From a virus, in the IMG/VR virus record IMGVR_UViG_3300035698_011327, positions 1 to 64,000 of that record: DNA of 64,000 nucleotides. One strand, written 5' to 3'. Below the pieces are notes generated by a model, which was given only the letters and a program-made list of their open reading frames with translations, was not told where the DNA came from and ran no database searches. Position 1 is the stretch's first letter, and the number at the start of each line of letters is the position of its first letter. Shown here one piece after another: positions 1 to 64,000 of this stretch. A program made the translations under genes and the position numbers.

Positions 1-118
1 ACACCCTAACGTAGGCATGAAATCTCATGAGGGTGTTTATTATGGCTACCATAAAATAAACACCCTAACGTAGGCATGAAATCTCATGAGGGTGTTTATT
101 ATGGCTACCATAAAATAA
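1..118 (+). repeat. 59-bp promoter-associated repeat, two tandem copies (third copy at 848-906)
   Basis: ACACCCTAACGTAGGCATGAAATCTCATGAGGGTGTTTATTATGGCTACCATAAAATAA at 1-59, 60-118 and 848-906. Confidence 0.95.
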
Positions 119-193
119 ACATATACTCCTATACTGTCCCGTAGTATAGTATCTTATAAGGTAAATTTAGAATCAGGAAGGGGGTGACTAAAT

Positions 194-529
194 ATGATTA
201 AAGACTACGCTGTAACCGAATGGCTCGGAGATTATCCTCTGGAGAACCAGTCCTTATGGAATAAAGAGTTCAGCGACCTAGAGTATGCTACGACTCTGGC
301 CGAAGCCACTTATAAGATCGGTCTCCATAAGTACGGGTACGAGCACGAATCGAACGACTGCGGTAAATCCTTTCGCCAGTCTTATTACGTTCTGGTTCAA
401 GAGGTAACTGATTTTAGCGTGGATGGTGTACTGTCTAAAGAAGTCTGGAAGGAAGCGGCAGGTATCACTAATATCGGAAACTTAGGTGGAGCGGCATTGG
501 CCAGGTTTTTATCTAAATGGGAGGACTAA
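194..529 (+). CDS. hypothetical early protein
   Basis: 111-aa ORF, RBS GGGGGTGA, downstream of repeat-linked promoter. Confidence 0.7.
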   Translation: MIKDYAVTEWLGDYPLENQSLWNKEFSDLEYATTLAEATYKIGLHKYGYEHESNDCGKSFRQSYYVLVQEVTDFSVDGVLSKEVWKEAAGITNIGNLGGAALARFLSKWED

Positions 530-816
530 CGATGGCGGTTAAAGTATCAGATAAGCAAAAATATGATTACCTGCGAATCCAGGTAACGAAGAAACTGGTA
601 GTCATGCGCCGAAGAAAAAAGCAGAAGGAAGATGGCCCTGAAGAGAGGGCAGTCTTAAAAGACTTTTTCCGGCACTTTAAGTAAACGGTGAACTAACTTC
701 TGGAAGGGGGTGATTTCTGTGATATATGATTCCGCTGTAAGAATAGCATCGTGCGTTATCATCGGCTATGGCCTTGTAATGGGCATGGTTCTGGTGATTC
801 TGACCTACTAAGTGAA

Positions 817-842
817 TAGCCTACCCCTAGAGAGGGTGGGCT
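817..842 (+). terminator. probable terminator hairpin
   Basis: AGCCTACCC...GGGTGGGCT stem just before the next promoter cassette; no U-tract. Confidence 0.4.
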
Positions 843-909
843 GGAGTACACCCTAACGTAGGCATGAAATCTCATGAGGGTGTTTATTATGGCTACCATA
901 AAATAAACA

Positions 910-938
910 TTTACTCCTATAATGACCCGTAGTATAAT
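910..938 (+). promoter_or_regulatory. sigma70-type early promoter
   Basis: TTTACT (910-915), 17-nt spacer, TATAAT (933-938), preceded by CATAAAATAA. Confidence 0.85.
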
Positions 939-984
939 TACTTATAAGGGATAAGGAATTCAGTAAACGGAAGGGGGTGATTAC

Positions 985-1347
985 ATGCCAGCTTTAAAAG
1001 AAGGAGAAAGATGGAGCGCAGGTTACGGAGTAGGCGATCTGGAAGGAGTTTTTTCAGGAGTCATAGACCTCTCAGGTAATCGTCATAAAGACGGCTATAT
1101 CGACGGTACGTTCATTTTCACGGACGACGCAGGATTTCGCCCATGCGATATAACGGACGCTATGCTCGATAATGCTCGTAAGGGAAACGGTACTCACGAG
1201 TCCGTAAAGGGTGCTTACGCTGTGATCGATCTCTCTAATAATCCAGAATCATTAGAGGAGAACGGTCTTTCCAGCGCCGACGCAGAGGAGTTAGCGAAAG
1301 CGATGAGCGTAATCTGTAAGCACATTAAGCGTCAGCTTATATTCTAA
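985..1347 (+). CDS. hypothetical early protein
   Basis: 120-aa ORF, RBS GGGGGTGAT, between promoter and terminator hairpin. Confidence 0.75.
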   Translation: MPALKEGERWSAGYGVGDLEGVFSGVIDLSGNRHKDGYIDGTFIFTDDAGFRPCDITDAMLDNARKGNGTHESVKGAYAVIDLSNNPESLEENGLSSADAEELAKAMSVICKHIKRQLIF

Positions 1348-1355
1348 CTTTAACA

Positions 1356-1382
1356 GGGTAAGGGCGAAAGCCCTCACCCTTT
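1356..1382 (+). terminator. GAAA-tetraloop hairpin, probable terminator
   Basis: AGGGTAAGGGC-GAAA-GCCCTCACCCT followed by TT. Confidence 0.6.
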
Positions 1383-1760
1383 CCTCACCCTTTGGCCCCC
1401 ATGCGGTCTCATGCTAACCTGTCTAACAGGGGTGTCAGGACATAACTACAGGTCGGCAGCCTATAATCAGCGTACTTAGTCATATGTCTTGGGTAGGTGA
1501 CACACGTTTCATGCCTACTCATGCTACCAAAAATCACGCAATCACTATGTTAGTTGTGTCTGAATTTGGAATGACTGGGTAATGACCGCTACGATGATAG
1601 TGGTATTGTTGTGACAATAAAAAAGCGTTTACTTTCACGAGTAAACAGGTTACTTTATCTAATGAATACGGTGTGATGTGAGTGAATGAACGGTGGATGA
1701 ACGGTGAAAGGTGCGTACGGGGCCAGACAGGCAAGGGGGCAGTGCTGGTGTTGCACGCCC

Positions 1761-2255
1761 CACGTCACCCATACAAACAAACATAAGCACGTCACCCATA
1801 CAAACAAACATAAGCACGTCATACTCATTAACATTACACGTGACACGCATCCATACAAATAAACATAAGCAAAACCACTAACACGGATACACCTTAGCAT
1901 CCAAGTTACATACACCCTTAGCATCCAAGCCTTACACGCTTTGATATATAAAGCAGACACGTATAGATTAAGATAGGTACACGGATATAACTATATAGGG
2001 AGTCAATAGGGTCAAAAGGTATAGTCTGTATAGGGATAGTAGTTGGTGCTTTAGGGGTGTCTTTTTAGGGAGATAGCTGATATGGGTATTTGGGAGAAGG
2101 TTTTGCTTGGATGCTTTAATGTAATAATGATAGTGATTGGATGCTATGTCGTGATAGTTGGTGGGGCTGTTTATGCTTGGATATTTGGGTGAAGGCACGG
2201 TGGAAAACGTGATAACAAGGTGGAAATTGGAACAAGGTGAATAATAACAAGGTGT
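1761..2255. repeat. non-coding direct and inverted repeat block
   Basis: 27-bp CACGTCACCCATACAAACAAACATAAG x2 (1761-1814); TTAGCATCCAAG x2 (1891-1929) mirrored by TTGGATGCT at 2107 and 2137; AACAAGGTG x3 (2214-2254). Confidence 0.8.
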
Positions 2256-2531
2256 TATGAAGGAATTGGGGGTGAGGGATTGGGTGAAAGGGAATGGTAA
2301 AAGAGCGATGCTCTTTTATGTCGGGTGTTTAGAGGAGTGATAGTGTGGGTGGATTTAGATATACTATAGTTTTGGTAGGTGAAGAAGGAATGACTTGCTT
2401 ATGGTGGAGATAACAACGTGAGAACATTAGAGATTGTAAAAGAAACGCAGGGAATTAAGGCTTTACTTCCAATCGGTAATATAGTAAATATAGGTTGGTA
2501 AAGAGAATATACTATATGAAAACGAGATGTT

Positions 2532-2990
2532 ATGTCTAAATTTATTAAGCTACATGGGAAGCGAGACGTTGGTGGGAAAGGGAATCTTGTACTCGTCAAT
2601 GTCAATGCGATAAAACACGTCCTTGTCTCCTATGATAAAAGCAGAGGAGAGTGCTATACAAAAGTAAGAACATCCGATGAAGTAAGCGTTGGAGTGAAAG
2701 AAACAGTCGAAGAAGTGTGGGCGATGTTAAATGATACACCTAATAATGATAACGATGCTCAAAGAGACAGGCTGAGTAGGAGGATGGATGTAGAACAAGA
2801 GAATAATCAGTACGAAGAAGTATCCTTTGATGGTGCGAGCAAGTATGACCATACTACGATCTATCATTTTGGAGGGAGTGAGCTGTTTTACACGGTAGTA
2901 CAAGATGATTATAAGACCGTAACCAAGGCGATAAAGACTGCTATGGGTGAAGAAACTAATGGTAAGCTAACGAGGAGGATGGATAAATGA
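2532..2990 (+). CDS. FlbD/SwrD-like small beta-domain protein with RRxD tags
   Basis: MSKFIKLH...VLVNVNAIKHV...VKETVEEV resembles the FlbD-family pattern; RLSRRMD internal, LTRRMDK at C-terminus. Confidence 0.55.
   Translation: MSKFIKLHGKRDVGGKGNLVLVNVNAIKHVLVSYDKSRGECYTKVRTSDEVSVGVKETVEEVWAMLNDTPNNDNDAQRDRLSRRMDVEQENNQYEEVSFDGASKYDHTTIYHFGGSELFYTVVQDDYKTVTKAIKTAMGEETNGKLTRRMDK
2751..2841 (+). repeat. 91-bp exact duplication (second copy 3650-3740)
   Basis: identical segment encoding NDAQRDRLSRRMDVEQENNQYEEVSFDGAS in two genes. Confidence 0.95.
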
Positions 2991-3220
2991 GGATATCAGA
3001 GACGGAGATGAATACAAAGACTATCGTGATCGGGAGGACTGAGTTTCTTGGAATGATACTTCGCCACATACAATATAAAGGCGTTAAGATACACGAGAAT
3101 GCTGCCGATGAAGTAACTTTTAATTTTAGCGATAGTTCACAAGCCTCTGCTTCTGAGCTTAAGCACGTAGTAGCTTCTTTCAAAGTAGCATCTATTGTCC
3201 GAGATGAAGAGAGCATTTAA
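2987..3220 (+). CDS. hypothetical protein
   Basis: ATGA overlap with previous gene, AGGAGG RBS. Confidence 0.7.
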   Translation: MRISETEMNTKTIVIGRTEFLGMILRHIQYKGVKIHENAADEVTFNFSDSSQASASELKHVVASFKVASIVRDEESI

Positions 3221-3222
3221 TC

Positions 3223-3462
3223 ATGGATACTACCCTTCCTAATATAATGTTCTTGACGTTAAGGAGCATGAGAAAGAGAGTAGGGATAATTTGTAGCAAC
3301 GTATCGTGCTATATTGATAACGTTGATTCTACTACAATTTGCTTTATTGGTGATCGTCAAGATAGCATAATCGTGCTGGAAAAGTTCGATGACATCACCT
3401 TTAAGCTGAGAAAAAGTGGAATCGATACTGCGGGAAGGAGGATGAGGAAGATTGATTGCTGA
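3223..3462 (+). CDS. FlbD-like small protein
   Basis: similar hydrophobic strand pattern ending IIVLEKFDDI; C-terminal RRMRKIDC. Confidence 0.45.
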   Translation: MDTTLPNIMFLTLRSMRKRVGIICSNVSCYIDNVDSTTICFIGDRQDSIIVLEKFDDITFKLRKSGIDTAGRRMRKIDC

Positions 3463-4192
3463 GCCAAAAACGATAGTACTTACGTGGGAAGGTAACGGCA
3501 GCAAGGCGCACGTTCTAATCAATAGCATTGTCTATTATGAAAAGAGCGTATCGGATAAATATACATGCTTATATGTTGTGAATGGGACTAATCTCAGAGT
3601 AAAAGAATATTGCGCTGCTATAACAAGAATGATAGAAGGCACGCCATTGAACGATGCTCAAAGAGACAGGCTGAGTAGGAGGATGGATGTAGAACAAGAG
3701 AATAATCAGTACGAAGAAGTATCCTTTGATGGTGCGAGCACGATTGATAGGTTTGCTACCGAGAATGAAGATCCAAGAGAGCATCTTGATATAAACGATG
3801 TCGAGAATTTTAATGTCGATCCAAACCTCCTCCCCGACGAAGGGCAAACCAATGGTGAGACATTGATCGCAAGGATGGGTAGACTTGAAGATAGATTAGC
3901 CCAAACGACAGACCGTGGCGAACAAAGGCTATTGGCCGATGCGCTTGATAGCGTTAGGGAGGAGATCTCAAGCCGATTTGAAGCCAATGGCTATGATAAC
4001 CCATACCATGCCTTCTCTGCTACTGAAATTGCCAATAGGACTGAAACTGAACTTAGGGCAAGGATGGATATATTACCTAGCCTTGTTCTTGCTGCTGATA
4101 CTGAAGAAGAAGAAATCAGCCTTACTGAGGAGATAGAATTAATTGAAAACGAGTTATTAAGAATGGCGGTCAACGATGATACACCCTTCTAA
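3452..4192 (+). CDS. FlbD-like N-domain plus acidic coiled-coil protein
   Basis: VLINSIVYY...TCLYVVNGTNLRVKE pattern; contains the duplicated RLSRRMD segment. Confidence 0.55.
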   Translation: MIAEPKTIVLTWEGNGSKAHVLINSIVYYEKSVSDKYTCLYVVNGTNLRVKEYCAAITRMIEGTPLNDAQRDRLSRRMDVEQENNQYEEVSFDGASTIDRFATENEDPREHLDINDVENFNVDPNLLPDEGQTNGETLIARMGRLEDRLAQTTDRGEQRLLADALDSVREEISSRFEANGYDNPYHAFSATEIANRTETELRARMDILPSLVLAADTEEEEISLTEEIELIENELLRMAVNDDTPF

Positions 4193-4201
4193 AGGAAACC
4201 A

Positions 4202-4573
4202 ATGAGCATAATACTTGAAGATAGGATGGGACTACCACAGTTAAAGACAATCTCTGGATTCGTCGGTATCTGGAACCTATCAGAGGTATTAAACTTTGCT
4301 ATGATGTGGGGAAATGCTAATAACGTCACCGTCTCACCTCAATCAAAAGACATAAGGAGTGGTGCGTGGGGGTGCTTCGTAGCGATGACCGTTAGGATTA
4401 ACGACGAAATGGTTCAAAGGCAGTACGGACTTATTAAGTCTGCCACTGTTGAGGACTATATAAGCACCCTTATTGACGATGATTTGGTTATAGACAGCGT
4501 CAAAAGATCAAGAAAGCTTACCGTAGGTGAAGATGGGAGATTAAGCAGGAGAATCGATAAGGAGAATCTATGA
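4202..4573 (+). CDS. hypothetical protein with RRxD tag
   Basis: 123-aa ORF ending GRLSRRIDKENL. Confidence 0.7.
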   Translation: MSIILEDRMGLPQLKTISGFVGIWNLSEVLNFAMMWGNANNVTVSPQSKDIRSGAWGCFVAMTVRINDEMVQRQYGLIKSATVEDYISTLIDDDLVIDSVKRSRKLTVGEDGRLSRRIDKENL

Positions 4574-4770
4574 TTAAATGTCCGATGTGTAACGGTGAGG
4601 TAGATAAGATAATCTATTATGGGCTACCTCATAAATTCTGTAAAGACAGGGACTGTAACTGTATGTTTGGGTTCTTTGCTCTGTTTACTAAGTTCTTGCC
4701 GTTCAACGGGTGGGTAGTGGAGTACAAAAGCAACTACTTCGTAGCATTATTCTATTGGGTGAAAGGGTGA
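4570..4770 (+). CDS. small Cys-rich protein
   Basis: CPMC and CxxxxC motifs, ATGA overlap. Confidence 0.6.
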   Translation: MIKCPMCNGEVDKIIYYGLPHKFCKDRDCNCMFGFFALFTKFLPFNGWVVEYKSNYFVALFYWVKG

Positions 4771-4774
4771 TAAA

Positions 4775-4981
4775 ATGAAAGAAAAGATCAGCAACTCAGG
4801 ATTCAAAATATGTAGAAGGTGCGAGTATATCATGCTTGCTTCTGTCGAAGCAGAAGGCGCTGACGGTAACTGGATAGAAATCAAGTGGGCGCACTGTTCT
4901 CACGAAGGCGGGAGCGTGCCTATAGCTGTACTAAAAAACTGTCCTTTGCTGGGGTCGCACGTACCAGACTTTAAAGCATAA
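4775..4981 (+). CDS. small Cys-containing hypothetical protein
   Basis: CRRC motif, in-operon spacing. Confidence 0.55.
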   Translation: MKEKISNSGFKICRRCEYIMLASVEAEGADGNWIEIKWAHCSHEGGSVPIAVLKNCPLLGSHVPDFKA

Positions 4982-5128
4982 TACTTCGGATCGGAAAGGC
5001 GTGTAAGTGCCTGGATTTCATGAAAAGTTTCTTATGAGTAGCATAAAATAACCCTTTACTTTCAGTACCTTATATATTATCCTTATATAGTAGAAATATT
5101 ATGTACATAAAGGGGGGGGTGATTCTAA

Positions 5129-5320
5129 GTGTACGAGAAAATATGCGTTAGGTGTGAGGAGAGGCCAGTTAATATAGATGTCCGTGAGATAACGGGCAGA
5201 GATATTTGCGTCATATGCTGTATTAAAGGCTATAAGTTTGTGCTCGGCAAGGTATCGAGTGAAAATCGTGATCTACAGAAGATAGTGGATACCATGCGGA
5301 AGGGCGTCATAAAAGTCTGA
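5129..5320 (+). CDS. small zinc-finger-like protein
   Basis: CVRC and CVIC, RBS GGGGTGAT, TTTACT box upstream at 5055. Confidence 0.6.
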   Translation: MYEKICVRCEERPVNIDVREITGRDICVICCIKGYKFVLGKVSSENRDLQKIVDTMRKGVIKV

Positions 5321-5359
5321 GCTTAATGAAAAGTTTCTTCTGCCGTCATAAAATAAGCC

Positions 5360-5388
5360 TTTACTTCACACCCTAAAAAAGGTATAAT
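5360..5388 (+). promoter_or_regulatory. sigma70-type promoter driving the large non-coding unit
   Basis: TTTACT (5360-5365), 17-nt spacer, TATAAT (5383-5388), CATAAAATAA upstream. Confidence 0.85.
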
Positions 5389-5394
5389 TAGGTA

Positions 5395-6572
5395 GTTTGA
5401 AAGACCTAGGACAGGCCTAGGCTCAGGACAGGGAATAAGCGAAGTGCGGAGCACGTAACGCCTCCCTAAGTTTAACATACCGATCTTGAAGCCTTCGTCG
5501 GTGCGGAAATAACCGTATATGTTAGACGGAGAGGACAGCGGAGGGATTAACACCGTTAAGGTAGTAATCCTGTTCTGAAAAGAACTTAGAGCCACCGGGA
5601 GTAAAAGAAAAGCATAAGTCGGAAAGACTGCTTTACAGAACTAACGTCCTACCTACAGTAAACTCTTACTGCGTTGGTGAGGGCTAGAACCCCGTGTATT
5701 GTATCCTTAATCTATCGTCTTCCCGCAGCAATCGGCACTTCTCGAAAACGTCAGAAATAAAGAATATTTGCTGACGATATGGCGTAGGCTATCTAACCTG
5801 AGGCCCTTTATAAACCGTGAGTTAGAAGTCAGATTCAGTCCCAACGCCGGTAAGAAGAAGCCACTTCCATAAAGTCTTTTCAATATTCTATCTCATACTC
5901 TACTACTGCGACTTCATACGGACGAAAAGATGGCTCGGAAAGGGAGAGTGTTTCTACAGCGATAACTTCCGTCCTTGAGGCAATCTGGTTTCAAGGGTAA
6001 GGAAAACCGTAGTGAACGATTAGTCTGAGCGTTAAGCCTTTAAATGGGAAAGCCATTAGTAGGTGCCTAGACAGCACGAAGTGGTTAGTAGCTGCCTAAT
6101 ACGTTGGGCTATGGAAATCGCCTTTTAATGATAAAGCCATCGAAAGTTTTACTGGATGATCCATCTTTGATTCTTTGAGTCCTCGTACCTACCCGTTGTA
6201 ACAGAGGATGATCGGGATGCGTTCTTACGTTGGTAGTAAGAAGTCTGGGTGGAAATAAAGTTAAATAAAATTTCAGATTTAGGTCAAGACCAACCGAGAG
6301 GTGAGTCCCTATCAAGACATAGGGGGAGACTGGTAACAAAAATTAGTAGGGCTTGAAACGATGAAAGCATAACGTCGGTGAGAAAGAAGCCGATAGTGTT
6401 AATAACCGTATCAAGGAACCGCTGTAGGTGACATAAACACTCAAGCTTCTTAATTTTCCCTCCGGTACGCTGAAAAGCGTACCCTACACTGTAAAGTGTA
6501 GTCCTTTCAACGTAGCTGTAAAAGCTACGTGTTGGTGGTTGGGGCATCCTTCATTGGGTGCCCCAATTACTG
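5395..6572 (+). ncRNA. candidate large (~1.2 kb) structured non-coding RNA
   Basis: no + strand ORF of 60 aa or more behind a consensus promoter; many helices and GNRA-type hairpins, closing with a long GC-rich hairpin at 6534-6571. Confidence 0.65.
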
Positions 6573-6579
6573 CTTCTTG

Positions 6580-6710
6580 ACGGGTTAAATAGGCACAGGG
6601 GTCACACAATTTAGTGTGGATGCCCTAGCTCTGCCGTGCTCTCCTTAGCAACACCTTTCCAAAGTCGGCTTGCGGCTAGCTTCATATGCTCCTGTGCCTA
6701 TTTAACCTGT
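6580..6710 (+). other. long-stem RNA element (processing stem or small RNA)
   Basis: 22-nt arms ACGGGTTAAATAGGCACAGGGG / CTCCTGTGCCTATTTAACCTGT. Confidence 0.55.
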
Positions 6711-6729
6711 TAACCCATAGAAAAGGAGA

Positions 6730-7167
6730 GTGATTATGGAAAATGAAGCGAATGGATTCAAGAAAGAAATCGAGAACTATCAGTGTCCCGGTTGTATGTG
6801 CGGTTGTGACATAAGCTGCTTTGAGCCTAGTTTTCTAGGCGTAGGCTGTGGAAAGCACGTGCCTGGAACCCTTATTGTACCAGGGATAGGCAGAATATCT
6901 CTTGGTATGCCAAAAGGGTTCAACCGAATAGGGCCATTAGACACTAAAGATGGCAATATGAACCTGTATATCCTGCCACACCCCGATGAATTCGAATATG
7001 ATGACCTTAACGTTGTCGTGTGGAAACATCTGGATGAGCACGGGAACACATTAGCCCGTGGTATGACTCCACGGCTAAACCTGCCTTTCTTACACGTTCT
7101 TATTGGTGACTACATCGACGCTATTGGCGGCATCGATATAACATCTAAGCTAAAAGACCTTGACTAA
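6730..7167 (+). CDS. Cys-containing hypothetical protein
   Basis: CPGCMCGC motif, AAGGAG RBS. Confidence 0.75.
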   Translation: MIMENEANGFKKEIENYQCPGCMCGCDISCFEPSFLGVGCGKHVPGTLIVPGIGRISLGMPKGFNRIGPLDTKDGNMNLYILPHPDEFEYDDLNVVVWKHLDEHGNTLARGMTPRLNLPFLHVLIGDYIDAIGGIDITSKLKDLD

Positions 7168-7173
7168 AAGGAG

Positions 7174-7557
7174 GTGATTGAATTGAAAGAAGAATATACA
7201 GAGCTACGTCACGCAGCAGGGCTTCTTATGATCCTTGGACGGAGAAATGCTTGCCGGTACTGCCCGAAATTAATGATATCGAGTGGAACTGGAGAATCGT
7301 TTGAAGTCTGTAATCTTGATAGCGTTACAAGAAAGACGTGCGCATCGTTCATTGACCTCGACATTGTCCGTGAAGATAAATCGTTTTGTCCTTGTCACCA
7401 GTTAGGAGCTAAAGAAGTTATGAAGAGGACGTGGATTGCTCTTGAGGAGAAAGGCTATCTCGACAACTTTGAACCAGAAGATGAGCTTAATCCAGGTATC
7501 GATGACCCATTTAATACAGTCGAACTTATGGCTGGTGACGGCAACTACGGGAGATAA
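7174..7557 (+). CDS. Cys-rich protein, paralog of 8171-8437
   Basis: HA..LL..L...N.C..CP...CPC...TW.ALE.KGY shared with 8171-8437. Confidence 0.7.
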   Translation: MIELKEEYTELRHAAGLLMILGRRNACRYCPKLMISSGTGESFEVCNLDSVTRKTCASFIDLDIVREDKSFCPCHQLGAKEVMKRTWIALEEKGYLDNFEPEDELNPGIDDPFNTVELMAGDGNYGR

Positions 7558-7741
7558 TCTACAATGACTGACTCCGAGTTGGATCTATTGTATCTGAAGA
7601 AACGAGACGAAAGACTGAGTAAAAGCAGAGACTCTGTGGTCCTTGATAGGATCATAAAGTTTCTGTTTCCTTTCGCAATCGGCGTCATCCTTGGATACGG
7701 ATGGTGCTGGAACGTATTTAATTGAAAAGGAGGTGATTTAA

Positions 7742-8158
7742 TTGAAGATTGAACTCAGCCAAAAGCAGATAGTAGGCATATTCTGCCGTAAGGTAAGAGA
7801 CTATGCTATGGGCTCCAAGAAAGGAACCTATAACTCTGTAGACCCTACTGCCTACGAAGAATATCAGGCACACTGTTGGATGTACTTTGGCGAAGGAACG
7901 GAAGATGAGCGTGAAGAAGCGTCTACCGTACACGTTAAAGACATAACGTGGGGAGTTGAAATCAAGATCGTGTCTAAAGATCGTGAAGAAAACGCTTACT
8001 TCGAGTGGCAAGACGGTGAGTGGTGCCGTGAGTCAGACGGATTCAAGAAATTCTTTATGGACATTCTGCTTAACGACATTGGCGAGCGAGCAGATTATAT
8101 GGATCACGAGAAGTCTACTGAAGAACGATTGCTTGATATGGAAGCTTACGATAGGTAA
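7742..8158 (+). CDS. hypothetical protein
   Basis: AAGGAGGTGAT RBS with TTG start. Confidence 0.75.
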   Translation: MKIELSQKQIVGIFCRKVRDYAMGSKKGTYNSVDPTAYEEYQAHCWMYFGEGTEDEREEASTVHVKDITWGVEIKIVSKDREENAYFEWQDGEWCRESDGFKKFFMDILLNDIGERADYMDHEKSTEERLLDMEAYDR

Positions 8159-8170
8159 AGGAGGTGATTT

Positions 8171-8437
8171 GTGAAGTATACAGAAAAGGAGCACGCAGTA
8201 AACCTACTTGAGATGCTCAAGCACGAGAATCCTTGTGCTACTTGTCCTGCTGGTAGTCGTTTCTTTGATGATCTTGTCTGTAAGACGTGCCGAGAGTTCG
8301 TCTGGCTAATTGGATCAGGAATACCTGGAACCCGTTGCCCTTGCTCTTGCTTTGGACAGGATTATAGGCTAACCGTTGATAACCCTGAAGCCATAAAGAT
8401 AACATGGCTTGCTCTTGAAGCAAAAGGTTACATTTAA
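8171..8437 (+). CDS. Cys-rich protein, paralog of 7174-7557
   Basis: shared motif as above; strong RBS. Confidence 0.75.
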   Translation: MKYTEKEHAVNLLEMLKHENPCATCPAGSRFFDDLVCKTCREFVWLIGSGIPGTRCPCSCFGQDYRLTVDNPEAIKITWLALEAKGYI

Positions 8438-8452
8438 AGGAGGTGATAATCT

Positions 8453-8713
8453 ATGACCAAAGATACAGGGAAAGCCCTTGTGATACACAGCAAGGACTTT
8501 CCAGTAGTATCCATATCCAAAGAGGATATAATCACCTTCTTTAGGGCTAAGTACAGGCGAATGCCAGAGTTTGATGAGCGCCTTAAGGTCATAGAGAAGA
8601 TGACCGACCGTGATATGGAGGAGTTAGCTAAGAAGATGGAAAGAGAGTATGTGAAATCTGTCTTCTGGTTCGACCTTGAAAATATTTTCGAGGATGAGAT
8701 TATGACTAAGTGA
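8453..8713 (+). CDS. hypothetical protein
   Basis: strong RBS, 86 aa. Confidence 0.75.
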   Translation: MTKDTGKALVIHSKDFPVVSISKEDIITFFRAKYRRMPEFDERLKVIEKMTDRDMEELAKKMEREYVKSVFWFDLENIFEDEIMTK

Positions 8714-9049
8714 ACGGAGGGCATAAGGGGAATGCCATTTAGCTGGGAACAGCTTTGCTGTTACAAGTATCCAGATAAAAACCAGCCCTTGGGCGACATG
8801 CCTTTATGCCCTCACCTAATGCCGCAGCTACGGGTGTGGTATTAGGTGGTAACGCTGATGTTGAAATCTTGCACACAATGAAGGGAGGTGATTAAGTGAG
8901 AGAATCAAAGTCGGACTTAATGTTGGCATTACTACACCTGATCGTTATGCACGCAGTCACGTTGGTATGGGTAAAGCTAACCTTTGGACTCTTATCAGCC
9001 TTTTGGCTGGCAATGGCAATCGATAACGCACGTAAAGGGAGGTGAGTCG

Positions 9050-9352
9050 ATGGGAGCACATTTTGAAACGATTGTAATGTTCGCTACCGATGCTTCTGAT
9101 CTTGAAAAGCAATTCCAAGAGATCATGGAGCAATGTAGAGTTGAATACGGTACGAACCCGTACAGCGGAACTTGGGCAACTCTGGATGGCATCAAGATCG
9201 TCGAGCCTGAGCTTGTACCTGATGAAAGGAGCACGTGGCTTGTTCTTGCTGAAGAGTGGCTAATGGATAATTGCCAAAAGTGGGAGTACGCATTGGCTAT
9301 CTATAGCAAGAATGGCAGCGGATATGTGGTTGGCGGGTGGTTAGCAGAATAA
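9050..9352 (+). CDS. hypothetical protein
   Basis: ORF track 8984-9352; RBS GGAGGTGA favours ATG at 9050 (MGAHF). Confidence 0.7.
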   Translation: MGAHFETIVMFATDASDLEKQFQEIMEQCRVEYGTNPYSGTWATLDGIKIVEPELVPDERSTWLVLAEEWLMDNCQKWEYALAIYSKNGSGYVVGGWLAE

Positions 9353-9365
9353 CCTGAAAGGAGGA

Positions 9366-9713
9366 ATGATGGGTGGACAACAGGGATTTGCTGTCGTTGA
9401 ATATGGTGGTGGCGAAGTACTAGATGACGGTGACTACGATAATGTATTCATACACACGGAAAGAAGTGCCGTCACGATTGCGATGAAGGCATGCATCGAA
9501 AGAATGACGGCCATGTGTAGGAAAGGGTGGGTTGACAACGATGTGATCGACAGCTACTGTGTCGTAGTTATGGATGCCTACTCCGTCGAAAACGATAGCC
9601 TAAATTGTGTTGGTGAATTAGAACAACTTTCACTCATAATACACAACGGGAAATTCTACTTTGAAGATCACATCGTAGAGTTGCTAAGCACGAGAAAAGA
9701 CTTAATGGGATAG
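9366..9713 (+). CDS. hypothetical protein
   Basis: AAGGAGG RBS, acidic 115 aa. Confidence 0.7.
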   Translation: MMGGQQGFAVVEYGGGEVLDDGDYDNVFIHTERSAVTIAMKACIERMTAMCRKGWVDNDVIDSYCVVVMDAYSVENDSLNCVGELEQLSLIIHNGKFYFEDHIVELLSTRKDLMG

Positions 9714-9720
9714 AAAGGAG

Positions 9721-10086
9721 GTGTATATGGCAGATGATAGTAAAATGATACGGTATCTTGAGGTGTCTACTTCTGCTCTTATTGCTATGGGTGATTTAGC
9801 CGGGAAGTGTGGAGAAGAAGGCCACAAGAAAATGTGGCTGAGGCTCTATGCTTCTATAGGAGAGAAAGATGTAGCTGATAGTATAGCCGATGTTATCTCG
9901 ATGTACTTCAAAAGACTTGATGACTTTGATATCGGTGGAGTAATAGCAGGAAGAATAAGTGAAATTGAAAAAGGTCTTGCGGAAGGCAATGTGACTATGC
10001 TCATTGAGACAGGTGGCAAATCAAAGCCAAGCATAGGCAATGCTGTAAGTAGAGCACTACAAGCAACAGGCGATGAAGATGAATAA
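9721..10086 (+). CDS. hypothetical protein
   Basis: AAGGAGG RBS. Confidence 0.7.
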   Translation: MYMADDSKMIRYLEVSTSALIAMGDLAGKCGEEGHKKMWLRLYASIGEKDVADSIADVISMYFKRLDDFDIGGVIAGRISEIEKGLAEGNVTMLIETGGKSKPSIGNAVSRALQATGDEDE

Positions 10087-10164
10087 CTTTGGCTTATTTG
10101 TTGTCTGGGTATTAGCCTACGTTAATATCCAGATCAAATCAACCAAGGAGAGGAGGTGATTTAA

Positions 10165-10509
10165 TTGAAAGAAGAAATAAGTGTTGAGCTGTTAGAGAAC
10201 ATCCTTCCGCACGGATCAGGGATAGACTCTGATTGGGAGTTCATCGAACACAAAAACGGCAACGTAACGTGTATGAATTCATTTCACGCTATGACGGAGC
10301 ACGGATTCTATGACGGATATATGCCGTTCAAGTTCAATGTCTTCAGGCGAACGGATGGTGCACTGAGCTTTGGCAAAGTAATCTGTAACGAGAATGTCAG
10401 GGTATCTTTCTTCGGATTAAGAGACTATCTGGACGAGACAATTTTCTGGCATCTAAGCAAGCTTGTATGGAAGGGAGGTGAGAAGGCATGTTCTATTTCT
10501 GGTTCATAG
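10165..10509 (+). CDS. hypothetical phage protein (LPHGSGID motif)
   Basis: strong RBS with TTG start. Confidence 0.7.
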   Translation: MKEEISVELLENILPHGSGIDSDWEFIEHKNGNVTCMNSFHAMTEHGFYDGYMPFKFNVFRRTDGALSFGKVICNENVRVSFFGLRDYLDETIFWHLSKLVWKGGEKACSISGS

Positions 10510-10653
10510 ACAATACGATAGAAAGTAACATGCGGTATAGCTCATACCACCAAGTTATCTTTGATAAGTGCCGAGACAAAGTAGGTACCAAAGAATACTC
10601 TGTGCTTACAAGATGGGTTGGTAACAATAGAATGTAAAGGAGGTGAAGCTAAG

Positions 10654-10857
10654 ATGGGTGGAGATAAATTCTTTACAAGGAATAACTGTCAGAGATGTCA
10701 CTTAAACCTTGATAAAGGTAGGATTATGAGCTGGTTCACAGCAGAAACTATCTGTATGGACTGCTCAGCCGAAGAAGACAGGATCAAGCGTGACCTTAAA
10801 CGGCTAGGCAAAAACCCTAGCACCTATGAGGGATGCGGGTTTGTGCCGTGTAACTAA
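10654..10857 (+). CDS. small zinc-binding protein
   Basis: CQRC and CMDC; RBS favours ATG at 10654. Confidence 0.7.
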   Translation: MGGDKFFTRNNCQRCHLNLDKGRIMSWFTAETICMDCSAEEDRIKRDLKRLGKNPSTYEGCGFVPCN

Positions 10858-10871
10858 AAGGAGGTGGTAAG

Positions 10872-11123
10872 ATGGAGAGAGAACAGCTGAGATCTATTCT
10901 TGATAGGCACATCAAGAAGGTACAAGAACTTGTCGATTCAATCGTTGAGCACGGCGGTGTGCCGATAGACAGCAATGAGCGAAGGCTAATAAGAGAAGTT
11001 GTTAGCTGTAGCTGGCTGCCGGAAATGATGGATAAAGCGAAGATGTTCCTTGCTATGGGTAGCATTAAAGATGCTGATGAGGCATTTAAAAATATCATCC
11101 GCACGTTCGAAGATTTAACCTAA
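10872..11123 (+). CDS. hypothetical protein
   Basis: AAGGAGGTG RBS. Confidence 0.7.
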   Translation: MEREQLRSILDRHIKKVQELVDSIVEHGGVPIDSNERRLIREVVSCSWLPEMMDKAKMFLAMGSIKDADEAFKNIIRTFEDLT

Positions 11124-11174
11124 CGGGGCATACTGCCCAACATTGACTCATTCAACCGTAAGAGGAGAATACTG

Positions 11175-11510
11175 ATGGCAACACAGAAAGAGAAAGACGC
11201 TTTGGAAAAAGCACAGGCTAAGGCGAAAGACAAAGTTGGCGGCACGACTGCCAAGACCATCGACACGATCAAGTTCAAGAGTGGTTCCGGTTCCGGTATC
11301 GTGTTCAAGACCCTGGAGAAGGCCAAGGAACCCTTGACTATGAAGGAGATTGAGGATCGTGCCGTAAAGGCTGGTCTCAAGAATCCGGCAAGAGCCAAGG
11401 CTGTAACTAACTGGTTCGTAAACAATAATATCGCAATCAAGGATGCGAAGGGTTGCGTAGCCCTGGTAGAGAAGGGCGCTGTAGTTGAAGCACCTGCTGA
11501 AGCTAGCTAG
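11175..11510 (+). CDS. small basic, probable winged-helix DNA-binding protein
   Basis: Lys/Ala-rich; PLTMKEIEDRAVKAG helix pattern; resembles the C-terminus of 22858-23709. Confidence 0.5.
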   Translation: MATQKEKDALEKAQAKAKDKVGGTTAKTIDTIKFKSGSGSGIVFKTLEKAKEPLTMKEIEDRAVKAGLKNPARAKAVTNWFVNNNIAIKDAKGCVALVEKGAVVEAPAEAS

Positions 11511-11593
11511 CGTGCGTTGAGGTTATAGGCACGAGCAAGTATCGTTCGTGCCTATACCTGTACACACACTAACCTAGGAAAGGAGGTGATTGC

Positions 11594-11923
11594 TTGAAAA
11601 TGAAGTTCAAAGACCACGATCTTCTTGAACTCAGAAAGAGTAAGTACGATGACGGGCATATAGCAATTGCTGCTGTATATGACTCAGACAAGTCAGGTTT
11701 TGAAATACTGACAGTCGAGGCTCCTGACTTCAACTTTCCTTTTGATGAGGTTGCTATTAAGACGTGGGGCAGAGCGAAAGAAATGCTTGAAACGCTCTTT
11801 GATACAGGGTTGTTTGAAGACACTGGTAAGAGAGCAAGATCGTCGGAGAAAGGAGTTGTGACAGAGCTTTGGTCCATTACCAAAAGGAATCTGGCTAAAC
11901 TCCCAGACATACCGAACAAGTAA
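11594..11923 (+). CDS. hypothetical protein
   Basis: strong RBS, 109 aa. Confidence 0.7.
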   Translation: MKMKFKDHDLLELRKSKYDDGHIAIAAVYDSDKSGFEILTVEAPDFNFPFDEVAIKTWGRAKEMLETLFDTGLFEDTGKRARSSEKGVVTELWSITKRNLAKLPDIPNK

Positions 11924-11947
11924 CAACTAACCTTGAAAGGAGGAAAG

Positions 11948-13375
11948 GTGAGAAAAGAAATAAAAGCAGAAGCAATCCCAGGCTATCTCGCAGCTGGCTA
12001 CTCTGGCTTTATTATCAAAACAGCAGAGCCGGCAAGAGCAGCGAAGATGCTGAGCGACGCACTTGACGGTGCGAAGCGCAAGGATGGCGAGACCTATTCT
12101 GTAATGGAATGGAACGTCCTTAAAGGCAAGAAGTCATCGCCAATGGATGCGCTTGAAGACTTGACGAGTGAGGCTGGTGACTTTACGTGCGCCATCCTAC
12201 ACAACTTCCACTGGTTCATAGATACTCCTCCTGTTATCCAGAAGATCCAGAACGAAATGGATATCTGGAGGAACCAAGGGAAGGCTTTGATAATCCTGTC
12301 TCCTGAGGCACACCTGCCAATTGAGATCCGTAAGGATTTTATGTCACTTGAGCTTCCGTTGCCTGATGAAGGCGAGATCAGAACTTCTATGAAACATATC
12401 TCTGATTCAGCACGCAAGCCTGATCTTATGAAGGGCGACCTTGAGCCTGTTGTACAAGCAGCAAAGGGCCTTACCCAAACTGAGATTGAAAACGTGCTCG
12501 CCTTGTCGTTTACCTCTAAAGGGTGCTTCGATGTAAAAACAATCAACGAACAGAAGATCCAAACAATTGAAAAGTCTGGGTTGATTGAAGTCCTCAGGAC
12601 TGATAGAAATTACAGCGACATCCTTGGCTACGAGAAAGGCAAGCGCATCGTCTCTAAGATGATCAAGAAACGAACATCTAAAGGCGTGCTATTCGCTGGC
12701 CCTCCCGGTTGTGGCAAGACTCTGTTTATGGAGTGTACCGTTGGTGAGTTTGACAAGATTGGCCTACTTATTAACTTTGGAAGGTTGTATTCAAAGTTCC
12801 AAGGTGAAGGGTCGAACAATGTTGAAGAGATTATCGACGTTATTGAGGCCGTTGGCGATTGCGTTGTCATTATGGATGAGTTTGAAAAGCAGTTCGCAGG
12901 TGCCGGTTCTTCTGGCGATACCGATTCTGGTACAGCCCGAAGGATGACCGGACGGTGGCTCCAGTTTATGCAGGAGAAACCCGAAGGTGTCTATATGATG
13001 GGTACTTGTAACTCATTCAAGGGAATCCCTGATGAATACCTCAGGGTAGGTCGTTGGGATTCAAGCCCCTTCTTCATTGATATGCCTAATGAGTTGGAAA
13101 AACTTGCTATCCTTGACTACTATGTCAACAAACTAAAGCTTGACGTTAGCATTAAAAAAGCTGATCTCCCTAAGATGGAAAAGTGGACTGGTGCTGAAAT
13201 AGAGGGTATGTGCGGTATGTCTATGAACATGGACTGTAGCCTCAAAGAAGCAGCCAATTACATTGTTCCTCAAAACAAAAGGGGATTCGCTGAAGCCGAT
13301 GCTCTCAGAGAGTTCTGTATCGACGCTTCGGATGTCGTTGTCAAAGACGGCAAACGCAGACTCGACGTTGCCTAA
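11948..13375 (+). CDS. Ycf46-like AAA+ ATPase
   Basis: Walker A GPPGCGKT, Walker B VIMDEFEK, SRH-like PDEYLRVGRWD, degenerate N-terminal AAA domain; ends KRRLDVA. Confidence 0.85.
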   Translation: MRKEIKAEAIPGYLAAGYSGFIIKTAEPARAAKMLSDALDGAKRKDGETYSVMEWNVLKGKKSSPMDALEDLTSEAGDFTCAILHNFHWFIDTPPVIQKIQNEMDIWRNQGKALIILSPEAHLPIEIRKDFMSLELPLPDEGEIRTSMKHISDSARKPDLMKGDLEPVVQAAKGLTQTEIENVLALSFTSKGCFDVKTINEQKIQTIEKSGLIEVLRTDRNYSDILGYEKGKRIVSKMIKKRTSKGVLFAGPPGCGKTLFMECTVGEFDKIGLLINFGRLYSKFQGEGSNNVEEIIDVIEAVGDCVVIMDEFEKQFAGAGSSGDTDSGTARRMTGRWLQFMQEKPEGVYMMGTCNSFKGIPDEYLRVGRWDSSPFFIDMPNELEKLAILDYYVNKLKLDVSIKKADLPKMEKWTGAEIEGMCGMSMNMDCSLKEAANYIVPQNKRGFAEADALREFCIDASDVVVKDGKRRLDVA

Positions 13376-13384
13376 GGAGGGCAA

Positions 13385-13780
13385 ATGAACACTATAACAA
13401 AGTTTTACGATATTGGCGACACGGGTGTATCAGTGGCCCGTGTCGAAGGCCAAGGAGGGTCACACCTTGTTGGTATCATCGACGCTAGCTACCAAGACTT
13501 GGTTAAAGCATTTGGTGAGCATATGAGCGAAGGCGATGCTTACAAAGTAAGCGCTGAATGGGATCTTGATCTTATGTACGGCGGTGCGGCAATATCCGTC
13601 ACGATCTATGACTATAAGACAGGTAGAAATTACCTTGGTGCTGAAGGCGTTGACTACGAAATTAACCGTAAATGGCATATCGGTGCGGCCGGCAACGACC
13701 GCAAACATGCTATTGACTTTATTGAGATGGCGTTTGGTTACAAAATCAGCGTCGTCCAAAGACACGACAGAGGGAGGTGA
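13385..13780 (+). CDS. hypothetical phage protein
   Basis: strong RBS; TIYDYK...WHIG motif. Confidence 0.7.
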   Translation: MNTITKFYDIGDTGVSVARVEGQGGSHLVGIIDASYQDLVKAFGEHMSEGDAYKVSAEWDLDLMYGGAAISVTIYDYKTGRNYLGAEGVDYEINRKWHIGAAGNDRKHAIDFIEMAFGYKISVVQRHDRGR

Positions 13781-13784
13781 ATAG

Positions 13785-14039
13785 ATGCTGAGAGTATCGG
13801 TACCAAACCAGAGGTCTGCTACTTTCACCTATAAGTGCCCTTGTGATTCTATCGTTGAAGAAGGGGATGTGTTACATGTCTGCTCTATCTGTGGCGACTG
13901 GCTTTGTAAAGGGTGCTTCGATTACGACTCTAAAGGAGAGCCTGGAATCTATATTTGTGAAGAATGTGTCAGCATTAGCAAAATAGTAAGGCCAGAAAAA
14001 TTACACAACCGTTCAGAGACAATACAAGGAGGTGAATAA
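13785..14039 (+). CDS. zinc-finger protein
   Basis: multiple CxxC motifs. Confidence 0.65.
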   Translation: MLRVSVPNQRSATFTYKCPCDSIVEEGDVLHVCSICGDWLCKGCFDYDSKGEPGIYICEECVSISKIVRPEKLHNRSETIQGGE

Positions 14040-14240
14040 ATGTCAAGAGTTGAAATCATTTTAGGTGACGATGGGTCAATCAAGTCAGAAGCCTTTGACT
14101 TTAAAGGTGCTACTTGTGAGGCTGCTACACAATTCCTTGATGAGCTATTCGGTGACGCCGACGAAGTGGAACATAAAACGGAGTATTATCTCCGCAATAA
14201 GAACACAGACTTTATCTGCGATAGCGATTGGTGCGGATAA
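14040..14240 (+). CDS. DUF2997-like protein
   Basis: I..DG.I..E...FKG..C..AT.....L.G......K.EYY pattern. Confidence 0.7.
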   Translation: MSRVEIILGDDGSIKSEAFDFKGATCEAATQFLDELFGDADEVEHKTEYYLRNKNTDFICDSDWCG

Positions 14241-14312
14241 TATAGCTTTACTTTCTCTCAGATCCATAGTATAGTTTGCTTGTCTGTAAAGCAAGTAAAC
14301 TATACTAAACAG

Positions 14313-14386
14313 AAAGCCCTGAGAGTCTTGTAGCGGTAACGCTATGAGGCGGTACTTGCTACCGCAGACAACTCTCAGGGTTTTTT
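14313..14386 (+). ncRNA. structured three-way-junction leader RNA upstream of HNH gene (copy A)
   Basis: P1/P2/P3 stems covary with copy B at 25117-25190; promoter TTTACT-N17-TATAGT at 14247-14275. Confidence 0.65.
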
Positions 14387-14400
14387 ATTTAGGGAGTGCT

Positions 14401-14880
14401 ATGATGAAGAGGAAACCTAGAAAATATTGTGAATGTGGGTGCGGCGAAATAGTGAACCAAGGTATGAGATACCTATTTGGACACAACAGGATAGGAAAAT
14501 CAAATGCTGGAAATAAACACCCAATGTGGGGGAAGAAACACAAGCCAGAATCGAAAAGACAAATGTCTATATCGAGATCTGGGGCTAACAACCCTAATTG
14601 GAAAGGTGGAAAAACTTGGGAAACATACTGCCCAATATGGTTTACACCTGAATTCAAAGAGATGGTGAAAGAAAGGGATGGGCATAAATGTATGAACCCT
14701 TTGTGTAAAGGTCCTAGCAAAAGACTCGCAATACACCATATAGACTATGATAAGAAAAATTGTAGCCCGTTGAATCTAATATCAATCTGTAATTCTTGTA
14801 ATGCTAGAGCAAATTTCAACAGATCATTTTGGCAAGAACACTATAAAAACATAATAAGGGAGGTGGTAATGAATGAGTAA
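14401..14880 (+). CDS. HNH homing endonuclease with NUMOD3-like repeats
   Basis: CECGCG, HPMWGKKH..ESK..MS, NPNWKGG, HHIDYDKKNC...NLISICNSCN; RBS favours 14401. Confidence 0.85.
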   Translation: MMKRKPRKYCECGCGEIVNQGMRYLFGHNRIGKSNAGNKHPMWGKKHKPESKRQMSISRSGANNPNWKGGKTWETYCPIWFTPEFKEMVKERDGHKCMNPLCKGPSKRLAIHHIDYDKKNCSPLNLISICNSCNARANFNRSFWQEHYKNIIREVVMNE

Positions 14881-15094
14881 AAAGCTGCCAAAACTCTTTA
14901 AAGAGTATGGCGAAATGCACTCTGAGGGGATAATCTCAATCGAGAATGTCCCCGCCAGAGTATCCGTTGGAGACTTAGGCATACAAATTGCTAAGGATGG
15001 TCGAGTATGGATATGTATAGATGGAGTGGCCTTCTTAAGATTTATGCCTAAGTCAAAATACAAAAAGTATAATGAACAGGAGGTGGTAAAATGA
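14873..15094 (+). CDS. hypothetical protein
   Basis: overlapping start with strong RBS. Confidence 0.7.
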   Translation: MSKKLPKLFKEYGEMHSEGIISIENVPARVSVGDLGIQIAKDGRVWICIDGVAFLRFMPKSKYKKYNEQEVVK

Positions 15095-15972
15095 CAGAGC
15101 AGAAGACAGATAACCTTTACAGTGGTGGATGTTTAATCATCATCACCACTCGCTTCTGGGGAGCTACGAAAAAGATTGATCAAGACCAGCTCGGTGATCT
15201 TCCGAAGGAAATCGTCAGAGCTTCAAGAGACTTGCTATTAAGGACAGACAAGATCGAAGCGGTCAGAGGTATCCTTGGCGAGGCAAAGAGATTTGTCAAG
15301 TCGAACACCATGGACTTCCCGATACCGTCTGTTGATTTTATCAGCAAGAATCGGATAAGCTTTGTTGATGAAGGACTCCAAAGCAGGAAGGAATGGGCAG
15401 AAGGTGCGCTTGAAGATGTAATCGATGCGCTTGAACAGTTGAAAGCAGAGTATCAGGCCAAGTACCCCGATATGTACTCTGAAGCCAACTACCCTACTCC
15501 AATCCAGTTGAGGGATAACTTCACGTTCGAATGGAAGTTCCGAACGATCAGTCCTCCAGGTAAGGAGCTGGGTATCTTGACCCCTGAGATTTACGATAGG
15601 GCAAGGGCATCTTTTGATCATGATATGAAAGAATTTCAAGACGGATTAATTTCTGCCGTTGCGAAAGACTTTTATGACCGGATTGATAAGCTCAAGGCTC
15701 AATGCTTTGGGGGCGATATCTCTGCCTCAACAGTAAAGTCTATCAATAAAGTCCTTGAAAAATTCGATACCGTCTATGACGGGTGTATTGCTCACGAAGG
15801 ACTCAAGGAAATGATCGATGACGTCAAGCTCTACATGGGAGGAACGGACGCAAATATGCTTAAAGCAGACGATGGCTTAAGGTCTATGGTTGGCAAGAAG
15901 ATGAAGGAAGTCACTTCCTTGATCGTCAACTCAAAAGACAAAAGGCTTACACGTAGGCTTGATATAGCATAG
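15091..15972 (+). CDS. helical phage protein (DUF3150-like) with RRxD tag
   Basis: 293-aa helical ORF with YP....L...F.F.W pattern; ends KRLTRRLDIA. Confidence 0.5.
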   Translation: MTEQKTDNLYSGGCLIIITTRFWGATKKIDQDQLGDLPKEIVRASRDLLLRTDKIEAVRGILGEAKRFVKSNTMDFPIPSVDFISKNRISFVDEGLQSRKEWAEGALEDVIDALEQLKAEYQAKYPDMYSEANYPTPIQLRDNFTFEWKFRTISPPGKELGILTPEIYDRARASFDHDMKEFQDGLISAVAKDFYDRIDKLKAQCFGGDISASTVKSINKVLEKFDTVYDGCIAHEGLKEMIDDVKLYMGGTDANMLKADDGLRSMVGKKMKEVTSLIVNSKDKRLTRRLDIA

Positions 15973-15989
15973 TTCGTTGTAGCAAGTTA

Positions 15990-16023
15990 AAGGGCCTCAC
16001 CCCTACGGGGTGAGACCTTTTTG
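15990..16023 (+). terminator. intrinsic terminator
   Basis: CTCACCCC-TAC-GGGGTGAG stem followed by CCTTTTT. Confidence 0.7.
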
Positions 16024-16052
16024 AAAGTTACAACTAACCAAGAGGAGGTCAA

Positions 16053-16799
16053 ATGAGGATCTATTCAAAGTTCCACGACTACTATGATATTGCTCTTACG
16101 CATGGCATTGACCCTAATGCCGTGTATAAGCGTAACGTATCAGAGTTTAGTTGCAATGCAACTGAATACGAGAGGATGTTAGAGGTGCCGGAAATTAAGA
16201 CTGCTATAAGCAGAATGCCTTCCCGACCTTGGAATCAGAATGGAGTGTGCATAGACATAGGGTATATCATTATATTTTGCGGTAAATTATACCCTTGTGC
16301 CAGATATACATTCACCCCAGAGCAGGGCTATAGAAAAAATAAATTCAAATTCTGTTTCAAAGAAGAAGATGTCTCTGCTTTTATATCTAAGTATGGAACG
16401 AAAGAAGAAAAAAGGCATTACTTTAAAGCAGCAAGACAGGCAGGATATTACAGCCAATGCTTCAGGCGTGCGGGAATAGAATCCGTCAAAAGGCTTTATG
16501 ATGTTCCTAAAGACAGGACGCCTGCTATAGTAGATTGGCAGTGTGAGATAGGAGTACCTATCTCTGTCGTCTCTTCTGAAAGAGAATACAAGCTCATCTA
16601 CAATCCTGTGCTTAAAGACCTTAGATTCTACAAGGTGCTTGATCCTTACACGGCATTCCAAGAATTATCTATGTTTATTAGTGGAGTAATGGGAGGTAGT
16701 GCTCCTCCTATGATACAAATAAGCGATGAAATTAGACTTGAAAAGCACGGGTTTGATAAAAAGACTAGCTTCAGAAAAGACCCTACAAAAAGGAGGTGA
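16053..16799 (+). CDS. hypothetical phage protein
   Basis: 248 aa, MRIYSKFHDYYD...HGFDKKTSFRK, strong RBS. Confidence 0.75.
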   Translation: MRIYSKFHDYYDIALTHGIDPNAVYKRNVSEFSCNATEYERMLEVPEIKTAISRMPSRPWNQNGVCIDIGYIIIFCGKLYPCARYTFTPEQGYRKNKFKFCFKEEDVSAFISKYGTKEEKRHYFKAARQAGYYSQCFRRAGIESVKRLYDVPKDRTPAIVDWQCEIGVPISVVSSEREYKLIYNPVLKDLRFYKVLDPYTAFQELSMFISGVMGGSAPPMIQISDEIRLEKHGFDKKTSFRKDPTKRR

Positions 16800-17011
16800 T
16801 TTGACTGTATATTCACGAAGCCGTAGAAAAGGCTTGCCTTGAACCGACTTTGCTTGATGCGTTAACCTGGATATGCATATGGGAATCAGAGCGTGTCGTG
16901 AAACAGGCAAGAGAACATCCAGAATGGGAAACTTGTTTCAGAATATGTATAAAACAAGTCCTAGAGAGCTATGATCTTGATCTAACAAGAATATAAAGGA
17001 GGTGGTTGTAG

Positions 17012-17260
17012 ATGGAGGATGATTTATTTACCACGTTAAGGAGAAGATTGGTAGCAAGAATAAACGAATCTTCTATGGAAAGAGAAGCCCTTGAAAGGCG
17101 CTATGGTAAGGTGTACGATACCAAAGAACTCCAAGAGCATTTCACAGTAAGATCATTTGCTGCTCCGTTTTGTATGGTAACAGAAATGGCGACTGGTAAG
17201 GATGGAGCGTTAATGTTCCAACACATGCCACGATTCTACTTTGATTTCACGGAGGTATAA
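17012..17260 (+). CDS. hypothetical protein
   Basis: strong RBS. Confidence 0.7.
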   Translation: MEDDLFTTLRRRLVARINESSMEREALERRYGKVYDTKELQEHFTVRSFAAPFCMVTEMATGKDGALMFQHMPRFYFDFTEV

Positions 17261-17508
17261 TGATACAGCCACTAAGCGAGAAACAACTTGAGGCTTTACC
17301 TCAAGAGATGGACAGGGAAAGGAAGCCATTCAGGGTAATGTCCGATGGTATGGCTACGAACATTTGTACCGGCCACCAATATAGCAAGGGGTCTAACATT
17401 ATGTACCATCCCTTGTACTGGGATAGGCCAAGGGCATTCCTTGACGCTGTTCTTTGCGACCTTAAAAAGAACAACCCGAATGTAATCTTCAAAGTATCTT
17501 ACCATTAA
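17260..17508 (+). CDS. hypothetical protein
   Basis: TAATG coupling. Confidence 0.7.
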   Translation: MIQPLSEKQLEALPQEMDRERKPFRVMSDGMATNICTGHQYSKGSNIMYHPLYWDRPRAFLDAVLCDLKKNNPNVIFKVSYH

Positions 17509-17517
17509 GGAGGAAAA

Positions 17518-17949
17518 ATGATAGAACAAAGCAAGATCGATGAGAAGGCATCCGAAATCCACAATTGGTTACAGGATGCCGTTGGTGATTACGCCGGCAA
17601 TATCTTCGGATTCAATATGAATCAGAATCCCAAGCCTGATTTCTATGGCGACCCAAAAGCCGAAGCATGGTTCAAGGAAATGAAGAGAAACGCTGCTCAT
17701 TGGAGTGGCCCTTGTGATTATTGCGGGGCATACGCCGACTACCTTTACGATGACGTTGGAACGTTGTGTGACCTAGCTGGCGACAGAATCTGTGACGCCT
17801 GTTCCGAACTAGGTGTAAGCTATAGCAAGCTTGATCTCTACAAGGAAACATTCAACCGCATAGCCCAAGCCATTGCCGATAGAGGGCATAATGGTTTGAA
17901 AGAAGCGTGCGAGAAGATGATGTACCCAAGAGGAGGGCAAGATGGCTGA
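17518..17949 (+). CDS. hypothetical protein
   Basis: AAGGAGG RBS, CxxC motifs. Confidence 0.7.
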
Positions 17950-18202
17950 AAAAGAATATGCTATTTGCTCTTGCGGCCTTATGATGAGGCCTTATGGGGC
18001 GTGCCTTACAGAGGAAGTCACCCTTACGGACGGCAAGGAATACAGCCGTATCCGGTTTGGTAGCGAATCAAACCAATGGGTGACGGACGACACCGAATAC
18101 TGTCACGACTGTAACGTTGCGGTTGGTACGTTCCACCACCAAGGGTGTGACGTAGAAGAATGTCCAAAATGCGGAGGGCAATTGCTCTCTTGCGGTTGCT
18201 AA
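17942..18202 (+). CDS. Cys/His-rich zinc-binding protein
   Basis: CHDC...[22 protein letters not shown]. Confidence 0.7.
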
Positions 18203-18247
18203 TATTAACCTCATGCAACGTAGTTGCATGGATTGAAAGGAGGAAAG

Positions 18248-18610
18248 ATGTCTCACGTAAGTCAATACAAGATCAAAGTTGGCGACCTTGACTGTCTTAA
18301 GAAAGTGCTTGAAGAGAAGGGCATTGAGTACAGAGACGAAGAAGGCACCAAGGCAAAGCAGTATGGATCTAACAGAATCCCTTGTGCGTTGGCGTTCAAA
18401 TTGCCTGGATGGGGTTACGAGTGTGCCGTTCAAGAAGATGGTCAAATATCGTATGACCATTTTGGTAGCCAACCTAACACGAAACACCTGTTAGGCGAAA
18501 CTATCAGAGACTCAAACAAAGAAGCGGTAATGGAAAAAGTTTGGATGCTCGGAAAGAATTGGTGGGAAGAGAAAGTCGATAACGGACTCAAGATAGTCAT
18601 CGAGTTCTAA
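18248..18610 (+). CDS. DUF1257/Ycf35-like protein
   Basis: MSH......I.D...L...L...G pattern; RBS favours 18248. Confidence 0.7.
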   Translation: MSHVSQYKIKVGDLDCLKKVLEEKGIEYRDEEGTKAKQYGSNRIPCALAFKLPGWGYECAVQEDGQISYDHFGSQPNTKHLLGETIRDSNKEAVMEKVWMLGKNWWEEKVDNGLKIVIEF

Positions 18611-18785
18611 AAAAGACTGCCAAGCGTTAAATTCGGGAATGAAAAGTCTTAAGGTATAGGTAGGTATAGGGTAAACTGTCTGCGTCGATTGTACACGTGT
18701 ATACGCTCTTTGTAGAGCGTGAATAGGTCTATTCTATATCCTACTTCTACCGGAAACCAGATAATTAGGCTAAAAGGAGGTGGTT

Positions 18786-19214
18786 ATGACGGAGCCAAAA
18801 AGAGTCAGAGGCATTAAACGCCTAGTTGACAGAGGGTTCAAGCTTAATAGCAAAATCAAAATGCTTAACAATGAGCTTGATGGCATTAAAGCTGATATCA
18901 AAAGGCACGCAAAAGCAACTATCCAAAATAATCTTTCTGGTTATGAGGCTAGGGTTGTTGTATCAGATAAACGCATAAATATTATCAAGCCGATGGATGT
19001 TTGGAAACTTCTCAAAAGGAATATGAGTGATTTTCAAAGAGTCGTTAGTATCAAAGTTGGTTTGTTAAGGGATCTTGTTGGGAGTGAGGCTGTTGATAAG
19101 ATAACAAAATCTTCTTTGGAAGAGTTTTTCTCTGTTAGATTCTATGGCCTTGATGAAAAAGAGGATGATACAGACTCTGGTAGACCAAGTAGAAGGATGG
19201 ATACAGAGGCTTAA
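18786..19214 (+). CDS. coiled-coil hypothetical protein with RRxD tag
   Basis: ends GRPSRRMDTEA. Confidence 0.7.
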   Translation: MTEPKRVRGIKRLVDRGFKLNSKIKMLNNELDGIKADIKRHAKATIQNNLSGYEARVVVSDKRINIIKPMDVWKLLKRNMSDFQRVVSIKVGLLRDLVGSEAVDKITKSSLEEFFSVRFYGLDEKEDDTDSGRPSRRMDTEA

Positions 19215-19372
19215 AATAGCACGAATCATAGTGTTATAAAATCATTGTCTGCAATTGAGTATATCTTTGATATACGATAAGTAATCTAGATTAATTAATT
19301 ATATAATATAAATGCGTGCGCGCACACGATGACAACATCCTTTATCGTGATAATGACTTGAAAGGAGGATGA

Positions 19373-19576
19373 ATGTTCGACGACCACTATGTCGTTTGTA
19401 CTTTGATTGGGCTGGTTTGTTTGGTTGTAACATTCAAGATCATACTACTTGTTAGCAATGTTGTGGATAAGGTTGATAATATTCTTGATAGGGTTATATC
19501 CCTTGTTAGGATATCACACGAGGTTGAGACAAGGCCAGACTTAATAGCAAGCTTTGAAAAGGAAAGTGAAGCGTGA
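19373..19576 (+). CDS. small membrane protein
   Basis: one hydrophobic N-terminal helix, strong RBS. Confidence 0.65.
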   Translation: MFDDHYVVCTLIGLVCLVVTFKIILLVSNVVDKVDNILDRVISLVRISHEVETRPDLIASFEKESEA

Positions 19577-19658
19577 TACTAAAGTAATGATCTCTTCCAA
19601 GGCTCGTTGTGGAGGCAATGAGTCTTTGTAGAAACCAATACTAACAAAAGGAGGGTGT

Positions 19659-19883
19659 ATGAAAAAGAAATTTTCTATTAGGAAGTATGACGGCGATGAC
19701 GCTTATAGTTATGCCGTATTCTTTGCTAAAGATGTCAAGAACATAAGAGGCCAGATTTTTTATCACGACGCTAGACCCTTAGTCTGCGGGTGTACAAAGA
19801 GAGAAGCAGTCTACCACTCTAAAGAATTTGAAAAGGAGCGTCAAGATGCTGAGGAGAAAAAGAGGAGACATGAGCAAGGATAG
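19659..19883 (+). CDS. hypothetical protein
   Basis: RBS, 74 aa. Confidence 0.65.
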   Translation: MKKKFSIRKYDGDDAYSYAVFFAKDVKNIRGQIFYHDARPLVCGCTKREAVYHSKEFEKERQDAEEKKRRHEQG

Positions 19884-19982
19884 GCGTTGGAAAAGAGTCA
19901 GGTATCTCTGTAGGCAAGCAAGGTACGATGAAGCGTCACGCCTTGTAAAAAAGATTGAAAGAGATTGGGGGAGAAACTACTA

Positions 19983-20366
19983 ATGAAAACAATTGGGATG
20001 ATAGGAACCAGACGCAGGAATACATTCAATGATCGGAAAGATTGTATCCAAGCCTTTGAAGCGATATATGAGGCGGGTGATATACTTGTTAGTGGTGGAT
20101 GCCCTAAAGGTGGAGATAATTTTGCCGAATTTATTGCTAAAGAAGACGGCATAGGCATATTGATTTTCTATCCTAATTGGAACAAGTATCATAGAGCTGC
20201 TGGGTTTGTAAGAAATTCAGACATAGCAGATAACTCCGATGTTCTTATTGCTTGTGTAGCAGAGGACAGGAAGGGTGGAACAGAGGACACGATCAAAAAA
20301 TTTATCAAGAAGTTTTCCTTCGATGAAAAAGCTGCTGTGAAAGAAGGAAAACTAATTTTAGTGTAA
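19983..20366 (+). CDS. SLOG/DprA-family Rossmann protein
   Basis: IGMIGTR, LVSGGCPKGGD, AGFVRNSDIA, KGGTEDTI. Confidence 0.8.
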   Translation: MKTIGMIGTRRRNTFNDRKDCIQAFEAIYEAGDILVSGGCPKGGDNFAEFIAKEDGIGILIFYPNWNKYHRAAGFVRNSDIADNSDVLIACVAEDRKGGTEDTIKKFIKKFSFDEKAAVKEGKLILV

Positions 20367-20375
20367 GGAGGTAAC

Positions 20376-20594
20376 ATGGACACTGTAAGAGTAATTGAGT
20401 ATGGAAAAAAAGAGGACAGAGAAGATCATCCTGAGAATTGGCACACAGTTGATATTTCAGAATTCAAACCAAAGCTTACTAAACAGGGGACATTCGTCAA
20501 GTACCAAAGAAACATTATAATCAAAGCCATCTTTGATTCAATGGACAATCCAAACAAGAAATTTATCATTGAGAAAGGAAAATTCGGGAGGTGA
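20376..20594 (+). CDS. hypothetical protein
   Basis: strong RBS. Confidence 0.65.
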   Translation: MDTVRVIEYGKKEDREDHPENWHTVDISEFKPKLTKQGTFVKYQRNIIIKAIFDSMDNPNKKFIIEKGKFGR

Positions 20595-20598
20595 TTAG

Positions 20599-20949
20599 AT
20601 GAATAAGATGGCACCAATAATTGCTACTCTTGCTTTTATTATCTCTGGGTGTGCTCCAACAATCCCTGTAATTTGTAGACAGCAAGTATTAAGCCAATAC
20701 GCTGCGGCGTTAGACTCTGATGATGTCTATAAAGCAGAGATATGGTATGTAGCATCGCCTGATGTCACAAGAGCACATAGTGCAGTAAGAGTGCTTGTAT
20801 CTGAAGGAGATGGATACAAATGGTATTGGGTTGCTCAACCGACGATGTCTTTAAAACTTGAAGAAAAATTACATCGTTCATATACCCCAGTCAAAGTCGT
20901 TGACTGGGATGAAGCTGTTAGCTGGTCAAAAAGCTTGAAAAGGAGGTGA
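20599..20949 (+). CDS. putative lipoprotein
   Basis: signal peptide with lipobox ISGC. Confidence 0.65.
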   Translation: MNKMAPIIATLAFIISGCAPTIPVICRQQVLSQYAAALDSDDVYKAEIWYVASPDVTRAHSAVRVLVSEGDGYKWYWVAQPTMSLKLEEKLHRSYTPVKVVDWDEAVSWSKSLKRR

Positions 20950-21282
20950 TTATAGTTGACTTATCCAAAAAGAGTCATTAAGGTTAAATGTAGGAGATGT
21001 AAGCACGACTTTGATGAAGAGGATGTTGAGTTTGTTAACGTTGAAGAAGACTTTTTTGGAGCAGATATCTTAACATTCGTTTGTCCTGAGTGTGGGCAAA
21101 CTACAACTTCAAACAGAAGGGGGTGATATAGTTGGGAAGAAAAGAAGGGAATTACCTGAGTGGTGGAAGCCTTGAACTAGCGCAGATGCTTGGAGAGATA
21201 ATAATGTTCTATGAACCTGCGTTCTCTCCTCCTGAAGCGTTTAACCTTATTATGAAACTCATGAATAGGGGGATTAGAATAA

Positions 21283-22068
21283 GTGAAAAAAAATCCACTG
21301 GACGGAATAACAATAAACGGAAAAGCTTTAGCAGACTCTGATATCTTTGAGAAAGGATGTGAGAAGGAGTCAAATCTTCTAGCTGATAAGATTTCAAAAG
21401 AAGAAAAAACTTCCGCTAAAAGCAGCAGGAAGTTGATCTATCACAAACCAAGAGATCATAGATTAAAAAAAGATCACGGTGAAATCGATTATGGGAGGAA
21501 ACTTAATATGGCTGAAATAAATGGCGAGTACCTTGAGACTAACCTTAAGGCAGCACAATCAATAAGAGAGGGTGTCGTTGCTTGTTTACTTACAGGCAAA
21601 AAGCTTACAGCTGGTGAGATAAGTATGCTCATCTCTGATCGCTTTAAACTCTATTCGAATGCTACCGCAGCTGCTATGTATAGCATAAATAAAACAGAGC
21701 TTGGTAGGCTAATAAATAAAGCTCCACACAGGGGACATTTTATTTATCAGCTTATCGAACCCGCTTGTCACATGTCTTTCAAGACTGCGCTTTGTTTGAT
21801 GCTGAAATCGAACAAGATTATAACATTAAGGACTGTTGGGACATGTACAGATAATCCAAAGTTCCAGGGAGTCATAGACAGGCTGATGGGCTGGGATAAA
21901 GAAGAAGAAATACTTTTAGCAGATGAGGGACCTGTTAAGGAAGTGTGGCCAGCTGAAGGGTTTATTGAAGATGCCAGAAAACGGCTGTCTGATGTACTAG
22001 GGGTCGATGTAAAAATCGACATAAATATTAACATTGAATTTGGCCCGATTGGTGGCTATGAAAAATGA
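21283..22068 (+). CDS. hypothetical protein, possible winged-helix DNA-binding domain
   Basis: 261 aa; KKLTAGEISMLI helix pattern. Confidence 0.55.
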   Translation: MKKNPLDGITINGKALADSDIFEKGCEKESNLLADKISKEEKTSAKSSRKLIYHKPRDHRLKKDHGEIDYGRKLNMAEINGEYLETNLKAAQSIREGVVACLLTGKKLTAGEISMLISDRFKLYSNATAAAMYSINKTELGRLINKAPHRGHFIYQLIEPACHMSFKTALCLMLKSNKIITLRTVGTCTDNPKFQGVIDRLMGWDKEEEILLADEGPVKEVWPAEGFIEDARKRLSDVLGVDVKIDININIEFGPIGGYEK

Positions 22069-22267
22069 AGGAGGTGATTAGGTGAAATATGATAAAAGAA
22101 ACTGTTCAAAAAGAGATGGAATGTATTGTCTGCTTAAATAGGCAAATCATCCATCGCAAAGAGCACAAGAACAAAAAGGTGGGGCACAGAAAAGGATTAT
22201 GGTGCCATGTCTGTAAGCGGAAGACCAAGCACGTTGAGCTACCTGAATTCAGAATGGAATAGCGGAG

Positions 22268-22828
22268 GTGTTTATGCGAGACGAAGAATTTATTTCTTGT
22301 GAGAAAATTATAGCATCTCTTGCTTACCGTTGGGTCAGGTTGCTTCCAAGGTCTGCGATGTACGATGCCAAAGATTTGATATCAGAAGGCTGGATAATTT
22401 ACATTAAATGCTTGAAAGGATATGACGAGGATTATGGCGTCAAGTTTACAACCTATTTGTATGCTTCTGTGTATACGCAGTTTATTAAAATAGCACAGAC
22501 AGAAGCAAGAAAGTGTCTGCCTAATAGGAAAGAAGGTTATGATTGCGTTGAACTTCCGACTAAGGTAGGTGAGACTCCTGATAGGCAAGTAATGCTTATA
22601 CAGGCACTTAATGCTATAGCCGAAGTATCCGCTGATTTTGCTAAGATGATAGTTGAAGGGGTTCCAGAAGAACTCGTGATACAGTCAAGAAGGCTAAGAA
22701 GGCATAAGGCTAGAAGGAATAGGTTTGATAATCCATCTTTTAATGTAACATATCCGAATAGTATGATAGAAGATTATTTTGGCGTGAGCTTAAAAGAATT
22801 GGAGAAGATAGTAAATAACTATATTTGA
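22268..22828 (+). CDS. sigma70-family RNA polymerase sigma-like factor
   Basis: region-2 signature DLISEGWIIYIKCLKGYDEDYGVKFTTYLY. Confidence 0.75.
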   Translation: MFMRDEEFISCEKIIASLAYRWVRLLPRSAMYDAKDLISEGWIIYIKCLKGYDEDYGVKFTTYLYASVYTQFIKIAQTEARKCLPNRKEGYDCVELPTKVGETPDRQVMLIQALNAIAEVSADFAKMIVEGVPEELVIQSRRLRRHKARRNRFDNPSFNVTYPNSMIEDYFGVSLKELEKIVNNYI

Positions 22829-22857
22829 ATAGGTTCGAAATGCTGTTAACATAAACA

Positions 22858-23709
22858 ATGAAAGAGGAGGACGGTATGGTAGATGTTAATTACAAAATGC
22901 TTCAGGATAATGTAAAGGCACTTAACGATGCTTGTGGGACAGAGATCAAGGTTATCTCGGTGAAAAAGGATTCCTTGATTAAGAATTTCAAGGATGCTAT
23001 GGAGAATGGCCTTGAAGGTGTACCGCAGAATATCGCTGAGTATTACGCTGCTACTTTCGGCACAAAAGCGCCACCGGATGCTGAAGAAGCAGAGAAAGAT
23101 GCTGAAGAGACACCGGATGCTGAAGAAAAGGTTAAAGATGTTACCGCCTTTGGTAACTCCGTTGCCGATTTGGCTGGGTTCGCTACGATCCTTAAGATTG
23201 AAGTGACCGAAGCAACGACAGCCCAGAAGCTTGAGACCGCTATCCTTGCGGGTTTGGATAAGCTCAAGGATGTCGAATGGAATGCTCTCCCAAAACCGAT
23301 CCAAGATTGGGACTTGGGTATGACCGACAAGCTTAATGCTTCGAAAGCGACAGCCAAGGATGAAAAGAAAAAGGCTGCTGCGGCTAAAAAGAAAGCGGAT
23401 GCTCCTGAAGGTGAGCCGGCCAAGAAGAAAGAGCACGGAGCACGCCCTGACTTCAAGTTCTCCGAAGGGACGAACGCTGCTGAGATCATGGATGTCTTCG
23501 GCAAACTCTTTGCCGCAAGCAAGGGTGAAGGTGTTAAGCTGAAAGACCTTCAAGATGCGTCCGTTAAGGCGAAGGTCAAGTCTGGTAACATTCCTGGCCG
23601 TGTAACCGCCGTTGTACGGTACGCTATGACGGAAGAAGGTGGCTCTCAGGTCGTCAAAGTTGGCGGGTTGGTATTCCCTGCTGATAAGGCACCGACAGAG
23701 AAGAAATAA
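22858..23709 (+). CDS. Ala/Lys-rich putative DNA-binding protein
   Basis: histone-like KKKAAAAKKK linker; C-terminal domain similar to 11175-11510; start may be 22876. Confidence 0.5.
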   Translation: MKEEDGMVDVNYKMLQDNVKALNDACGTEIKVISVKKDSLIKNFKDAMENGLEGVPQNIAEYYAATFGTKAPPDAEEAEKDAEETPDAEEKVKDVTAFGNSVADLAGFATILKIEVTEATTAQKLETAILAGLDKLKDVEWNALPKPIQDWDLGMTDKLNASKATAKDEKKKAAAAKKKADAPEGEPAKKKEHGARPDFKFSEGTNAAEIMDVFGKLFAASKGEGVKLKDLQDASVKAKVKSGNIPGRVTAVVRYAMTEEGGSQVVKVGGLVFPADKAPTEKK

Positions 23710-24089
23710 GGGTTAGGCAGGGGAGATTGTCTTATTAGGGTACGCATCGTGTGTATTGATAATCTCCTTTGCCTTCTTATTGGAGGCTCTATGTATAGAC
23801 CATTTCCAGAAAGAATGATGAGAGAAGATAGTGGATGGGGTATGGACCCTATCTTCTATTCGATAGGAAATCATTACGATGAACGTTTAAGAACAACCCT
23901 TAGAGACGGTTGGTATTTTTACGATGAAGTCTGGGCTACTCCTATTGGCCCGTATAAAACAGAATGGGACGCAGAAAAGATGTTAAGCCTCTATTGCTTT
24001 GACATCAGAGGTTGTGGAGAATGTGAGTTACTGTATATTGATTTTAGCAGAATGTCAGCTGTATCTTAATTTCATCAAAAGGCGGGGAT

Positions 24090-25034
24090 ATGAAAAGAAT
24101 ATTGATTATCGGGGCAGGAATTTCTGGTATGATAGCAGAAGGGGCTTTCTCTGAAGACCCTGATAACCAAGTGATGGTCATAGACCCGTTTTTTGACGAG
24201 CATAAGATTATGTCATCTCATAAAGCTGTGATGAGGTTGAGAGATGAGCGCATAAAAAAGTACGTTCCTTGCGACTTACAGGAAATAGTTGCACACAAGG
24301 CTATAGTAACTGATGGTAAAATAGTGGACAGCCCTACAATCCGACTTAATAACCTGTACAGTCTCAAGACTTATGGCTCTCTTGGTGTGAGATCGCTAAA
24401 TGATCTTGGAGCGCAAAAAAGATTCTTATTCAATCGGTTCAAAAAGACAGACTGGAATTTATATGATAAAGATAAGCTACTTGGCGTGGCCAAAAAAGCT
24501 TGTTGGACGAGTAAATTTGAGCACTTAGAATACGATATCTGTATAAGCACCATCCCTATGCCACATCTGCTAAAAATCACTATGGAATTTATGTGGCCGT
24601 CTGATATTGTATTCAAGTCCAATCCTATCTACATAACGACAGGGACTCTAATTATAGATTCAAACGTACACCAGACCCTATACTTTGTTGATTCAGAGAC
24701 TCCGATTTACAGAGCTACAATTGAGAGTAAGTCGATTCTTATAGAGGCAATAGAGGAGCCTGATAACGACGATATAGAATACTGTATCAGCTGCTTTGGT
24801 ATAGAGCTGTCCCATGTTACCAATTGGAAAAGAACAGAACAGAAAATGGGAAAGATATTTCCTATTGACGACACGGTGCGGAAAAGAATAATGATGGATT
24901 TAACAGAGCACTATAATGTGTACTCGTTTGGTAGATTTGCTACTTGGAAATCCTTGCGAATAGATCAGACGTTAGATGATATTGAAAGAATTAAGATGAT
25001 GATAAAGGTTAGATCTGGGGACTACTATTCGTGA
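24090..25034 (+). CDS. FAD-dependent oxidoreductase (UDP-galactopyranose mutase-like fold)
   Basis: N-terminal IIGAGISG, YDICISTIP, C-terminal FGRFATWK. Confidence 0.75.
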   Translation: MKRILIIGAGISGMIAEGAFSEDPDNQVMVIDPFFDEHKIMSSHKAVMRLRDERIKKYVPCDLQEIVAHKAIVTDGKIVDSPTIRLNNLYSLKTYGSLGVRSLNDLGAQKRFLFNRFKKTDWNLYDKDKLLGVAKKACWTSKFEHLEYDICISTIPMPHLLKITMEFMWPSDIVFKSNPIYITTGTLIIDSNVHQTLYFVDSETPIYRATIESKSILIEAIEEPDNDDIEYCISCFGIELSHVTNWKRTEQKMGKIFPIDDTVRKRIMMDLTEHYNVYSFGRFATWKSLRIDQTLDDIERIKMMIKVRSGDYYS

Positions 25035-25116
25035 CTCATTGCTAAAAATAACGCTTTACTTATCCTCTAAAATATAATACATAGTAGATGACTATGATAG
25101 CGATACTTAAGACATC

Positions 25117-25190
25117 GAACCTTGAGAGTCCTTTTCCGGTGACGGATTATGGGCAGCCGTCGCTGGCTGTAGTCAACTCTCAAGGTTTTT
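25117..25190 (+). ncRNA. structured three-way-junction leader RNA (copy B)
   Basis: same architecture as 14313-14386 with compensatory changes. Confidence 0.65.
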
Positions 25191-25206
25191 CTATTTAGGA
25201 GATGCT

Positions 25207-25974
25207 ATGAAAAGAAAGAGGAGGACATGTAAATGTGGGTGTGGAGATCCAGTGAAACTAGGTGGTGATCTATTTATACCAACATTGTCGATTAAGAAAA
25301 AGCTTGGTGAGATAGAAGAATATTATTTACATAAATATCAGGACAAGGGGATACCCCCTCTTCCAAAACTTGACCATAAAGAGGTCATTAAAGAGCTTTA
25401 TATTTTCAGAGAAGCAACGAATCTCTTACACCTTAAGACTATCCTTTCAAATGAGTTCTTGTGCTTTGAAGCAGCTCAAGGTCTTATGCTTGATCAGGAC
25501 TATGGAGATTTCCCTTACGTCACTCGTTCAAAAACAGGCATCGACTATGCGGCTAATTTCTGTTCCGGTCTGGGTATCGACATAGATAAGACGATCTATG
25601 TCACAAGAGCTTACAATACAAGACATGGTGCTGGGCCTCTTAGAGGTGAAGGAAAAATGGAGTCATTCTCAACTGGGATAGATGTAACTAATATCTATAA
25701 TAGTTGGCAAGACAGCCTAAGATTTGCTCCGATTAATCTTGATCGGATGAGTCAAGTTATCTTAAAAGATAGGGATATTTATAATCGGTCTGAAAAGATT
25801 CGGATGATGACTCACTTAGATACGATACCAGAAGAAACAAGGTCCATCATATTTGACGATGAGATACGCCTATCGAAAGGGGCTTTCATCGGAATAGCAG
25901 AGTATGCGTACGACATTGTCTCCTATGGTCCACGTAGATGGGATGTTGAATTAACAAAAGAATTATCATTGTAA
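25207..25974 (+). CDS. purA: chimera: HNH-type N-terminal peptide fused to the C-terminal half of an adenylosuccinate synthetase-like protein (possible pseudogene)
   Basis: MKRKRRTCKCGCG then FEAAQGLMLD.DYG.FPYVTRS, TRAYNTRHGAGP; N-terminal P-loop absent. Confidence 0.7.
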   Translation: MKRKRRTCKCGCGDPVKLGGDLFIPTLSIKKKLGEIEEYYLHKYQDKGIPPLPKLDHKEVIKELYIFREATNLLHLKTILSNEFLCFEAAQGLMLDQDYGDFPYVTRSKTGIDYAANFCSGLGIDIDKTIYVTRAYNTRHGAGPLRGEGKMESFSTGIDVTNIYNSWQDSLRFAPINLDRMSQVILKDRDIYNRSEKIRMMTHLDTIPEETRSIIFDDEIRLSKGAFIGIAEYAYDIVSYGPRRWDVELTKELSL

Positions 25975-25985
25975 AATCTTTTTTC

Positions 25986-26044
25986 TTTACTTTTTAGGTT
26001 ATCACGGTATAACTAAGTAACGAAAGAAATTTGTTCTTTGAAAA
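25986..26044 (+). promoter_or_regulatory. promoter plus boxA-like antiterminator site
   Basis: TTTACT (25986) with TATAAC (26008, 16-nt spacer); TGTTCTTTGAAAA at 26032-26044. Confidence 0.6.
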
Positions 26045-26046
26045 TT

Positions 26047-26254
26047 TAGACGGTACTTTGAATGCTTACACGCAAATTATAGGTTCGAATCCTATAGTCC
26101 CCACCATTTTAGCAGATTGTGGCCATGGCCACTGGCCAAACGAGTCGCCAAGCGTCTTGGCGGGCCATTTTATGGGGACTTGGCGCAATTGGTGACGCAC
26201 TATCATATTGAGATAGCTTCAAAAGCAACGACAGCACTCTTGACTCACCGTCTA
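26047..26254 (+). ncRNA. Y-RNA-like module 1 with circularly permuted tRNA mimic (YrlA-like)
   Basis: closing stem TAGACGGT/ACCGTCTA; inside, T-arm and 3' acceptor strand with CCA precede 5' acceptor strand, D-arm and anticodon-like arm. Confidence 0.75.
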
Positions 26255-26264
26255 TTACATCTTC

Positions 26265-26392
26265 TCCAGCAGTACCACTAAGGCATACATGCAAAAATAG
26301 CTCAATTGGTTGAGCATTAGACTCTTAATCTAACTGTTACGGGTTCAAGTCCCGTTTTTTATACCATACGGCCTTTATAACTCACTGCTGGA
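26265..26392 (+). ncRNA. Y-RNA-like module 2 enclosing a tRNA-Lys(CTT)-like cloverleaf
   Basis: closing stem TCCAGCAGT/ACTGCTGGA; cloverleaf 26291-26366 with weak A-U acceptor stem. Confidence 0.75.
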
Positions 26393-26399
26393 AATTTTC

Positions 26400-26463
26400 G
26401 CACAGAACTTCTTGTCCATACATGCCATGGAACCGCAAACAAAGGACATATGACTCTCTGTGC
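26400..26463 (+). ncRNA. Y-RNA-like module 3 (minimal)
   Basis: GCACAGA/TCTGTGC and TGTCC/GGACA stems with AC, ATACATGC and GACTC motifs. Confidence 0.7.
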
Positions 26464-26473
26464 TTCGTCTTCT

Positions 26474-26580
26474 AAGGTAGCACTCTTAGAGCATACATGC
26501 GACCAAAGGACTCATACTCCTGCCAAAAGTGTAGGCACGCAAACCTACAGATTCATCCTGCTCTTAGGACTCGCTGCCTT
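26474..26580 (+). ncRNA. Y-RNA-like module 4
   Basis: AAGGTAGC/GCTGCCTT and AGAGC/GCTCT stems with the same motifs; internal GTAGG/CCTAC hairpin. Confidence 0.7.
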
Positions 26581-26618
26581 TCACATTTTATAAACCACAA
26601 TCTATGAAAGGAGCAACT

Positions 26619-28091
26619 ATGACTGAAAGGGAAACGATCAGCAGAAACCAGATTGTCTCTGGCCTCCTACGCATAGGCCATGGCGACTTGGGTATCTACC
26701 AAAGCGACGGTATTGCTGCGGCTAACGAGGATGCCGAATTATTTGGGCACTTCTTGTGCTGGAACAGCAAGAACGGTGAGGTTAGAGACTCTAAGGTTGC
26801 CTTTCCTGTGTTAGCCTTGAGAGGAATAGCGGACGATGAGCTATTTGAAAATGCGGTAGCCAATCTCTGCTTACTTGACCCAAGGAATTTCCTGAGGGCA
26901 GTAACCTACCACAAATCATTACCTGTAAAGGTAACGGATGGTGGAGGGGCCTTTCTTAAAAAGGCCGTCAAGATGTACCTTAAGCATAGGCAGCATGGAG
27001 GCTTACGGAACAGCGCCCTTCTTCAGCACAGAAAATCTATGAAGGCGTTGTATGCTCTTTATCACGAAACCCCTGATCCAGTTTCACAGGCAGTTCTTTT
27101 TGATAAGAAAAAGCCTAAAGGGTCTGTCTTTGAAGCAGTAGCTAACCTTAAAGATATGACACCTACGAAAGCCGCTGGTGAAATCATGACAAAGAAGATT
27201 CCATTCCTTGTCGCTGTCGGTGCTCTTGGTGGGATCAAAGATAAACCGGACGTCATAATCGCTTTGATGGATAGGATGTCTGGTAGCGAGTTAATCAATA
27301 ACACGAAATCCCTTAAGAGGATGGGCGTTTTTGAAAACCCAGTGCTTTCTGCCGCTTACGAACAAGCTTTGGAAAAAGTAAAAACGGACAAGAAAGTGTC
27401 AAGCCTTAAGGCTAGCGTTGCCGCAAAACAGGTAGGAGGCAAGGCTAAGAAGAAGATGAAGGCAGTCCAAGAGAAAAAGCTTGTTGACCTTGGAGGCATT
27501 AAAGGCGACTGGCTTGTTCTTGGAGATGCAAGTAGCAGTATGCATGCTTCTGTAGAGATTGCTAAGCAAGTTGCTGCTCTTATTTCTCAGCAAGCGTTAG
27601 GTACGGTTGACCTTATCTTCTTTAATCAAAATGTCATCAAGCATATAGATGCTACTAATAAGACTCTTGAGGAAATTGAGCACGAAGCAAGGCTTGTTAG
27701 GGCAGGCGGGATGACTTCTTGTGGCGCTGGAATCGACTATATCAAGCGTCAAGGAAGGGTTGTTAATGGTATAGCGATTATTACCGATGGTGGCGAGAAT
27801 CAATGGCCACATTTTAGCGATGCATATATTGAGTATTCAGACCTGCTTGGTATAAAGCCAGCCGTCTACATGTACCACATTAGTGGTGATCGGGATACTA
27901 TGAGTGTGCATTGTAAGCAGCAGCAAGTACAGACCGAGAGGTTTGAGCTTGGTCACGATGTAGACTATTACAGTCTGCCTAATCTTATTAAGACTATGAG
28001 AGCAAACCGCTATGCTTTGGTAGATGAGATGATGGAGATTCCACTTTTAACCTTAAAGGACGTTTTTAGCGGAAACGGAAAGAGATCATAA
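26619..28091 (+). CDS. divergent TROVE/Ro60-like protein with C-terminal vWA domain
   Basis: ~490 aa, basic helical N-region, MIDAS DASSSM, GGMTSCG, IITDGGEN; RBS favours 26619. Confidence 0.65.
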   Translation: MTERETISRNQIVSGLLRIGHGDLGIYQSDGIAAANEDAELFGHFLCWNSKNGEVRDSKVAFPVLALRGIADDELFENAVANLCLLDPRNFLRAVTYHKSLPVKVTDGGGAFLKKAVKMYLKHRQHGGLRNSALLQHRKSMKALYALYHETPDPVSQAVLFDKKKPKGSVFEAVANLKDMTPTKAAGEIMTKKIPFLVAVGALGGIKDKPDVIIALMDRMSGSELINNTKSLKRMGVFENPVLSAAYEQALEKVKTDKKVSSLKASVAAKQVGGKAKKKMKAVQEKKLVDLGGIKGDWLVLGDASSSMHASVEIAKQVAALISQQALGTVDLIFFNQNVIKHIDATNKTLEEIEHEARLVRAGGMTSCGAGIDYIKRQGRVVNGIAIITDGGENQWPHFSDAYIEYSDLLGIKPAVYMYHISGDRDTMSVHCKQQQVQTERFELGHDVDYYSLPNLIKTMRANRYALVDEMMEIPLLTLKDVFSGNGKRS

Positions 28092-28092
28092 G

Positions 28093-28401
28093 ATGAATGT
28101 AAATGCTATCAGATCCATCATCAGCAATATCGATGGTGGGGGAACCGACGATCTAATTCTGGCGAAACAAAATGCTCAGCTGCTTTTGACTGGGTATGAA
28201 GAGGCAAATGTCTCTGCGCCTGATTGGGTTTACGATGGGATCAACGTCCTTAAGAGGGAGATTGATCACCGTAACAAGGCTGAGCTTGAGCTTCGGCTTA
28301 AGAAATTGAAAGCCCAGAGAGAAGGCCTGTCTACTATCGCTGAGAAGCGGAAATCTGCCGACGACGAGATTGAACGCCTTCAGAAGGCACTTAATGCCTA
28401 A
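28093..28401 (+). CDS. small coiled-coil protein co-transcribed with the vWA gene
   Basis: starts 1 nt after the previous stop; heptad pattern. Confidence 0.75.
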   Translation: MNVNAIRSIISNIDGGGTDDLILAKQNAQLLLTGYEEANVSAPDWVYDGINVLKREIDHRNKAELELRLKKLKAQREGLSTIAEKRKSADDEIERLQKALNA

Positions 28402-28409
28402 CCTTTTAC

Positions 28410-28431
28410 CGGGGTCACCTTCGGGTGACCC
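28410..28431 (+). terminator. UUCG-tetraloop hairpin
   Basis: GGGGTCACC-TTCG-GGTGACCCC perfect stem; no U-tract on the + strand. Confidence 0.55.
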
Positions 28432-28445
28432 CTAAAGGGGCTTAC

Positions 28446-29225
28446 ATGGAAATCACCCTCCTAGATACAAACAATCTAGCTCAAGAATTACTCATCATGA
28501 GCAAAAATACCAGACATCTTGACGACCCTAATGTCTGGGATCAAATCTTAAAAATGTCCGAAGCAGAAAAAGCCAAAGAGCTTGAGTATGTCTTCGGCAC
28601 AATCACTTCTGCTTTTGAGTTTGTAGATTATGTCTTTTTACTTAGGGACGTAACAAGAGCATTCACCCACCAAGTCGTCCGACACCGAGTCGGGACAAGC
28701 TTTGCTCAACAGAGTATGCGTGTCGCCCCGGCAGAAGCCTTTAAATATTTCGTGCCTGATGACCTTGAGAGAGATCAGTATCAGATTGCCGTCTACGATT
28801 CAACTATGATGAGCATACAGGAAGGATACAATCTCCTCCTAAATAAAGGCACAGACGTACAAGACGCACGTGGAGTACTCCCAACGAATATCTGTACGAA
28901 TATACTGATGAAGATTAACCTCCGTGCTTTGGCGTTGCTTATGGAGACTCGACTCTGTATTCGTGCACAAGGTGAATTTCAACAAGTGGCCTTGGCTATG
29001 AAAGAGATCGTATCTGAAATCCATCCTTGGGCTGCTCACCTGTTGTTTCCGATGTGTGTTGCTAAAAACCACTGCCAATTTATAAATTTTAAAGAGTGTC
29101 CTTTAAAAAACAAGTATCCACACCTACAACCTATTAAAGGCGATCTCAAATCGAAAGTTGAGAATGATTGGATGAAACTAATGGAACATAATTACTCTCC
29201 GCAACCAAAACAATCTATCATATAG
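28446..29225 (+). CDS. thyX: flavin-dependent thymidylate synthase
   Basis: TRAFTHQVVRHR....FAQQSMR, DARGVLP, RLCIRAQGE. Confidence 0.9.
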   Translation: MEITLLDTNNLAQELLIMSKNTRHLDDPNVWDQILKMSEAEKAKELEYVFGTITSAFEFVDYVFLLRDVTRAFTHQVVRHRVGTSFAQQSMRVAPAEAFKYFVPDDLERDQYQIAVYDSTMMSIQEGYNLLLNKGTDVQDARGVLPTNICTNILMKINLRALALLMETRLCIRAQGEFQQVALAMKEIVSEIHPWAAHLLFPMCVAKNHCQFINFKECPLKNKYPHLQPIKGDLKSKVENDWMKLMEHNYSPQPKQSII

Positions 29226-29233
29226 GGGGCAAA

Positions 29234-30211
29234 ATGGCAAAGAAAATGTCGATAGATGAGATGACCGATATAATAACAAACCCAAAAAGAAAGGCGATGC
29301 TCGACATAGGCTGCGGAATGAATAAGCGCAGCGAAAACCATATAGGCATAGATATTTCTGCACGTGTAGAGCCAGAGATCGTCTGTGACGTGACGAAACA
29401 AGAACTCCCGTTTGAAGCTAATAGCATAGATGTCATTAACTCAGCCCATACTTTTGAACACTTCTCCAAAGAAGAACTCATGGTAGTTATGAACGAGTGC
29501 TGGAGAGTGCTTAAATGGGGAGGTGAGCTTTTCATTCAAGTTCCGCATAGAGATTGTGAATTAGCAGCACAAGACCCAACCCACAAGAACACTTTCGTTC
29601 AAAGCAGTATGAAGTTTTTCTGCGGAGACTATCTCGTTAAGTATGGCCTTGACTATCCGATCAAGTGTATCTTCCGTGAATTTATGAATACACACGATAA
29701 GGTGCCAGGAAAAGCTCCGACATATATCACGATGATAAAATTCGGCTTAAAAAAAGACTTGAAGCATTGGAGGAAACTTGTCGGGAAATTTCCTTTTGGT
29801 GGGAAACTTAAACAGCGTGCTCTTAAGCTTGACATGGTAACAGACGTTATAAAGGAGCAGAAAAAACTCCGCTTTGATCCAGAGTGGTATAGCGATACCA
29901 CTTGGAACACAAAGCATAACGTTGAATTCTCTGGTGTTATGAAGCGTACCGCTAAGCAAGCAATCAATAAGCACTTTAGAAGGATGATGAAGATAAAGGC
30001 TGATGCGACAAAGCGGTACGGCACGAACCCTGCTCACCTTGGGGTTAAGGGTCTTTTCGCAGACCTTAACAGGAAGAATGAAAGGCTGAAACAGTATATG
30101 TGGGAAGGTGAGAAGGTGACGTCAGAGGATATCAAAGATACGCTCTATGATAATGCTATATATTCAATATTAGCAGTCATGGAGATTGAAGAGGAGGAGA
30201 ATGATGTCTAA
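29234..30211 (+). CDS. class I SAM methyltransferase fused to a DUF1599/MazG-like helical domain
   Basis: LDIGCG, HTFEH, ECWRVLKWGG, QDPTH; C-terminal KRYG...RK.ERL...EDIKDTLYD.AIY. Confidence 0.7.
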   Translation: MAKKMSIDEMTDIITNPKRKAMLDIGCGMNKRSENHIGIDISARVEPEIVCDVTKQELPFEANSIDVINSAHTFEHFSKEELMVVMNECWRVLKWGGELFIQVPHRDCELAAQDPTHKNTFVQSSMKFFCGDYLVKYGLDYPIKCIFREFMNTHDKVPGKAPTYITMIKFGLKKDLKHWRKLVGKFPFGGKLKQRALKLDMVTDVIKEQKKLRFDPEWYSDTTWNTKHNVEFSGVMKRTAKQAINKHFRRMMKIKADATKRYGTNPAHLGVKGLFADLNRKNERLKQYMWEGEKVTSEDIKDTLYDNAIYSILAVMEIEEEENDV

Positions 30212-30614
30212 AGTATTAGAAGGGAAGGTTGTTGCAGTCGATTTCGATGGCACAATCGTAGGGTATACCGGCTGGAAAGGCGTAGGCGTTTTTGGTAAAG
30301 TCCTTGACGGTGCTAAGTGGGCGTTAGATCAGATGAAGAAAGAAGGAGCGACGATAATCATCAATACGTGTAGACGTGAAGTTGATATCGTGAACTCTTA
30401 TCTGATTGACAACGAAATAGAATTTGATTACATAAACTTTAACCCTGAGAATAAAAAACTTAAACTGAGTGATAGCAAAGTCAAGGCTGACTTTTATATC
30501 GACGACAAAGGTATATCATTCAGAGGAGATTGGCGAGAGACATATCTAAGCCTTATTAATTTCAAGACACATTGGGAGCGAGATGGCAGCGCCATATCGA
30601 GTGATACGGTTTGA
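30204..30614 (+). CDS. HAD-superfamily hydrolase
   Basis: VAVDFDGTI, IIINTCR, KVKADFYIDDK. Confidence 0.85.
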   Translation: MSKVLEGKVVAVDFDGTIVGYTGWKGVGVFGKVLDGAKWALDQMKKEGATIIINTCRREVDIVNSYLIDNEIEFDYINFNPENKKLKLSDSKVKADFYIDDKGISFRGDWRETYLSLINFKTHWERDGSAISSDTV

Positions 30615-30799
30615 CAGAAAGGGCCATGAGCGTAACAGAAGTTGCTGAAGAAGTCAAGAATGTTGTTTTCTTTCTTGAAGAAAAGGGGTATACTCCTATG
30701 CAAATCACAGCTATCTGTGCCTCAGCAACTTCTACAGCAAAAGAAACGATGGCCCTTCTGAGTATGATTGATTATGTTAGAAGGAACATAAAAGATTAA
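30611..30799 (+). CDS. hypothetical protein
   Basis: 62-aa in-operon ORF. Confidence 0.5.
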   Translation: MTERAMSVTEVAEEVKNVVFFLEEKGYTPMQITAICASATSTAKETMALLSMIDYVRRNIKD

Positions 30800-30940
30800 A
30801 GGCGGGAGACATGGTAGGAAATGGTGCGATTATCATAGCAGGCCGCTTTGTAGCACTATCTTCCGGTTCGACTCCGGTGAGAATGCCTCGGTGGACGCAC
30901 GATGACCTCGTTGCGAGCAAGTTCGACTCTTGCACCGCCT
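30800..30940 (+). ncRNA. tRNA-like RNA with two T-loop hairpins
   Basis: AGGCGG/CCGCCT terminal stem; CCGG-TTCGACT-CCGG and GCAAG-TTCGACT-CTTGC. Confidence 0.55.
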
Positions 30941-30947
30941 AATTAAC

Positions 30948-31023
30948 GGTCTCATAGCTCAGCTGGAAGAGCCTTCGGCTCATAACCGAAATGTCCTTGG
31001 TTCGAACCCAAGTGAGACCACCA
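30948..31023 (+). tRNA. tRNA with CAT anticodon (elongator Met or Ile2)
   Basis: cloverleaf, TTCGG-CTCATAA-CCGAA, encoded CCA. Confidence 0.9.
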
Positions 31024-31024
31024 T

Positions 31025-31099
31025 AGTCCCATAGCTCAACTGGTAGAGCACATGACTGATAATCGTGGTACTTAAGTTCAATTCTTAATGGGACTACCA
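31025..31099 (+). tRNA. tRNA-Ile(GAT)
   Basis: cloverleaf, CATGA-CTGATAA-TCGTG, encoded CCA. Confidence 0.85.
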
Positions 31100-31118
31100 A
31101 ACGATAGAAAGGAGAAAG

Positions 31119-31868
31119 ATGGCGAAGAAACTGTATGAACTGTTAGCAACAGAAAGCGAATTGGCAGGGGTATTCAAGAATATTATAACCGAGACAGGGA
31201 CTAATTTCTTGAAGAAAGCAGATCGGTACACTGGGTACCATACAGAAGTCAAATATTTTGACGAGAGTGCTCCAAGAGAAGCAGATACTCACGTTAAAGT
31301 AGACGATACTGTTCCAAGTAAGCTTGCTTATACAGCTGGTCACATTACAGCGTATCTTGACGCCGTATTACAGAAAGAGTCTGCTAACCAAAAAGCCATG
31401 GCTGACGTCGTAATTGACGGCGTGGTTATAGCAACTGATGTACCAGCGACATTCCTTCTTGGGCTTGAAACTAAGTTAAAGAAAGTAAGGGACGAAGTGT
31501 ATGCGAAGATCCCTACATTACAACCCAGTATCCACTGGGATGTAGATACGAACGAGATGGAAGGTGTCTTCAAAAAGAGAGACTCTGATGAGAAATTCAG
31601 AACGAAGAAGATGATGAAGAACCATGTCCGTGCTGCCGCTACCGACAAACATCCTGCTCAAGTCGATGTCTATAATGAGGATGAGAAGATAGCAAGAATC
31701 GTTACGGATACCTGGTGTGGGATGATCTCTTCTGCTGAGAAGTCAAGGCTTTTGAATAAGGTCGATGCTTTAATCAGAGCAGTAAAGACCGCAAGGCAGA
31801 GAGCTAATTCTGTAAAGGTCGATGATGTGAAAATTGGCGAGAAACTTTTTGGTTTTATTAATTCATAA
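31119..31868 (+). CDS. coiled-coil protein of unknown function followed by a structured RNA
   Basis: 249 aa; VPATFLLGLE, ATDKHPAQV, AVKTARQRAN; strong RBS. Confidence 0.75.
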   Translation: MAKKLYELLATESELAGVFKNIITETGTNFLKKADRYTGYHTEVKYFDESAPREADTHVKVDDTVPSKLAYTAGHITAYLDAVLQKESANQKAMADVVIDGVVIATDVPATFLLGLETKLKKVRDEVYAKIPTLQPSIHWDVDTNEMEGVFKKRDSDEKFRTKKMMKNHVRAAATDKHPAQVDVYNEDEKIARIVTDTWCGMISSAEKSRLLNKVDALIRAVKTARQRANSVKVDDVKIGEKLFGFINS

Positions 31869-31871
31869 GAT

Positions 31872-32150
31872 TGGGATAGCGTCAGCTTCAATGCCTTTAA
31901 GAGTCAAGGCGCAAAACAAGCTAACCCCTGAAGGTTAGTCTTGAAACAAAGTCCATGGCTCAAGGTATCAAACTCAGATTCAAATTTAGCGTGAAACCCA
32001 ATAGCTTCAAGGCAGGGTTCTATAGAATTGTTGAAAGTCGATACACTACACCCTGGGTCGTGGGTTCGAATCCCTCCCCAGCCCCCAAAAATTATGGCTG
32101 GGTAGCTCAGTGGAAGAGCAAGGGTCTTAATCAAATTGATACGACTTTTC
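31872..32150 (+). ncRNA. ncRNA with hexamer repeats and a circularly permuted tRNA mimic
   Basis: T-arm 32060-32076, CCCAGCC-C-CCA, 8-nt linker, GGCTGGG, D-arm 32105-32119, ACCCT/AGGGT stem leading out. Confidence 0.7.
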
Positions 32151-32224
32151 AATATACTTCATAGACGAGCCGTCATAACTTATTACGCAATGGTTAATAT
32201 CCATTAAATAAAATGACATAGACA

Positions 32225-32259
32225 GGGGCGGTGGCTCAAGGAATGCTACCGCCCCATTT
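32225..32259 (+). terminator. probable intrinsic terminator
   Basis: GGGGCGGTGGC...GCTACCGCCCC followed by ATTT. Confidence 0.6.
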
Positions 32260-32270
32260 CAAACAGTTAA

Positions 32271-32349
32271 TGCGGGGTGGCCTAGTCCGGTCCAAGGCAT
32301 GTGGCTCATAACCACAAAATCGTGGGTTCGAATCCCACCCCCGCTACCA
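32271..32349 (+). tRNA. tRNA-Met(CAT), initiator-like
   Basis: cloverleaf with 1:72 mismatch, GCGGGG acceptor, TGTGG-CTCATAA-CCACA, CCA. Confidence 0.85.
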
Positions 32350-32375
32350 AAAACTAACAGAAGGGAGGTGAATAT

Positions 32376-32825
32376 ATGGAAGGCTTTATTAGCAACGTTA
32401 TTAGCAATATGCTGCCTATCGCTTTAATCTGTGTAGTTGCGTTGATATTTATCTATGCTGCTTCTGGTATCATAATACATTATGTAAGAAAGTCAAATAC
32501 GAAGGACGAAGACAACGAATCCATCAATGTGATTAAGATGGTAAGAGGCATAGCATGTGCTGCAACCTTATTTGTAGGCGTTCTTGCAGGTGTAGTTTTT
32601 GCTGTTTTCTTATCGAATCCTTTTGGTAGCAATAAAGAAGTTATGCCTAGGGCAATCTCTGACGAATCTTTTTCTTCTCCAGCTAAAGCTGAAATTAAAG
32701 TATCAAACAAGATAGCTGTTAGTGAAAAAGCAGTTGAGCTGAAGAAAGATGCTACGGCTAATAACAATGCTGCTATGTCCGAGATCGACAAGTTGGTCAA
32801 TGATTCTGCGGTAAAAGCAGAATAA
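32376..32825 (+). CDS. two-TM membrane protein
   Basis: two hydrophobic helices; adjacent to the SPFH gene. Confidence 0.75.
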   Translation: MEGFISNVISNMLPIALICVVALIFIYAASGIIIHYVRKSNTKDEDNESINVIKMVRGIACAATLFVGVLAGVVFAVFLSNPFGSNKEVMPRAISDESFSSPAKAEIKVSNKIAVSEKAVELKKDATANNNAAMSEIDKLVNDSAVKAE

Positions 32826-32848
32826 ACAAAACGCCTTAATAGGAGGAA

Positions 32849-33778
32849 GTGAAAATGAAAAAGGGGCTATTTATTTTAATCGCTGTTATTATGTCGGCGT
32901 TTTTTCTGGTTAGATGCGGTAATGTTGTCCCGCCTGGGATGACAGTCATCATCGTAAAGCCTGATGGCGAGACTACCATCCACAAGAATGGGGCTTACAA
33001 AGCTTGGAACAGAGACAGAGCCTATTTTGTAGATGGCAAATTGAAGTCTTTTAAAAAGGACTTGAAGATACTTTGTGCTGACGATATCAATATGAGCGTA
33101 AGTGTAAAGTGGGTTGGGTCTTTTCTTGTTACAGACCAGACAATCAGTGTCATAAAGGCAAAGGTTCCTGCTAAGACTGCTAATATAGAAGGCAATGAAG
33201 TCCAGCAGCTATCTCTCGATGCGTTCTTTAGGATTGCGATGGCAGATATCATGTCAAGTATTACACGTGATACCGTATCGCCTTATAACACAGATAACAT
33301 CAGAGAGCAAAGAGACGTTATCCGTCAGGCTATAAAGAAAGAATTTCTTAAGCGGATGAAAGAGTTGAAGTATCCTATATCAACTGCCGACCTGCTTATA
33401 ACGAATCTTGATTATCCTAAAAATGTAACGGCGATGAGACAAAAGATCAAGCATGCTGAGCTAGCGGACTTAGAGAACGCTGCGATAGCAAAGGCGAATG
33501 TTGCTAAAGCTAAACGTGACGCTGAGCTTGAATCTGAGAGAGGCAAGGCGAGTATCGTTAAAGCCAAGATCGATGCTGCCGCTAACAAAATCAGATCGAC
33601 AAGTCTTACTCCAGCCATCCTTGCCGTAAAGCAACTTGAGACTTTAGTGACGCTTGCTCAAGGAACAAACAACACAGTCGTTGTAATCCCCTTTGATGCA
33701 ATCAGGCCTGGTGGTCTACAAGATACGATCCTGATGAAAAGCGCAATTGATAACGGGAAAAGGATAGCGACGAAATAG
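32849..33778 (+). CDS. SPFH/band-7 family membrane protein
   Basis: N-terminal TM/lipobox, VPPG, ITNLDYP, Ala/Glu coiled coil, SLTP.IL. Confidence 0.8.
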   Translation: MKMKKGLFILIAVIMSAFFLVRCGNVVPPGMTVIIVKPDGETTIHKNGAYKAWNRDRAYFVDGKLKSFKKDLKILCADDINMSVSVKWVGSFLVTDQTISVIKAKVPAKTANIEGNEVQQLSLDAFFRIAMADIMSSITRDTVSPYNTDNIREQRDVIRQAIKKEFLKRMKELKYPISTADLLITNLDYPKNVTAMRQKIKHAELADLENAAIAKANVAKAKRDAELESERGKASIVKAKIDAAANKIRSTSLTPAILAVKQLETLVTLAQGTNNTVVVIPFDAIRPGGLQDTILMKSAIDNGKRIATK

Positions 33779-33820
33779 TTTTTAGTCAGAAGGGGTGGCA
33801 TCCGGTGGATGCTCCTCCTT

Positions 33821-33896
33821 GTGGCCGAAGGCAACTTGATGCGCCGATGGGATGTGGCCCCATTGTAAGAGGGTTTGAATCCCTCCGGTCACCCCA
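33821..33896 (+). tRNA. tRNA-His(GTG), atypical
   Basis: GTGGCCG/CGGTCAC, C73, ATGGG-ATGTGGC-CCCAT, CCA; no encoded G-1, TTTG in T-loop. Confidence 0.75.
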
Positions 33897-33899
33897 CTA

Positions 33900-33974
33900 G
33901 CTCCGGTCGTCTAACGGTAAGGATATGGGCCTTTCACGCCCACGATCAGAGTTCGATTCTCTGTCGGAGCACCA
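33900..33974 (+). tRNA. tRNA-Glu(TTC)
   Basis: cloverleaf, TGGGC-CTTTCAC-GCCCA, CCA. Confidence 0.9.
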
Positions 33975-34119
33975 AAGGAGTATATGGACCACGGAGATGT
34001 ACCTCTCACTCCACCTGAGATAGTCAAACGGAGAGCAAGGTTAGAAAATTTTCGAGTGAGAAGAAAAAAATTCAAGGAGAATTGGCGTATAACTAAATAT
34101 AGGATAGGAGATAATAAAA

Positions 34120-35022
34120 GTGAGGGATATAAGACTGTTGAAAGGCAAAGTAGGGATAATTCTACCAACATGTAACCCTGATGTCGTTTTCAAAGACCTG
34201 CTTCCATCCGTCAAATATATTTCTGAGTTATCAGATATAGCGACATTCCTTATAAACTTCAACGGCCCTGAATGGGATAGCATAAAGATTGAAGAATGTG
34301 TTCGGCAGCTAAACGACTTTGGATTTGTAGTCAAGTGGGATCATACAGGCATATGGGATAGACCTATAAAGCTAATTATGATGAGAGAGCTTACGGCTGC
34401 TCTTGAACCTAACTGCGACCTATATCTTTTTGTAGACGATGACTTTAGATTTGTTGAGAAGACAGCCAAGTATCCTTTCTCATCCGGTGAGAGATACCTT
34501 CACTCTATAGACTACATAATGAGATTCCCTAAGTGCGGCGTGCTTAATACAAAATCCTTCCTTGGCGGTGCTCACCAGAAACTCAAGATAATAAATACTA
34601 AAGATGATATGGTCGCAACGAATCGTGGCCTATTCCTCCGAAACATGATAGACCACGGATTCTTCTTAGCGCCAGAAGACACATGGGATATACCTGGCGG
34701 GTTAGAAGAAACTCTGATGTCGATGTGTCGAGTCGAGAGAGGGTATTGGTGCGGAAAACAGATGACAAACCCGACTGTTCACATAACAGGAAAATTATCT
34801 GATTACGATAATAAGCCTGAGAATTTCCATAACATAAGCTTAATCGATAATAACATAGGTGATTATCTTAGAAGGCGGTATGACGATTGGGAATGGATGT
34901 ACGAAGAAAAACGTTGGCCTAAAAAACTGTGGGAGATGTATGCTAAGAACGGTGGCCTTGATATGAAACCGGCTGATCCAAAATATACAGTGGATTATGC
35001 TGAGCTTTATCCAAATTGGTAA
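34120..35022 (+). CDS. GT-A fold glycosyltransferase-like protein
   Basis: VGIILPT, LYLFVDDDF (DxD), GGLEE. Confidence 0.65.
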   Translation: MRDIRLLKGKVGIILPTCNPDVVFKDLLPSVKYISELSDIATFLINFNGPEWDSIKIEECVRQLNDFGFVVKWDHTGIWDRPIKLIMMRELTAALEPNCDLYLFVDDDFRFVEKTAKYPFSSGERYLHSIDYIMRFPKCGVLNTKSFLGGAHQKLKIINTKDDMVATNRGLFLRNMIDHGFFLAPEDTWDIPGGLEETLMSMCRVERGYWCGKQMTNPTVHITGKLSDYDNKPENFHNISLIDNNIGDYLRRRYDDWEWMYEEKRWPKKLWEMYAKNGGLDMKPADPKYTVDYAELYPNW

Positions 35023-35227
35023 CTTTAATATGAATAAGAAACCAAAAAGACAAGATAGCTGATCTTTGCGTACACCTTGAGAACAAGTACAAGTATCCAG
35101 AGACGGACAACGTAGTTGCTCTTAAGCTGGCTATAGAGAATGACGAAGAAGCTGTAGTCAAGCTTGCTAACAACTGGGGAGAAAAAGAAAGAGGCGAGTT
35201 GCCTTTGGCGGCTTGTATGTAGAATTT

Positions 35228-35329
35228 GTGGCAGTGGCTGAATAGAGCAGAGACTGAAGAGTGAACCTCATCTCAAAGCACTCCGTCACGGAGATCCATA
35301 AAGGTACAGGTTAAAGTCCTGTCTGCCAC
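35228..35329 (+). pseudogene. degenerate tRNA-like element
   Basis: GTGGCAG/CTGCCAC acceptor and ACAGG/CCTGT T-arm, expanded D region, no canonical anticodon loop, no CCA. Confidence 0.5.
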
Positions 35330-35337
35330 TTAACAGC

Positions 35338-35414
35338 GTATCGGTAGCTCAACTAGGTAGAGCGCTGGACTCCAAACCCAGTGGTTGAAGGTTCGATTCC
35401 TTCCCGGTGCGCCA
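35338..35414 (+). tRNA. tRNA-Trp(CCA)
   Basis: cloverleaf, loop CTCCAAA, G73, CCA. Confidence 0.85.
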
Positions 35415-35432
35415 ACCTTAAAAGGAGGCAAT

Positions 35433-35702
35433 GTGAAAATTGAAGGTGAGTTCAGAACAGACTTTATTGAGTTATTTAGGTTATATACATTTATCATTAA
35501 GATAACACATGCGCAGTCTTCCCCATTCATCGTCGTGACTCCAAAAAAGATGGAGATGTTTACTCACGTCACGACTCTTATAAACTCGAAATATAACAAG
35601 AATACTGTTGTGTTACAATCCTGGCCTGGTAGCTACAAGACTGATTGTTTTGTATTTACCCTTGGTGATCTAAGAGATTATGCTTCAATACATTCGTGGT
35701 AA
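35433..35702 (+). CDS. hypothetical protein
   Basis: ORF track start 35385 lies inside the tRNA; AGGAGG RBS favours GTG at 35433. Confidence 0.55.
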   Translation: MKIEGEFRTDFIELFRLYTFIIKITHAQSSPFIVVTPKKMEMFTHVTTLINSKYNKNTVVLQSWPGSYKTDCFVFTLGDLRDYASIHSW

Positions 35703-35722
35703 ATAATAAGAGGAGGTGAATT

Positions 35723-36271
35723 ATGAGTCAATGGACTCATGTAAACGGTAACATCCGATACGATTCTATGGCCCACGCTGGATCAACTATTGGAGGGAAT
35801 AAGACAGAAGAAGAACATGCTGTAGAAAAAGCAGCTAGGTGCGAGCAAATCGATCTTATTTTCTTCCAAGAAATCAAAGAGATATTAGGGGAGATGATAG
35901 GCTACGAGCACGTTGGCTTATTTGGAGAGGATGGCGGGAACTGTCCTCAATCTCACATCCCGTGCGGTAGTGAAGGCAGTATAGAATACGAGGCAATTAA
36001 ATGTGATCGTGGATATAATGTTATTATTTGGGGCGACCTTCGCAACTACGGGGATTCAGACACGAAGAAGGAAATCTTCCCGTGGTTCGAAAAGGTGATA
36101 GCCGGTGAGCTTACCGACCTTATCTTTGTTAGATCTGCTATCCTTCACGTCCAAGTGGAATATGGAAATGATTATATCATTCTTAGGGACGATGATTCAA
36201 TAGGGGATAAAGATAGGCCCCGTACCATAGTTCACGATCTTGGTAAGAAAAACCGGAAATTACAGATATAA
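35723..36271 (+). CDS. hypothetical phage protein
   Basis: MSQWTHV...PCGSEGS...IWGDLR, strong RBS. Confidence 0.75.
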   Translation: MSQWTHVNGNIRYDSMAHAGSTIGGNKTEEEHAVEKAARCEQIDLIFFQEIKEILGEMIGYEHVGLFGEDGGNCPQSHIPCGSEGSIEYEAIKCDRGYNVIIWGDLRNYGDSDTKKEIFPWFEKVIAGELTDLIFVRSAILHVQVEYGNDYIILRDDDSIGDKDRPRTIVHDLGKKNRKLQI

Positions 36272-36281
36272 CTAATAAAGT

Positions 36282-36358
36282 CTTGGTGTAGCCGAGTCTG
36301 GTACGGCACCTGCCCTGGGAGCAGGGGATCGGGGGTTCAAATCCCTCCACCGAGACCA
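36282..36358 (+). tRNA. tRNA-Pro(TGG), C at position 33
   Basis: C1-G72, A73, CCTGC-CCTGGGA-GCAGG, CCA. Confidence 0.85.
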
Positions 36359-36374
36359 ATTAAAAGGAGAAGAA

Positions 36375-36677
36375 ATGATAGTTAACGGGAAAGAATATCC
36401 TCTATGGAGTCAATTTATAGAGAAAAAAGCAGACTTCATAGGGAAGAAACTTGTTTCTATTGATGAGGGTCAAGAAGCACAGACAATAGTGACAGATCTA
36501 ACATTAGAACCAAATGGTAAAGACTCTGCCATGTTCCGAGTACACGGCAAAGATTTCAATTGCGGTTTCGATGTTCATCATGGTGGTATATCTGGAGATG
36601 CTGAAGGAGTAGAACAAGGCTATATATCATTTTCATCTACATACTGTGGGACGTTTAGGATATACCATGCTAAATAA
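36375..36677 (+). CDS. hypothetical protein
   Basis: AAGGAG RBS, 100 aa. Confidence 0.7.
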   Translation: MIVNGKEYPLWSQFIEKKADFIGKKLVSIDEGQEAQTIVTDLTLEPNGKDSAMFRVHGKDFNCGFDVHHGGISGDAEGVEQGYISFSSTYCGTFRIYHAK

Positions 36678-39600
36678 AGATTTTTGTCACTTACATCTCC
36701 ATACACAATATTCACTTCTAGACGGTTTTGGCACAGCGGCTATGTATGCCAAAAGAGCATCTGAGTTAGGGTTTACTCATATGGCTATCACTGATCATGG
36801 AGGGGTTGATGGTGTTATAGAATTTCAAAAAGCCTGTAAAGAAGAAGGGATCAAAAGCATTATAGGCTGCGAGGGGTACATCGTACCTGATATTTCTGTT
36901 AAAGAGAAAGAAAAGAAGTACCACATTACACTACTTGTTAAGAATGAAGTAGGCTGGAAAAATCTCCTTCAGCTTCTTACCATAGCAAACATCCAAGGGT
37001 TCTACTATAAGCCACGGTTCGATCCACAAACCCTTCTAGACTATTGCGAAGGGCTTGTTGTGATGAGTGCGTGCGCTTCTACTTTCCTTAATATGGGGAA
37101 CGTAATTGAAAAACCCTCTAGACCTGCAAGGGGCAGAAGATTAGACATGGCCCCAACTTTAGATACGATGGGCATAGACTTGATGCTACAGCTTAAAGAG
37201 AGAACCGATGTAGCGATAGAGATCATGCCTCTTGATCTTAAAGAGCAGATAGAAGTGAACAAGATGTCGATAGAGATAGCTAAAGAGAATGATATAATGC
37301 TCGTTGCTACTAACGACTGTCATTATCCTTTGGCTGAGCACTCTAAGCTTCAAGAAGTTCTGCTATGTATGCAAACCAAATCAAAATGGTCTAACCCTGA
37401 TAGGTGGAAATTTGATATAGACGATCTATATCTAAAGACGGCTGATGAGATGATAGATTCGTTCGCTGAACAAGGCGTAGTTAGTCGTGAGGATGTCGGA
37501 GTAGCATTATTGAATACAATGACTATAGCGGAGCTATGTGACTTCGAAATAGAAGCAAGAGAACCAAACTTGCCCAGAGTCCACGTATCTAAGTATCCAG
37601 ATTTCAGCGAAGATGACCAGATTATAAGACTTGTCCTTGATGGCTTGGATAGCAGGGCTGAAGATCACGAGTGGATAAAGAACGATATAGCAGCATATCA
37701 AGAAAGAATAGAAGAAGAACTTGAGCAGATTATGCCAAAGTTCACAAGATACTTTCTTGTCGTGTGGGAGCTTGTACATTGGTGTGAAAAAGAGAAAATA
37801 ATGGTGGGGCCGGGGCGTGGATCTAGTGGAGGTTGCTTAGTTGCTTACTGCTTAGGGATAACGGACGTTGACCCTTTAAAGTACGACCTTGTATTCTCAA
37901 GGTTCATATCTCCAGGCAGAATCGATTTACCTGATATTGATATGGACTTCGAAGATAGAAGGCGAGAGGATGTCAAGAAGCATCTTGCCGATATCTACGG
38001 GAAGTGGAACGTCATAGAAGTCTCTACCTTCCTGAAAATGCACGGTAGAGGAGCAATAAGAGACGTCAGCAGAGTTTTCGATATACCATTATACGAAGTG
38101 AAGAAAGCAGCAGAATGTATCGTTACAAGATCGGGTGGTGATGTTCGGGCTGACTTTTCTATCGAAGATGCCTTCAACACATTTGAAGATGGGATAGCCT
38201 TTAAAGCAAAATACCCAGAAGTGACTAAGATGGCTATGTCTTTTGAAGGACAGATAAAATCTGCTGGTAGACATGCCGCAGCTACGTGCGTATCAGAGAC
38301 AGACTTAAGGTTAGGAGAAAATGCTAATTTTGTAGTCAGGAATAAAAAGAATGTCTGTAACTGGGCCAAAGAAGATGCTGAATATATGGGCCTAATGAAG
38401 CTTGATATATTAGGGCTGAACTCTTTGACGATCTTGAGTGAAACAAAAGACCTTGTTAAGGATAGGCACGGGATAAATATAAACTACAATCTCATAGACT
38501 TGGACGATGAGAGATTGTATGTAGAGTTCATAGCTGGGAATACGATAGGCATATTCCAGTTTAGCTCTAATAGCATGATGAAGTTATGTCGAGATATCAA
38601 AGGAGATTGTTTCGATGAAGTTGTAGCCCTCAATGCCCTTCATAGGCCTGGTGCTCTACGAAGTGGTTTTACGCAAATATATAGAGATCGTAAATTTGGC
38701 GCTCAAGACGTTGAGTATGCCCACCCGTGGATAGAAGGGATAACCAAGGATACCCAAGGTCTGATCATCTATCAAGAGCAAGCGATGCGCTTGATGTATG
38801 AGCTCGGTGGACTTACTTGGAAGACCGCAGACACTATCCGTAAGGTAATCAGTAAATCGAAGGGCGTTGAGGAATTCATGAAGTTCGAACAGCAATTTAT
38901 AGATGGCTGTAAAGAACGGGATACCCTTAATAAAGCAGAAGCTATGATAGTTTTCGGTGAGCTTAAGAATATGGGCAGCTATAGTTTTAATAAGTGTTTA
39001 CGGGGGGTTACGTCCCTTATAAGATCTGCTGCCGGGAAGCATAGCAAAAAACAAGAGATAACTGTTGAAGAATTATACAAGAGATGGAACTCTAAAGCTC
39101 AAGTAGGGACAAAATACAGAGACCCAAAAAGGGGTCTAAAGATTATGCAAGTTGATCCTGATGGCAGAGTAAGGCCAGCAAAAATAAAGGCTATCCACAG
39201 GAACGGAACAAGAAGGACAATAGCAAGGATAACGACTGAGTCTGGCAAGCAGATAGACGCTACGATGAATCATAGGTTCCTCACAGATAAAGGATACGTT
39301 TTGGTTGGAGAGCTTAAAGTTGGCGATCTTATGGCTATAATGGGAGAAAAAGAAGAACATATTAAAAAGGGAGAGCCGCACAACCAAAAAACTACATATG
39401 ATGGATGTGGATTTCAAAAGGGAAAAGATAACATATCTTATATAGATGGCAGAGCTAAATATTTCAAAGAAGGGAAGAAAGCAGTAATAAAAAGAGCAGA
39501 TGGGAAATGTGAAAATTGTAAAATAGAGATAGAGGGTGTGTGTGAATGCTGCCACCAGAAAATAAAATATGGTAGGCCTGAGATAGCCCACATTGAAAAT

Positions 39601-41289
39601 ATAGAGCAATGCGATTTTGATTATTCTATTTATCACTCACATAAAAATTTAAAATATTTGTGTAACCCGTGTCATAAAAAACTTGATTATAAAAAAGGTG
39701 AAAGAAAAGTAAGGCACTCTATTGGTAAACCAGTAGCACTTGATCCTATAACGTCGATAGAGATAGTTAAATGTGGAGAATATGTTTACGATGTAGAGAT
39801 GGATACAGAGCAACACAACTTTATAGCAAACGGATTTGTATCTCACAATAGCCACGCTGTCGAGTACGGAATGATAGCAGTCTGGATGATGTACTTAAAG
39901 ATAAACTATCCAGTCGAATTTATGGCAACTCTTTTATCTTATGGGCCGGCTGGAAAGAAACACGAGCTTATAAATGAAGCCAAAAGATTGGGTGTCAATA
40001 TACTCTTACCTGATATTAATCTTTCTACAGCTAAAAAGTGGAAGATTGACGACGATGGCAATCTACTGTCACCGTTCTTAGAGATTAAGGGTATAGGGGA
40101 GGTAGCCGCAACCGAGATCATTCGTTGCAGAGACGATGCAGGCCCTTACAAAAGCCCTTCCGACCTAGAGTCTAGAGTCCCTAAGAGAAAAGTCAATGTA
40201 AAAGTCCGTAGGCTACTAGAAGAAACAAAAGCATATGAGTCTCCTGAGAGTAAAACTTTCTTACCTGAAGAGGAACTTGAAGCCTTATCTCAATATTTCG
40301 ATTTCGAATTATCAAATGATCCTTTATATAGGTTTAGAGGGATATTCAAAATCCTCGACCAGAGCCTTGGGTTCATCAACCTTTGCGATTCTATTCCGAT
40401 GGGGAATGAGCTTGGATATTATTATGGTAGGATGGAAAGTCTAAAGGTTGGGTATAGGCAAGCCGTTAAGCAGACGAGCAACAGTAGCGACTTTGGCTCT
40501 CTTGGTGGAGTATACGGCCACCTTAAAGACGATACAGATTTCAAGATGCTTATCTTTGGTAACCAGATTTACGATGAGAAGAAAAGTATAGTAGAGCATT
40601 GTGAAGGGCAAGCCATAATAACTCTTGCTAATAACACGGATGATAAAGAAGCCTTGAAGACTCAGGCTGCTTGGTTTAGCGACGAACTCACGTCAGGTAA
40701 TCTTGAGGGTTTAGATGCTAAACTCGGCAAAGAAAGCGAACCTCCGGCAGATTTAAGCATCATCAACGATTGCGATGCTTGTGAGTTACGTGAAGAATGT
40801 GAGCGGCCAACCTTCCCTAAGCAAGGCGAATGTAACATAATGATAGTTGGAGAGATGCCAACTAAAGCAGACAATGATAGCGGGTATGTTTTCTGCGGTA
40901 GGCCAGCAGAAGTCCTATTCAGAAAGCTGGATAGCTATGGCCTAGACAGGGAGATGTTCTATCTTACGAACGTCATAAAATGCTGGCCAAGTAGAACCAA
41001 AAAGCCTAAAAAGAAACACGTCAATGCTTGTAAAAGAATTTTATCTGAAGAGATAGCAGTAGCAAAACCATTCTTGGTCCTGTCTCTTGGTAATCTCGGT
41101 AGGCAGTTCTTTGATGGAGAAGAAGCCGGCATCATTGCTGTAAACGGAACAACTAAATGGAATATGGATCATAACTGCTGGGTAACATATTCTATAAGCC
41201 CGTCAATGGTAGCATATAGTGAAGAGAATATGCCGCTACTTGACGCCTCAATAGCAGAATTTGCTAACAAGGTATCTATTTTATTCTGA
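36667..41289 (+). CDS. dnaE: DNA polymerase III alpha subunit with intein and C-terminal family-4 UDG-like domain
   Basis: HLHLHTQYSLLDG (PHP), GPGRGSSGG, PDIDMDF, KLDILGL, FNK-intein-SH; C-terminal GEMP, LTNVIKCWP, LSLG. Confidence 0.95.
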   Translation: MLNKDFCHLHLHTQYSLLDGFGTAAMYAKRASELGFTHMAITDHGGVDGVIEFQKACKEEGIKSIIGCEGYIVPDISVKEKEKKYHITLLVKNEVGWKNLLQLLTIANIQGFYYKPRFDPQTLLDYCEGLVVMSACASTFLNMGNVIEKPSRPARGRRLDMAPTLDTMGIDLMLQLKERTDVAIEIMPLDLKEQIEVNKMSIEIAKENDIMLVATNDCHYPLAEHSKLQEVLLCMQTKSKWSNPDRWKFDIDDLYLKTADEMIDSFAEQGVVSREDVGVALLNTMTIAELCDFEIEAREPNLPRVHVSKYPDFSEDDQIIRLVLDGLDSRAEDHEWIKNDIAAYQERIEEELEQIMPKFTRYFLVVWELVHWCEKEKIMVGPGRGSSGGCLVAYCLGITDVDPLKYDLVFSRFISPGRIDLPDIDMDFEDRRREDVKKHLADIYGKWNVIEVSTFLKMHGRGAIRDVSRVFDIPLYEVKKAAECIVTRSGGDVRADFSIEDAFNTFEDGIAFKAKYPEVTKMAMSFEGQIKSAGRHAAATCVSETDLRLGENANFVVRNKKNVCNWAKEDAEYMGLMKLDILGLNSLTILSETKDLVKDRHGININYNLIDLDDERLYVEFIAGNTIGIFQFSSNSMMKLCRDIKGDCFDEVVALNALHRPGALRSGFTQIYRDRKFGAQDVEYAHPWIEGITKDTQGLIIYQEQAMRLMYELGGLTWKTADTIRKVISKSKGVEEFMKFEQQFIDGCKERDTLNKAEAMIVFGELKNMGSYSFNKCLRGVTSLIRSAAGKHSKKQEITVEELYKRWNSKAQVGTKYRDPKRGLKIMQVDPDGRVRPAKIKAIHRNGTRRTIARITTESGKQIDATMNHRFLTDKGYVLVGELKVGDLMAIMGEKEEHIKKGEPHNQKTTYDGCGFQKGKDNISYIDGRAKYFKEGKKAVIKRADGKCENCKIEIEGVCECCHQKIKYGRPEIAHIENIEQCDFDYSIYHSHKNLKYLCNPCHKKLDYKKGERKVRHSIGKPVALDPITSIEIVKCGEYVYDVEMDTEQHNFIANGFVSHNSHAVEYGMIAVWMMYLKINYPVEFMATLLSYGPAGKKHELINEAKRLGVNILLPDINLSTAKKWKIDDDGNLLSPFLEIKGIGEVAATEIIRCRDDAGPYKSPSDLESRVPKRKVNVKVRRLLEETKAYESPESKTFLPEEELEALSQYFDFELSNDPLYRFRGIFKILDQSLGFINLCDSIPMGNELGYYYGRMESLKVGYRQAVKQTSNSSDFGSLGGVYGHLKDDTDFKMLIFGNQIYDEKKSIVEHCEGQAIITLANNTDDKEALKTQAAWFSDELTSGNLEGLDAKLGKESEPPADLSIINDCDACELREECERPTFPKQGECNIMIVGEMPTKADNDSGYVFCGRPAEVLFRKLDSYGLDREMFYLTNVIKCWPSRTKKPKKKHVNACKRILSEEIAVAKPFLVLSLGNLGRQFFDGEEAGIIAVNGTTKWNMDHNCWVTYSISPSMVAYSEENMPLLDASIAEFANKVSILF
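38995..39849 (+). mobile_element. 285-aa intein with HNH-type endonuclease in DnaE
   Basis: begins CLRG after FNK, block-B TMNHRF, ends VYDVEM...HNFIANGFVSHN before Ser; internal CENC...EIAHI...NLKYLCNPCH. Confidence 0.9.
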
Positions 41290-41339
41290 TCGACTTAAAA
41301 GTCTTGTTTCGCTATATAACTATACAGGGGGAATAAAGA

Positions 41340-41816
41340 ATGCCAATAATTGATGAGTCAATAATAATAGACCGCAACAACCTGGATGAAGAGTGCGCTT
41401 CTGCTCCTGCCTTTTTTGATTATTGGCAGACCCAAGAGACGGACGCAAAAACAAGAAAAGAGAACCTTGAATCTCAAATGAGTATGGAGCTCAGAGGGAT
41501 GGCTGAAGAAGTCCTTATGAGTAGGTTTGGGGTAAAGAAACTTACAGAGGGGGCGATCAATTCAATCATCGGCAGCGACGAAAACTTCCAGCAGTTAAAA
41601 TCTCAACAGCTTGGAGCAGAAGCAGAAAGGAAATCATTCGAACAAAAGATTAGAATGCTCGACGTGTTGGCCAGGTTACATGGCCAAGGCTACTTCTCAA
41701 AAATAGAGTCGAAGCCTAACATGAGAACAATTATAGCGAACAAAGTAAAGAAGGAGATTGAAAAGCAGATTAAGAGCAGAAAAACATCTGGAAAGCCACG
41801 GAGACCAAGGACTTAA
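41340..41816 (+). CDS. UvsY-like helical recombination mediator (tentative)
   Basis: helical 158 aa, TEGAINSII motif, positioned before the SSB and recA genes. Confidence 0.4.
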   Translation: MPIIDESIIIDRNNLDEECASAPAFFDYWQTQETDAKTRKENLESQMSMELRGMAEEVLMSRFGVKKLTEGAINSIIGSDENFQQLKSQQLGAEAERKSFEQKIRMLDVLARLHGQGYFSKIESKPNMRTIIANKVKKEIEKQIKSRKTSGKPRRPRT

Positions 41817-41950
41817 GATTTTGGAATCATTTCTGATTAAAACATTTATAGTGACAGCAATAATCTGCTTCTTAGCTTATTTTATTCCAGGCATATCGTT
41901 GAGAGCCATAAGGGATTTTAAGAAGCGTTACATAGATAAGGAGAACTGAC

Positions 41951-43066
41951 ATGGCAAAGAGGGAGTTTCAACCAGGGCTAGGAAGCAAAGCCCTCAAGAA
42001 AAAAGATGAGAAGAAAGGGCAGTACTACAAAAGCCCAGGTTCCCGCATCTCCTATATTAAGCAAGGTGTGATGAGAGTATTCATCCCTAAAGAAGGGAAG
42101 AATAGGCTGAGGATTATTCAGCCATTTGAACTCGCTGCTCTTGGCTTCTATGGGTTGGAGATGAGCTTCCACCGAAACGTAGGCGATGAGGGAGAAGAAC
42201 TACACGGTGATTACTTGTGCAATGAGAGGATGAAGATTCCTCTTAGAGATTGCTACGAGGACATAAAGGTTCCTAATAAGTGTTTCGTCTGCGAACAGCA
42301 GACACCTGAGCTTTGGGATGCGAATCCTGATCTCGCTAAAACATTCTACCCTGACCGGAGAATGTGGTTCTTTGTCCACGATCTTCTTTCAGACGATAAA
42401 GAAGAAGTTTTGCTTTGGAGCTGCCCTTGGACTCTTCACGAAGAAATTCTTTCAAGATCATCAGACGAAGAAACTGGCGCATACATAGATGTATCCGATC
42501 CTGTTAAAGGCGTTCCGATTTCTTTTGAAAGAGACGGCAAAGGCAAGATGACGAGATACAAAAATGTCCAAGTGTTTAAGGCTGCTCATCCTCTTGATCC
42601 AAAAGTTCTTGATGATATGGTAGAGTTTCGTGAGCTTCTTATAGTCCCAGAATACGATGCTGTAAAGGCTGCGTTTGAATGCTCTGAGGACTACGAGCCA
42701 GCTGAAGGTGGAGAAGAGCCAGCTGAACAAGAACCAGAAGAGAAAGAACCAGAATCGGAACCAGAAGGGCCGCCAGAATGCTTCCAGAAGGAGTTTGACG
42801 AATGGCAGGATTGCGTAGATTGCGAATACGCTGGCGACTGCGAAAATCCTCCAGAGCCTGAACCGGAACCAGAGCCTGAACCAGAAAAACCTGTAAGGCC
42901 GAAACGACCCAAGCGACCAGTCAAACCAGAAAAGCCATCAAAGCCAGAACGTCCGACAAGAAAGTCAAGGACGCAACCGGAAGAAAAAGCCAACGGCAAA
43001 TCTGAAGCTGCTAGGTCAGCGATTAGAGAACGCATAGCAAAAGCAACGGAAGATAGGGATAAATAA
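41951..43066 (+). CDS. single-stranded DNA-binding protein (T4 gp32-like)
   Basis: KEGKNRLRII, H...C...C..C zinc ligands, GKGKMTRY, acidic then Pro/Lys-rich tail. Confidence 0.7.
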   Translation: MAKREFQPGLGSKALKKKDEKKGQYYKSPGSRISYIKQGVMRVFIPKEGKNRLRIIQPFELAALGFYGLEMSFHRNVGDEGEELHGDYLCNERMKIPLRDCYEDIKVPNKCFVCEQQTPELWDANPDLAKTFYPDRRMWFFVHDLLSDDKEEVLLWSCPWTLHEEILSRSSDEETGAYIDVSDPVKGVPISFERDGKGKMTRYKNVQVFKAAHPLDPKVLDDMVEFRELLIVPEYDAVKAAFECSEDYEPAEGGEEPAEQEPEEKEPESEPEGPPECFQKEFDEWQDCVDCEYAGDCENPPEPEPEPEPEPEKPVRPKRPKRPVKPEKPSKPERPTRKSRTQPEEKANGKSEAARSAIRERIAKATEDRDK

Positions 43067-44145
43067 TGGCAGATAGAGTGAGGAGAAGTGTTCAGGTAGA
43101 TGACGAACACCCTGTTGACTTTATCACATCAGGTTCTACTGTTCTTAACCTTGCCCTTTCGCAAAGGGGCTTAGATGGTGGATGGGCAAGGGGTAGGATA
43201 GACAACCTAGTTGGGGACGGCAGCAGTGGAAAGACGCTTTGTGCTCTTGAAGCTGCTGCCCATGCGTTCTATTTTATGGAAGGAAACGATAGCCATAATT
43301 TCCCTAAAGTCAAGAAGGTCACTATTGTCTACAATAATGTTGAAGGCGTTATGGACTTCCCAATCGACACGATGTATGGCAAGAAATTTAACGCTGGCGT
43401 TGAGTGGATGAGAACAGGTACCATACAAGCCTTTGGGAGAGATTTTCTTAATAGGCTAAAAGCACTTAAGTCTGGTGAGTTTCTACTTTATATAATCGAT
43501 AGTTGGGATGCGCTTGATTCTGATGAAGAGCTTGAGGAATTTATAAAATCAGTTGAAGAAGACAAGGCGATGGAAGGGTCATTTGATCTTGGAAAGCAAA
43601 GATATGGATCAAAAAGATTTTTCAAGACTTTATGCTCTAAGATGGAAGGCGGGAATGGTAGAGTCCATAAAGATTGTACCTTGCTTATCGTATCTCAGAC
43701 TAGAGCGAATATAGGTGTAAAATTTGGAGCTGCTAAAGTGCGAGTTGGAGGAGATGCTCTAAACTTTTATACTCATCAAGTAGCTTGGTTGAGAGAGCAC
43801 GAGAAGATAAGAAAGACCAGAGAAAAGATAAGCATGGTCACTGGAATTGGGTGTGAGGCAAAGGTAAAGCGAAATAAAGCAGCAAAGCCTTTTAGAGAAG
43901 CCAGATTCCCTATCATGTTTGACTATGGGATAGACGATATCTCATCTATGATCCATTATCTTTATGGCCCGAAATCTAAAGCCATAAAAGATTTATTTGA
44001 TCTCAAGTTCAAGAAATATGAATCTGCTATAAAGTATGCTTATGATAACGACAAGCAGGCAGAGCTTGTTAAGCTTACGGAAGAAAAATGGAAAAGAGTT
44101 GAAGACGCTGCTAAATTTTCCCAGAAAAGCAGGTTCCCGATATGA
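43066..44145 (+). CDS. recA: RecA/UvsX-like recombinase
   Basis: SGSTVLNLAL, GDGSSGKT, YIIDSWDAL, SQTRANIG, GGDALNFY. Confidence 0.9.
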   Translation: MADRVRRSVQVDDEHPVDFITSGSTVLNLALSQRGLDGGWARGRIDNLVGDGSSGKTLCALEAAAHAFYFMEGNDSHNFPKVKKVTIVYNNVEGVMDFPIDTMYGKKFNAGVEWMRTGTIQAFGRDFLNRLKALKSGEFLLYIIDSWDALDSDEELEEFIKSVEEDKAMEGSFDLGKQRYGSKRFFKTLCSKMEGGNGRVHKDCTLLIVSQTRANIGVKFGAAKVRVGGDALNFYTHQVAWLREHEKIRKTREKISMVTGIGCEAKVKRNKAAKPFREARFPIMFDYGIDDISSMIHYLYGPKSKAIKDLFDLKFKKYESAIKYAYDNDKQAELVKLTEEKWKRVEDAAKFSQKSRFPI

Positions 44146-44996
44146 AGGCGTTAGTCATAGACTGTAACTATATCTGCCATGCTACATTTCATTCTATGCC
44201 AATTTTATCGTTCAAGAATAGCACTACATCTATAGTCTACGGTTTTGTGAAAAGAGTCATATCCTTTGCTGAAAGGTTTGAGCCAGATAGCATAGTCTTT
44301 GTATGGGATTCAAAAAGCTCAATAAGAAAAGAAGTCTATCCAGATTACAAAAAGCCACGTATAAAGGCGGGGAAGGAAGCAAGTACAAAAGAGAAAGAAG
44401 CGAAGTCTGTCGCTTACAACCAGTTCGATGAGATTCGCCTTAATACTCTCCCAAGCCTAGGCTTTAACAATGTATTCGTACAAGATGGATACGAAGGCGA
44501 TGACTTAATGGCGGCTGCTGTAAATTGTAACCCAGGATATGAATTCGTAGTCATAACTACAGATAAGGACATGTACCAGATAATAGACGATAACTGTATG
44601 CTCTTTAATCCTATGACGAAGATCATCAGGGACAAGAAATGGTTCGTCGATGAGTTTGGATGCCACCCTCTAGCTTGGGGATATGCTAAGGCGATATCAG
44701 GATGCTCTACAGATAATGTGACTGGTCTTAAAGGGGTAGCTGAGCCAACGGCTTTGAAATTCTTAACAGGAAAGCTTAGCAAGTCGTCAAAGAAATACGA
44801 AAAGATCGAAAATTATTTCCCGACTGCCTTAGAAAACAGGGAGCTTGTTGTACTTCCTATGTACGGTACGATGGACATAGACATAGTAGAAGATGCTCCA
44901 AGCGTCAGATCGTTTAAAAGCGTATGTGAGTCTTATGGATTCAAATCACTTCTTAGTGCAAATATGGTGAACAAATGGTTAAACCACATATGCTAA
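44142..44996 (+). CDS. 5'-3' exonuclease / flap endonuclease
   Basis: VIDCN, RKEVYPDYK, YEGDD, TDKDMYQ, DNVTGLKGV. Confidence 0.9.
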   Translation: MKALVIDCNYICHATFHSMPILSFKNSTTSIVYGFVKRVISFAERFEPDSIVFVWDSKSSIRKEVYPDYKKPRIKAGKEASTKEKEAKSVAYNQFDEIRLNTLPSLGFNNVFVQDGYEGDDLMAAAVNCNPGYEFVVITTDKDMYQIIDDNCMLFNPMTKIIRDKKWFVDEFGCHPLAWGYAKAISGCSTDNVTGLKGVAEPTALKFLTGKLSKSSKKYEKIENYFPTALENRELVVLPMYGTMDIDIVEDAPSVRSFKSVCESYGFKSLLSANMVNKWLNHIC

Positions 44997-45334
44997 ATGC
45001 TGGCAGGACGACTCACGAGATGTGTCCTGGCGATATAAAAGCAAGAAAAGGCAAATGGAAGATATCGATAGACTATGCCTTAAAGCCTGACTATGAGCTA
45101 CTCATGTTCTTCGCCCACTTTGTCATAATAAGAGCAGAAGCGATTCTGTCTAGCGATTGCGTCGAATACGAAGGGTACTCGCACCTTTTTGATCCAGTTA
45201 AAGACTATTCTGAAGTGCCGGAATATCATTTTACTCTAACAAAGAAAGTGGACGGCAACCTTGATATCATAGCTATAAAAGATAATGAACCTCTTCCAAA
45301 AAAGCCAAGGCTCACAAGAAGGATCGACGGATAA
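44975..45334 (+). CDS. hypothetical protein with RRxD tag
   Basis: ends PRLTRRIDG. Confidence 0.7.
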   Translation: MVKPHMLNAGRTTHEMCPGDIKARKGKWKISIDYALKPDYELLMFFAHFVIIRAEAILSSDCVEYEGYSHLFDPVKDYSEVPEYHFTLTKKVDGNLDIIAIKDNEPLPKKPRLTRRIDG

Positions 45335-45579
45335 TGCTCAGCTACGGCGGCAAAGCTAAGATTTCAATCGATGGTGTAGAAATTGACGGATTTGTTTCTA
45401 ATTGGACTATGAGTCAAGGGATGATAGAGGTTTCAGAATTTAGTGGGACAATGGAGATGATTCCAGATGGGCTTGCTAATTTACATATAGAGTTTGAAGC
45501 AAAAATAAGTGAACCTGAAGCTAAAATCCAGCTTGGTATTGAACCTAAAGAAAGACTGCTGAGAAAGATTGATGGGTGA
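45334..45579 (+). CDS. hypothetical protein with RKxD tag
   Basis: ends ERLLRKIDG; TAATG coupling. Confidence 0.7.
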   Translation: MLSYGGKAKISIDGVEIDGFVSNWTMSQGMIEVSEFSGTMEMIPDGLANLHIEFEAKISEPEAKIQLGIEPKERLLRKIDG

Positions 45580-46045
45580 CATTTTAACAGGAGTAGTAAT
45601 CGTGTCTATATTTAGTGCGATTGGAATACTTACAAAGATGATTGGTGGACTCGCTTCTAAAAAAGATATGGATAAAATACCGCCTAATGAGATAATCCTT
45701 TATGAAGAAGAGATAGAATCCCTTAGAATGGAAATAGCTGAGGAGGCTGATAGAGCAATGGAAGCGCCAAGTGGTCCACCTTTTTCACAAGTGACTCTAC
45801 CTGACGGAATGATACTACCTGTTGCGAATACCGTTGAGATAACATATGGCTATGAATCTCCTCCAAATCATACACAGGTGATGCAGATGGGCACTTCTTA
45901 TGCTGGATCAGACGGAATAAATATATTCCCAACTGTAAATGGGATGAGAAGTAGATTGATGCCACAGAAAGTCAAAGAAGTGAAAGTTGAAAGTCCATTT
46001 AGCAAAGTAAACACGGAAAGAAAATCAAGGAGAATTGATTCATGA
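45569..46045 (+). CDS. membrane-anchored protein with RRxD tag
   Basis: N-terminal TM helix; ends ERKSRRIDS. Confidence 0.7.
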   Translation: MMGDILTGVVIVSIFSAIGILTKMIGGLASKKDMDKIPPNEIILYEEEIESLRMEIAEEADRAMEAPSGPPFSQVTLPDGMILPVANTVEITYGYESPPNHTQVMQMGTSYAGSDGINIFPTVNGMRSRLMPQKVKEVKVESPFSKVNTERKSRRIDS

Positions 46046-46512
46046 TTTTATTTATGGGAGTAGATCCAGGACAATCAGGGGCCGTAGCAGTAATAAGCAG
46101 CGAAAGAGAAATAGTCAGGATAGAAGATTGGCCTGGTGATGAGATCCAAGCAGCAGGAGTAATAAGAAGTATAATTGTCAATTCAGGTGGATGGGAAATT
46201 CACGCTGCTATTGAAAAGGTATCTGCTATGCCTAAACAGGGAGTTGTGTCGATGTTTAAATTCGGCATGAACTACGGCATATGGCAAGGTCTATTAGCCG
46301 CAGCACAGATACCTTTTGTGCTGGTGGCCCCACGGGTATGGCAAAAGGGCGTTATATCAAAAGCACAAGATAAAAAGCCATCTGTCGCTGCCGCTGGCCG
46401 AATGTTTCCGAATGCAGAGTTGTTTGGTCCAAGAGGCGGCAAAAAGGACGGTAGAGCAGATGCACTTCTTATTGCTGATTATTGCAGAAGACAGCATATA
46501 GGATTAGCATGA
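46042..46512 (+). CDS. ruvC: RuvC-like Holliday junction resolvase
   Basis: GVDPGQSGA, AAIEKV, FKFG.NYG, DGRADALLIA. Confidence 0.85.
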   Translation: MILFMGVDPGQSGAVAVISSEREIVRIEDWPGDEIQAAGVIRSIIVNSGGWEIHAAIEKVSAMPKQGVVSMFKFGMNYGIWQGLLAAAQIPFVLVAPRVWQKGVISKAQDKKPSVAAAGRMFPNAELFGPRGGKKDGRADALLIADYCRRQHIGLA

Positions 46513-47213
46513 CAGAAAGGAAACGCCGATGTTGTAAATGTGGGTGTGGAGAGGAAGTAATGCCTGGTAACACTTGGATAAAAGGTCATAATATAAAAAA
46601 GAATGGAAACCCGTTCTTTGGTAAAGTGCGAAGTGGCAGACTAGCGCCTATGTATGGTAAAAAGTTTTCCGCTAGACATTGCAATAGAATAAGAAAGTCT
46701 AAAATAGGCACTAGCCTATCTGAAGAAACAAAGGTGAAAATAGGATTGGCATCTAAATCTAGTGAGAAATCAAAAGAATTTATTGCAATGATCGGGAGCT
46801 TTAGCGATGTCAATTCAAGAAAAGGTATTGCTTTATCAGAAGAGCACAGGTTAAAAATATCAACTTCTATGACCGGTGTTATATTTAGTGAAAGGCATAA
46901 GGATAACATATCTTTGTCTATTTCAGGAAATAAACACCCAAATTGGCAAGGCGGGAAGTCTTTTGAAGAATATTGTCGCACTTGGACTGATAGTGAATTT
47001 AAAGCATATGTCCTTGAAAGAGATGAGTATAAGTGCCAAAATCCATTATGCAACAAGACTTGTAAAAAGCTGTGCCGACACCATATAGATTATGATAAGA
47101 AGAACTGTGGACCAAGCAATATAATAACAGTATGCGTCTCATGTAACTCAAGAGCCAATTATAACAGAGAGTCTTGGCAAGAACATTATGAAGAGATAAT
47201 GGCTAATAGATGA
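46509..47213 (+). CDS. HNH homing endonuclease with NUMOD3 repeats
   Basis: CKCGCG, SEETK.KI, HPNWQGG, HHIDYDKKNC...CVSCN. Confidence 0.85.
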   Translation: MTERKRRCCKCGCGEEVMPGNTWIKGHNIKKNGNPFFGKVRSGRLAPMYGKKFSARHCNRIRKSKIGTSLSEETKVKIGLASKSSEKSKEFIAMIGSFSDVNSRKGIALSEEHRLKISTSMTGVIFSERHKDNISLSISGNKHPNWQGGKSFEEYCRTWTDSEFKAYVLERDEYKCQNPLCNKTCKKLCRHHIDYDKKNCGPSNIITVCVSCNSRANYNRESWQEHYEEIMANR

Positions 47214-48307
47214 TTAAAGAAGTAGAGATATCAAACTTCCAATCCCACAAGTACACCTTACTCCCGTTTGGGAAAGGTGTCAATGTGATAACCGGAAGAA
47301 CTCATTCCGGCAAGTCATCTATCGTAAGAGCTATAAGATGGGCCTTACAAAATAGGCCACAAGGAGATGGATTTAGACTTGATGGGTGTAAGCCAAAAGA
47401 CCCAACCTCCGTAGCGATCCAGTTCGATGATAATCAGCACATCGTAAGGGAAAAAAGCAAAAAGAAAGGAATCAACTTATATAGGTCATCTGAAAGTGAA
47501 GATCCATACGCAGCCCTAAAGACAAATGTCCCAGAAGAGATTCGCTCCATTACTCGCATGAGAGATGAGAATGTACAGTCTCAAGGCGATCCTTACTTTC
47601 TTATAGACAAGACACCAGGCAAGGTAGCGGAGGAAATAAACAGAGTCGTAGGCCTGAAGATAATCGCAGAGAAGCTGAAGAAAGCAAAGAAGATCGTGCT
47701 TGATGCTAACTCGCATGTAACCGTCCTTAACTCTCAAATAGAAACTGCTGCTGAAAGCCTTAAGTCTCCTGAGATGGAAGGGATAGATGACCTATACGCC
47801 CAAGCTATAGAGATTGAAGATGCGGACAAAGCACTAGACTTTATAGACAAGAACATCGAAGCTATCGAAGCTATCTTATCGCAGCTAGACGATGAAAGAA
47901 ACAATGTGAGTGAAAGTCGCTCTATCCTTAATATAAAAAAGAAGATGGATGCTTTTAAAATAGAATATCAGGCACACGTTAGGAGAATAGAAGAACAGAA
48001 GAAGATATCCGACACTATATATCTTCTTCACGGGTATGTCGATGACTCTATTATAGAAATTTCAGAGAATGCTGAAGAGACGATAGAAGAATTATCAGCA
48101 TTTACTGACAGGAGAAATACCTTGTTCGAGATTAAAGGGGTATACTCCGCTATTCTAAAAGAAAAACAATCCCTGCAAACGTGTGTCAGGGGCCTACAAA
48201 AGCTTGAATCGGATAGGATAGAGGCCGAAGATAAGGCGGGATATTGTACAAAATGTGGATCTTCACGTGAATACTGGGATCAAGAAAGGATAGATGATGA
48301 AGCCTAA
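47210..48307 (+). CDS. sbcC: SbcC/Rad50-like ATPase, N-terminal half
   Basis: SNFQSH, GVNVITGRTHSGKSS, Q-loop, coiled coil ending in CTKC; no Walker B. Confidence 0.8.
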   Translation: MIKEVEISNFQSHKYTLLPFGKGVNVITGRTHSGKSSIVRAIRWALQNRPQGDGFRLDGCKPKDPTSVAIQFDDNQHIVREKSKKKGINLYRSSESEDPYAALKTNVPEEIRSITRMRDENVQSQGDPYFLIDKTPGKVAEEINRVVGLKIIAEKLKKAKKIVLDANSHVTVLNSQIETAAESLKSPEMEGIDDLYAQAIEIEDADKALDFIDKNIEAIEAILSQLDDERNNVSESRSILNIKKKMDAFKIEYQAHVRRIEEQKKISDTIYLLHGYVDDSIIEISENAEETIEELSAFTDRRNTLFEIKGVYSAILKEKQSLQTCVRGLQKLESDRIEAEDKAGYCTKCGSSREYWDQERIDDEA

Positions 48308-48500
48308 AGAATTAGAAGCGATTGAAAAGGCACTTGATTTTGAATTAGGATACGGTAAATTTAAAGACAAGACGCTTGATGAAGTTCCGTCTTGGTACCT
48401 TAAATGGTTAGCTGGAAATATAAAGAACGATAGAGTTGCCATAATGGCAGACCTTGTATATGAATACAGGGAATCAACAAGCACCCATATTTGGGATTGA
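48294..48500 (+). CDS. DUF3820-like small protein
   Basis: GYGKFKDKTLDEVPSWYLKWL. Confidence 0.7.
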   Translation: MMKPKELEAIEKALDFELGYGKFKDKTLDEVPSWYLKWLAGNIKNDRVAIMADLVYEYRESTSTHIWD

Positions 48501-48513
48501 AAAGGAGAACGAA

Positions 48514-48924
48514 ATGTTGGAACGGTATTTTTATCTCAGGAAAGAAAAGACTGTAATCGATGAGGAAACTGGAAAGACCATACCGAATGGGATACATAGG
48601 TGTGGCGTAGTTTATCTCGTTATGAATGAAGGTGGCCTAACTGCCAGAGGCGTATCCCTATGTAACGGTGGAGAAGATCCATTCGTCAGGGATGATGGCT
48701 TTCTGAAAGAGAAAGGTGGTGAGTGGAAACCTTTCGTTGGCGGCTTGAAGCTGGCAAAGAAGCGAGCTATGAGAGCGCTGAATTCAAAAGCGAACTCAGA
48801 GCCAATCACGGGTTTTTCTGCTATAGAGAAAGTTTCAGTGTTCAATATCCTTGATAAGTCAGAGTATCTGCCTGTACTTAGCAAGTTTGAGCTGAAGATT
48901 CTTGAAGAGAAGAAAGAAGCCTAA
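48514..48924 (+). CDS. hypothetical protein
   Basis: ORF track 48454-48924; AAGGAG RBS favours ATG at 48514. Confidence 0.65.
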   Translation: MLERYFYLRKEKTVIDEETGKTIPNGIHRCGVVYLVMNEGGLTARGVSLCNGGEDPFVRDDGFLKEKGGEWKPFVGGLKLAKKRAMRALNSKANSEPITGFSAIEKVSVFNILDKSEYLPVLSKFELKILEEKKEA

Positions 48925-49490
48925 TGAAGATGCCAGCTGGCTTTAATAAAGGGGAAAACAACCCTATGTATGGTAGAAAAGTTTCTAAGGGAACAAGAGC
49001 TAAAATATCAAAGGCTCTCAAAGGGGCTGTTTTCTCCGACCAGCACAGAGCAAATATATCAAAAGCAAAAAAGGGTGTAAAATGGCCTGAAGGGATTCCA
49101 TACCCACAGACTGGTAAAAAATTATCAGAAGAGCATAAGTTAAAAATATCAAGGTCTTTAAAAGGTAAATTTGCTAAAGATAAAAATCCTAATTGGGGTA
49201 AATTTGGAAAGCTAAACCCTAACTGGAAAGGCGGCAAGTCTTACGAACATAGGCCGGCCATTTGGTTTAAGAAAAAATTCAGGGATAGCATTAAAGAGCG
49301 TGACATGTATAAGTGTAGGAATCCTAGCTGTGACGGGAAATCAATAACCTTGTGTATTCACCATATCGATTACGATAAGATGAATTGTAATAAAGGGAAT
49401 CTCATAACATTGTGCATGCCGTGTAACGCTAAAGCAAATTTTAACCGGGACTACTGGGAAGAATTTTACAGTAGAATCGTGATGGTGTAA
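48924..49490 (+). CDS. HNH homing endonuclease with NUMOD3 repeats
   Basis: NNPMYGRK, SEEHK.KIS, NPNWKGG, HHIDYDKMNC...CMPCN. Confidence 0.85.
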   Translation: MKMPAGFNKGENNPMYGRKVSKGTRAKISKALKGAVFSDQHRANISKAKKGVKWPEGIPYPQTGKKLSEEHKLKISRSLKGKFAKDKNPNWGKFGKLNPNWKGGKSYEHRPAIWFKKKFRDSIKERDMYKCRNPSCDGKSITLCIHHIDYDKMNCNKGNLITLCMPCNAKANFNRDYWEEFYSRIVMV

Positions 49491-49491
49491 A

Positions 49492-50409
49492 ATGGCACAA
49501 CTTATAGCCACGGGTGATTGGCACCTAACAGAGTATCGGCCTAGGTCAAGGAAAGACGATTACATATCGGCTATGATAGCAAAGATTAAATTCATAGCCG
49601 ATATGAAGGCTGACCGCATCCTTAATCCTGGAGATGTTACAGATAGTCACGAGTTTCCAGATAAGTTTAAAACCAAATGGATAAGCAGACTTAGTAAAAG
49701 GATCATCTGTGTTCCTGGACAGCACGACTTAAGATACCACACCTCTGGAATAGTGAATACACCTCTCGGTGTTCTTAGTGAGGCGGTAGGTTTTAAGATA
49801 ATCCATAATACCGATGGCCCTTTTACAATGCAGAAACATGTAAGAACGGCTCTTGGTAGCAAAGAGGTATCTGTCTATGGTGCGGGATGGAATAAAAAAA
49901 TCCCAGAGATAATAGACATGGAAGCTTACAACATCCTGCTTACCCATAGGATGGTGATAGAAAGCAAGCTTTGGGATAAGCAGGAAAGCTATGATGTAGC
50001 AGGTAGTCTTTTAAGAAGGAATAAATTCGATCTCATTGTAAGCGGAGATAACCACCAAAGCTTCCATTATGAGCGAGATGGCAAGATGCTTATAAATTGC
50101 GGAAGCCTGATGAGAAGCAAGATAGATCAAGTTGATCATAAACCTTGCGTTTGGGTAATTGACACTGATAAGAAATCATATGAGCAGATATTTATTCCAA
50201 TCGCTCCAGCCGAAGAAGTATTCAATGTCGAAGAAGTAGAGATCATAAAAGCAAGAAACAATAGGCTTGATACTTTAAAAGACTCATTTAAGAACAGAAA
50301 AAAGCTAACTGGGTTGGACTATAAAAAAAGAGTAATAAAGAGAACTGCAGAGTTAAAGCCGAAGGCTCTTACTAAGAAAATAATAAATGGCATAATGTCA
50401 GAGGCGTAA
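49492..50409 (+). CDS. sbcD: SbcD/Mre11-like metallophosphoesterase nuclease
   Basis: GDWH, GDVTD, GQHD, LLTH, GDNH, NCGSLMR. Confidence 0.85.
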   Translation: MAQLIATGDWHLTEYRPRSRKDDYISAMIAKIKFIADMKADRILNPGDVTDSHEFPDKFKTKWISRLSKRIICVPGQHDLRYHTSGIVNTPLGVLSEAVGFKIIHNTDGPFTMQKHVRTALGSKEVSVYGAGWNKKIPEIIDMEAYNILLTHRMVIESKLWDKQESYDVAGSLLRRNKFDLIVSGDNHQSFHYERDGKMLINCGSLMRSKIDQVDHKPCVWVIDTDKKSYEQIFIPIAPAEEVFNVEEVEIIKARNNRLDTLKDSFKNRKKLTGLDYKKRVIKRTAELKPKALTKKIINGIMSEA

Positions 50410-50416
50410 GGAAGCT

Positions 50417-50653
50417 ATGATAGAGATACATGATATAAAAACGATAGAAAGAAATATAAAAAAAGCCAGAAACAAAAAAGCATCAGCTGAGGGTGCTATA
50501 AAAGTGCTTTTAAAGCAGCTTAAGGATAATCATAATCTCGATAGCGTAGAAGATGCGGAAGTCTTTGTAGAGAAAGAAGAACGCAGACTTGCTGCTGAAG
50601 AGAAGAAGCTGAACAAGAAGCTTGATGTTTTAAAGGATGAATGTGGACTCTAA
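50417..50653 (+). CDS. small coiled-coil protein
   Basis: heptad pattern, between sbcD and the SbcC C-half. Confidence 0.7.
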   Translation: MIEIHDIKTIERNIKKARNKKASAEGAIKVLLKQLKDNHNLDSVEDAEVFVEKEERRLAAEEKKLNKKLDVLKDECGL

Positions 50654-51290
50654 TCTTCTTCAGGAAATAAAAGCAGGAATTGTAGAAGTGGTTGAAGAAA
50701 GGGATGCTCTTTTGCTAAGGGAGGAAAATCTTCTGAAGGAAAAGAAAGCCGCTGATGAATTTCTCACATGTGCTAAAGAAGCTCAGGCTATCCTATCATC
50801 AGTAGCCAAAGAAACTCAAGCTGATATAGAAGATCACCTAACAAATATCGTAACTATAGCCTTGGCTGCTGTGGAGTCCGACGATAGTAGCATACCAAAA
50901 CCTCCAGAGTTTGTAGCGAGGGTAGTTGAAAGAAGGAACACGATAGAGTGCGATCTGATGTTTAAAGAGGGTAAGCGAGAACAGCACCCTAAAGAATGCT
51001 CTGGTTTTGGATATGTCGATATAGCTGACTATGCTTTAAGAGTAGACTTCATTCTTCTTGAGCTTGAATACTCTGATGAGAATATAAGAAAGACACTTGT
51101 ATTGGATGAGCCATTCAGATTTGTCGATCCTTCCCTTCAATACAAAGTCTCTGAGATGCTTAACATGGTATCTGATGATCTTGGATTCCAGCAGATAGTT
51201 GTATCGCACGCTAAAGGCGTAAATAAAAATGCCGACACAACGCATAAGATAACGAAGGTCGGCAAACATAGTAAAGTGGTTACGGCCTAG
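50637..51290 (+). CDS. sbcC: SbcC/Rad50-like ATPase, C-terminal half
   Basis: coiled coil, signature-like CSGFG, Walker B LVLDEPF, H-loop IVVSH. Confidence 0.8.
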   Translation: MNVDSNLLQEIKAGIVEVVEERDALLLREENLLKEKKAADEFLTCAKEAQAILSSVAKETQADIEDHLTNIVTIALAAVESDDSSIPKPPEFVARVVERRNTIECDLMFKEGKREQHPKECSGFGYVDIADYALRVDFILLELEYSDENIRKTLVLDEPFRFVDPSLQYKVSEMLNMVSDDLGFQQIVVSHAKGVNKNADTTHKITKVGKHSKVVTA

Positions 51291-51363
51291 AGGGTTGGCG
51301 AAACGGCTAACGCATCGGGCTTTGGTCCCGACACCACAGGTTCAAGTCCTGTACCCTCTTCCA
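51289..51363 (+). tRNA. tRNA-Gln(TTG)
   Basis: cloverleaf, TCGGG-CTTTGGT-CCCGA, CCA. Confidence 0.85.
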
Positions 51364-51630
51364 TCATTTACTGACGATAGTGACAGTTATAGTCCTATCC
51401 TCTGTCCTAGTAGGCGTAACAATCCTATTGACTATCGTGTGAACATCCCCTATGGTTCCACCTGATAACCAGATAGTAGCAGTCTTAGTGCTGTTCGTAT
51501 CAGAGTCTTTTGTTATTCCTGTAGGGACTATCCATGTACTAGTGCTAATTACATCTCCATTTAACCAAAGCGTCCAATCAATTTGATAATCCATCACTGC
51601 ATCTGAGTCTTTTTCAAAATCACAAGGCAT
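51364..51630 (-). CDS. small virion adaptor-like protein
   Basis: KD.D...DY..DW..WL....I..STW....IWLSGG....R...RT pattern of phage structural proteins. Confidence 0.65.
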   Translation of the reverse strand: MPCDFEKDSDAVMDYQIDWTLWLNGDVISTSTWIVPTGITKDSDTNSTKTATIWLSGGTIGDVHTIVNRIVTPTRTEDRTITVTIVSK

Positions 51631-51638
51631 GGCCCCTC

Positions 51639-52955
51639 CTATACTTCTTTCTCTGTAATTGTCCTGCTTTCAAGGTTTATAACAAAAGTCCTATTTTCAT
51701 ATCTCACTTTACAGGCTCTGTCTTCAAATATCACAGCACATATATTTTTGAACGATGGCTCTCTTGATAAAACTACTACTATTCCTTCAACGATTGTTAC
51801 ATTGTCTGAGACTGATGGGACTGGGTCTGAACCTTCAACCTGAGCAGATGCTATTTCGCTTATCCCTATGTTGTCACGAGCATCTGCTAATATCTTTATA
51901 ATAGCTTCTGATATTTCACTTATTTCTATACTATCTTGAGCGCTAGCAAGAAGTCTATCAAAAAGAACCGTTAGGCTTGAATCGTCTATGACTATAGATT
52001 CAGAACTTAAAAAGCTAAAAGACGCATCCTCACCTATATCTTCAGCCAGGTTAACATCGTCTGATATTTCTATGACAATGTCTAACGCAGAGTTGTCGAT
52101 GACTTCTGATATTGTTATGCCATCGTTAGCTTCTATTTCAAGATCAACAGCTACAGTTGGTGTATCTGAAACTTCTATATCTTGACTAACATCGATTACG
52201 ATGTCAAGATTAGAAACATCTGGAGTTTCGCTTACTTCTATATTATCTGAAGCTGTGACGGATAAATTCACACCCTCAAGCTGAATAGTTGGTGTATCTG
52301 AAACTTCTATATCTTGACTAACATCGATTACGATGTCAAGATTAGAAACATCTGGAGTCTCGCTGACTTCTATGTTGTCGTCAGCTTCTATTTCAAGGCT
52401 GATATTTGCTTCTGGAGTCTCGCTGACTTCTATGTTGTCGTCAGCTTCTATAGATATGTCTACGCTAGCTTCAGGTGTGTCTGAAACTTCTATGTTGTCG
52501 TCAGCTTCTATAGATATGTCTACGCTAGCTTCTGGTGTGTCTGAAACTTCTATGTCTTGACTAACATCGATTACGATGTCAAGATTAGAAACATCTGGAG
52601 TCTCGCTGACTTCTATGTTGTCGTCAGCTTCTATAGATATGTCTACGCTGGCTTCAGGAGTTTCGCTGACTTCTATGTTATCTGAAGCTGTGACGGAGAG
52701 GTCTACAGCAGCAAGACCGGTGACTGTTGGGATTTCTGATACTTCTATGTCTTGACTAACATCGATTACGATGTCAAGATTGGATATGTCTGGAGTTTCG
52801 CTTACTTCTATGTTGTCGCTAACATTGACAGAAAGATCACCGCTGACACCGGCTTGTTCTAAATAGTTACCGCCACCTGGAATAAACACGACAGCGTCTT
52901 TCTCAGTATCTAGAACATTGCCGCCACCAGGAATAAAATATAAAGTATCAGCCAT
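51639..52955 (-). CDS. acidic 20-aa-repeat structural (fibre-like) protein
   Basis: about 11 well-conserved repeats of (D/S)DNIEVSETP..., visible as 60-bp DNA repeats at about 52140-52820. Confidence 0.7.
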   Translation of the reverse strand: MADTLYFIPGGGNVLDTEKDAVVFIPGGGNYLEQAGVSGDLSVNVSDNIEVSETPDISNLDIVIDVSQDIEVSEIPTVTGLAAVDLSVTASDNIEVSETPEASVDISIEADDNIEVSETPDVSNLDIVIDVSQDIEVSDTPEASVDISIEADDNIEVSDTPEASVDISIEADDNIEVSETPEANISLEIEADDNIEVSETPDVSNLDIVIDVSQDIEVSDTPTIQLEGVNLSVTASDNIEVSETPDVSNLDIVIDVSQDIEVSDTPTVAVDLEIEANDGITISEVIDNSALDIVIEISDDVNLAEDIGEDASFSFLSSESIVIDDSSLTVLFDRLLASAQDSIEISEISEAIIKILADARDNIGISEIASAQVEGSDPVPSVSDNVTIVEGIVVVLSREPSFKNICAVIFEDRACKVRYENRTFVINLESRTITEKEV

Positions 52956-54286
52956 TAGCTAATCACCACCACTGGATCAACGTACGCAACTTTTGATGCT
53001 ATCGCCAAATTTGCCCAAACAGTATGAACTCCAGCACCTCCACCAGTTACGGAAATACTTGCTTGTTCTTTTATAGGTGTGCCTAACCCTCCATCTGTCC
53101 ATGCTTCAGTGTTGTCTGTTAGTTGAGTAACGGCTGTGTCGAAATATGCTGGCTTTGTAGTCCATAATTTACCAAGCATCAAGTCAGTGCTTGCAACCGG
53201 AGCTTCAACTTCAATCCAAAATTCATCATTAACAAAGCCGCTTGACGTACCTGTGCCTTGTGAATCATGGATGATGTTTACTGTTATTGTCGGGTTAGCA
53301 GTGCAATATACTTCACAGAGTTTGAATCGTAATGGAGCAATATACTCGATAGCATGGGTGTTCGTAGTCATTTTTGCGGAATAGTCCGCACCAAGATTAC
53401 AGTAAGTATCGTGCTCTATATCACCATCATAATACTGCTCAAATAATTGGTATAATATGTCGGAGTCGGTACATGAGTGAACTTTTAAACTCCCTGCCAT
53501 ATTGGTTGGAGCCGCCGCTATCATCCCGGTAGTTGCTGGCAACTTACACCGTCTAAATTGGACATCGTTGAGCGTGTCATATGTCATAGACACAAGATTC
53601 TCACCCGTTGGAAGACTCGACATGTCAATGTCTGCAATAGTGGCTTTGGTTGATCTGCCGCTATCCCCAATTAAAAAGTGCGCAGCGCCTATGCTTGTAC
53701 CATTGAATAGAAAGGTTCCACCCTCCCACTCAAATCTACATACTTTGATTTTAACGTCTACATTGACCCCGCCAGCCAAAACTTCAAGAGTACAGTTGTC
53801 TATAAGGCGAATAAAGCAATCGGCCCCGAGGTTTCCGTCTGTCTTAAATTCTCTATCGAACGCAAACCAGCTATTCGACCATATCTGGGCATTACCGTCA
53901 CCAGCATAAAGAAAAACATCTTCACCACTACCTGCCCCATCGCCAGCTACAAATTTTGCACCGAAACCCAATATGCTACCATTTATTCTAATCCAGTTTG
54001 CCCCAGTGGTTTCAATTTTACCACCACCTGTCGCCATCGACTCATAGCTATCATCTGTCTTGTCAACTGACTTTATAATGTTAGGAGTGGCAATCGCCCC
54101 AGGAAAAGCATAGGTTTTATCTCCCGCACTTTGGGTTTCATAATGAATGCTGGCTATGTATAAAGTCTCACTTGCCGCCAAATCTACTAAAACAGCCGTC
54201 AATGTAGTATAAGAAATGGTTGAGCTATTCCATGTTGCATCGGAATCGTCTTGCAAAGTATCCATCCATAAATATCTATCAGCCAT
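52955..54286 (-). CDS. structural protein, possible beta-helix fibre
   Basis: 443 aa, Thr/Gly/Asp-rich, located in the tail module. Confidence 0.55.
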   Translation of the reverse strand: MADRYLWMDTLQDDSDATWNSSTISYTTLTAVLVDLAASETLYIASIHYETQSAGDKTYAFPGAIATPNIIKSVDKTDDSYESMATGGGKIETTGANWIRINGSILGFGAKFVAGDGAGSGEDVFLYAGDGNAQIWSNSWFAFDREFKTDGNLGADCFIRLIDNCTLEVLAGGVNVDVKIKVCRFEWEGGTFLFNGTSIGAAHFLIGDSGRSTKATIADIDMSSLPTGENLVSMTYDTLNDVQFRRCKLPATTGMIAAAPTNMAGSLKVHSCTDSDILYQLFEQYYDGDIEHDTYCNLGADYSAKMTTNTHAIEYIAPLRFKLCEVYCTANPTITVNIIHDSQGTGTSSGFVNDEFWIEVEAPVASTDLMLGKLWTTKPAYFDTAVTQLTDNTEAWTDGGLGTPIKEQASISVTGGGAGVHTVWANLAIASKVAYVDPVVVIS

Positions 54287-54664
54287 TTATTTCACCGCCG
54301 TTATTTTTACTGTTTCTAAATCAAGATTGTCTTTAAGTGTTACAGCATTGTTATAATCAGATTCTCCAATTAAAACCGCTTCATTTAAAGCTATCATCAA
54401 CTCTGACTTAGTAGCAAATTGTAGTGGATACCAAGATGCGCCTTGTTCCATCTTTTTTATCACTCCAGAGATTTCAAGGACTTTTAGCTGCATCTCAAGC
54501 TTTTGCTGTCGATCTTTTAAGAATTGGATCGTATCCGCTTTTAGATCAATATCGCAGCTGTTAATGTGCCTGCGTTTCAAGTGATCTGTGAAACAATACC
54601 GAATTTTTCGCTTACCATAAGCCTGTGGATGATCTTCTATTATTTCAGATTTTATGATCGTCAC
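54287..54664 (-). CDS. hypothetical protein (possible fibre chaperone)
   Basis: abuts the next gene; RBS GAGGGG. Confidence 0.55.
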   Translation of the reverse strand: MTIIKSEIIEDHPQAYGKRKIRYCFTDHLKRRHINSCDIDLKADTIQFLKDRQQKLEMQLKVLEISGVIKKMEQGASWYPLQFATKSELMIALNEAVLIGESDYNNAVTLKDNLDLETVKITAVK

Positions 54665-54676
54665 TGTGCCCCCTCA

Positions 54677-55432
54677 TCAAGGGAATTGCTGCCCTGTTGA
54701 TCTATCAATATGCTGACAAAATATAGACGTATCGCATAAAAGTGGATATTTCTTTCTAGCCAATTTATCCCATCCTGTTGCCTTAAGTGCTTTTTGCTCC
54801 ATCATCCTATTAAAAAAATAAAGGTCTTGAGTTCCTTGTTCGCTATGCGTCTTACCAGTCTCAGGATCGAACCAAGCTCTCTTAGGGGTCTCAAACACAC
54901 GCCTAGACTCTGTGCCATTAAGCATTGTATAAGGTTCACTATTCTCCCACATGTAAGCAAGAACAGGTACATGTATAAGGAGGCAGCCCATAGGAAGGCC
55001 ATCAGCCCTAACTTTATCACCAAGCTTCCATTTAAGATACGGCCCAGTCCCTCTCCCTCTAAAAATCAAAGGCTGAGAAGGGCTAGACTTTGTGTAGTAA
55101 AGTCCAGACACAACTGCTTCTTCCCCTTCTTCCATATACTTTGTAAATTTTAGAAAAGTGTCTACAGGTATCAAGACGTCATCTTCTACAAGAATCAGCC
55201 ACTCGACTCCCATATCAAGAGCCTTTTTTGTAATCATGTTATATGCGTCGTCTATCCAGTACCCGCACATTGTAAGATTTAAATCAAAAGATGTAGACTC
55301 CCAGTTGACTGGTATCATTTGACCATAACGCTTATGTGCCCATTCAAATCTTATCAGACCCTCTGTTGCTGTTGATATGAGAATCTTCCTTTTCCACTTT
55401 GTATCGCAATACTCTACCACTTCTTCATTCAT
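54677..55432 (-). CDS. GT-A glycosyltransferase
   Basis: WLILVEDDV, VVSGLYY, GLPMGCLLIH, GTQDLYF, DTSIFCQHI. Confidence 0.75.
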   Translation of the reverse strand: MNEEVVEYCDTKWKRKILISTATEGLIRFEWAHKRYGQMIPVNWESTSFDLNLTMCGYWIDDAYNMITKKALDMGVEWLILVEDDVLIPVDTFLKFTKYMEEGEEAVVSGLYYTKSSPSQPLIFRGRGTGPYLKWKLGDKVRADGLPMGCLLIHVPVLAYMWENSEPYTMLNGTESRRVFETPKRAWFDPETGKTHSEQGTQDLYFFNRMMEQKALKATGWDKLARKKYPLLCDTSIFCQHIDRSTGQQFP

Positions 55433-55892
55433 TGTTAGCCCCTTTTGCCTTTTGAAATGCTACTTCTATATCCCCCCACTTGTTCCAGAAAAGCCTCTCT
55501 ATTGTCCAAGGCTGCGGCTTATATACATCATAAAGCGGCAAGCCTTCAACGAAATATTGTGGAGTTGCTTCTATCCAAGATGTACAATGCGTCGGATCTT
55601 GATGCCATCTTGGTGATCCACCATACGGCGTAGATATAAGAAGATGGCCTTCATCTTCAAGTGCTCTCCAACACTCATCCATAAACTTGAACTGTAACCA
55701 AGGCTTAATGTGCTCAATGAGATGAGAGCATACTATGACTGCACACGAATCATCTTCAAGCGGCCAAGGGAACGACTCTATGTCGTGTACGATCTGGACA
55801 CCAGGCAAATCCCTAATGTCCATACCAACATAGCCCTTATTACAGTTTGCACCGCAGCCTAGGTCTAGCATAATCTTTTGTTTTAATTTCAT
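55425..55892 (-). CDS. class I SAM methyltransferase
   Basis: LDLGCG, GMDI, SHLIEHI, ECWRAL, QDPTH. Confidence 0.85.
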   Translation of the reverse strand: MKLKQKIMLDLGCGANCNKGYVGMDIRDLPGVQIVHDIESFPWPLEDDSCAVIVCSHLIEHIKPWLQFKFMDECWRALEDEGHLLISTPYGGSPRWHQDPTHCTSWIEATPQYFVEGLPLYDVYKPQPWTIERLFWNKWGDIEVAFQKAKGANNE

Positions 55893-55910
55893 GTTTGCCC
55901 CTTAATTAGT

Positions 55911-56372
55911 TTACGCTGTTGCGAATACCAACTGATACGTAGCGGATACACCTTGATTCGCATTCCAAGTTGAGCTAGCAAACGTATTCCCACAGCAGAT
56001 TGTAGCAGCTGTATTCCCTAAAGCAATATTGCTGATATTACATACGCCTGGATTATCAGTAGAAGCCCATGCTCTTGTCGCCTGTACAGTCTTAGATGTC
56101 TCAACGGACATAGTACAGGTACCACTAATCGTTGAGCCATCGAGAGCAGTGTGGGCAGCACCGGGAGCACTACCAGTGCCAAGAAGCATAGCCGTAAGCT
56201 GCTTTGATCCTCCTGCTCCTGCTACGCAACCACAAATAAAATCCTGAAAACCAAGGTTGACAACTTCGTTCTCACACCAACCAGAATCACCAACGATTTT
56301 CCTACCGTCTTTTCCTTCACCAATTTTGATTCTAAAGAATCCTCTCACTGGTGAAAATTCTTTTGTAGCCAT
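55911..56372 (-). CDS. tail-fibre/baseplate-associated small structural protein
   Basis: N.VVN.G......LGTG..P......L pattern. Confidence 0.5.
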   Translation of the reverse strand: MATKEFSPVRGFFRIKIGEGKDGRKIVGDSGWCENEVVNLGFQDFICGCVAGAGGSKQLTAMLLGTGSAPGAAHTALDGSTISGTCTMSVETSKTVQATRAWASTDNPGVCNISNIALGNTAATICCGNTFASSTWNANQGVSATYQLVFATA

Positions 56373-56620
56373 ACCCTTCCTCCTTTTTCAGCCCCTTCCC
56401 TATATCCTACTATAGGCTTAAAGGCGTTTGTAGATTGCAGACGCTCTGCATAGCCTGACAATCCGTCTTAAGTTAAACTCTTTCCCTCTATTTTATCTTT
56501 ATCAACTCTTTCCATATTCCATTTATTGCTTCGATGTTTCCGCATATTAAAATCGTAAGAAAGAATATCAGCAGCAATGTCACTGCTAAGCACCATCTTG
56601 CTGTTTTATCTACCGGCACA

Positions 56621-56917
56621 TCAACTCCTCAGTACCATCATCTTTTTATTAAGAAGCTCAATCTCTTTCTTCATTCTTCTAAGCATATCTTTAATATCTA
56701 AAGGCATTGGCTTATTATCATACCGATCTTCTATCTTCCAAATTCTATCTTGAAGCTGGTTAATGCGATCTTCAACGATCTTATTATCAAGACGCATAGA
56801 TAAGAGCTTAACTTCTTCCGTCTTGGCAAAATGACAATAGCCCTTGTATGTGCTACCTCCAAGAGCTATCATCCCAATTAAAACACCGATTATAAGGCTT
56901 GCTTTTTTAAGAGTCAT
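56621..56917 (-). CDS. membrane-anchored coiled-coil protein (lysis accessory)
   Basis: N-terminal TM helix, next to the holin. Confidence 0.5.
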   Translation of the reverse strand: MTLKKASLIIGVLIGMIALGGSTYKGYCHFAKTEEVKLLSMRLDNKIVEDRINQLQDRIWKIEDRYDNKPMPLDIKDMLRRMKKEIELLNKKMMVLRS

Positions 56918-56934
56918 AAGCCCTCCAATATAAT

Positions 56935-57573
56935 TTACATACCAAGTTTGTTTTTAGCCATAGCTAAAATAGAACCTATCCCTCCAGCTTGTTTGACTTT
57001 TTCAACTCCCCTTGAAGCGGCGCTAACACCAAGGACAGCAGACCAGAATATATAGATACTATCTGGAATATGCGCCCAAGTAAAGGTAAATTCTGTAACG
57101 ATGGCGGCGGCATTGGCTGCTAAGATTTCTGCATTCTTTGCTAAGACCCATCCTTTAATCACCGCTATGACGATTTGAGAAACAAAATAATCAAAGAAAA
57201 TGGTGGTGCCAAACAGATAACCATTATAAGGTCTCCATCCAGCTTTCCATCCTTTCCCGTGCATAACTTCTGCTTGAATAGTCTTATTCACTTCAGACAT
57301 GTGCTCATATTCAGCTTGGATTCGTTTCGTCTCCTCTTGTTCAATAGCTACACGATATTCAAGCAATGATTCTTTATACTGAATAGCAAGCTCTGGCTTA
57401 GCATCAATTTCTTCTAATATCTTATCAGGATCTTTTTGTCCTGTAATAGTCATACCCATATCTATTACTTTTTCAGCTACATCTTCAGCCTTATCGCCCA
57501 TAAGCTTCCCAATAAGAGCTGGAGCGAACTTGGTTGCTAATTGAATTGCTATCGGTATAAGCATCGGTAACAT
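56935..57573 (-). CDS. holin of the 3TM/GTA type
   Basis: WKAGWRPYNG, TM segments, LGVSAASRGVEK. Confidence 0.7.
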   Translation of the reverse strand: MLPMLIPIAIQLATKFAPALIGKLMGDKAEDVAEKVIDMGMTITGQKDPDKILEEIDAKPELAIQYKESLLEYRVAIEQEETKRIQAEYEHMSEVNKTIQAEVMHGKGWKAGWRPYNGYLFGTTIFFDYFVSQIVIAVIKGWVLAKNAEILAANAAAIVTEFTFTWAHIPDSIYIFWSAVLGVSAASRGVEKVKQAGGIGSILAMAKNKLGM

Positions 57574-57582
57574 TGTTCCCCC

Positions 57583-58008
57583 CTAACTGATTAACTCAAA
57601 ATGTACAAGGTCTTGAAAGTCTTGGTCTGTCATCGCCTCTCCGTCCATGTCCCAATCACCACCCCACCGGATTCTTACTCCCATGTGAGCCCCAACTCCG
57701 CAGACAACTCCTGCTAAATATATACAATGTCTAGCGTCCCAAGAGATTGCGCCTCTTATGAATGGGGCAGCATCAACTGCCAAAGACAGGTCATTAGGTT
57801 CGACTACATTGTGCTTCCCTAATGGCCATTTTAGTCTCGACTTGCCGTTTTTATAGAATTTGTTCTGACGCTCTTTTGACCTTACGCCTTCTACAATAGA
57901 AACATCCATAATCCCTGCTTCTATGACAGAATAGAAAACTCTCTGAATACTTAGGTTACAGGTCTGAAGTCGCTCCATAGACCTTCTGCCGTAAGAATAT
58001 CTACTCAT
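57583..58008 (-). CDS. endolysin, M15 L-Ala-D-Glu peptidase
   Basis: EGVRSKERQ, KH.......AVD, IRWGGDW, DLVHFEL; start at 58008 (MSRYSYG). Confidence 0.85.
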   Translation of the reverse strand: MSRYSYGRRSMERLQTCNLSIQRVFYSVIEAGIMDVSIVEGVRSKERQNKFYKNGKSRLKWPLGKHNVVEPNDLSLAVDAAPFIRGAISWDARHCIYLAGVVCGVGAHMGVRIRWGGDWDMDGEAMTDQDFQDLVHFELIS

Positions 58009-58366
58009 CTTGTTTTTCCTCTTTCGACACAAGTATGTCCTTACAAGTATCGCAGTAATTGAATCCATAAAGAAGTTGTAAAGGATATGCTAAAATCTCC
58101 CACCAGCTATCGCCAGCTTCAAACATCAGACATCGCATCTTATCGCAGCCTTTAATTCCATGGACGTGTCCAAGCTCGTGGTTAATGATTGCGCTAGTGA
58201 AAAAATCACGCAATCCGAACCAAGTCGGTATCCATTTAGGTGGATAAACATCAACCCAATACATATTGCCTTTGAATCGATATTGACCTGGCATAAAGAA
58301 TGATAGCCATCGTGGCTCTATATTAATATCGCATTTATCTGGTATAGGCGATCTGTATTTTATCAT
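58001..58366 (-). CDS. metzincin/archaemetzincin-like small metalloprotease
   Basis: HELGHVHGIKGC....CLM and C-terminal CDTC. Confidence 0.6.
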   Translation of the reverse strand: MIKYRSPIPDKCDINIEPRWLSFFMPGQYRFKGNMYWVDVYPPKWIPTWFGLRDFFTSAIINHELGHVHGIKGCDKMRCLMFEAGDSWWEILAYPLQLLYGFNYCDTCKDILVSKEEKQDE

Positions 58367-60579
58367 GTCGCTACCCTCCACCATCTTTGAAAAATCGTCT
58401 CCCCTTGAATCTTCCGATCAATTAAGATACACTTTTCACCAGACCAACCAGCTCCATCTGAACTCGCCCCTTCTTCTACGGTCAGCGCCCCAGCATCCCC
58501 TTCATACACATCGTACCCTTCCCAAATAGGAGTAGTTCTTTCAACTATATCATGACGGAAAGCATGAAGGTCAATATAGCGATTCGCAAGAATCCTAGCA
58601 GACGCTTCACCTTGAACATCAGGGTATTTCAAAACCACTTGGGCACGTGATCCATATTGATAATAAGACTTTTCAAGTGAAGATGAATTTGTCCTATCTA
58701 GAGTCAACTCTAATTCATATTTACCTGTTGCTGGATTTAAGCCGTACTGAATCAATAAATCATTGCACACTTTATCGTCTGGCGTCCTGGAAATTTTCAC
58801 AGTAGATCCAACTTGATCAAATCTTTTAGGCTGAACCAAGGTTGGACCATTAGCGTTAACGCCAACGACAGATATTTTGCCACGTTTTTGAATTCGTGTA
58901 TAACTACATTGATTCAAAATTCTATCGATGACGTTTAAAACCTCTGTTGTGCTATTTATGATTGTAGCAAAATTTAAGCCAGGTAGCAGTGCCTTCATCG
59001 TCTTTAAAGATTCTACCCCAATATCGTCGGTTGAAAGATCTGTGTAGTGCTCTAAAAGATAGTAAACAATGTCTGCTGGGTGTTCAATTAAACTTCCAGC
59101 AGTACCAGTTATTGTTCCAATTCCATCTTCCAAGCCTTGAATTGAGCACGATAAAGGTTCGCTTGCCACTTGGTCTGAAGTGAAATCAAAATAGGCGACT
59201 ACATTACCTTCGCTATCAGTTCCAGATGGGTAGAAAGTAAAACCTGCCGCAGAAATAACAGCACCGTCCTTATCGTAAGAATTTTCAGTTGTGGCTGTAT
59301 ATTCAGCATCGGTTGAAATTGACACACCAGCCATAGCAAGATACTTAAATCCAGACGTATCTATGCATCTCAACGGGATACCTCTCGACCAATCTCCAAA
59401 AACGATAGCTTGTGGCAAGCCAGCTACAGACCCACCACCGCCAGCAGTCCTATGGATAGGCCATGTGTCTTCATTAATCGTTGTGCTTGGTACTACGCCA
59501 AATTGAACTAGTGGCTGTTCAGCAAGAGAAAATGAATATGTAAACTTATCGTGATATTTTTTACGGAATATGCCACGGAAGATCACTCCTTCAATGTCTA
59601 TATCAGCCCACTCTAATCCATCAGCCCAGATGTAAACAGATCCAGAAGAACCATCTAGCCGCCGACGCACTTCTTGGTCTTGGAATCTATCGTCGTTAGC
59701 GACATTAAAAGTGATTTCTCGGAGAGAAGTGGATTGTGATTCAAAATTATAGGATGAGGCGATAGATACTTCATTTAACATCTTCCCTTCAAACAACCTA
59801 TTATGTCCAGTAGCACCGGAAGGGGAATTATAAAGGGCTTTTATTTCATTTGTGGTCAATGCCTTATCGTAGATTCTAATTTCATCTAATCTTTCACCTG
59901 GCAAATCAGCAGAGGCAAAAAACTCTAAGTTGGTTATAACTGTAAAATCTTCAAGGGGTGTATTCGGTGGAGCAATTGGAGTTATGTATTCCGCATCAGT
60001 ATACACTCGCATCTCATCATTTGTTCGATCATAGATAGCAACATTGTGAACCCACTCGTCGTAAGGAATATAACCGCCTTTCCATATAGAGTGTCCGACC
60101 CCTGTGTTTTCACCGAACCAGAAACCAGTGCCGGAACCTGTATCGGTACCATGCTCAAATCTAAATTGATTACCATCAAAAAGAAACGAGATAAGGTCAG
60201 CGAAGCTAAGTTCTATAGAGGGTCGCCACCAAAATGAAAAGCTAAAATCCCCTGTCTCAAATGCCGCTTTCATATTATTTGATGGTGTAGCAATCGTTAT
60301 AATTCCAGCCGCACCCTCTTGTAGACAAGATCCGACAACACCAGATGGATACGTCACAGCCCCGGCAACGCTCCCATCATTCCCACTGCCACTATAATCT
60401 TTAACGTCACCATTTAACGGCCAATAGCCAACCAAGTTGTCGTCGCTCGGCATTCTTGCGCCGGGATGCTCTACCATGATATTCTCAGTAGACCACCGTT
60501 TTACAAGTCCTTCAAAATCAATCTCTACAAGCATGCGAGTGGATCGTGCAGCTTTCAATTTATCTGAGATAGTAGACAT
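58363..60579 (-). CDS. tail protein with LamG/concanavalin-like domain
   Basis: LVGYWPLNG...DYSG, FSFSFWW, LDEIRIYDKALT.NEI..LY inserted in a hub-like protein. Confidence 0.75.
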   Translation of the reverse strand: MSTISDKLKAARSTRMLVEIDFEGLVKRWSTENIMVEHPGARMPSDDNLVGYWPLNGDVKDYSGSGNDGSVAGAVTYPSGVVGSCLQEGAAGIITIATPSNNMKAAFETGDFSFSFWWRPSIELSFADLISFLFDGNQFRFEHGTDTGSGTGFWFGENTGVGHSIWKGGYIPYDEWVHNVAIYDRTNDEMRVYTDAEYITPIAPPNTPLEDFTVITNLEFFASADLPGERLDEIRIYDKALTTNEIKALYNSPSGATGHNRLFEGKMLNEVSIASSYNFESQSTSLREITFNVANDDRFQDQEVRRRLDGSSGSVYIWADGLEWADIDIEGVIFRGIFRKKYHDKFTYSFSLAEQPLVQFGVVPSTTINEDTWPIHRTAGGGGSVAGLPQAIVFGDWSRGIPLRCIDTSGFKYLAMAGVSISTDAEYTATTENSYDKDGAVISAAGFTFYPSGTDSEGNVVAYFDFTSDQVASEPLSCSIQGLEDGIGTITGTAGSLIEHPADIVYYLLEHYTDLSTDDIGVESLKTMKALLPGLNFATIINSTTEVLNVIDRILNQCSYTRIQKRGKISVVGVNANGPTLVQPKRFDQVGSTVKISRTPDDKVCNDLLIQYGLNPATGKYELELTLDRTNSSSLEKSYYQYGSRAQVVLKYPDVQGEASARILANRYIDLHAFRHDIVERTTPIWEGYDVYEGDAGALTVEEGASSDGAGWSGEKCILIDRKIQGETIFQRWWRVAT

Positions 60580-63017
60580 TAAAGGGTTTCCTTAAGCTTT
60601 ATACTAAAATCAAACATATCGCCATATCTGTGTTTTTGTTCTATGTCGCCTATCAGCTTCACTAGATAACAGTCAGTTAGAGTGTCAGAGTCAGGAACCA
60701 TAGCAATAGACTTCCCATCTATATAATCAGCTAATGCGATCACTTCCTCTCTAGTGTCGTCACTACCTGTCCAATCAAGTTGAAAAGCCCTTCGTCTTTC
60801 CGCACCCTTAATAGGTATCATTCCACCATATGGAGTCTCAAGGTAAGTAATGTCACGGATGTTTGTTTTTCCATATCTTGGTGCCCATGGTCTTGTAAGC
60901 GTGATTGCTTCTCCTATTACCATCGCACCTATCTGATAATAGTCATCGGCGGTCTGTTGGGCCGGGATCGAAATCCGGACAAATTGATAAAGCCCCCCGG
61001 TAAAAGTCTTCACAATGGACCCCTGAAAGATTGCAAACGCATCCCCATTTTCAATCCCTGAAGCCGCCGTTGTGTCAAGGACAATATAATCCCCCACATT
61101 GTCCTTGATCTTCCAGGTCGCGCCTGATCTGGCCACCCCCGCTTCAATATCCTGAAGGTATAGACCCTTCAATTCGTGGTCCTTATAATTAGCTAAAAGG
61201 GAAGTGTCTTTCACCGTATTTCCATTGGCCGCTTCATCCGCTTCCCCGGTGGCCAGATCAAAAGATACGGATTCATCAATGGTTGGGGCCCCCCATGAAT
61301 CGGTAGCATTCATCTGAAATGAAAGGGCCCGGATATTACATCCAAAAAAACCCACTCCGGAAGCCTTGAACCTTTCATTAATCCCCAGATCAATAACGAT
61401 ATTACATTCCGCCCCATCCGTTTCAGACCGCCAGGGCTTAGAGGGTGAGTCAGATATGATATTGGACATAGCATATTGATACTTAGGTTCAAATGTCCAC
61501 TTATCGCCGACTATGCCTGCACCACCATGCCATACGACTTTCACTCCACAGGCTAACAGCGTTTCTTGTGCTGAGGATGGGACTGTAATTGCATTAGCTG
61601 AATATGGTTCGAATCCACCTCTGCTTACGGCTTGAATAGTCGTATTATTATCAGACCAAATACAAAATATCTTACCGGCTTCATTAGACACTAAATCTGG
61701 AAAGGATACAGAATTTCCAGCATTGTGTAACTCAGTCGGGGTACTGGCATTGAATGTATATCCTTTATCTATCGATTTACACAATTCAATTGTTTCATTT
61801 GTAGCATCATTAGCCACAGCATAAATGACACCAGCAAGATCTGTGAATATATGGGGGTCTCTCATATTGCCAACAAAATCAATAATATCGATCCTGCTAC
61901 TCCAAGTAGCCCCGCTATCAGTGCTGATCTTGCCCTTTATATCGTAATCGCCAGCTGAGGCAATATCAGTCTCATATGCTACTAAAATATCACCATCTTG
62001 ATTTACACAAATAGCACCTCTACTGTCGGCATCTGAATCGACATCGATTGGAGTTGCTGACCAAGAGTTCCCACCATCGTCTGAAAATCGCACCATAACA
62101 TTTGAAGTATATGCAACAACCATCACAATCCGACCCCCAGGAAGGACCGCAATATCACCAAAATATATATCTGGAAGGGAAACCAAATTAGACCATGTAT
62201 CGCCATCATCATCTGAATAAAAGATTGCACTTGTGGAACTTGGTGCGCTAGCACTTATAATCAGCCTTCCACTCCCTAAAGTACAAATCCCATAAACTAC
62301 ATAACCACTTGCTATTGCTTGCTCTATATAAATAGGGCTATTCCAAGATAACCCGCCATCAGTAGACTTAATTGCGATAACATCGTAGCTTCCAACGTCA
62401 TCTACCCACGTAGCAACTACAAGGTCACCATTTTGAGCAAGAGTGGACCGTCTTGTTACGTTTGACCAACAAGCATCAGCAATATCAGAAACTTCTGTCT
62501 CATCTGGCCATGTAGCTGTGTCTGGGTCGTCACCGCCAAAATAATTACTACCGCCATCGTGAGAAAATTTAAAAGTAGCAGTTCCAGCATCGCCTCCAGC
62601 GATTAATTCTGCTATGAAGTCTCTGGTAGCATAGTGAAGCGTCAACGTGAAAGTATCACTGGTAGTGGTGGAAGTTACAGCGCCAACCCATGTTAGCGTC
62701 CCAGTAGATTTAGTGAAATCAGTTATTGTTGCAGTCCCAGATGTATTTGCTCCAGTCAAGAATGTAATTACAGCGCCAATAAACCAATCATCTCCAAACG
62801 CTGCTAAAGAAGAATCAACCATTGTGGTGGTAGACCCATTACTAGTAGCTGTTCCTGAATTAACATAATCCGCAATATCGCCTTTTGAGATTAACCGGAA
62901 GCTTCCTGTGTTTGCAGAATTAGAGGCTGGTTGACCGATAAACACTCCATCCTGTTCTGTAGCAGAAAGAAAGTCGCTATCTTCCAAAATATTTTCAGCT
63001 ATGAGTTTAGTTGTCAT
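60579..63017 (-). CDS. tail protein with BNR/Asp-box (sialidase-like propeller) repeats
   Basis: repeated S.D.G.[ST]W motifs. Confidence 0.75.
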   Translation of the reverse strand: MTTKLIAENILEDSDFLSATEQDGVFIGQPASNSANTGSFRLISKGDIADYVNSGTATSNGSTTTMVDSSLAAFGDDWFIGAVITFLTGANTSGTATITDFTKSTGTLTWVGAVTSTTTSDTFTLTLHYATRDFIAELIAGGDAGTATFKFSHDGGSNYFGGDDPDTATWPDETEVSDIADACWSNVTRRSTLAQNGDLVVATWVDDVGSYDVIAIKSTDGGLSWNSPIYIEQAIASGYVVYGICTLGSGRLIISASAPSSTSAIFYSDDDGDTWSNLVSLPDIYFGDIAVLPGGRIVMVVAYTSNVMVRFSDDGGNSWSATPIDVDSDADSRGAICVNQDGDILVAYETDIASAGDYDIKGKISTDSGATWSSRIDIIDFVGNMRDPHIFTDLAGVIYAVANDATNETIELCKSIDKGYTFNASTPTELHNAGNSVSFPDLVSNEAGKIFCIWSDNNTTIQAVSRGGFEPYSANAITVPSSAQETLLACGVKVVWHGGAGIVGDKWTFEPKYQYAMSNIISDSPSKPWRSETDGAECNIVIDLGINERFKASGVGFFGCNIRALSFQMNATDSWGAPTIDESVSFDLATGEADEAANGNTVKDTSLLANYKDHELKGLYLQDIEAGVARSGATWKIKDNVGDYIVLDTTAASGIENGDAFAIFQGSIVKTFTGGLYQFVRISIPAQQTADDYYQIGAMVIGEAITLTRPWAPRYGKTNIRDITYLETPYGGMIPIKGAERRRAFQLDWTGSDDTREEVIALADYIDGKSIAMVPDSDTLTDCYLVKLIGDIEQKHRYGDMFDFSIKLKETL

Positions 63018-64000
63018 ATGTCAATTCCTGCTTCTACCTGATTTACAGTTTCATACTGATTTCCTACCCTATTTGTCTGCGTCTTATTCATCCGATTTGC
63101 GAACCAAGTGTCTATATCGTCAGTTGTTATTATGCCTTTATTTATAAACGTAGCACCTTGAGATCCACCTACTATCTCTACAGGGATTGTCCCTCCACCT
63201 TGTAAAGGAACGACTGCTTCATCACCATGAAGAGTTGCATTATATCCTGATTCTGGCCCTCTTGAAATGCCGCCGTACCTATACTCGTTCGATGACACTC
63301 CACTTGCTGATATACTCTTACTCATCCTTAAGTCTCCAGCAAGTGCTCCAAGTGTAGAAAAAAGCCCATTGTCGTCCATACCAAGAAAGGAGATACTAGC
63401 CCCGGCATCCTGATCAGTGCTACTCCTTATAGCTGATCCAAAAGTCCTTGACATGCCCATCCTTGCCGCTTTACTACCAAGACGACTAGCCAGCCTTGAA
63501 CTGGCTGAACCTACCCAAGCTCCGCTAGCACCTGGGCCGCCAGCAGCAAATGCCCCTGTCCCTGATGTTGCGGCATTCCCTCCAGCTCCAACGGCTGTTT
63601 GTGGCACCGAGCCAGCATTACCAATACCCTGTGCTACATTTCCTGCAACATATGTGGCAAACCCAGCCACATAAGCACGTTCTATGGTCTCTTTGAGATC
63701 CCTTTCATTCATTTGGCTTGCAAATGCTGACCCAAGAGCAGCCCCTACTGGCCCACCAAAAAAGGCTCCTGCGATTGGAAGGACAACATCTGCCATCAGC
63801 TTTGGGTTCAGCAGACCACTAGTTTTCATGAAATCGCTGACGCCACCCATAACATCGCTAACGCCACCCATAACATCGCTAAACACTGAAAACTGAGGAA
63901 GGCCAGTTGCGGGATTAATTGTACCAGACCCACCTATAGCCATAAGCAATGCTGCCTCTTCAGGATTAATATGAGCCAAAAGAGTATCACCGTGCTGGCC
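63014..64000 (-). CDS. tape-measure-like protein, C-terminal part (runs off the window)
   Basis: Gly/Ala-rich; AHINPEEA, GSGTINPATGLPQF, GGISRGP...LHGDEAVVPL; frame open to the window end. Confidence 0.6.
   Translation of the reverse strand, partial: GQHGDTLLAHINPEEAALLMAIGGSGTINPATGLPQFSVFSDVMGGVSDVMGGVSDFMKTSGLLNPKLMADVVLPIAGAFFGGPVGAALGSAFASQMNERDLKETIERAYVAGFATYVAGNVAQGIGNAGSVPQTAVGAGGNAATSGTGAFAAGGPGASGAWVGSASSRLASRLGSKAARMGMSRTFGSAIRSSTDQDAGASISFLGMDDNGLFSTLGALAGDLRMSKSISASGVSSNEYRYGGISRGPESGYNATLHGDEAVVPLQGGGTIPVEIVGGSQGATFINKGIITTDDIDTWFANRMNKTQTNRVGNQYETVNQVEAGIDI

What the first reader, a model, noticed from the sequence alone, without database searches (positions are those of the whole stretch)
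26079..26216. Module 1 cargo is a circularly permuted tRNA with an internal CCA and a GC-rich insert
Seen: order is T-arm (ATAGG-TTCGAAT-CCTAT), 3' acceptor strand AGTCCCC-A-CCA, about 67 nt with hairpins (GTGGCCATGGCCAC, CGCCAAG...CTTGGCG), 5' acceptor strand GGGGACT, D-arm, then CTATC-ATATTGA-GATAG with a non-canonical loop. Inference: RNase P and 3' trimming could remove the insert and give a two-piece RNA with a free CCA end still tethered to the clasp through the variable-loop position.
Basis: partly seen in the sequence, partly recalled or inferred. Interest (0 to 1): 0.7.

Follow-up and report, generated by a model that had tools for sequence, protein, structure and literature searches.

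The report
Phage Y RNA with inside-out tRNA
This stretch encodes a small RNA shaped like a complete tRNA written in rotated order and clamped shut by a long stem. It is the first of four such RNAs placed in front of a phage gene for a Ro60-type ring protein, so it is a new variant of the known "Y RNA" tRNA mimics rather than a new kind of molecule.

Summary
Positions 26079-26216 hold, in order: T arm, 7-nt acceptor 3' strand, ACCA, a 67-nt insert, acceptor 5' strand, D arm and a closed anticodon arm. Rejoined in silico, the pieces are called a 76-nt tRNA by ARAGORN.

The element is the "cargo" of a stem-closed RNA (26047-26254). This is the first of four tandem Y-RNA-like modules directly upstream of a 495-aa protein whose predicted fold is Ro60 (Z 20), although Pfam TROVE does not detect it.

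A covariance model found 42 such permuted tRNA-like elements on the gene's strand, nearly all upstream, in 27 related viral loci, with strong covariation. One third carry NCCA after the acceptor strand.

The permuted order, and RNase P opening to a two-piece CCA-ended RNA, are already published for YrlA (Chen 2014; Wang 2018). Different here: a divergent Ro60 clade, a different closing-stem motif, a closed anticodon arm (as modelled for Deinococcus Yrn1), and an encoded CCA. The insert is lineage-specific, flanked by an 8-nt direct repeat and absent from a close relative.

Processing is plausible but unshown. This scan has noted similar phage Ro60-like/tRNA-mimic RNA sets on other DNA before.

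The parts
26047..26054 (+). Closing stem ('clasp'), stem 1, 5' strand; pairs with 26247-26254
   Evidence: 8-nt perfect inverted repeat. Same layout in modules 2-4. The pattern is found only at these four places in the 76-kb genome and never on the minus strand or in shuffles.
26055..26073 (+). Clasp 5' side: AC + 4 nt internal loop, 5-nt stem 2 (26061-26065), then the conserved UUACACGC motif (family consensus WUACAYG)
   Evidence: Alignment of 14 modules from related loci: TACA(T/C)G invariant or nearly so. Resembles the conserved YUAY at the start of the V region of YrlA (PMC4201824).
26074..26078 (+). Linker entering the T arm; U26078 = position 48, Levitt partner of A15 (26188)
   Evidence: 15:48 covaries in the family: G:C in 18 elements, A:U in 17.
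26079..26095 (+). T arm, 5 bp + TTCGAAT
   Evidence: 99.6% of cells paired; 4 of 5 pairs with double-sided changes.
26096..26106 (+). Acceptor 3' strand AGTCCCC, discriminator A, encoded CCA
   Evidence: All 8 ordinary tRNA genes of this phage also encode NCCA.
26107..26173 (+). 67-nt insert in the acceptor loop: two GC-rich hairpins, bounded by the 8-nt direct repeat CCATTTTA (26104-26111 and 26165-26172)
   Evidence: Unique in the genome and absent from the viral collection. A related contig in run X5 has only a 12-nt loop here (table 7). Loops in 41 other family elements are 2-20 nt.
26174..26182 (+). Acceptor 5' strand GGGGACT, then U8 G9; predicted RNase P site between 26173 and 26174
   Evidence: 7 of 7 Watson-Crick pairs with 26096-26102. 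All 7 acceptor pairs covary in the family. The cleavage itself is inferred from PMC4201824.
26183..26199 (+). D arm (3 G-C pairs, loop with A14, A15, G18 G19), then A26
26200..26216 (+). Closed anticodon-type arm, 5 bp + 7-nt loop AUAUUGA (U33, G37; 'anticodon' AUU)
   Evidence: 9 of 42 family elements have such an arm, all with U33 and R37 but with different anticodons.
26217..26254 (+). Linker, stem 2 3' strand (26234-26238), internal loop CUU + GACUC (26239-26246), stem 1 3' strand (26247-26254)
   Evidence: GACU(C/U) is nearly invariant in 14 aligned modules.
26265..26580 (+). Modules 2-4 of the same array (26265-26392 holding tRNA-Lys CUU in native order; 26400-26463; 26474-26580)
26604..28091 (+). 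Gene for a divergent Ro60/Rsr (helical-repeat ring + vWA domain with DxSxS), the presumed protein partner
   Evidence: AF2 model pLDDT 85. The top full-length PDB matches are all Ro60: Foldseek E 2e-10 to 4e-8 (top 12) and VIA Z 16-20 over 412-438 residues (top 10). Pfam finds only a weak vWA match. D308, S310 and S312 are invariant.

Best explanation
Positions 26047-26254 encode a Y RNA, the non-coding partner of a Ro60 ring protein. Its effector domain is a complete tRNA mimic.

The 5' and 3' ends pair into a long stem with a conserved internal loop (AC opposite GACUC, followed by UUACACGC). This stem is the presumed docking site for the phage Ro60 encoded 350 nt downstream.

From that stem, at the place where a class II tRNA carries its long variable arm, emerges an L-shaped tRNA body: T arm, acceptor helix closed by a loop, D arm and a closed anticodon arm. 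The body would recruit a host protein that recognises the tRNA elbow and tether it to Ro60, as Y RNAs do with PNPase in Deinococcus, Salmonella and Thermus phage phiLo.

The acceptor loop carries an encoded ACCA and a lineage-specific 61-67-nt insertion. The most likely fate is RNase P cleavage 5' of G26174, then endonucleolytic and exonucleolytic trimming back to CCA26106. This would discard the insert and leave two pieces of about 60 nt and 81 nt, held together by the acceptor helix, the clasp and the D/T-loop contacts.

Shown here: the sequence elements, their covariation, the synteny, and the Ro60 fold of the neighbouring protein. Inferred: Ro60 binding, effector recruitment, and cleavage and trimming. 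I put the Y-RNA identity at about 0.85 and in vivo opening of the acceptor loop at about 0.5.
For: (1) The neighbouring gene has a Ro60 fold over its full length: Foldseek top 12 hits are all Ro60/TROVE, including Deinococcus Rsr and phage phiLo Ro60, with VIA Z up to 20.4 and rmsd 4.4 A over 433 residues.

(2) The same arrangement recurs. Model R1 finds 42 genuine permuted tRNA-like elements in 27 of 41 related viral loci plus the window. All lie on the strand of the Ro60-like gene, and nearly all within about 2.2 kb upstream of it.

(3) Covariation: 96.9% of cells paired, covariation score 0.97 against 0.19 in shuffles, 0 of 500 shuffles as high. The score collapses when partners are slid by 1-3 columns.

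(4) tRNA tertiary signature: U8, A14, G18G19, TTCGAAT and G53:C61 are present, and the Levitt pair switches between G15:C48 (18 elements) and A15:U48 (17), as reported for YrlA (PMC4201824).

(5) The clasp pattern occurs exactly four times in the genome, all in this gap. It occurs 19 times on the plus strand of related loci, 0 times on the minus strand and 0 times in shuffles.

(6) Precedent: YrlA has the order Rsr-binding strand, V, T, acceptor stem-loop, D. M. smegmatis YrlA, with a 7-bp acceptor stem, is cut by RNase P in vivo and in vitro and ends in CCA, and both halves stay on Rsr. Yrn1 is modelled with a closed 5-bp anticodon arm and no V arm (PMC4201824; 10.1101/312249). Phage Ro60 genes with Y-like RNAs upstream are known (PMC12135203).

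(7) NCCA directly follows the acceptor 3' strand in 14 of 42 elements (0.66 expected), always in loops of 7 nt or more with A/U-rich tails. Elements closed by GNRA- or UNCG-type tetraloops have none.
Against: No RNA data exist: transcription, ends, Ro60 binding and cleavage are all untested (one search lists no RNA run).

The published Ro60-binding motifs (GGUCCGA; GNCGAAN0-1G) are absent from the 5' strand.

The Rfam YrlA model RF02553 does not match module 1 even at E <= 10.

The protein is not detected by Pfam TROVE.

The NCCA could be a relic of descent from CCA-encoding tandem tRNA genes rather than a functional end.

The GC-rich hairpins of the insert would hinder 3' exonucleases.
Confidence: 0.85

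Rival explanations
1. It is a Y RNA as above, but the acceptor loop is never opened. The RNA works as one closed ~208-nt molecule. The ACCA is a vestige of origin from a dimeric transcript of CCA-encoding tRNA genes, and the insert is a tolerated or neutral expansion (or an extra protein-binding hairpin) at the one place where the fold accepts extra sequence.
For: Most YrlA RNAs are thought to stay closed, and S. Typhimurium YrlA and Yrn1 are not cut by RNase P (PMC4201824; 10.1101/312249). The dimeric-tRNA origin model is cited in 10.1101/312249. All 8 tRNA genes of this phage encode CCA. R1 also lights up real tRNA-tRNA junctions, which shows how close the two arrangements are. Long inserts arose independently in L026 (70 nt, no CCA but ACCG). 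The insert folds on its own without disturbing the cloverleaf.
Against: NCCA is retained in a third of elements across loci whose Ro60 proteins are only 38-54% identical to the window's, and it is absent from tetraloop-closed elements. That pattern looks selected. The 7-bp stem is the feature that made M. smegmatis YrlA an RNase P substrate (PMC4201824).
Confidence: 0.4
2. The tRNA-like Y RNAs, including the tRNA-Lys-bearing module 2, are Ro60-held decoys or sponges for host tRNA-targeting defence nucleases or other tRNA-binding factors, rather than tethers for an exoribonuclease.
For: Module 1 is a full cloverleaf with a canonical anticodon-loop shape (U33, R37), and sister elements carry varied anticodons. 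Module 2 cages a tRNA-Lys. The phage invests in 8 tRNAs. The phiLo study proposes that phage Ro60 hijacks a host factor to escape defence (PMC12135203).
Against: There is no direct evidence. The anticodon is not conserved among orthologous elements. No defence or counter-defence gene was identified next to the array.
Confidence: 0.1
3. It is a true permuted tRNA gene whose product is matured into a working, decoding tRNA (anticodon AUU), as in the permuted tRNA genes of the red alga Cyanidioschyzon.
For: The complete cloverleaf, encoded ACCA and 7-bp acceptor are present, and ARAGORN accepts the rejoined sequence.
Against: Maturing it into one continuous tRNA would need excision and ligation at the variable-loop position. 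No RtcB-type ligase was found in the record, and bacterial splicing endonucleases are not known (10.1101/312249). A34 is unusual. Sister elements have other anticodons, no anticodon arm, or tetraloop-closed acceptors. The element sits in a Ro60/Y-RNA array.
Confidence: 0.03
4. The second insert hairpin plus the following U-run acts as an intrinsic terminator. The two halves would then be made as separate transcripts that assemble in trans (a split tRNA-like RNA).
For: The consensus scan flags 26145-26163 + GCCATTTTAT as terminator-like.
Against: There are only four U's, and they are separated from the inner stem. No promoter-like site lies in or after the insert (0 found). A terminator here would also cut off modules 2-4. 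The same scan flags a tRNA T arm, so it is unspecific.
Confidence: 0.05

Closest known systems
YrlA (Y RNA-like A; Rfam RF02553), the tRNA-mimicking Y RNA of bacterial and mycobacteriophage Rsr/Ro60 (Chen et al. 2014, PMC4201824; Wang et al. 2018, 10.1101/312249)
   Same: Encoded next to Ro60 on the same strand. Ends pair into a long stem. Internal order is T arm, closed acceptor stem-loop, D arm. It has the tRNA tertiary nucleotides and a covarying 15:48 pair. The YUAY-like motif (UUAC) comes before the T-side. Like the M. smegmatis member, it has a 7-bp acceptor stem, and that member is opened by RNase P and ends in CCA.
   Different: The anticodon stem is not formed by the two ends; it is a closed arm with a 7-nt loop, so the Ro60 stem leaves from the variable-loop position. 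There is no V arm and no GNCGAAN0-1G motif. CCA is encoded rather than added. The acceptor loop carries a 67-nt insert. RF02553 does not match it. A second RNA in the same window (32034-32151) does match RF02553 at 45 bits, below the 69-bit cut-off.
Deinococcus radiodurans Yrn1 (as modelled in Chen et al. 2014, Fig. 2E)
   Same: It is a Y RNA with a T arm and a closed 5-bp 'anticodon arm' and no V arm, so the Ro60-binding stem joins at the variable region. It is made as part of a polycistronic array with other Y RNAs and a tRNA.
   Different: Yrn1 has only partial D-arm features and a 6-nt 'anticodon' loop, and it is not cut by RNase P. Module 1 is a full cloverleaf with a 7-nt loop and an encoded CCA.
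Thermus phage phiLo Ro60 with Yrl1/Yrl2 (PMC12135203; PDB 9KOP, 9L5Y)
   Same: A phage-encoded Ro60 with Y-like RNAs directly upstream. Its structure is among the best matches of the window's protein.
   Different: The phiLo Yrls were found through the CGAA motif and are described as stem-bulge-stem RNAs, not as tRNA mimics. Protein identity to the window's Ro60 is about 15%.
Circularly permuted tRNA genes of Cyanidioschyzon merolae (Soma et al. 2007, as discussed in 10.1101/312249)
   Same: The 3' half precedes the 5' half. The acceptor ends are joined by an intervening sequence that is removed by RNase P and 3' processing.
   Different: Those precursors are circularised by a splicing endonuclease and ligase and yield ordinary tRNAs. 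Here there is no such machinery, the context is Ro60/Y RNA, and the termini lie at the tip of a long conserved stem.

Membership tests
Y RNA (Ro60-associated non-coding RNA) | Encoded close to, and on the same strand as, a Ro60/Rsr gene | tested here: met
   The module ends 350 nt upstream of a gene whose product has the Ro60 fold. The same synteny holds in 27 related viral loci.
Y RNA (Ro60-associated non-coding RNA) | 5' and 3' ends pair into a long stem interrupted by a conserved bulge or internal loop | tested here: met
   8-bp stem 1, AC/GACUC internal loop, stem 2. The pattern is specific to the plus strand of these loci: 19 against 0 on the minus strand and 0 in shuffles.
Y RNA (Ro60-associated non-coding RNA) | Published Ro60-binding sequence in the 5' strand (GGUCCGA in animals; GNCGAAN0-1G in bacteria) | tested here: not met
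   The 5' strand 26047-26073 contains neither motif. The family conserves AC, WUACAYG and GACUY instead.
Y RNA (Ro60-associated non-coding RNA) | Physical binding to Ro60 | not testable with these tools
   Needs co-immunoprecipitation or EMSA.
YrlA (Rfam RF02553) | Match to the family covariance model at or above 69 bits | tested here: not met
   Module 1 gets no hit at E <= 10. The best hit in the genome is another RNA at 32034-32151 (45 bits).
YrlA (Rfam RF02553) | T arm, acceptor-like stem-loop and D arm in that order, with tRNA tertiary nucleotides | tested here: met
YrlA (Rfam RF02553) | Anticodon-stem equivalent formed by the two ends and continuous with the Ro60-binding stem; no anticodon loop | tested here: not met
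   There is a closed 5-bp arm with a 7-nt loop at 26200-26216, and the clasp joins at the variable-loop position.
tRNA (RF00005) | Cloverleaf in the canonical 5'-to-3' order with free acceptor ends | tested here: not met
   Not called by ARAGORN in the window. Rfam tRNA gives only a 15-bit partial match at the T arm. The sequence is accepted as a tRNA only after in-silico rotation.
Ro60/TROVE protein (partner gene 26604-28091) | Helical-repeat ring plus C-terminal vWA domain with a MIDAS motif | tested here: met
   Full-length structural matches to Ro60 only. The helical N-terminal 300 residues and the vWA strands are in the model. D308-x-S310-x-S312 is invariant in 25 homologues.
Ro60/TROVE protein (partner gene 26604-28091) | Sequence match to Pfam TROVE (PF05731) | tested here: not met
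   None of 25 family members matches TROVE even at E <= 1. Sequence searches of the PDB, with the single protein and with a profile, found no Ro60.
RNase P substrate of the M. smegmatis YrlA type | 7-bp acceptor helix stacked on a 5-bp T stem, with a single-stranded leader before +1 | tested here: met
   7 Watson-Crick pairs, G+1, U-1, ACCA at 73-76.
RNase P substrate of the M. smegmatis YrlA type | Cleavage observed in vivo or in vitro | not testable with these tools
   No RNA run holds this sequence.

The most novel reading that the evidence does not exclude
The encoded-CCA class of these elements, module 1 included, is deliberately opened by host RNase P. The resulting free CCA end would be functional: a complete, possibly chargeable, two-piece tRNA held on a phage Ro60 ring through its variable-arm position. 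It would be used to capture or mislead a host factor that reads both the tRNA elbow and the 3' end, such as a synthetase, EF-Tu, the CCA-adding enzyme or a tRNA-directed defence nuclease. The tetraloop-closed class would be a second, unopened design.
Probability: 0.12. Interest if true: 0.75.

Novelty: new variant of a known kind. Interest (0 to 1): 0.42.

Why it matters
Ro60/Y-RNA particles are conserved from bacteria to humans, yet the protein bound by the tRNA-like domain of bacterial Y RNAs is still unknown.

This locus belongs to a family that appears large (353 proteins at E <= 0.001 among the 8,000 candidates scored) and carries no informative names. It is a phage Ro60 clade invisible to Pfam TROVE, and its RNAs are invisible to Rfam. 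These phages carry arrays of up to six Y-like RNAs with interchangeable interiors.

The family offers natural variants that could help identify the effector and test whether RNase P opening is a regulated step. The variants include closed versus CCA-bearing acceptor loops, and elements with and without an anticodon arm.

For genome annotation, these elements explain many 'odd tRNAs' and long non-coding gaps in large phages.

Tried and rejected
- **Rfam.** The gathering and E <= 10 scans found nothing for module 1 except a partial tRNA T-arm match.
- **Similar DNA in phage records.** A distant blastn of the whole gap found only tRNA-Lys look-alikes.
- **PDB by sequence.** Single-sequence and profile searches with the protein found nothing useful.
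- **Origin of the insert.** It is not repeated in the genome or the related loci, and its 19-mer is absent from viral contigs. I therefore found no evidence that it is a mobile element beyond the 8-nt flanking repeat.
- **Close relatives by exact words.** The 23-mer T arm + acceptor hit only an ordinary long-arm tRNA gene in one metagenome contig, which is uninformative. A degenerate 20-mer of the 5' half found nothing.
- **RNA runs.** No RNA holder is listed. The contigs laid were all DNA.
- **Full-module covariance model.** MAFFT misaligned the acceptor 5' strand when loop lengths differed, so the model was built from 8 short-loop elements only.
- **Phage-encoded helpers.** No CCA-adding enzyme (PF01743) or RtcB (PF01139) was found in the 76-kb, 78%-complete record.
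- **Recent descent from a phage tRNA.** The rotated sequence is 57-63% identical to each of the phage's tRNAs, the same as they are to each other.
- **Reviews.** Two Wolin-lab reviews were not held.

Full report
**What is there.** The window is 64 kb of a 76-kb viral contig from a salt-lake metagenome. It carries eight ordinary tRNA genes and phage replication and recombination genes. The finding lies in a 630-nt gap without convincing ORFs. The gap sits between a PurA-like ORF (25207-25974) and a 495-aa ORF (26604-28091).

- T arm 26079-26095
- AGTCCCC-A-CCA 26096-26106
- a 67-nt insert 26107-26173 with two GC-rich hairpins
- GGGGACT 26174-26180
- a D arm 26183-26198
- a 5-bp arm with a 7-nt loop 26200-26216

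The whole unit 26047-26254 is closed by an 8-bp stem. Its MFE fold recovers every helix (z = -3.1). When the two halves are joined in tRNA order in a script, ARAGORN calls a 76-nt tRNA with anticodon ATT. One correction: the loop AUAUUGA has U33 and a purine at 37, so it is canonical in form. Only the anticodon is odd.

**The neighbour is a Ro60.** Pfam sees only a weak vWA match in the 495-aa protein. None of 25 homologues matches TROVE even at E <= 1, and PDB sequence searches fail.

An AlphaFold model built on 25 homologues (pLDDT 85) nevertheless matches Ro60 over its full length and nothing else at that length. Foldseek's top twelve hits are Xenopus and human Ro60, Deinococcus Rsr and Thermus phage phiLo Ro60 (E 2e-10 to 4e-8, TM 0.57-0.66). 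VIA-align gives Z 16-20 over 412-438 residues, whereas vWA-only hits reach about Z 14 over roughly 160 residues. A DxSxS MIDAS-type motif is invariant. The family appears large: 353 proteins at E <= 0.001 among the 8,000 candidates scored. The few source names given are uninformative, such as 'hypothetical protein'.

**The RNA is one of an array.** The gap holds four consecutive units with one layout: stem 1, AC, about 4 nt, stem 2, WUACAYGC, variable interior, stem 2', about 3 nt, RACUC, stem 1'. A strict pattern for this layout hits exactly these four places in the 76-kb genome. It hits 19 places on the plus strand of the related loci, none on the minus strand and none in shuffled sequence. 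Module 2 contains a tRNA-Lys in native order, and modules 3 and 4 have short interiors.

**Comparative evidence for the permuted tRNA.** I fetched 50 viral loci that encode a homologue of the protein. A simple scan, and then a covariance model built from eight short-loop elements of other loci, found 46 matches at E < 1e-7, all on the gene's strand.

Four of the 46 are junctions between adjacent real tRNA genes. The other 42 are genuine 'T arm - closed 7-bp acceptor - D arm' elements in 27 loci plus the window, nearly all within about 2.2 kb upstream of the Ro60-like gene. The window's element scores 44.9 bits although the model has to skip the insert.

On the resulting alignment, 96.9% of cells are paired. 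All seven acceptor pairs and four of five T-stem pairs show double-sided changes. The covariation score is 0.97 against 0.19 in shuffles (0 of 500 as high), and it falls to 0.11-0.23 when partners are slid by 1-3 columns. The alignment is fitted to the model, which favours the structure. However, the stems differ completely in sequence between loci.

The Levitt pair switches between G15:C48 (18 elements) and A15:U48 (17, the window included).

**Two sub-types.** Most elements have a V hairpin ending in GGUC before the T arm and a canonical UAGCUCAGUGGUAGAGC D arm, and they run from the D arm back into the clasp. That is the published YrlA topology. The window has one of these too, at 32034-32151. 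It is the only place in the genome that the Rfam YrlA model matches over its whole length (45 bits, below the 69-bit cut-off).

Nine of the 42 elements, module 1 among them, have no V arm. They have instead a closed 5-bp anticodon-type arm with a 7-nt loop that always keeps U33 and R37 but has varying 'anticodons' (AUU, UGA, UAA, UCA, UAU). All nine are called tRNAs after rotation. Chen et al. modelled Deinococcus Yrn1 the same way (PMC4201824).

**CCA and the insert.** NCCA directly follows the acceptor 3' strand in 14 of 42 elements (0.66 expected). These loops are always 7 nt or longer with A/U-rich tails. Elements closed by GNRA- or UNCG-type tetraloops have none. All eight ordinary tRNA genes of this phage also encode NCCA.

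Loop lengths are 2-20 nt in the other 41 elements and 71 nt in the window. One other lineage (L026 and its copies) has an independent 70-nt hairpin insert after ACCG.

The window's insert is bounded by an exact 8-nt direct repeat, CCATTTTA (26104-26111 and 26165-26172). Removing one repeat plus the sequence between them leaves a family-typical 10-nt loop, ACCAUUUUAU. A DNA contig of a related phage from the same type of sample (12 differences in 73 nt) runs from ...ACCAU straight into AACAUAU-GGGGACUUGGCG.... It therefore has a 12-nt loop and no insert (table 7). Contigs in two other runs carry the insert-bearing form without a difference (table 8).

The insert is unique in the genome and absent from the viral collection. 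It is therefore a recent, lineage-specific insertion into the most tolerant site of the fold, and not a conserved device.

**How it most likely works.** By position, architecture and partner this is a Y RNA. The clasp docks on the phage Ro60 and the tRNA-like body recruits a tRNA-elbow-binding host factor. This is the tether function shown for Yrn1 and YrlA with PNPase and proposed for phage phiLo (10.1101/312249; PMC12135203).

Because its acceptor stem has 7 bp, RNase P cuts it in vivo and in vitro, the 5' piece ends in CCA, and both halves remain on Rsr (PMC4201824). Module 1 has the same 7-bp stem, G+1, U-1 and an encoded ACCA followed by an A/U-rich stretch. The cut would also remove the insert, whose presence would then cost nothing. 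I rate opening at about 0.5, because the closed-loop alternative (CCA as a relic of dimeric tRNA ancestry, as discussed in 10.1101/312249) cannot be excluded without RNA data.

**Comparison and novelty.** The concept of a circularly permuted tRNA mimic, sometimes opened by RNase P, in a Ro60-bound RNA is published.

Differences from what is published:
- The protein clade is not detected as TROVE by Pfam.
- The clasp lacks the GNCGAA/GGUCCGA motif and has its own conserved AC/GACUC/WUACAYG signature.
- Module 1 is a full cloverleaf with a closed anticodon arm.
- The CCA is encoded.
- The RNAs come in arrays of up to six.

RF02553 does not match module 1, so I do not file it as a YrlA member. 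It works like YrlA and Yrn1. This scan has already noted comparable phage Ro60-like/tRNA-mimic RNA sets, and the DUF7873-associated mimic, on other DNA, but none with this protein family.

**Verdict.** The feature is real, well supported and ordinary in principle: a new variant of a known kind, with a moderately interesting open question about the CCA-bearing loops.

Noticed in passing
window 26265-26392: Module 2 of the array cages a complete tRNA-Lys(CUU) in native order inside the same clasp. Its acceptor stem is weak (A/U-rich with a non-standard 2:71 pair) and its first bases overlap the AUACAUGC motif. ACCA is encoded.
   Followed up: partly
window 31119-32151: A DUF7873 protein gene (31119-31868, E 1e-67) is followed by an RNA whose core, 32034-32151, is a YrlA-topology permuted tRNA mimic (RF02553 45 bits; R1 45.5 bits) with CCCA in its acceptor loop. 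This is the same protein-RNA pairing the scan reported on other genomes.
   Followed up: partly
window 25207-25974: The ORF upstream of the array matches only the middle part of adenylosuccinate synthetase (Pfam positions 188-277 of 416; phrog_1211, the PurZ-like family). It is much shorter than a full enzyme, so it may be truncated or chimeric.
   Followed up: no
window, all 8 tRNA genes (26291-51363): Every ordinary tRNA gene of this phage encodes its 3' NCCA. No CCA-adding enzyme or RtcB gene was found in the 76-kb record.
   Followed up: yes
L032 1259-2410; L036 1635-2387; L005 303-790; L048 2603-2972; L046 1690-2056: Related phages carry tandem arrays of 3-6 clasp-closed modules upstream of the Ro60-like gene. 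They mix permuted tRNA mimics, native-order tRNA-like interiors (several called by ARAGORN with abnormal anticodon loops) and short hairpins.
   Followed up: partly
L026 2771-2871 (identical in L025, L028, L029): An independent 70-nt GC-rich hairpin insert sits in the acceptor loop of another permuted tRNA mimic, after ACCG rather than ACCA.
   Followed up: partly
window 30988-31053; L032 1074-1140; L018 527-595; L035 6813-6881: The model of the permuted element also scores junctions between adjacent ordinary tRNA genes (T arm of one, D arm of the next) at 32-41 bits. This illustrates how easily such mimics could arise from dimeric tRNA genes.
   Followed up: partly
window 26146-26152 vs 26179-26185: The 5' arm of the second insert hairpin (CGCCAAG) could alternatively pair with CUUGGCG, which spans the end of the acceptor 5' strand and the start of the D stem. 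A 7-nt repeat in 221 nt is expected by chance about once, so this may mean nothing.
   Followed up: no
L051 195-283: A metagenome contig holds an ordinary long-variable-arm tRNA gene whose T arm and acceptor 3' strand are identical over 23 nt to those of module 1. This is probably a coincidence among tRNA-like sequences.
   Followed up: partly

What the first reader, a model, noticed from the sequence alone, without database searches (positions are those of the whole stretch)
31119..32259. Second protein-RNA pair: coiled-coil gene followed by hexamer repeats and a permuted tRNA mimic
Seen: after the 249-aa gene come in-phase hexamers (AGCGTC AGCTTC AATGCC at 31878-31895; GGTATC AAACTC AGATTC AAATTT AGCGTG AAACCC at 31964-31999), then a tRNA opened at the anticodon: ACCCT, T-arm, CCCAGCC-C-CCA, AAAATTAT linker, GGCTGGG, D-arm, AGGGT, enclosed by AAAGTCG/CGACTTT, and finally a terminator-like hairpin. 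This topology resembles YrlA but lacks the clasp of the 26-kb array. Inference: a separate RNP in which an oligomer of the upstream protein coats the 6-nt periodic tract and displays a tRNA-shaped domain.
Basis: partly seen in the sequence, partly recalled or inferred. Interest (0 to 1): 0.72.

Follow-up and report, generated by a model that had tools for sequence, protein, structure and literature searches.

The report
DUF7873 protein with tRNA-mimic RNA
A phage gene of unknown function (DUF7873) is followed by a folded non-coding RNA with six-letter repeats and a back-to-front tRNA look-alike; the same gene-RNA pair recurs in about a hundred unrelated phages and bacteria, so it is probably an undescribed protein-RNA unit resembling, but separate from, the Ro60/Y-RNA system.

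Summary
Gene 31119-31868 is a full-length DUF7873 protein. It is followed by in-phase U-Y-A-G-N-N hexamers, with five units at 31968-31997. Next comes a YrlA-type permuted tRNA-like domain (32034-32148): T-arm, 7-bp acceptor hairpin with C-CCA, D-arm, 5-bp anticodon-type stem and an outer stem. A GC-rich hairpin lies at 32225-32255.

All three RNA elements recur downstream of DUF7873 homologues. My covariance model finds the tRNA-like domain on the gene's strand in 22 of 23 first loci, 74 of 79 viral contigs and 25 of 57 bacterial genome loci. The 6-nt periodicity gives Z 12.9 over 84 independent spacers, with no codon signal. ORF 31955-32164 is not conserved. Only 1 of 10 phage genomes carrying the cassette has a detectable Ro60 (TROVE) gene.

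The protein has no known fold and is predicted to self-associate as a symmetric dimer. Binding to the RNA, RNase P processing and function are inferred, not shown; no RNA reads exist. Many Bacteroidota chromosomal copies lack the adjacent RNA.

The scan has met this cassette before on other DNA (360 notes, at least 189 genomes), usually two-headed. This window holds a one-headed variant beside a separate Ro-like/Y-RNA array. I found no paper or Rfam family describing it.

The parts
31119..31868 (+). DUF7873 protein gene, 249 aa. It starts 20 nt after tRNA-Ile (31025-31099).
   Evidence: Pfam PF25283 228.9 bits against a cut-off of 27, covering 3-248 of the protein. phmmer finds 1992 representative clusters at E<=0.001, all about 250 aa. 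AF2 model pLDDT 94.3. No convincing PDB or BFVD fold match.
31875..31895 (+). Hexamer tract A: about three in-phase units, (A)UAGCG UCAGCU UCAAUG.
   Evidence: Sequence read. Closest relatives carry longer runs at the same place just after the stop codon, for example L021/L089, L022/L090 and L023/L115.
31968..31997 (+). Hexamer tract B: five consecutive in-phase U-N-A-R-N-N units, UCAAAC UCAGAU UCAAAU UUAGCG UGAAAC. It is unpaired in the centroid fold.
   Evidence: Run of 5 against a shuffled mean of 1.5. Family hexamer profile: U 56%, Y 63%, A 64%, G 46%. Lag-6 Stouffer Z 12.9 and lag-3 Z -2.0 over 84 independent spacers. Centroid structure.
32034..32148 (+). Permuted (YrlA-type) tRNA-like domain enclosed by an outer stem 32034-40/32142-48. 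Inner 5-bp anticodon-type stem 32050-54/32121-25; variable-loop-like GGGTC 32055-59; T-arm 32060-76; acceptor 3' strand 32077-83; D-arm 32105-119.
   Evidence: Rfam YrlA 45 bits, E 8e-9, full-length match. Own model R1 scores it 75.9 bits, though it is a training sequence. Structure counts on 28 modules: T-arm 99% and acceptor 100% paired, and all 20 pairs show changes on both sides. The MFE fold recovers the same cloverleaf-like shape.
32084..32102 (+). Discriminator C plus CCA (32084-87), 8-nt linker AAAAUUAU ending in U(-1), and 5' acceptor strand GGCUGGG (32096-102). The predicted RNase P site lies between 32095 and 32096.
   Evidence: N-CCA follows the 7-bp stem in 61 of 79 independent modules and U(-1) occurs in 44 of 79. 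M. smegmatis YrlA, which has a 7-bp acceptor stem, is cut there by RNase P and carries CCA in vivo (PMC4201824). Cleavage here is inferred, not shown.
32225..32255 (+). GC-rich 11-bp hairpin with loop UCAAGGAAU, followed by AUUU. It is a divergent copy of the family's AGGNNA-loop hairpin.
   Evidence: Sequence. A GC-rich hairpin with an AGGNNA loop occurs in 53 of 84 loci downstream of the module, against 0 of 84 on the opposite strand, 1 of 81 upstream of the gene and 0 of 84 inside the gene. The simple scan does not call it a terminator because the U-run is weak.
31955..32164 (+). 69-codon ORF overlapping tract B and the tRNA-like domain: a chance frame, not a gene.
   Evidence: No frame of consistent length or phase crosses the module in 22 loci. 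No Pfam or PHROG match. Spacers show no codon periodicity: lag-3 Z is -1.5 and -2.0.

Best explanation
The DUF7873 gene and the roughly 390-nt RNA after it are one functional cassette, most likely a ribonucleoprotein that does not depend on Ro60.

Shown: the RNA has three conserved parts. These are a single-stranded track of U-Y-A-G-N-N hexamers, a tRNA-shaped domain (T-arm, 7-bp acceptor hairpin, D-arm) opened where the anticodon loop would be, and a GC-rich hairpin with an AGGNNA-type loop. All three travel with the gene across very distant phages and some bacteria.

Inferred:
1. The RNA is co-transcribed with the gene inside the phage tRNA array.
2. RNase P cuts at the 5' acceptor strand (32095|32096), and trimming exposes the encoded CCA (32087). 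This gives a two-piece tRNA mimic held together by its helices, as in M. smegmatis YrlA.
3. DUF7873, at least a dimer, binds the RNA, with the periodic hexamers as the likeliest repeated docking sites.
4. The particle presents a tRNA elbow and acceptor end to tRNA-recognising factors. It may act as a decoy or adaptor in phage-host conflicts over tRNA, or as a scaffold in the style of a Y RNA.

The window's copy is a one-headed variant. Many relatives carry two tRNA-like heads.
For: Linkage of gene and RNA:
- Sub-threshold YrlA hits or T-arm/acceptor hits lie 100-400 nt downstream of the gene, on its strand, in named phages of Rhizobium, Vibrio, Arthrobacter, Gordonia, Klebsiella and Ralstonia. 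Every annotated record leaves that stretch gene-free or with only tiny ORFs.
- Model R1 finds the module in 22 of 23 loci, 74 of 79 IMG/VR loci and 25 of 57 genome loci. It never appears on the opposite strand at E<=1e-5.
- On the protein tree, 89 of 95 rows outside one Bacteroidota clade have the RNA.
- No other neighbouring gene is conserved.
- The cassette also stands alone in a 674-kb Cytophagaceae contig among unrelated genes.

RNA features:
- Covariation in the helices.
- 6-nt periodicity, Z 12.9, with no lag-3 signal.
- AGGNNA-loop hairpin in 53 of 84 loci against 0-1 in controls.
- N-CCA in 61 of 79 modules and U(-1) in 44 of 79.

Ro-independence: TROVE is found in 1 of 10 phage genomes that carry the cassette.

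Protein: confident model. The self-association prediction scores 0.67 against a best control of 0.00. That mark was reached by 20 of 30 proteins solved as pairs and 1 of 23 solved as single chains; runs agree in at least 88% of contacts and the partner's pLDDT is at least 82.

Precedent for RNase P cleavage and CCA on a YrlA with a 7-bp stem: PMC4201824.
Against: - There is no transcript, end-mapping, binding or processing datum for any member.
- The protein is predicted as a symmetric dimer, not a ring or filament that would explain a 6-nt register.
- About 30 Bacteroidota chromosomal genes end in a plain terminator with no RNA nearby. The tree needs at least 11 gains or losses of the linkage. 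The protein can therefore exist without an adjacent RNA, although one such genome has a second, RNA-linked paralogue.
- Permuted modules also occur without a nearby DUF7873 gene (L167).
- The window phage also encodes a divergent Ro-like vWA protein 3.9 kb upstream on the same strand. The outer stem holds GUCGAUAC, close to the Rsr motif GNCGAAN0-1G, so Ro binding is not excluded here.
- The acceptor stems and T-arms in my first alignment were partly selected for pairing.
- An earlier scan check priced the binding claim at 22 in 100.
Confidence: 0.5

Rival explanations
1. It is an ordinary Y RNA (YrlA class) whose partner is Ro60/Rsr. In this phage that would be the divergent Ro-like vWA protein at 26604-28088; elsewhere it would be the host's Rsr. 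DUF7873 would then be an accessory or an unrelated neighbour.
For: The match to the Rfam YrlA model is full-length. GUCGAUAC in the 5' outer stem resembles the Rsr motif GNCGAAN0-1G (PMC4201824). The RNA lies 3.9 kb from a Ro-like vWA gene on the same strand, and that gene aligns weakly with the TROVE protein of phage RHph_TM30 through the MIDAS motif (E 0.005). RHph_TM30 has both a TROVE gene and the cassette.
Against: The score of 45 bits is below the gathering score of 69. TROVE is undetectable in 9 of 10 phage genomes with the cassette, including this one by Pfam. The conserved neighbour everywhere is DUF7873, not Ro. The GNCG-like motif is absent from the closest relatives (L021, L022, L027). 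The phage already has its own Y-like array next to the Ro-like gene.
Confidence: 0.15
2. It is a cis-acting 3' UTR or processing element with no stable particle. The tRNA-like domain recruits RNase P to define and protect the 3' end of the DUF7873 mRNA and to separate it from the next tRNA. The hexamers and hairpin tune mRNA stability, translation or termination. The protein does its (unknown) job elsewhere.
For: The RNA always lies 3' of the gene on the same strand, with no promoter-like or terminator-like site between them in the window. The RNase P determinants are conserved. The last hairpin is often followed by a U-run. A true tRNA often sits between module and hairpin. Some family members do without the RNA.
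Against: An end-forming signal would not need a complete D-arm/T-arm elbow, two heads in many relatives, a sequence-specific 6-nt periodic track and a sequence-conserved hairpin loop kept across phyla. Permuted modules persist without the gene in L167.
Confidence: 0.2
3. It is a decayed remnant of tandemly duplicated tRNA genes, or a true permuted or split tRNA or tmRNA gene, with no link to the protein.
For: Junctions of tandem identical tRNA genes score up to about 60-70 bits with my model. The locus sits in a tRNA array. CCA is encoded as in many phage tRNA genes.
Against: There is no anticodon loop, and ARAGORN finds no tRNA or tmRNA. The acceptor stem has C3-G70, not G3-U70. tmRNA_permuted scores 10 bits against a cut-off of 47. 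The module is conserved at one position relative to one gene in about 120 loci with compensatory changes. The outer and inner stems replace the anticodon arm consistently.
Confidence: 0.03

Closest known systems
YrlA-class bacterial and phage Y RNAs with Ro60/Rsr (Rfam RF02553; Chen et al. 2014, PMC4201824)
   Same: The topology is the same: 5'/3' stem, then T-arm, closed acceptor stem and D-arm. The match to the Rfam model is full-length. As in M. smegmatis YrlA, the acceptor stem has 7 bp, the determinant of RNase P cleavage and a CCA end. The RNA is encoded next to its presumed protein partner on the same strand, and it occurs in phages.
   Different: It scores below the family threshold (45 against 69 bits). 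The conserved neighbour is DUF7873, a 249-aa protein whose predicted fold matched no solved structure convincingly in my searches (best Z 8.8, rmsd 7.9), rather than a protein of the TROVE family; DUF7873 gave no TROVE match in Pfam. TROVE is undetectable in 9 of 10 carrier phages. CCA is encoded rather than added. The RNA also has a UYAGNN periodic track and an AGGNNA-loop hairpin, neither described for Y RNAs. The Rsr motif GNCGAAN0-1G is not conserved.
Two-piece (permuted) tmRNA with SmpB
   Same: The gene order is T-arm, acceptor 3' strand, CCA, then a spacer, then the acceptor 5' strand, with processing into two base-paired pieces. A small protein gene lies just upstream, as smpB does for ssrA in E. 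coli (from my own knowledge).
   Different: There is no G3-U70, no tag reading frame and no pseudoknots. It has a regular D-arm. tmRNA models score 10-13 bits and ARAGORN finds nothing.
TRAP bound to (G/U)AG repeats, and other proteins that read RNA in a fixed register (paramyxovirus N 'rule of six'; Cas7 backbones, 6 nt per subunit). From my own knowledge, as analogy only.
   Same: A short purine-containing motif (UYAG) is repeated with constant spacing in single-stranded RNA. This is the signature of a multimeric reader.
   Different: There is no sequence or fold similarity of DUF7873 to any of these. Only a dimer is predicted. Binding is untested.
Ro-independent tRNA-like RNA with another protein partner (idea attributed to Burroughs and Aravind 2016 in an earlier scan note)
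   Same: The concept is a tRNA-like RNA platform working with a protein other than Ro60 in RNA-conflict or repair systems.
   Different: I could not open that paper. I therefore cannot say whether DUF7873 or this RNA is what they described. No paper in the library mentions DUF7873.

Membership tests
Pfam DUF7873 (PF25283) | Full-length match above the curated cut-off | tested here: met
   228.9 bits against 27; residues 3-248 match profile positions 2-242 of 244.
YrlA / Y RNA (Rfam RF02553) | Score at or above the family's gathering threshold (69 bits) | tested here: not met
   45 bits in the window. Relatives score 29-38 bits.
YrlA / Y RNA (Rfam RF02553) | tRNA-like domain in the order T-arm, closed acceptor stem, D-arm, enclosed by the 5'/3' stem | tested here: met
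   Alignment to the model, pair counts and folds.
YrlA / Y RNA (Rfam RF02553) | Encoded within about 4 kb of a Ro60/TROVE gene on the same strand (criterion of Chen et al. 2014) | tested here: inconclusive
   Pfam TROVE finds nothing in this genome. However, a 495-aa vWA protein ending 3.9 kb upstream aligns weakly with a phage TROVE protein. In 9 of 10 carrier phages no TROVE is found.
YrlA / Y RNA (Rfam RF02553) | GNCGAAN0-1G Rsr-binding motif near the 5' end | tested here: not met
   The window has GUCGAUAC, with two mismatches. The closest relatives have no such motif. Motif taken from PMC4201824.
YrlA / Y RNA (Rfam RF02553) | Physical binding by Ro60/Rsr | not testable with these tools
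   Needs immunoprecipitation or EMSA.
Permuted or split tRNA gene | Both halves together give a complete tRNA with an anticodon loop | tested here: not met
   The 5-bp anticodon-type stem opens into the outer stem and there is no anticodon loop. ARAGORN calls nothing at 32034-32148.
Two-piece tmRNA | G3-U70 alanine identity, tag reading frame, pseudoknots, and a match to tmRNA models | tested here: not met
   The stem has C3-G70. tmRNA_permuted scores 10.3 bits against 47 and beta_tmRNA 13.5 against 84, covering the T-arm and acceptor only. ARAGORN finds none.
DUF7873-associated tRNA-mimic RNA (no published family; defined here and in earlier scan notes) | Permuted tRNA-like module on the gene's strand within about 1 kb downstream of a DUF7873 gene | tested here: met
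   The window module starts 166 nt after the stop codon. The same arrangement holds in 22 of 23, 74 of 79 and 25 of 57 loci.
DUF7873-associated tRNA-mimic RNA (no published family; defined here and in earlier scan notes) | 6-nt periodic UYAGNN track between the gene and the module | tested here: met
   Five in-phase units at 31968-31997. Family Z 12.9.
DUF7873-associated tRNA-mimic RNA (no published family; defined here and in earlier scan notes) | GC-rich hairpin with an AGGNNA loop after the module | tested here: inconclusive
   The hairpin is present (32225-32255) but its loop is UCAAGGAAU, a near-miss to AGGNNA. The family figure is 53 of 84.
DUF7873-associated tRNA-mimic RNA (no published family; defined here and in earlier scan notes) | Two tandem tRNA-like heads (the usual form in earlier notes) | tested here: not met
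   Only one R1 hit lies between gene and hairpin. The window's clade (L020-L022, L027, L087-L093) is one-headed.

The most novel reading that the evidence does not exclude
DUF7873 and its RNA form a new, Ro60-independent class of tRNA-mimic ribonucleoprotein. Copies of the protein read the UYAGNN track in a 6-nt register. RNase P opens the acceptor loop to give a CCA-ended, two-piece tRNA look-alike. The particle acts on the tRNA economy of the infected cell, for example as a decoy for defence enzymes that attack tRNA acceptor ends or elbows, or as an adaptor that brings tRNA-handling enzymes to a target.
Probability: 0.3. Interest if true: 0.85.

Novelty: new variant of a known kind. Interest (0 to 1): 0.74.

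Why it matters
Y RNAs with Ro60 are so far the only described bacterial and phage particles built on a tRNA-shaped RNA other than tmRNA, and their function is still unclear. A second system would be informative. This one has a different, fold-orphan protein (about 2000 sequence clusters), a periodic protein-docking-type track and conserved RNase P determinants, and it sits inside phage tRNA arrays. It would show that tRNA mimicry is a recurrent platform.

It would also give a testable handle on what phages do with it, for example in counter-defence against tRNA-targeting systems, or in RNA repair or decay. Cultured carriers exist: Ralstonia RSL1, Rhizobium RHph_TM30, Gordonia GodonK, Klebsiella jumbo phages and Vibrio phages. 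Binding, processing and knock-out tests are therefore ordinary bench work.

This window adds a phage that carries both a Ro-like/Y-RNA array and the DUF7873 cassette. That is a natural setting for asking whether the two are separate.

Tried and rejected
Searches and tools that gave nothing:
- The search for homologous proteins timed out.
- Single-protein scans of viral contigs with the window protein and with P0005 found nothing. The 42-row alignment was too diverse for pattern search.
- A DNA search of the region against phage records matched only the flanking tRNAs.
- PHROGs had no family for the protein.
- Foldseek against PDB and BFVD, and VIA-align against 48,161 chains, gave no convincing fold. 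The best was 3kdq, an unknown-function protein, at Z 8.8, rmsd 7.9 over 147 residues, within the range common for helical models. A PDB profile search gave nothing. The protein atlas returned only DUF7873 clusters.
- No RNA holder is listed among the sequencing runs. All eight are salt-lake DNA runs.
- A promoter/terminator scan found no + strand site between gene and RNA.
- tblastn of six window neighbours against all loci showed no conserved synteny.
'DUF7873' appears in no paper of the library. 'Permuted tRNA' plus 'phage' gave nothing relevant.

Readings considered and rejected:
- Coding ORF 31955-32164.
- A permuted tRNA or tmRNA gene.
- CsrA-type GGA loops for the hairpin: most loops are AGGCUA or AGGUUA.
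- Hfq ARN repeats for the hexamers: only alternate triplets fit.
- Pairing between the hairpin loop and the hexamers: not consistent between L115 and L089.

Caveat on method: R1 also scores junctions of tandem identical tRNA genes. Whole-genome counts with it are therefore unreliable, and I did not use them as evidence.
Full report
**What is in the window**

The window is part of a 76-kb IMG/VR virus record, about 78% complete. The DNA runs that hold this stretch are labelled salt-lake metagenome; the top one holds 0.94 of the sampled words. All genes around the finding are on the + strand and are interspersed with tRNA genes.

Gene 31119-31868 starts 20 nt after tRNA-Ile. It is a full-length member of Pfam DUF7873: 228.9 bits against a cut-off of 27.

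- the two hexamer runs;
- the outer stem AAAGTCG/CGACTTT (32034-40 with 32142-48);
- the 5-bp stem ACCCT/AGGGT (32050-54 with 32121-25);
- a T-arm (32060-76);
- a 7-bp acceptor hairpin CCCAGCC / GGCTGGG whose loop begins C-CCA (32084-87);
- a D-arm (32105-119);
- an 11-bp GC-rich hairpin at 32225-32255, followed by tRNA-Met at 32271.

Rfam's YrlA model aligns end to end with 32034-32151 at 45 bits, E 8e-9, below its gathering score of 69. ARAGORN finds no tRNA or tmRNA there. The 397-nt stretch folds better than all 100 shuffles, z -3.9. The second hexamer run is unpaired in the centroid structure.

**Is the RNA tied to the gene?**

tblastn found DUF7873 in 75 phage records with hosts from Rhizobium, Vibrio, Gordonia, Klebsiella/Serratia, Arthrobacter, Ralstonia and Rhodococcus to cyanobacteria. 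I fetched 14 representatives. In all of them the annotators left 270-1100 nt after the gene empty or with tiny ORFs.

Rfam gave sub-threshold YrlA or T-arm/acceptor matches at that place, on the gene's strand, in nine of them. A simple pattern search then showed one or two permuted modules in 13 of the 14. The exception is the Microcoleus phage, where a HEARO RNA sits inside the module.

I aligned 28 modules. The T-arm is 99% paired and the acceptor stem 100%, with changes on both sides at all 20 pairs and a covariation score of 0.80 against 0.22 in shuffles. These stems were partly selected for pairing, so the figures overstate independence.

A covariance model built from this alignment (R1) gave these results:
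- an untrained copy in L024 at 54.5 bits;
- 74 of 79 further IMG/VR loci, all on the gene's strand and 98-736 nt after the stop; two of the five misses are cut by contig ends;
- 25 of 57 loci from species-representative bacterial genomes.

On a quick protein tree, 89 of 95 distinct rows outside one Bacteroidota clade have the RNA. Inside that clade 30 of 44 lack it, and the tree needs at least 11 gains or losses.

Those Bacteroidota genes end in a plain terminator. One such genome also has a 42%-identical paralogue followed by two modules. No other neighbouring gene of the window is shared between loci. In a 674-kb Cytophagaceae contig the cassette stands alone among unrelated genes.

It is met only in part, by one bacterial clade.

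**The hexamers**

I tested the spacer between the stop codon and the module.
- In 23 loci, the match fraction at lag 6 exceeds dinucleotide shuffles with Stouffer Z 6.8. Lag 12 gives 3.9 and lag 3 gives -1.5.
- In 84 dereplicated loci that played no part in building anything, lag 6 gives Z 12.9 and lag 12 gives 6.6. Lags 2-5 and 7-11 are zero or negative.
- Coding sequence inside the gene shows the opposite pattern: lag 3 is +7.2 and lag 6 is -4.1.

The cyclic profile is U (56%), Y (63%), A (64%), G (46%), N, N. The window's run UCAAAC UCAGAU UCAAAU UUAGCG UGAAAC has five in-phase units against 1.5 in shuffles, and is among the best in the set. Over its whole spacer the window alone is only weakly periodic (z 1.6).

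The absence of codon periodicity argues against translation of ORF 31955-32164. So does the lack of any frame of consistent length across the module in 22 loci. The second refutation test therefore fails as well.

**Further conserved features**

- Directly after the 7-bp acceptor 3' strand, N-CCA is kept in 61 of 79 independent modules. Meanwhile the loop length runs from 3 to 95 nt and the discriminator is any base.
- The base before the 5' strand is U in 44 of 79 modules.
- Long loops often pair CCA with UGG in an extension helix.
- A GC-rich hairpin of 8-14 bp with an AGGNNA loop follows the module, often after a true tRNA. It occurs in 53 of 84 loci, against 0 of 84 on the other strand, 1 of 81 upstream of the gene and 0 of 84 inside it.
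- The window's loop, UCAAGGAAU, is a near-miss to that motif.

**The protein**

phmmer over 1.84 billion representatives gives 1992 clusters at E<=0.001, nearly all about 250 aa. The AF2 model is confident, pLDDT 94.3, with four long helices and a sheet that includes a long hairpin.

None of the searches gave a convincing relative: Foldseek against PDB and BFVD, VIA-align against 48,161 chains, or a PDB profile search. The best was 3kdq, of unknown function, at Z 8.8, rmsd 7.9 over 147 residues.

Four copies folded together gave ipSAE 0.67 against 0.00 for the best of three controls. That mark was reached by 20 of 30 proteins solved as pairs and by 1 of 23 solved as single chains. The runs agree in at least 88% of contacts, and the partner's pLDDT is at least 82. 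The interface is two-fold symmetric. The prediction therefore supports a dimer and says nothing about a 6-nt-register oligomer. It is not a measurement.

**Relation to Ro60 and Y RNA**

Chen et al. 2014 defined YrlA RNAs by their position within 4 kb of a TROVE gene and by a GNCGAAN0-1G motif. They also showed that the M. smegmatis YrlA, the one with a 7-bp acceptor stem, is cut by RNase P and carries CCA in vivo (PMC4201824).

Here Pfam TROVE is found in only one of ten phage genomes that carry the cassette, RHph_TM30, about 6 kb from it.

The window phage has a 495-aa protein at 26604-28088 with a weak vWA match. It aligns collinearly, though weakly, with the RHph_TM30 TROVE protein through the MIDAS motif (E 0.005). 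It is preceded by its own permuted tRNA-like RNA (R1 38 bits at 26070-26206). The phage therefore probably has a Ro-like system of its own.

The 32-kb RNA lies 3.9 kb from that gene and has GUCGAUAC in its outer stem. I therefore cannot exclude that Ro also touches it. But the motif is missing in the closest relatives, and the conserved partner is DUF7873.

**How it most likely works**

Shown:
- a gene-RNA cassette with three conserved RNA elements;
- helices kept by compensatory change;
- a periodic single-stranded track;
- conserved RNase P determinants;
- independence from detectable TROVE in most carriers.

Inferred:
- co-transcription within the tRNA array, since no + strand promoter-like or terminator-like site lies between gene and RNA;
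- RNase P cleavage at 32095|32096 and trimming to CCA, by analogy with M. smegmatis YrlA;
- binding of DUF7873 dimers to the RNA, with the UYAGNN units as the likeliest repeated sites. Constant-register repeats are typical of multimeric RNA readers such as TRAP, Cas7 or paramyxovirus N (my own knowledge, analogy only);
- a role as a decoy or adaptor that offers a tRNA elbow and acceptor end.

I put 0.5 on the cassette being a Ro-independent RNP. I put about 0.3 on the full mechanism.

The rivals are:
- a Ro-bound Y RNA (0.15);
- a purely cis-acting 3'-end or processing element (0.2);
- a tRNA remnant, or a true permuted tRNA or tmRNA (0.03).

**Prior knowledge**

No paper in the library mentions DUF7873. 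Rfam 15 has no family for the hexamer track, the hairpin or the whole RNA.

The scan itself has met this cassette often: 360 notes in at least 189 genomes, mostly a two-headed form. One later check there kept the observation but priced the binding claim at 22 in 100. It named Burroughs and Aravind 2016 as the nearest idea in print. I could not open that paper.

My counts with a covariance model (94% of viral loci, 44% of bacterial loci) are higher than the word-pattern count quoted there. They come from loci chosen by similarity to this window's clade, and R1 is blind to divergent modules.

**What is particular to this window**

- It holds a one-headed variant.
- It has one of the clearest hexamer runs.
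- It coexists with a separate Ro-like/Y-like array.

**Limits**

There is no expression, end-mapping or binding evidence. The tree is the quick version, not the finished careful search.

Noticed in passing
window 26070-26206 and 26604-28088: A second permuted tRNA-like module (AGTCCCC-A-CCA, about 65-nt insert, GGGGACT; R1 38 bits) lies upstream of a 495-aa protein. That protein has a weak vWA match, and its MIDAS region aligns with the TROVE protein of Rhizobium phage RHph_TM30 (E 0.005). Pfam TROVE itself does not detect it. It is probably a very divergent Ro60-like system.
   Followed up: partly
loci L087-L165 and L030-L086, 50-400 nt after the module; window 32225-32255: A GC-rich hairpin with an AGGNNA loop (AGGAUA, AGGCUA, AGGUUA and similar) is a conserved third element of the cassette. 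It occurs in 53 of 84 loci against 0-1 in three controls, and often follows an intervening true tRNA. What reads the loop is unknown.
   Followed up: partly
L073 (Bernardetia sp. chromosome), L038-L083 (Cytophagales and related MAGs): Chromosomal DUF7873 genes of one Bacteroidota clade mostly lack the RNA and end in a plain terminator. Genome G002 has such a copy (L055) plus a 42%-identical paralogue followed by two tRNA-like modules (L166).
   Followed up: partly
L167 1200-1600 (- strand): Three T-arm-bearing permuted modules in a row, with no DUF7873 gene within 1.5 kb and no tRNA called by ARAGORN. This RNA appears to live apart from the protein gene.
   Followed up: no
L017 4744-5075 (Microcoleus phage My-WqHQDG): A HEARO (IscB omega-type) RNA, 129 bits, lies where the D-arm of the module should be. 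The acceptor strands GATACCC and GGGTATC are still present about 95 nt apart. This looks like a mobile-element insertion into the RNA gene.
   Followed up: no
L169, L170 and window 30987-31058: Junctions between tandem tRNA genes, above all identical copies, score 37-70 bits with the permuted-module model. Any genome-wide census of such RNAs must mask tRNA arrays.
   Followed up: yes
window 32849-33775; L012 5227-6099 (Rhodococcus phage NiceHouse): In both phages a Band-7/SPFH-like protein follows the cassette and the next tRNA. The window match is weak (Pfam E 0.0015); NiceHouse is annotated band-7-like. No sequence similarity between loci was found by tblastn, so this may be coincidence.
   Followed up: partly
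L075 about 3350-3480: A long run of CTGATTA/CTGGTAA heptamer repeats lies just after the terminator of an RNA-less DUF7873 gene.
   Followed up: no
window 28425-30614: The genes just upstream are nucleotide and sugar metabolism types: ThyX (Thy1, E 3.5e-35), a SAM methyltransferase with a DUF1599-like tail, and a phosphoheptose-isomerase-like PHROG. A truncated adenylosuccinate-synthetase-like ORF lies at 25207-25971.
   Followed up: no
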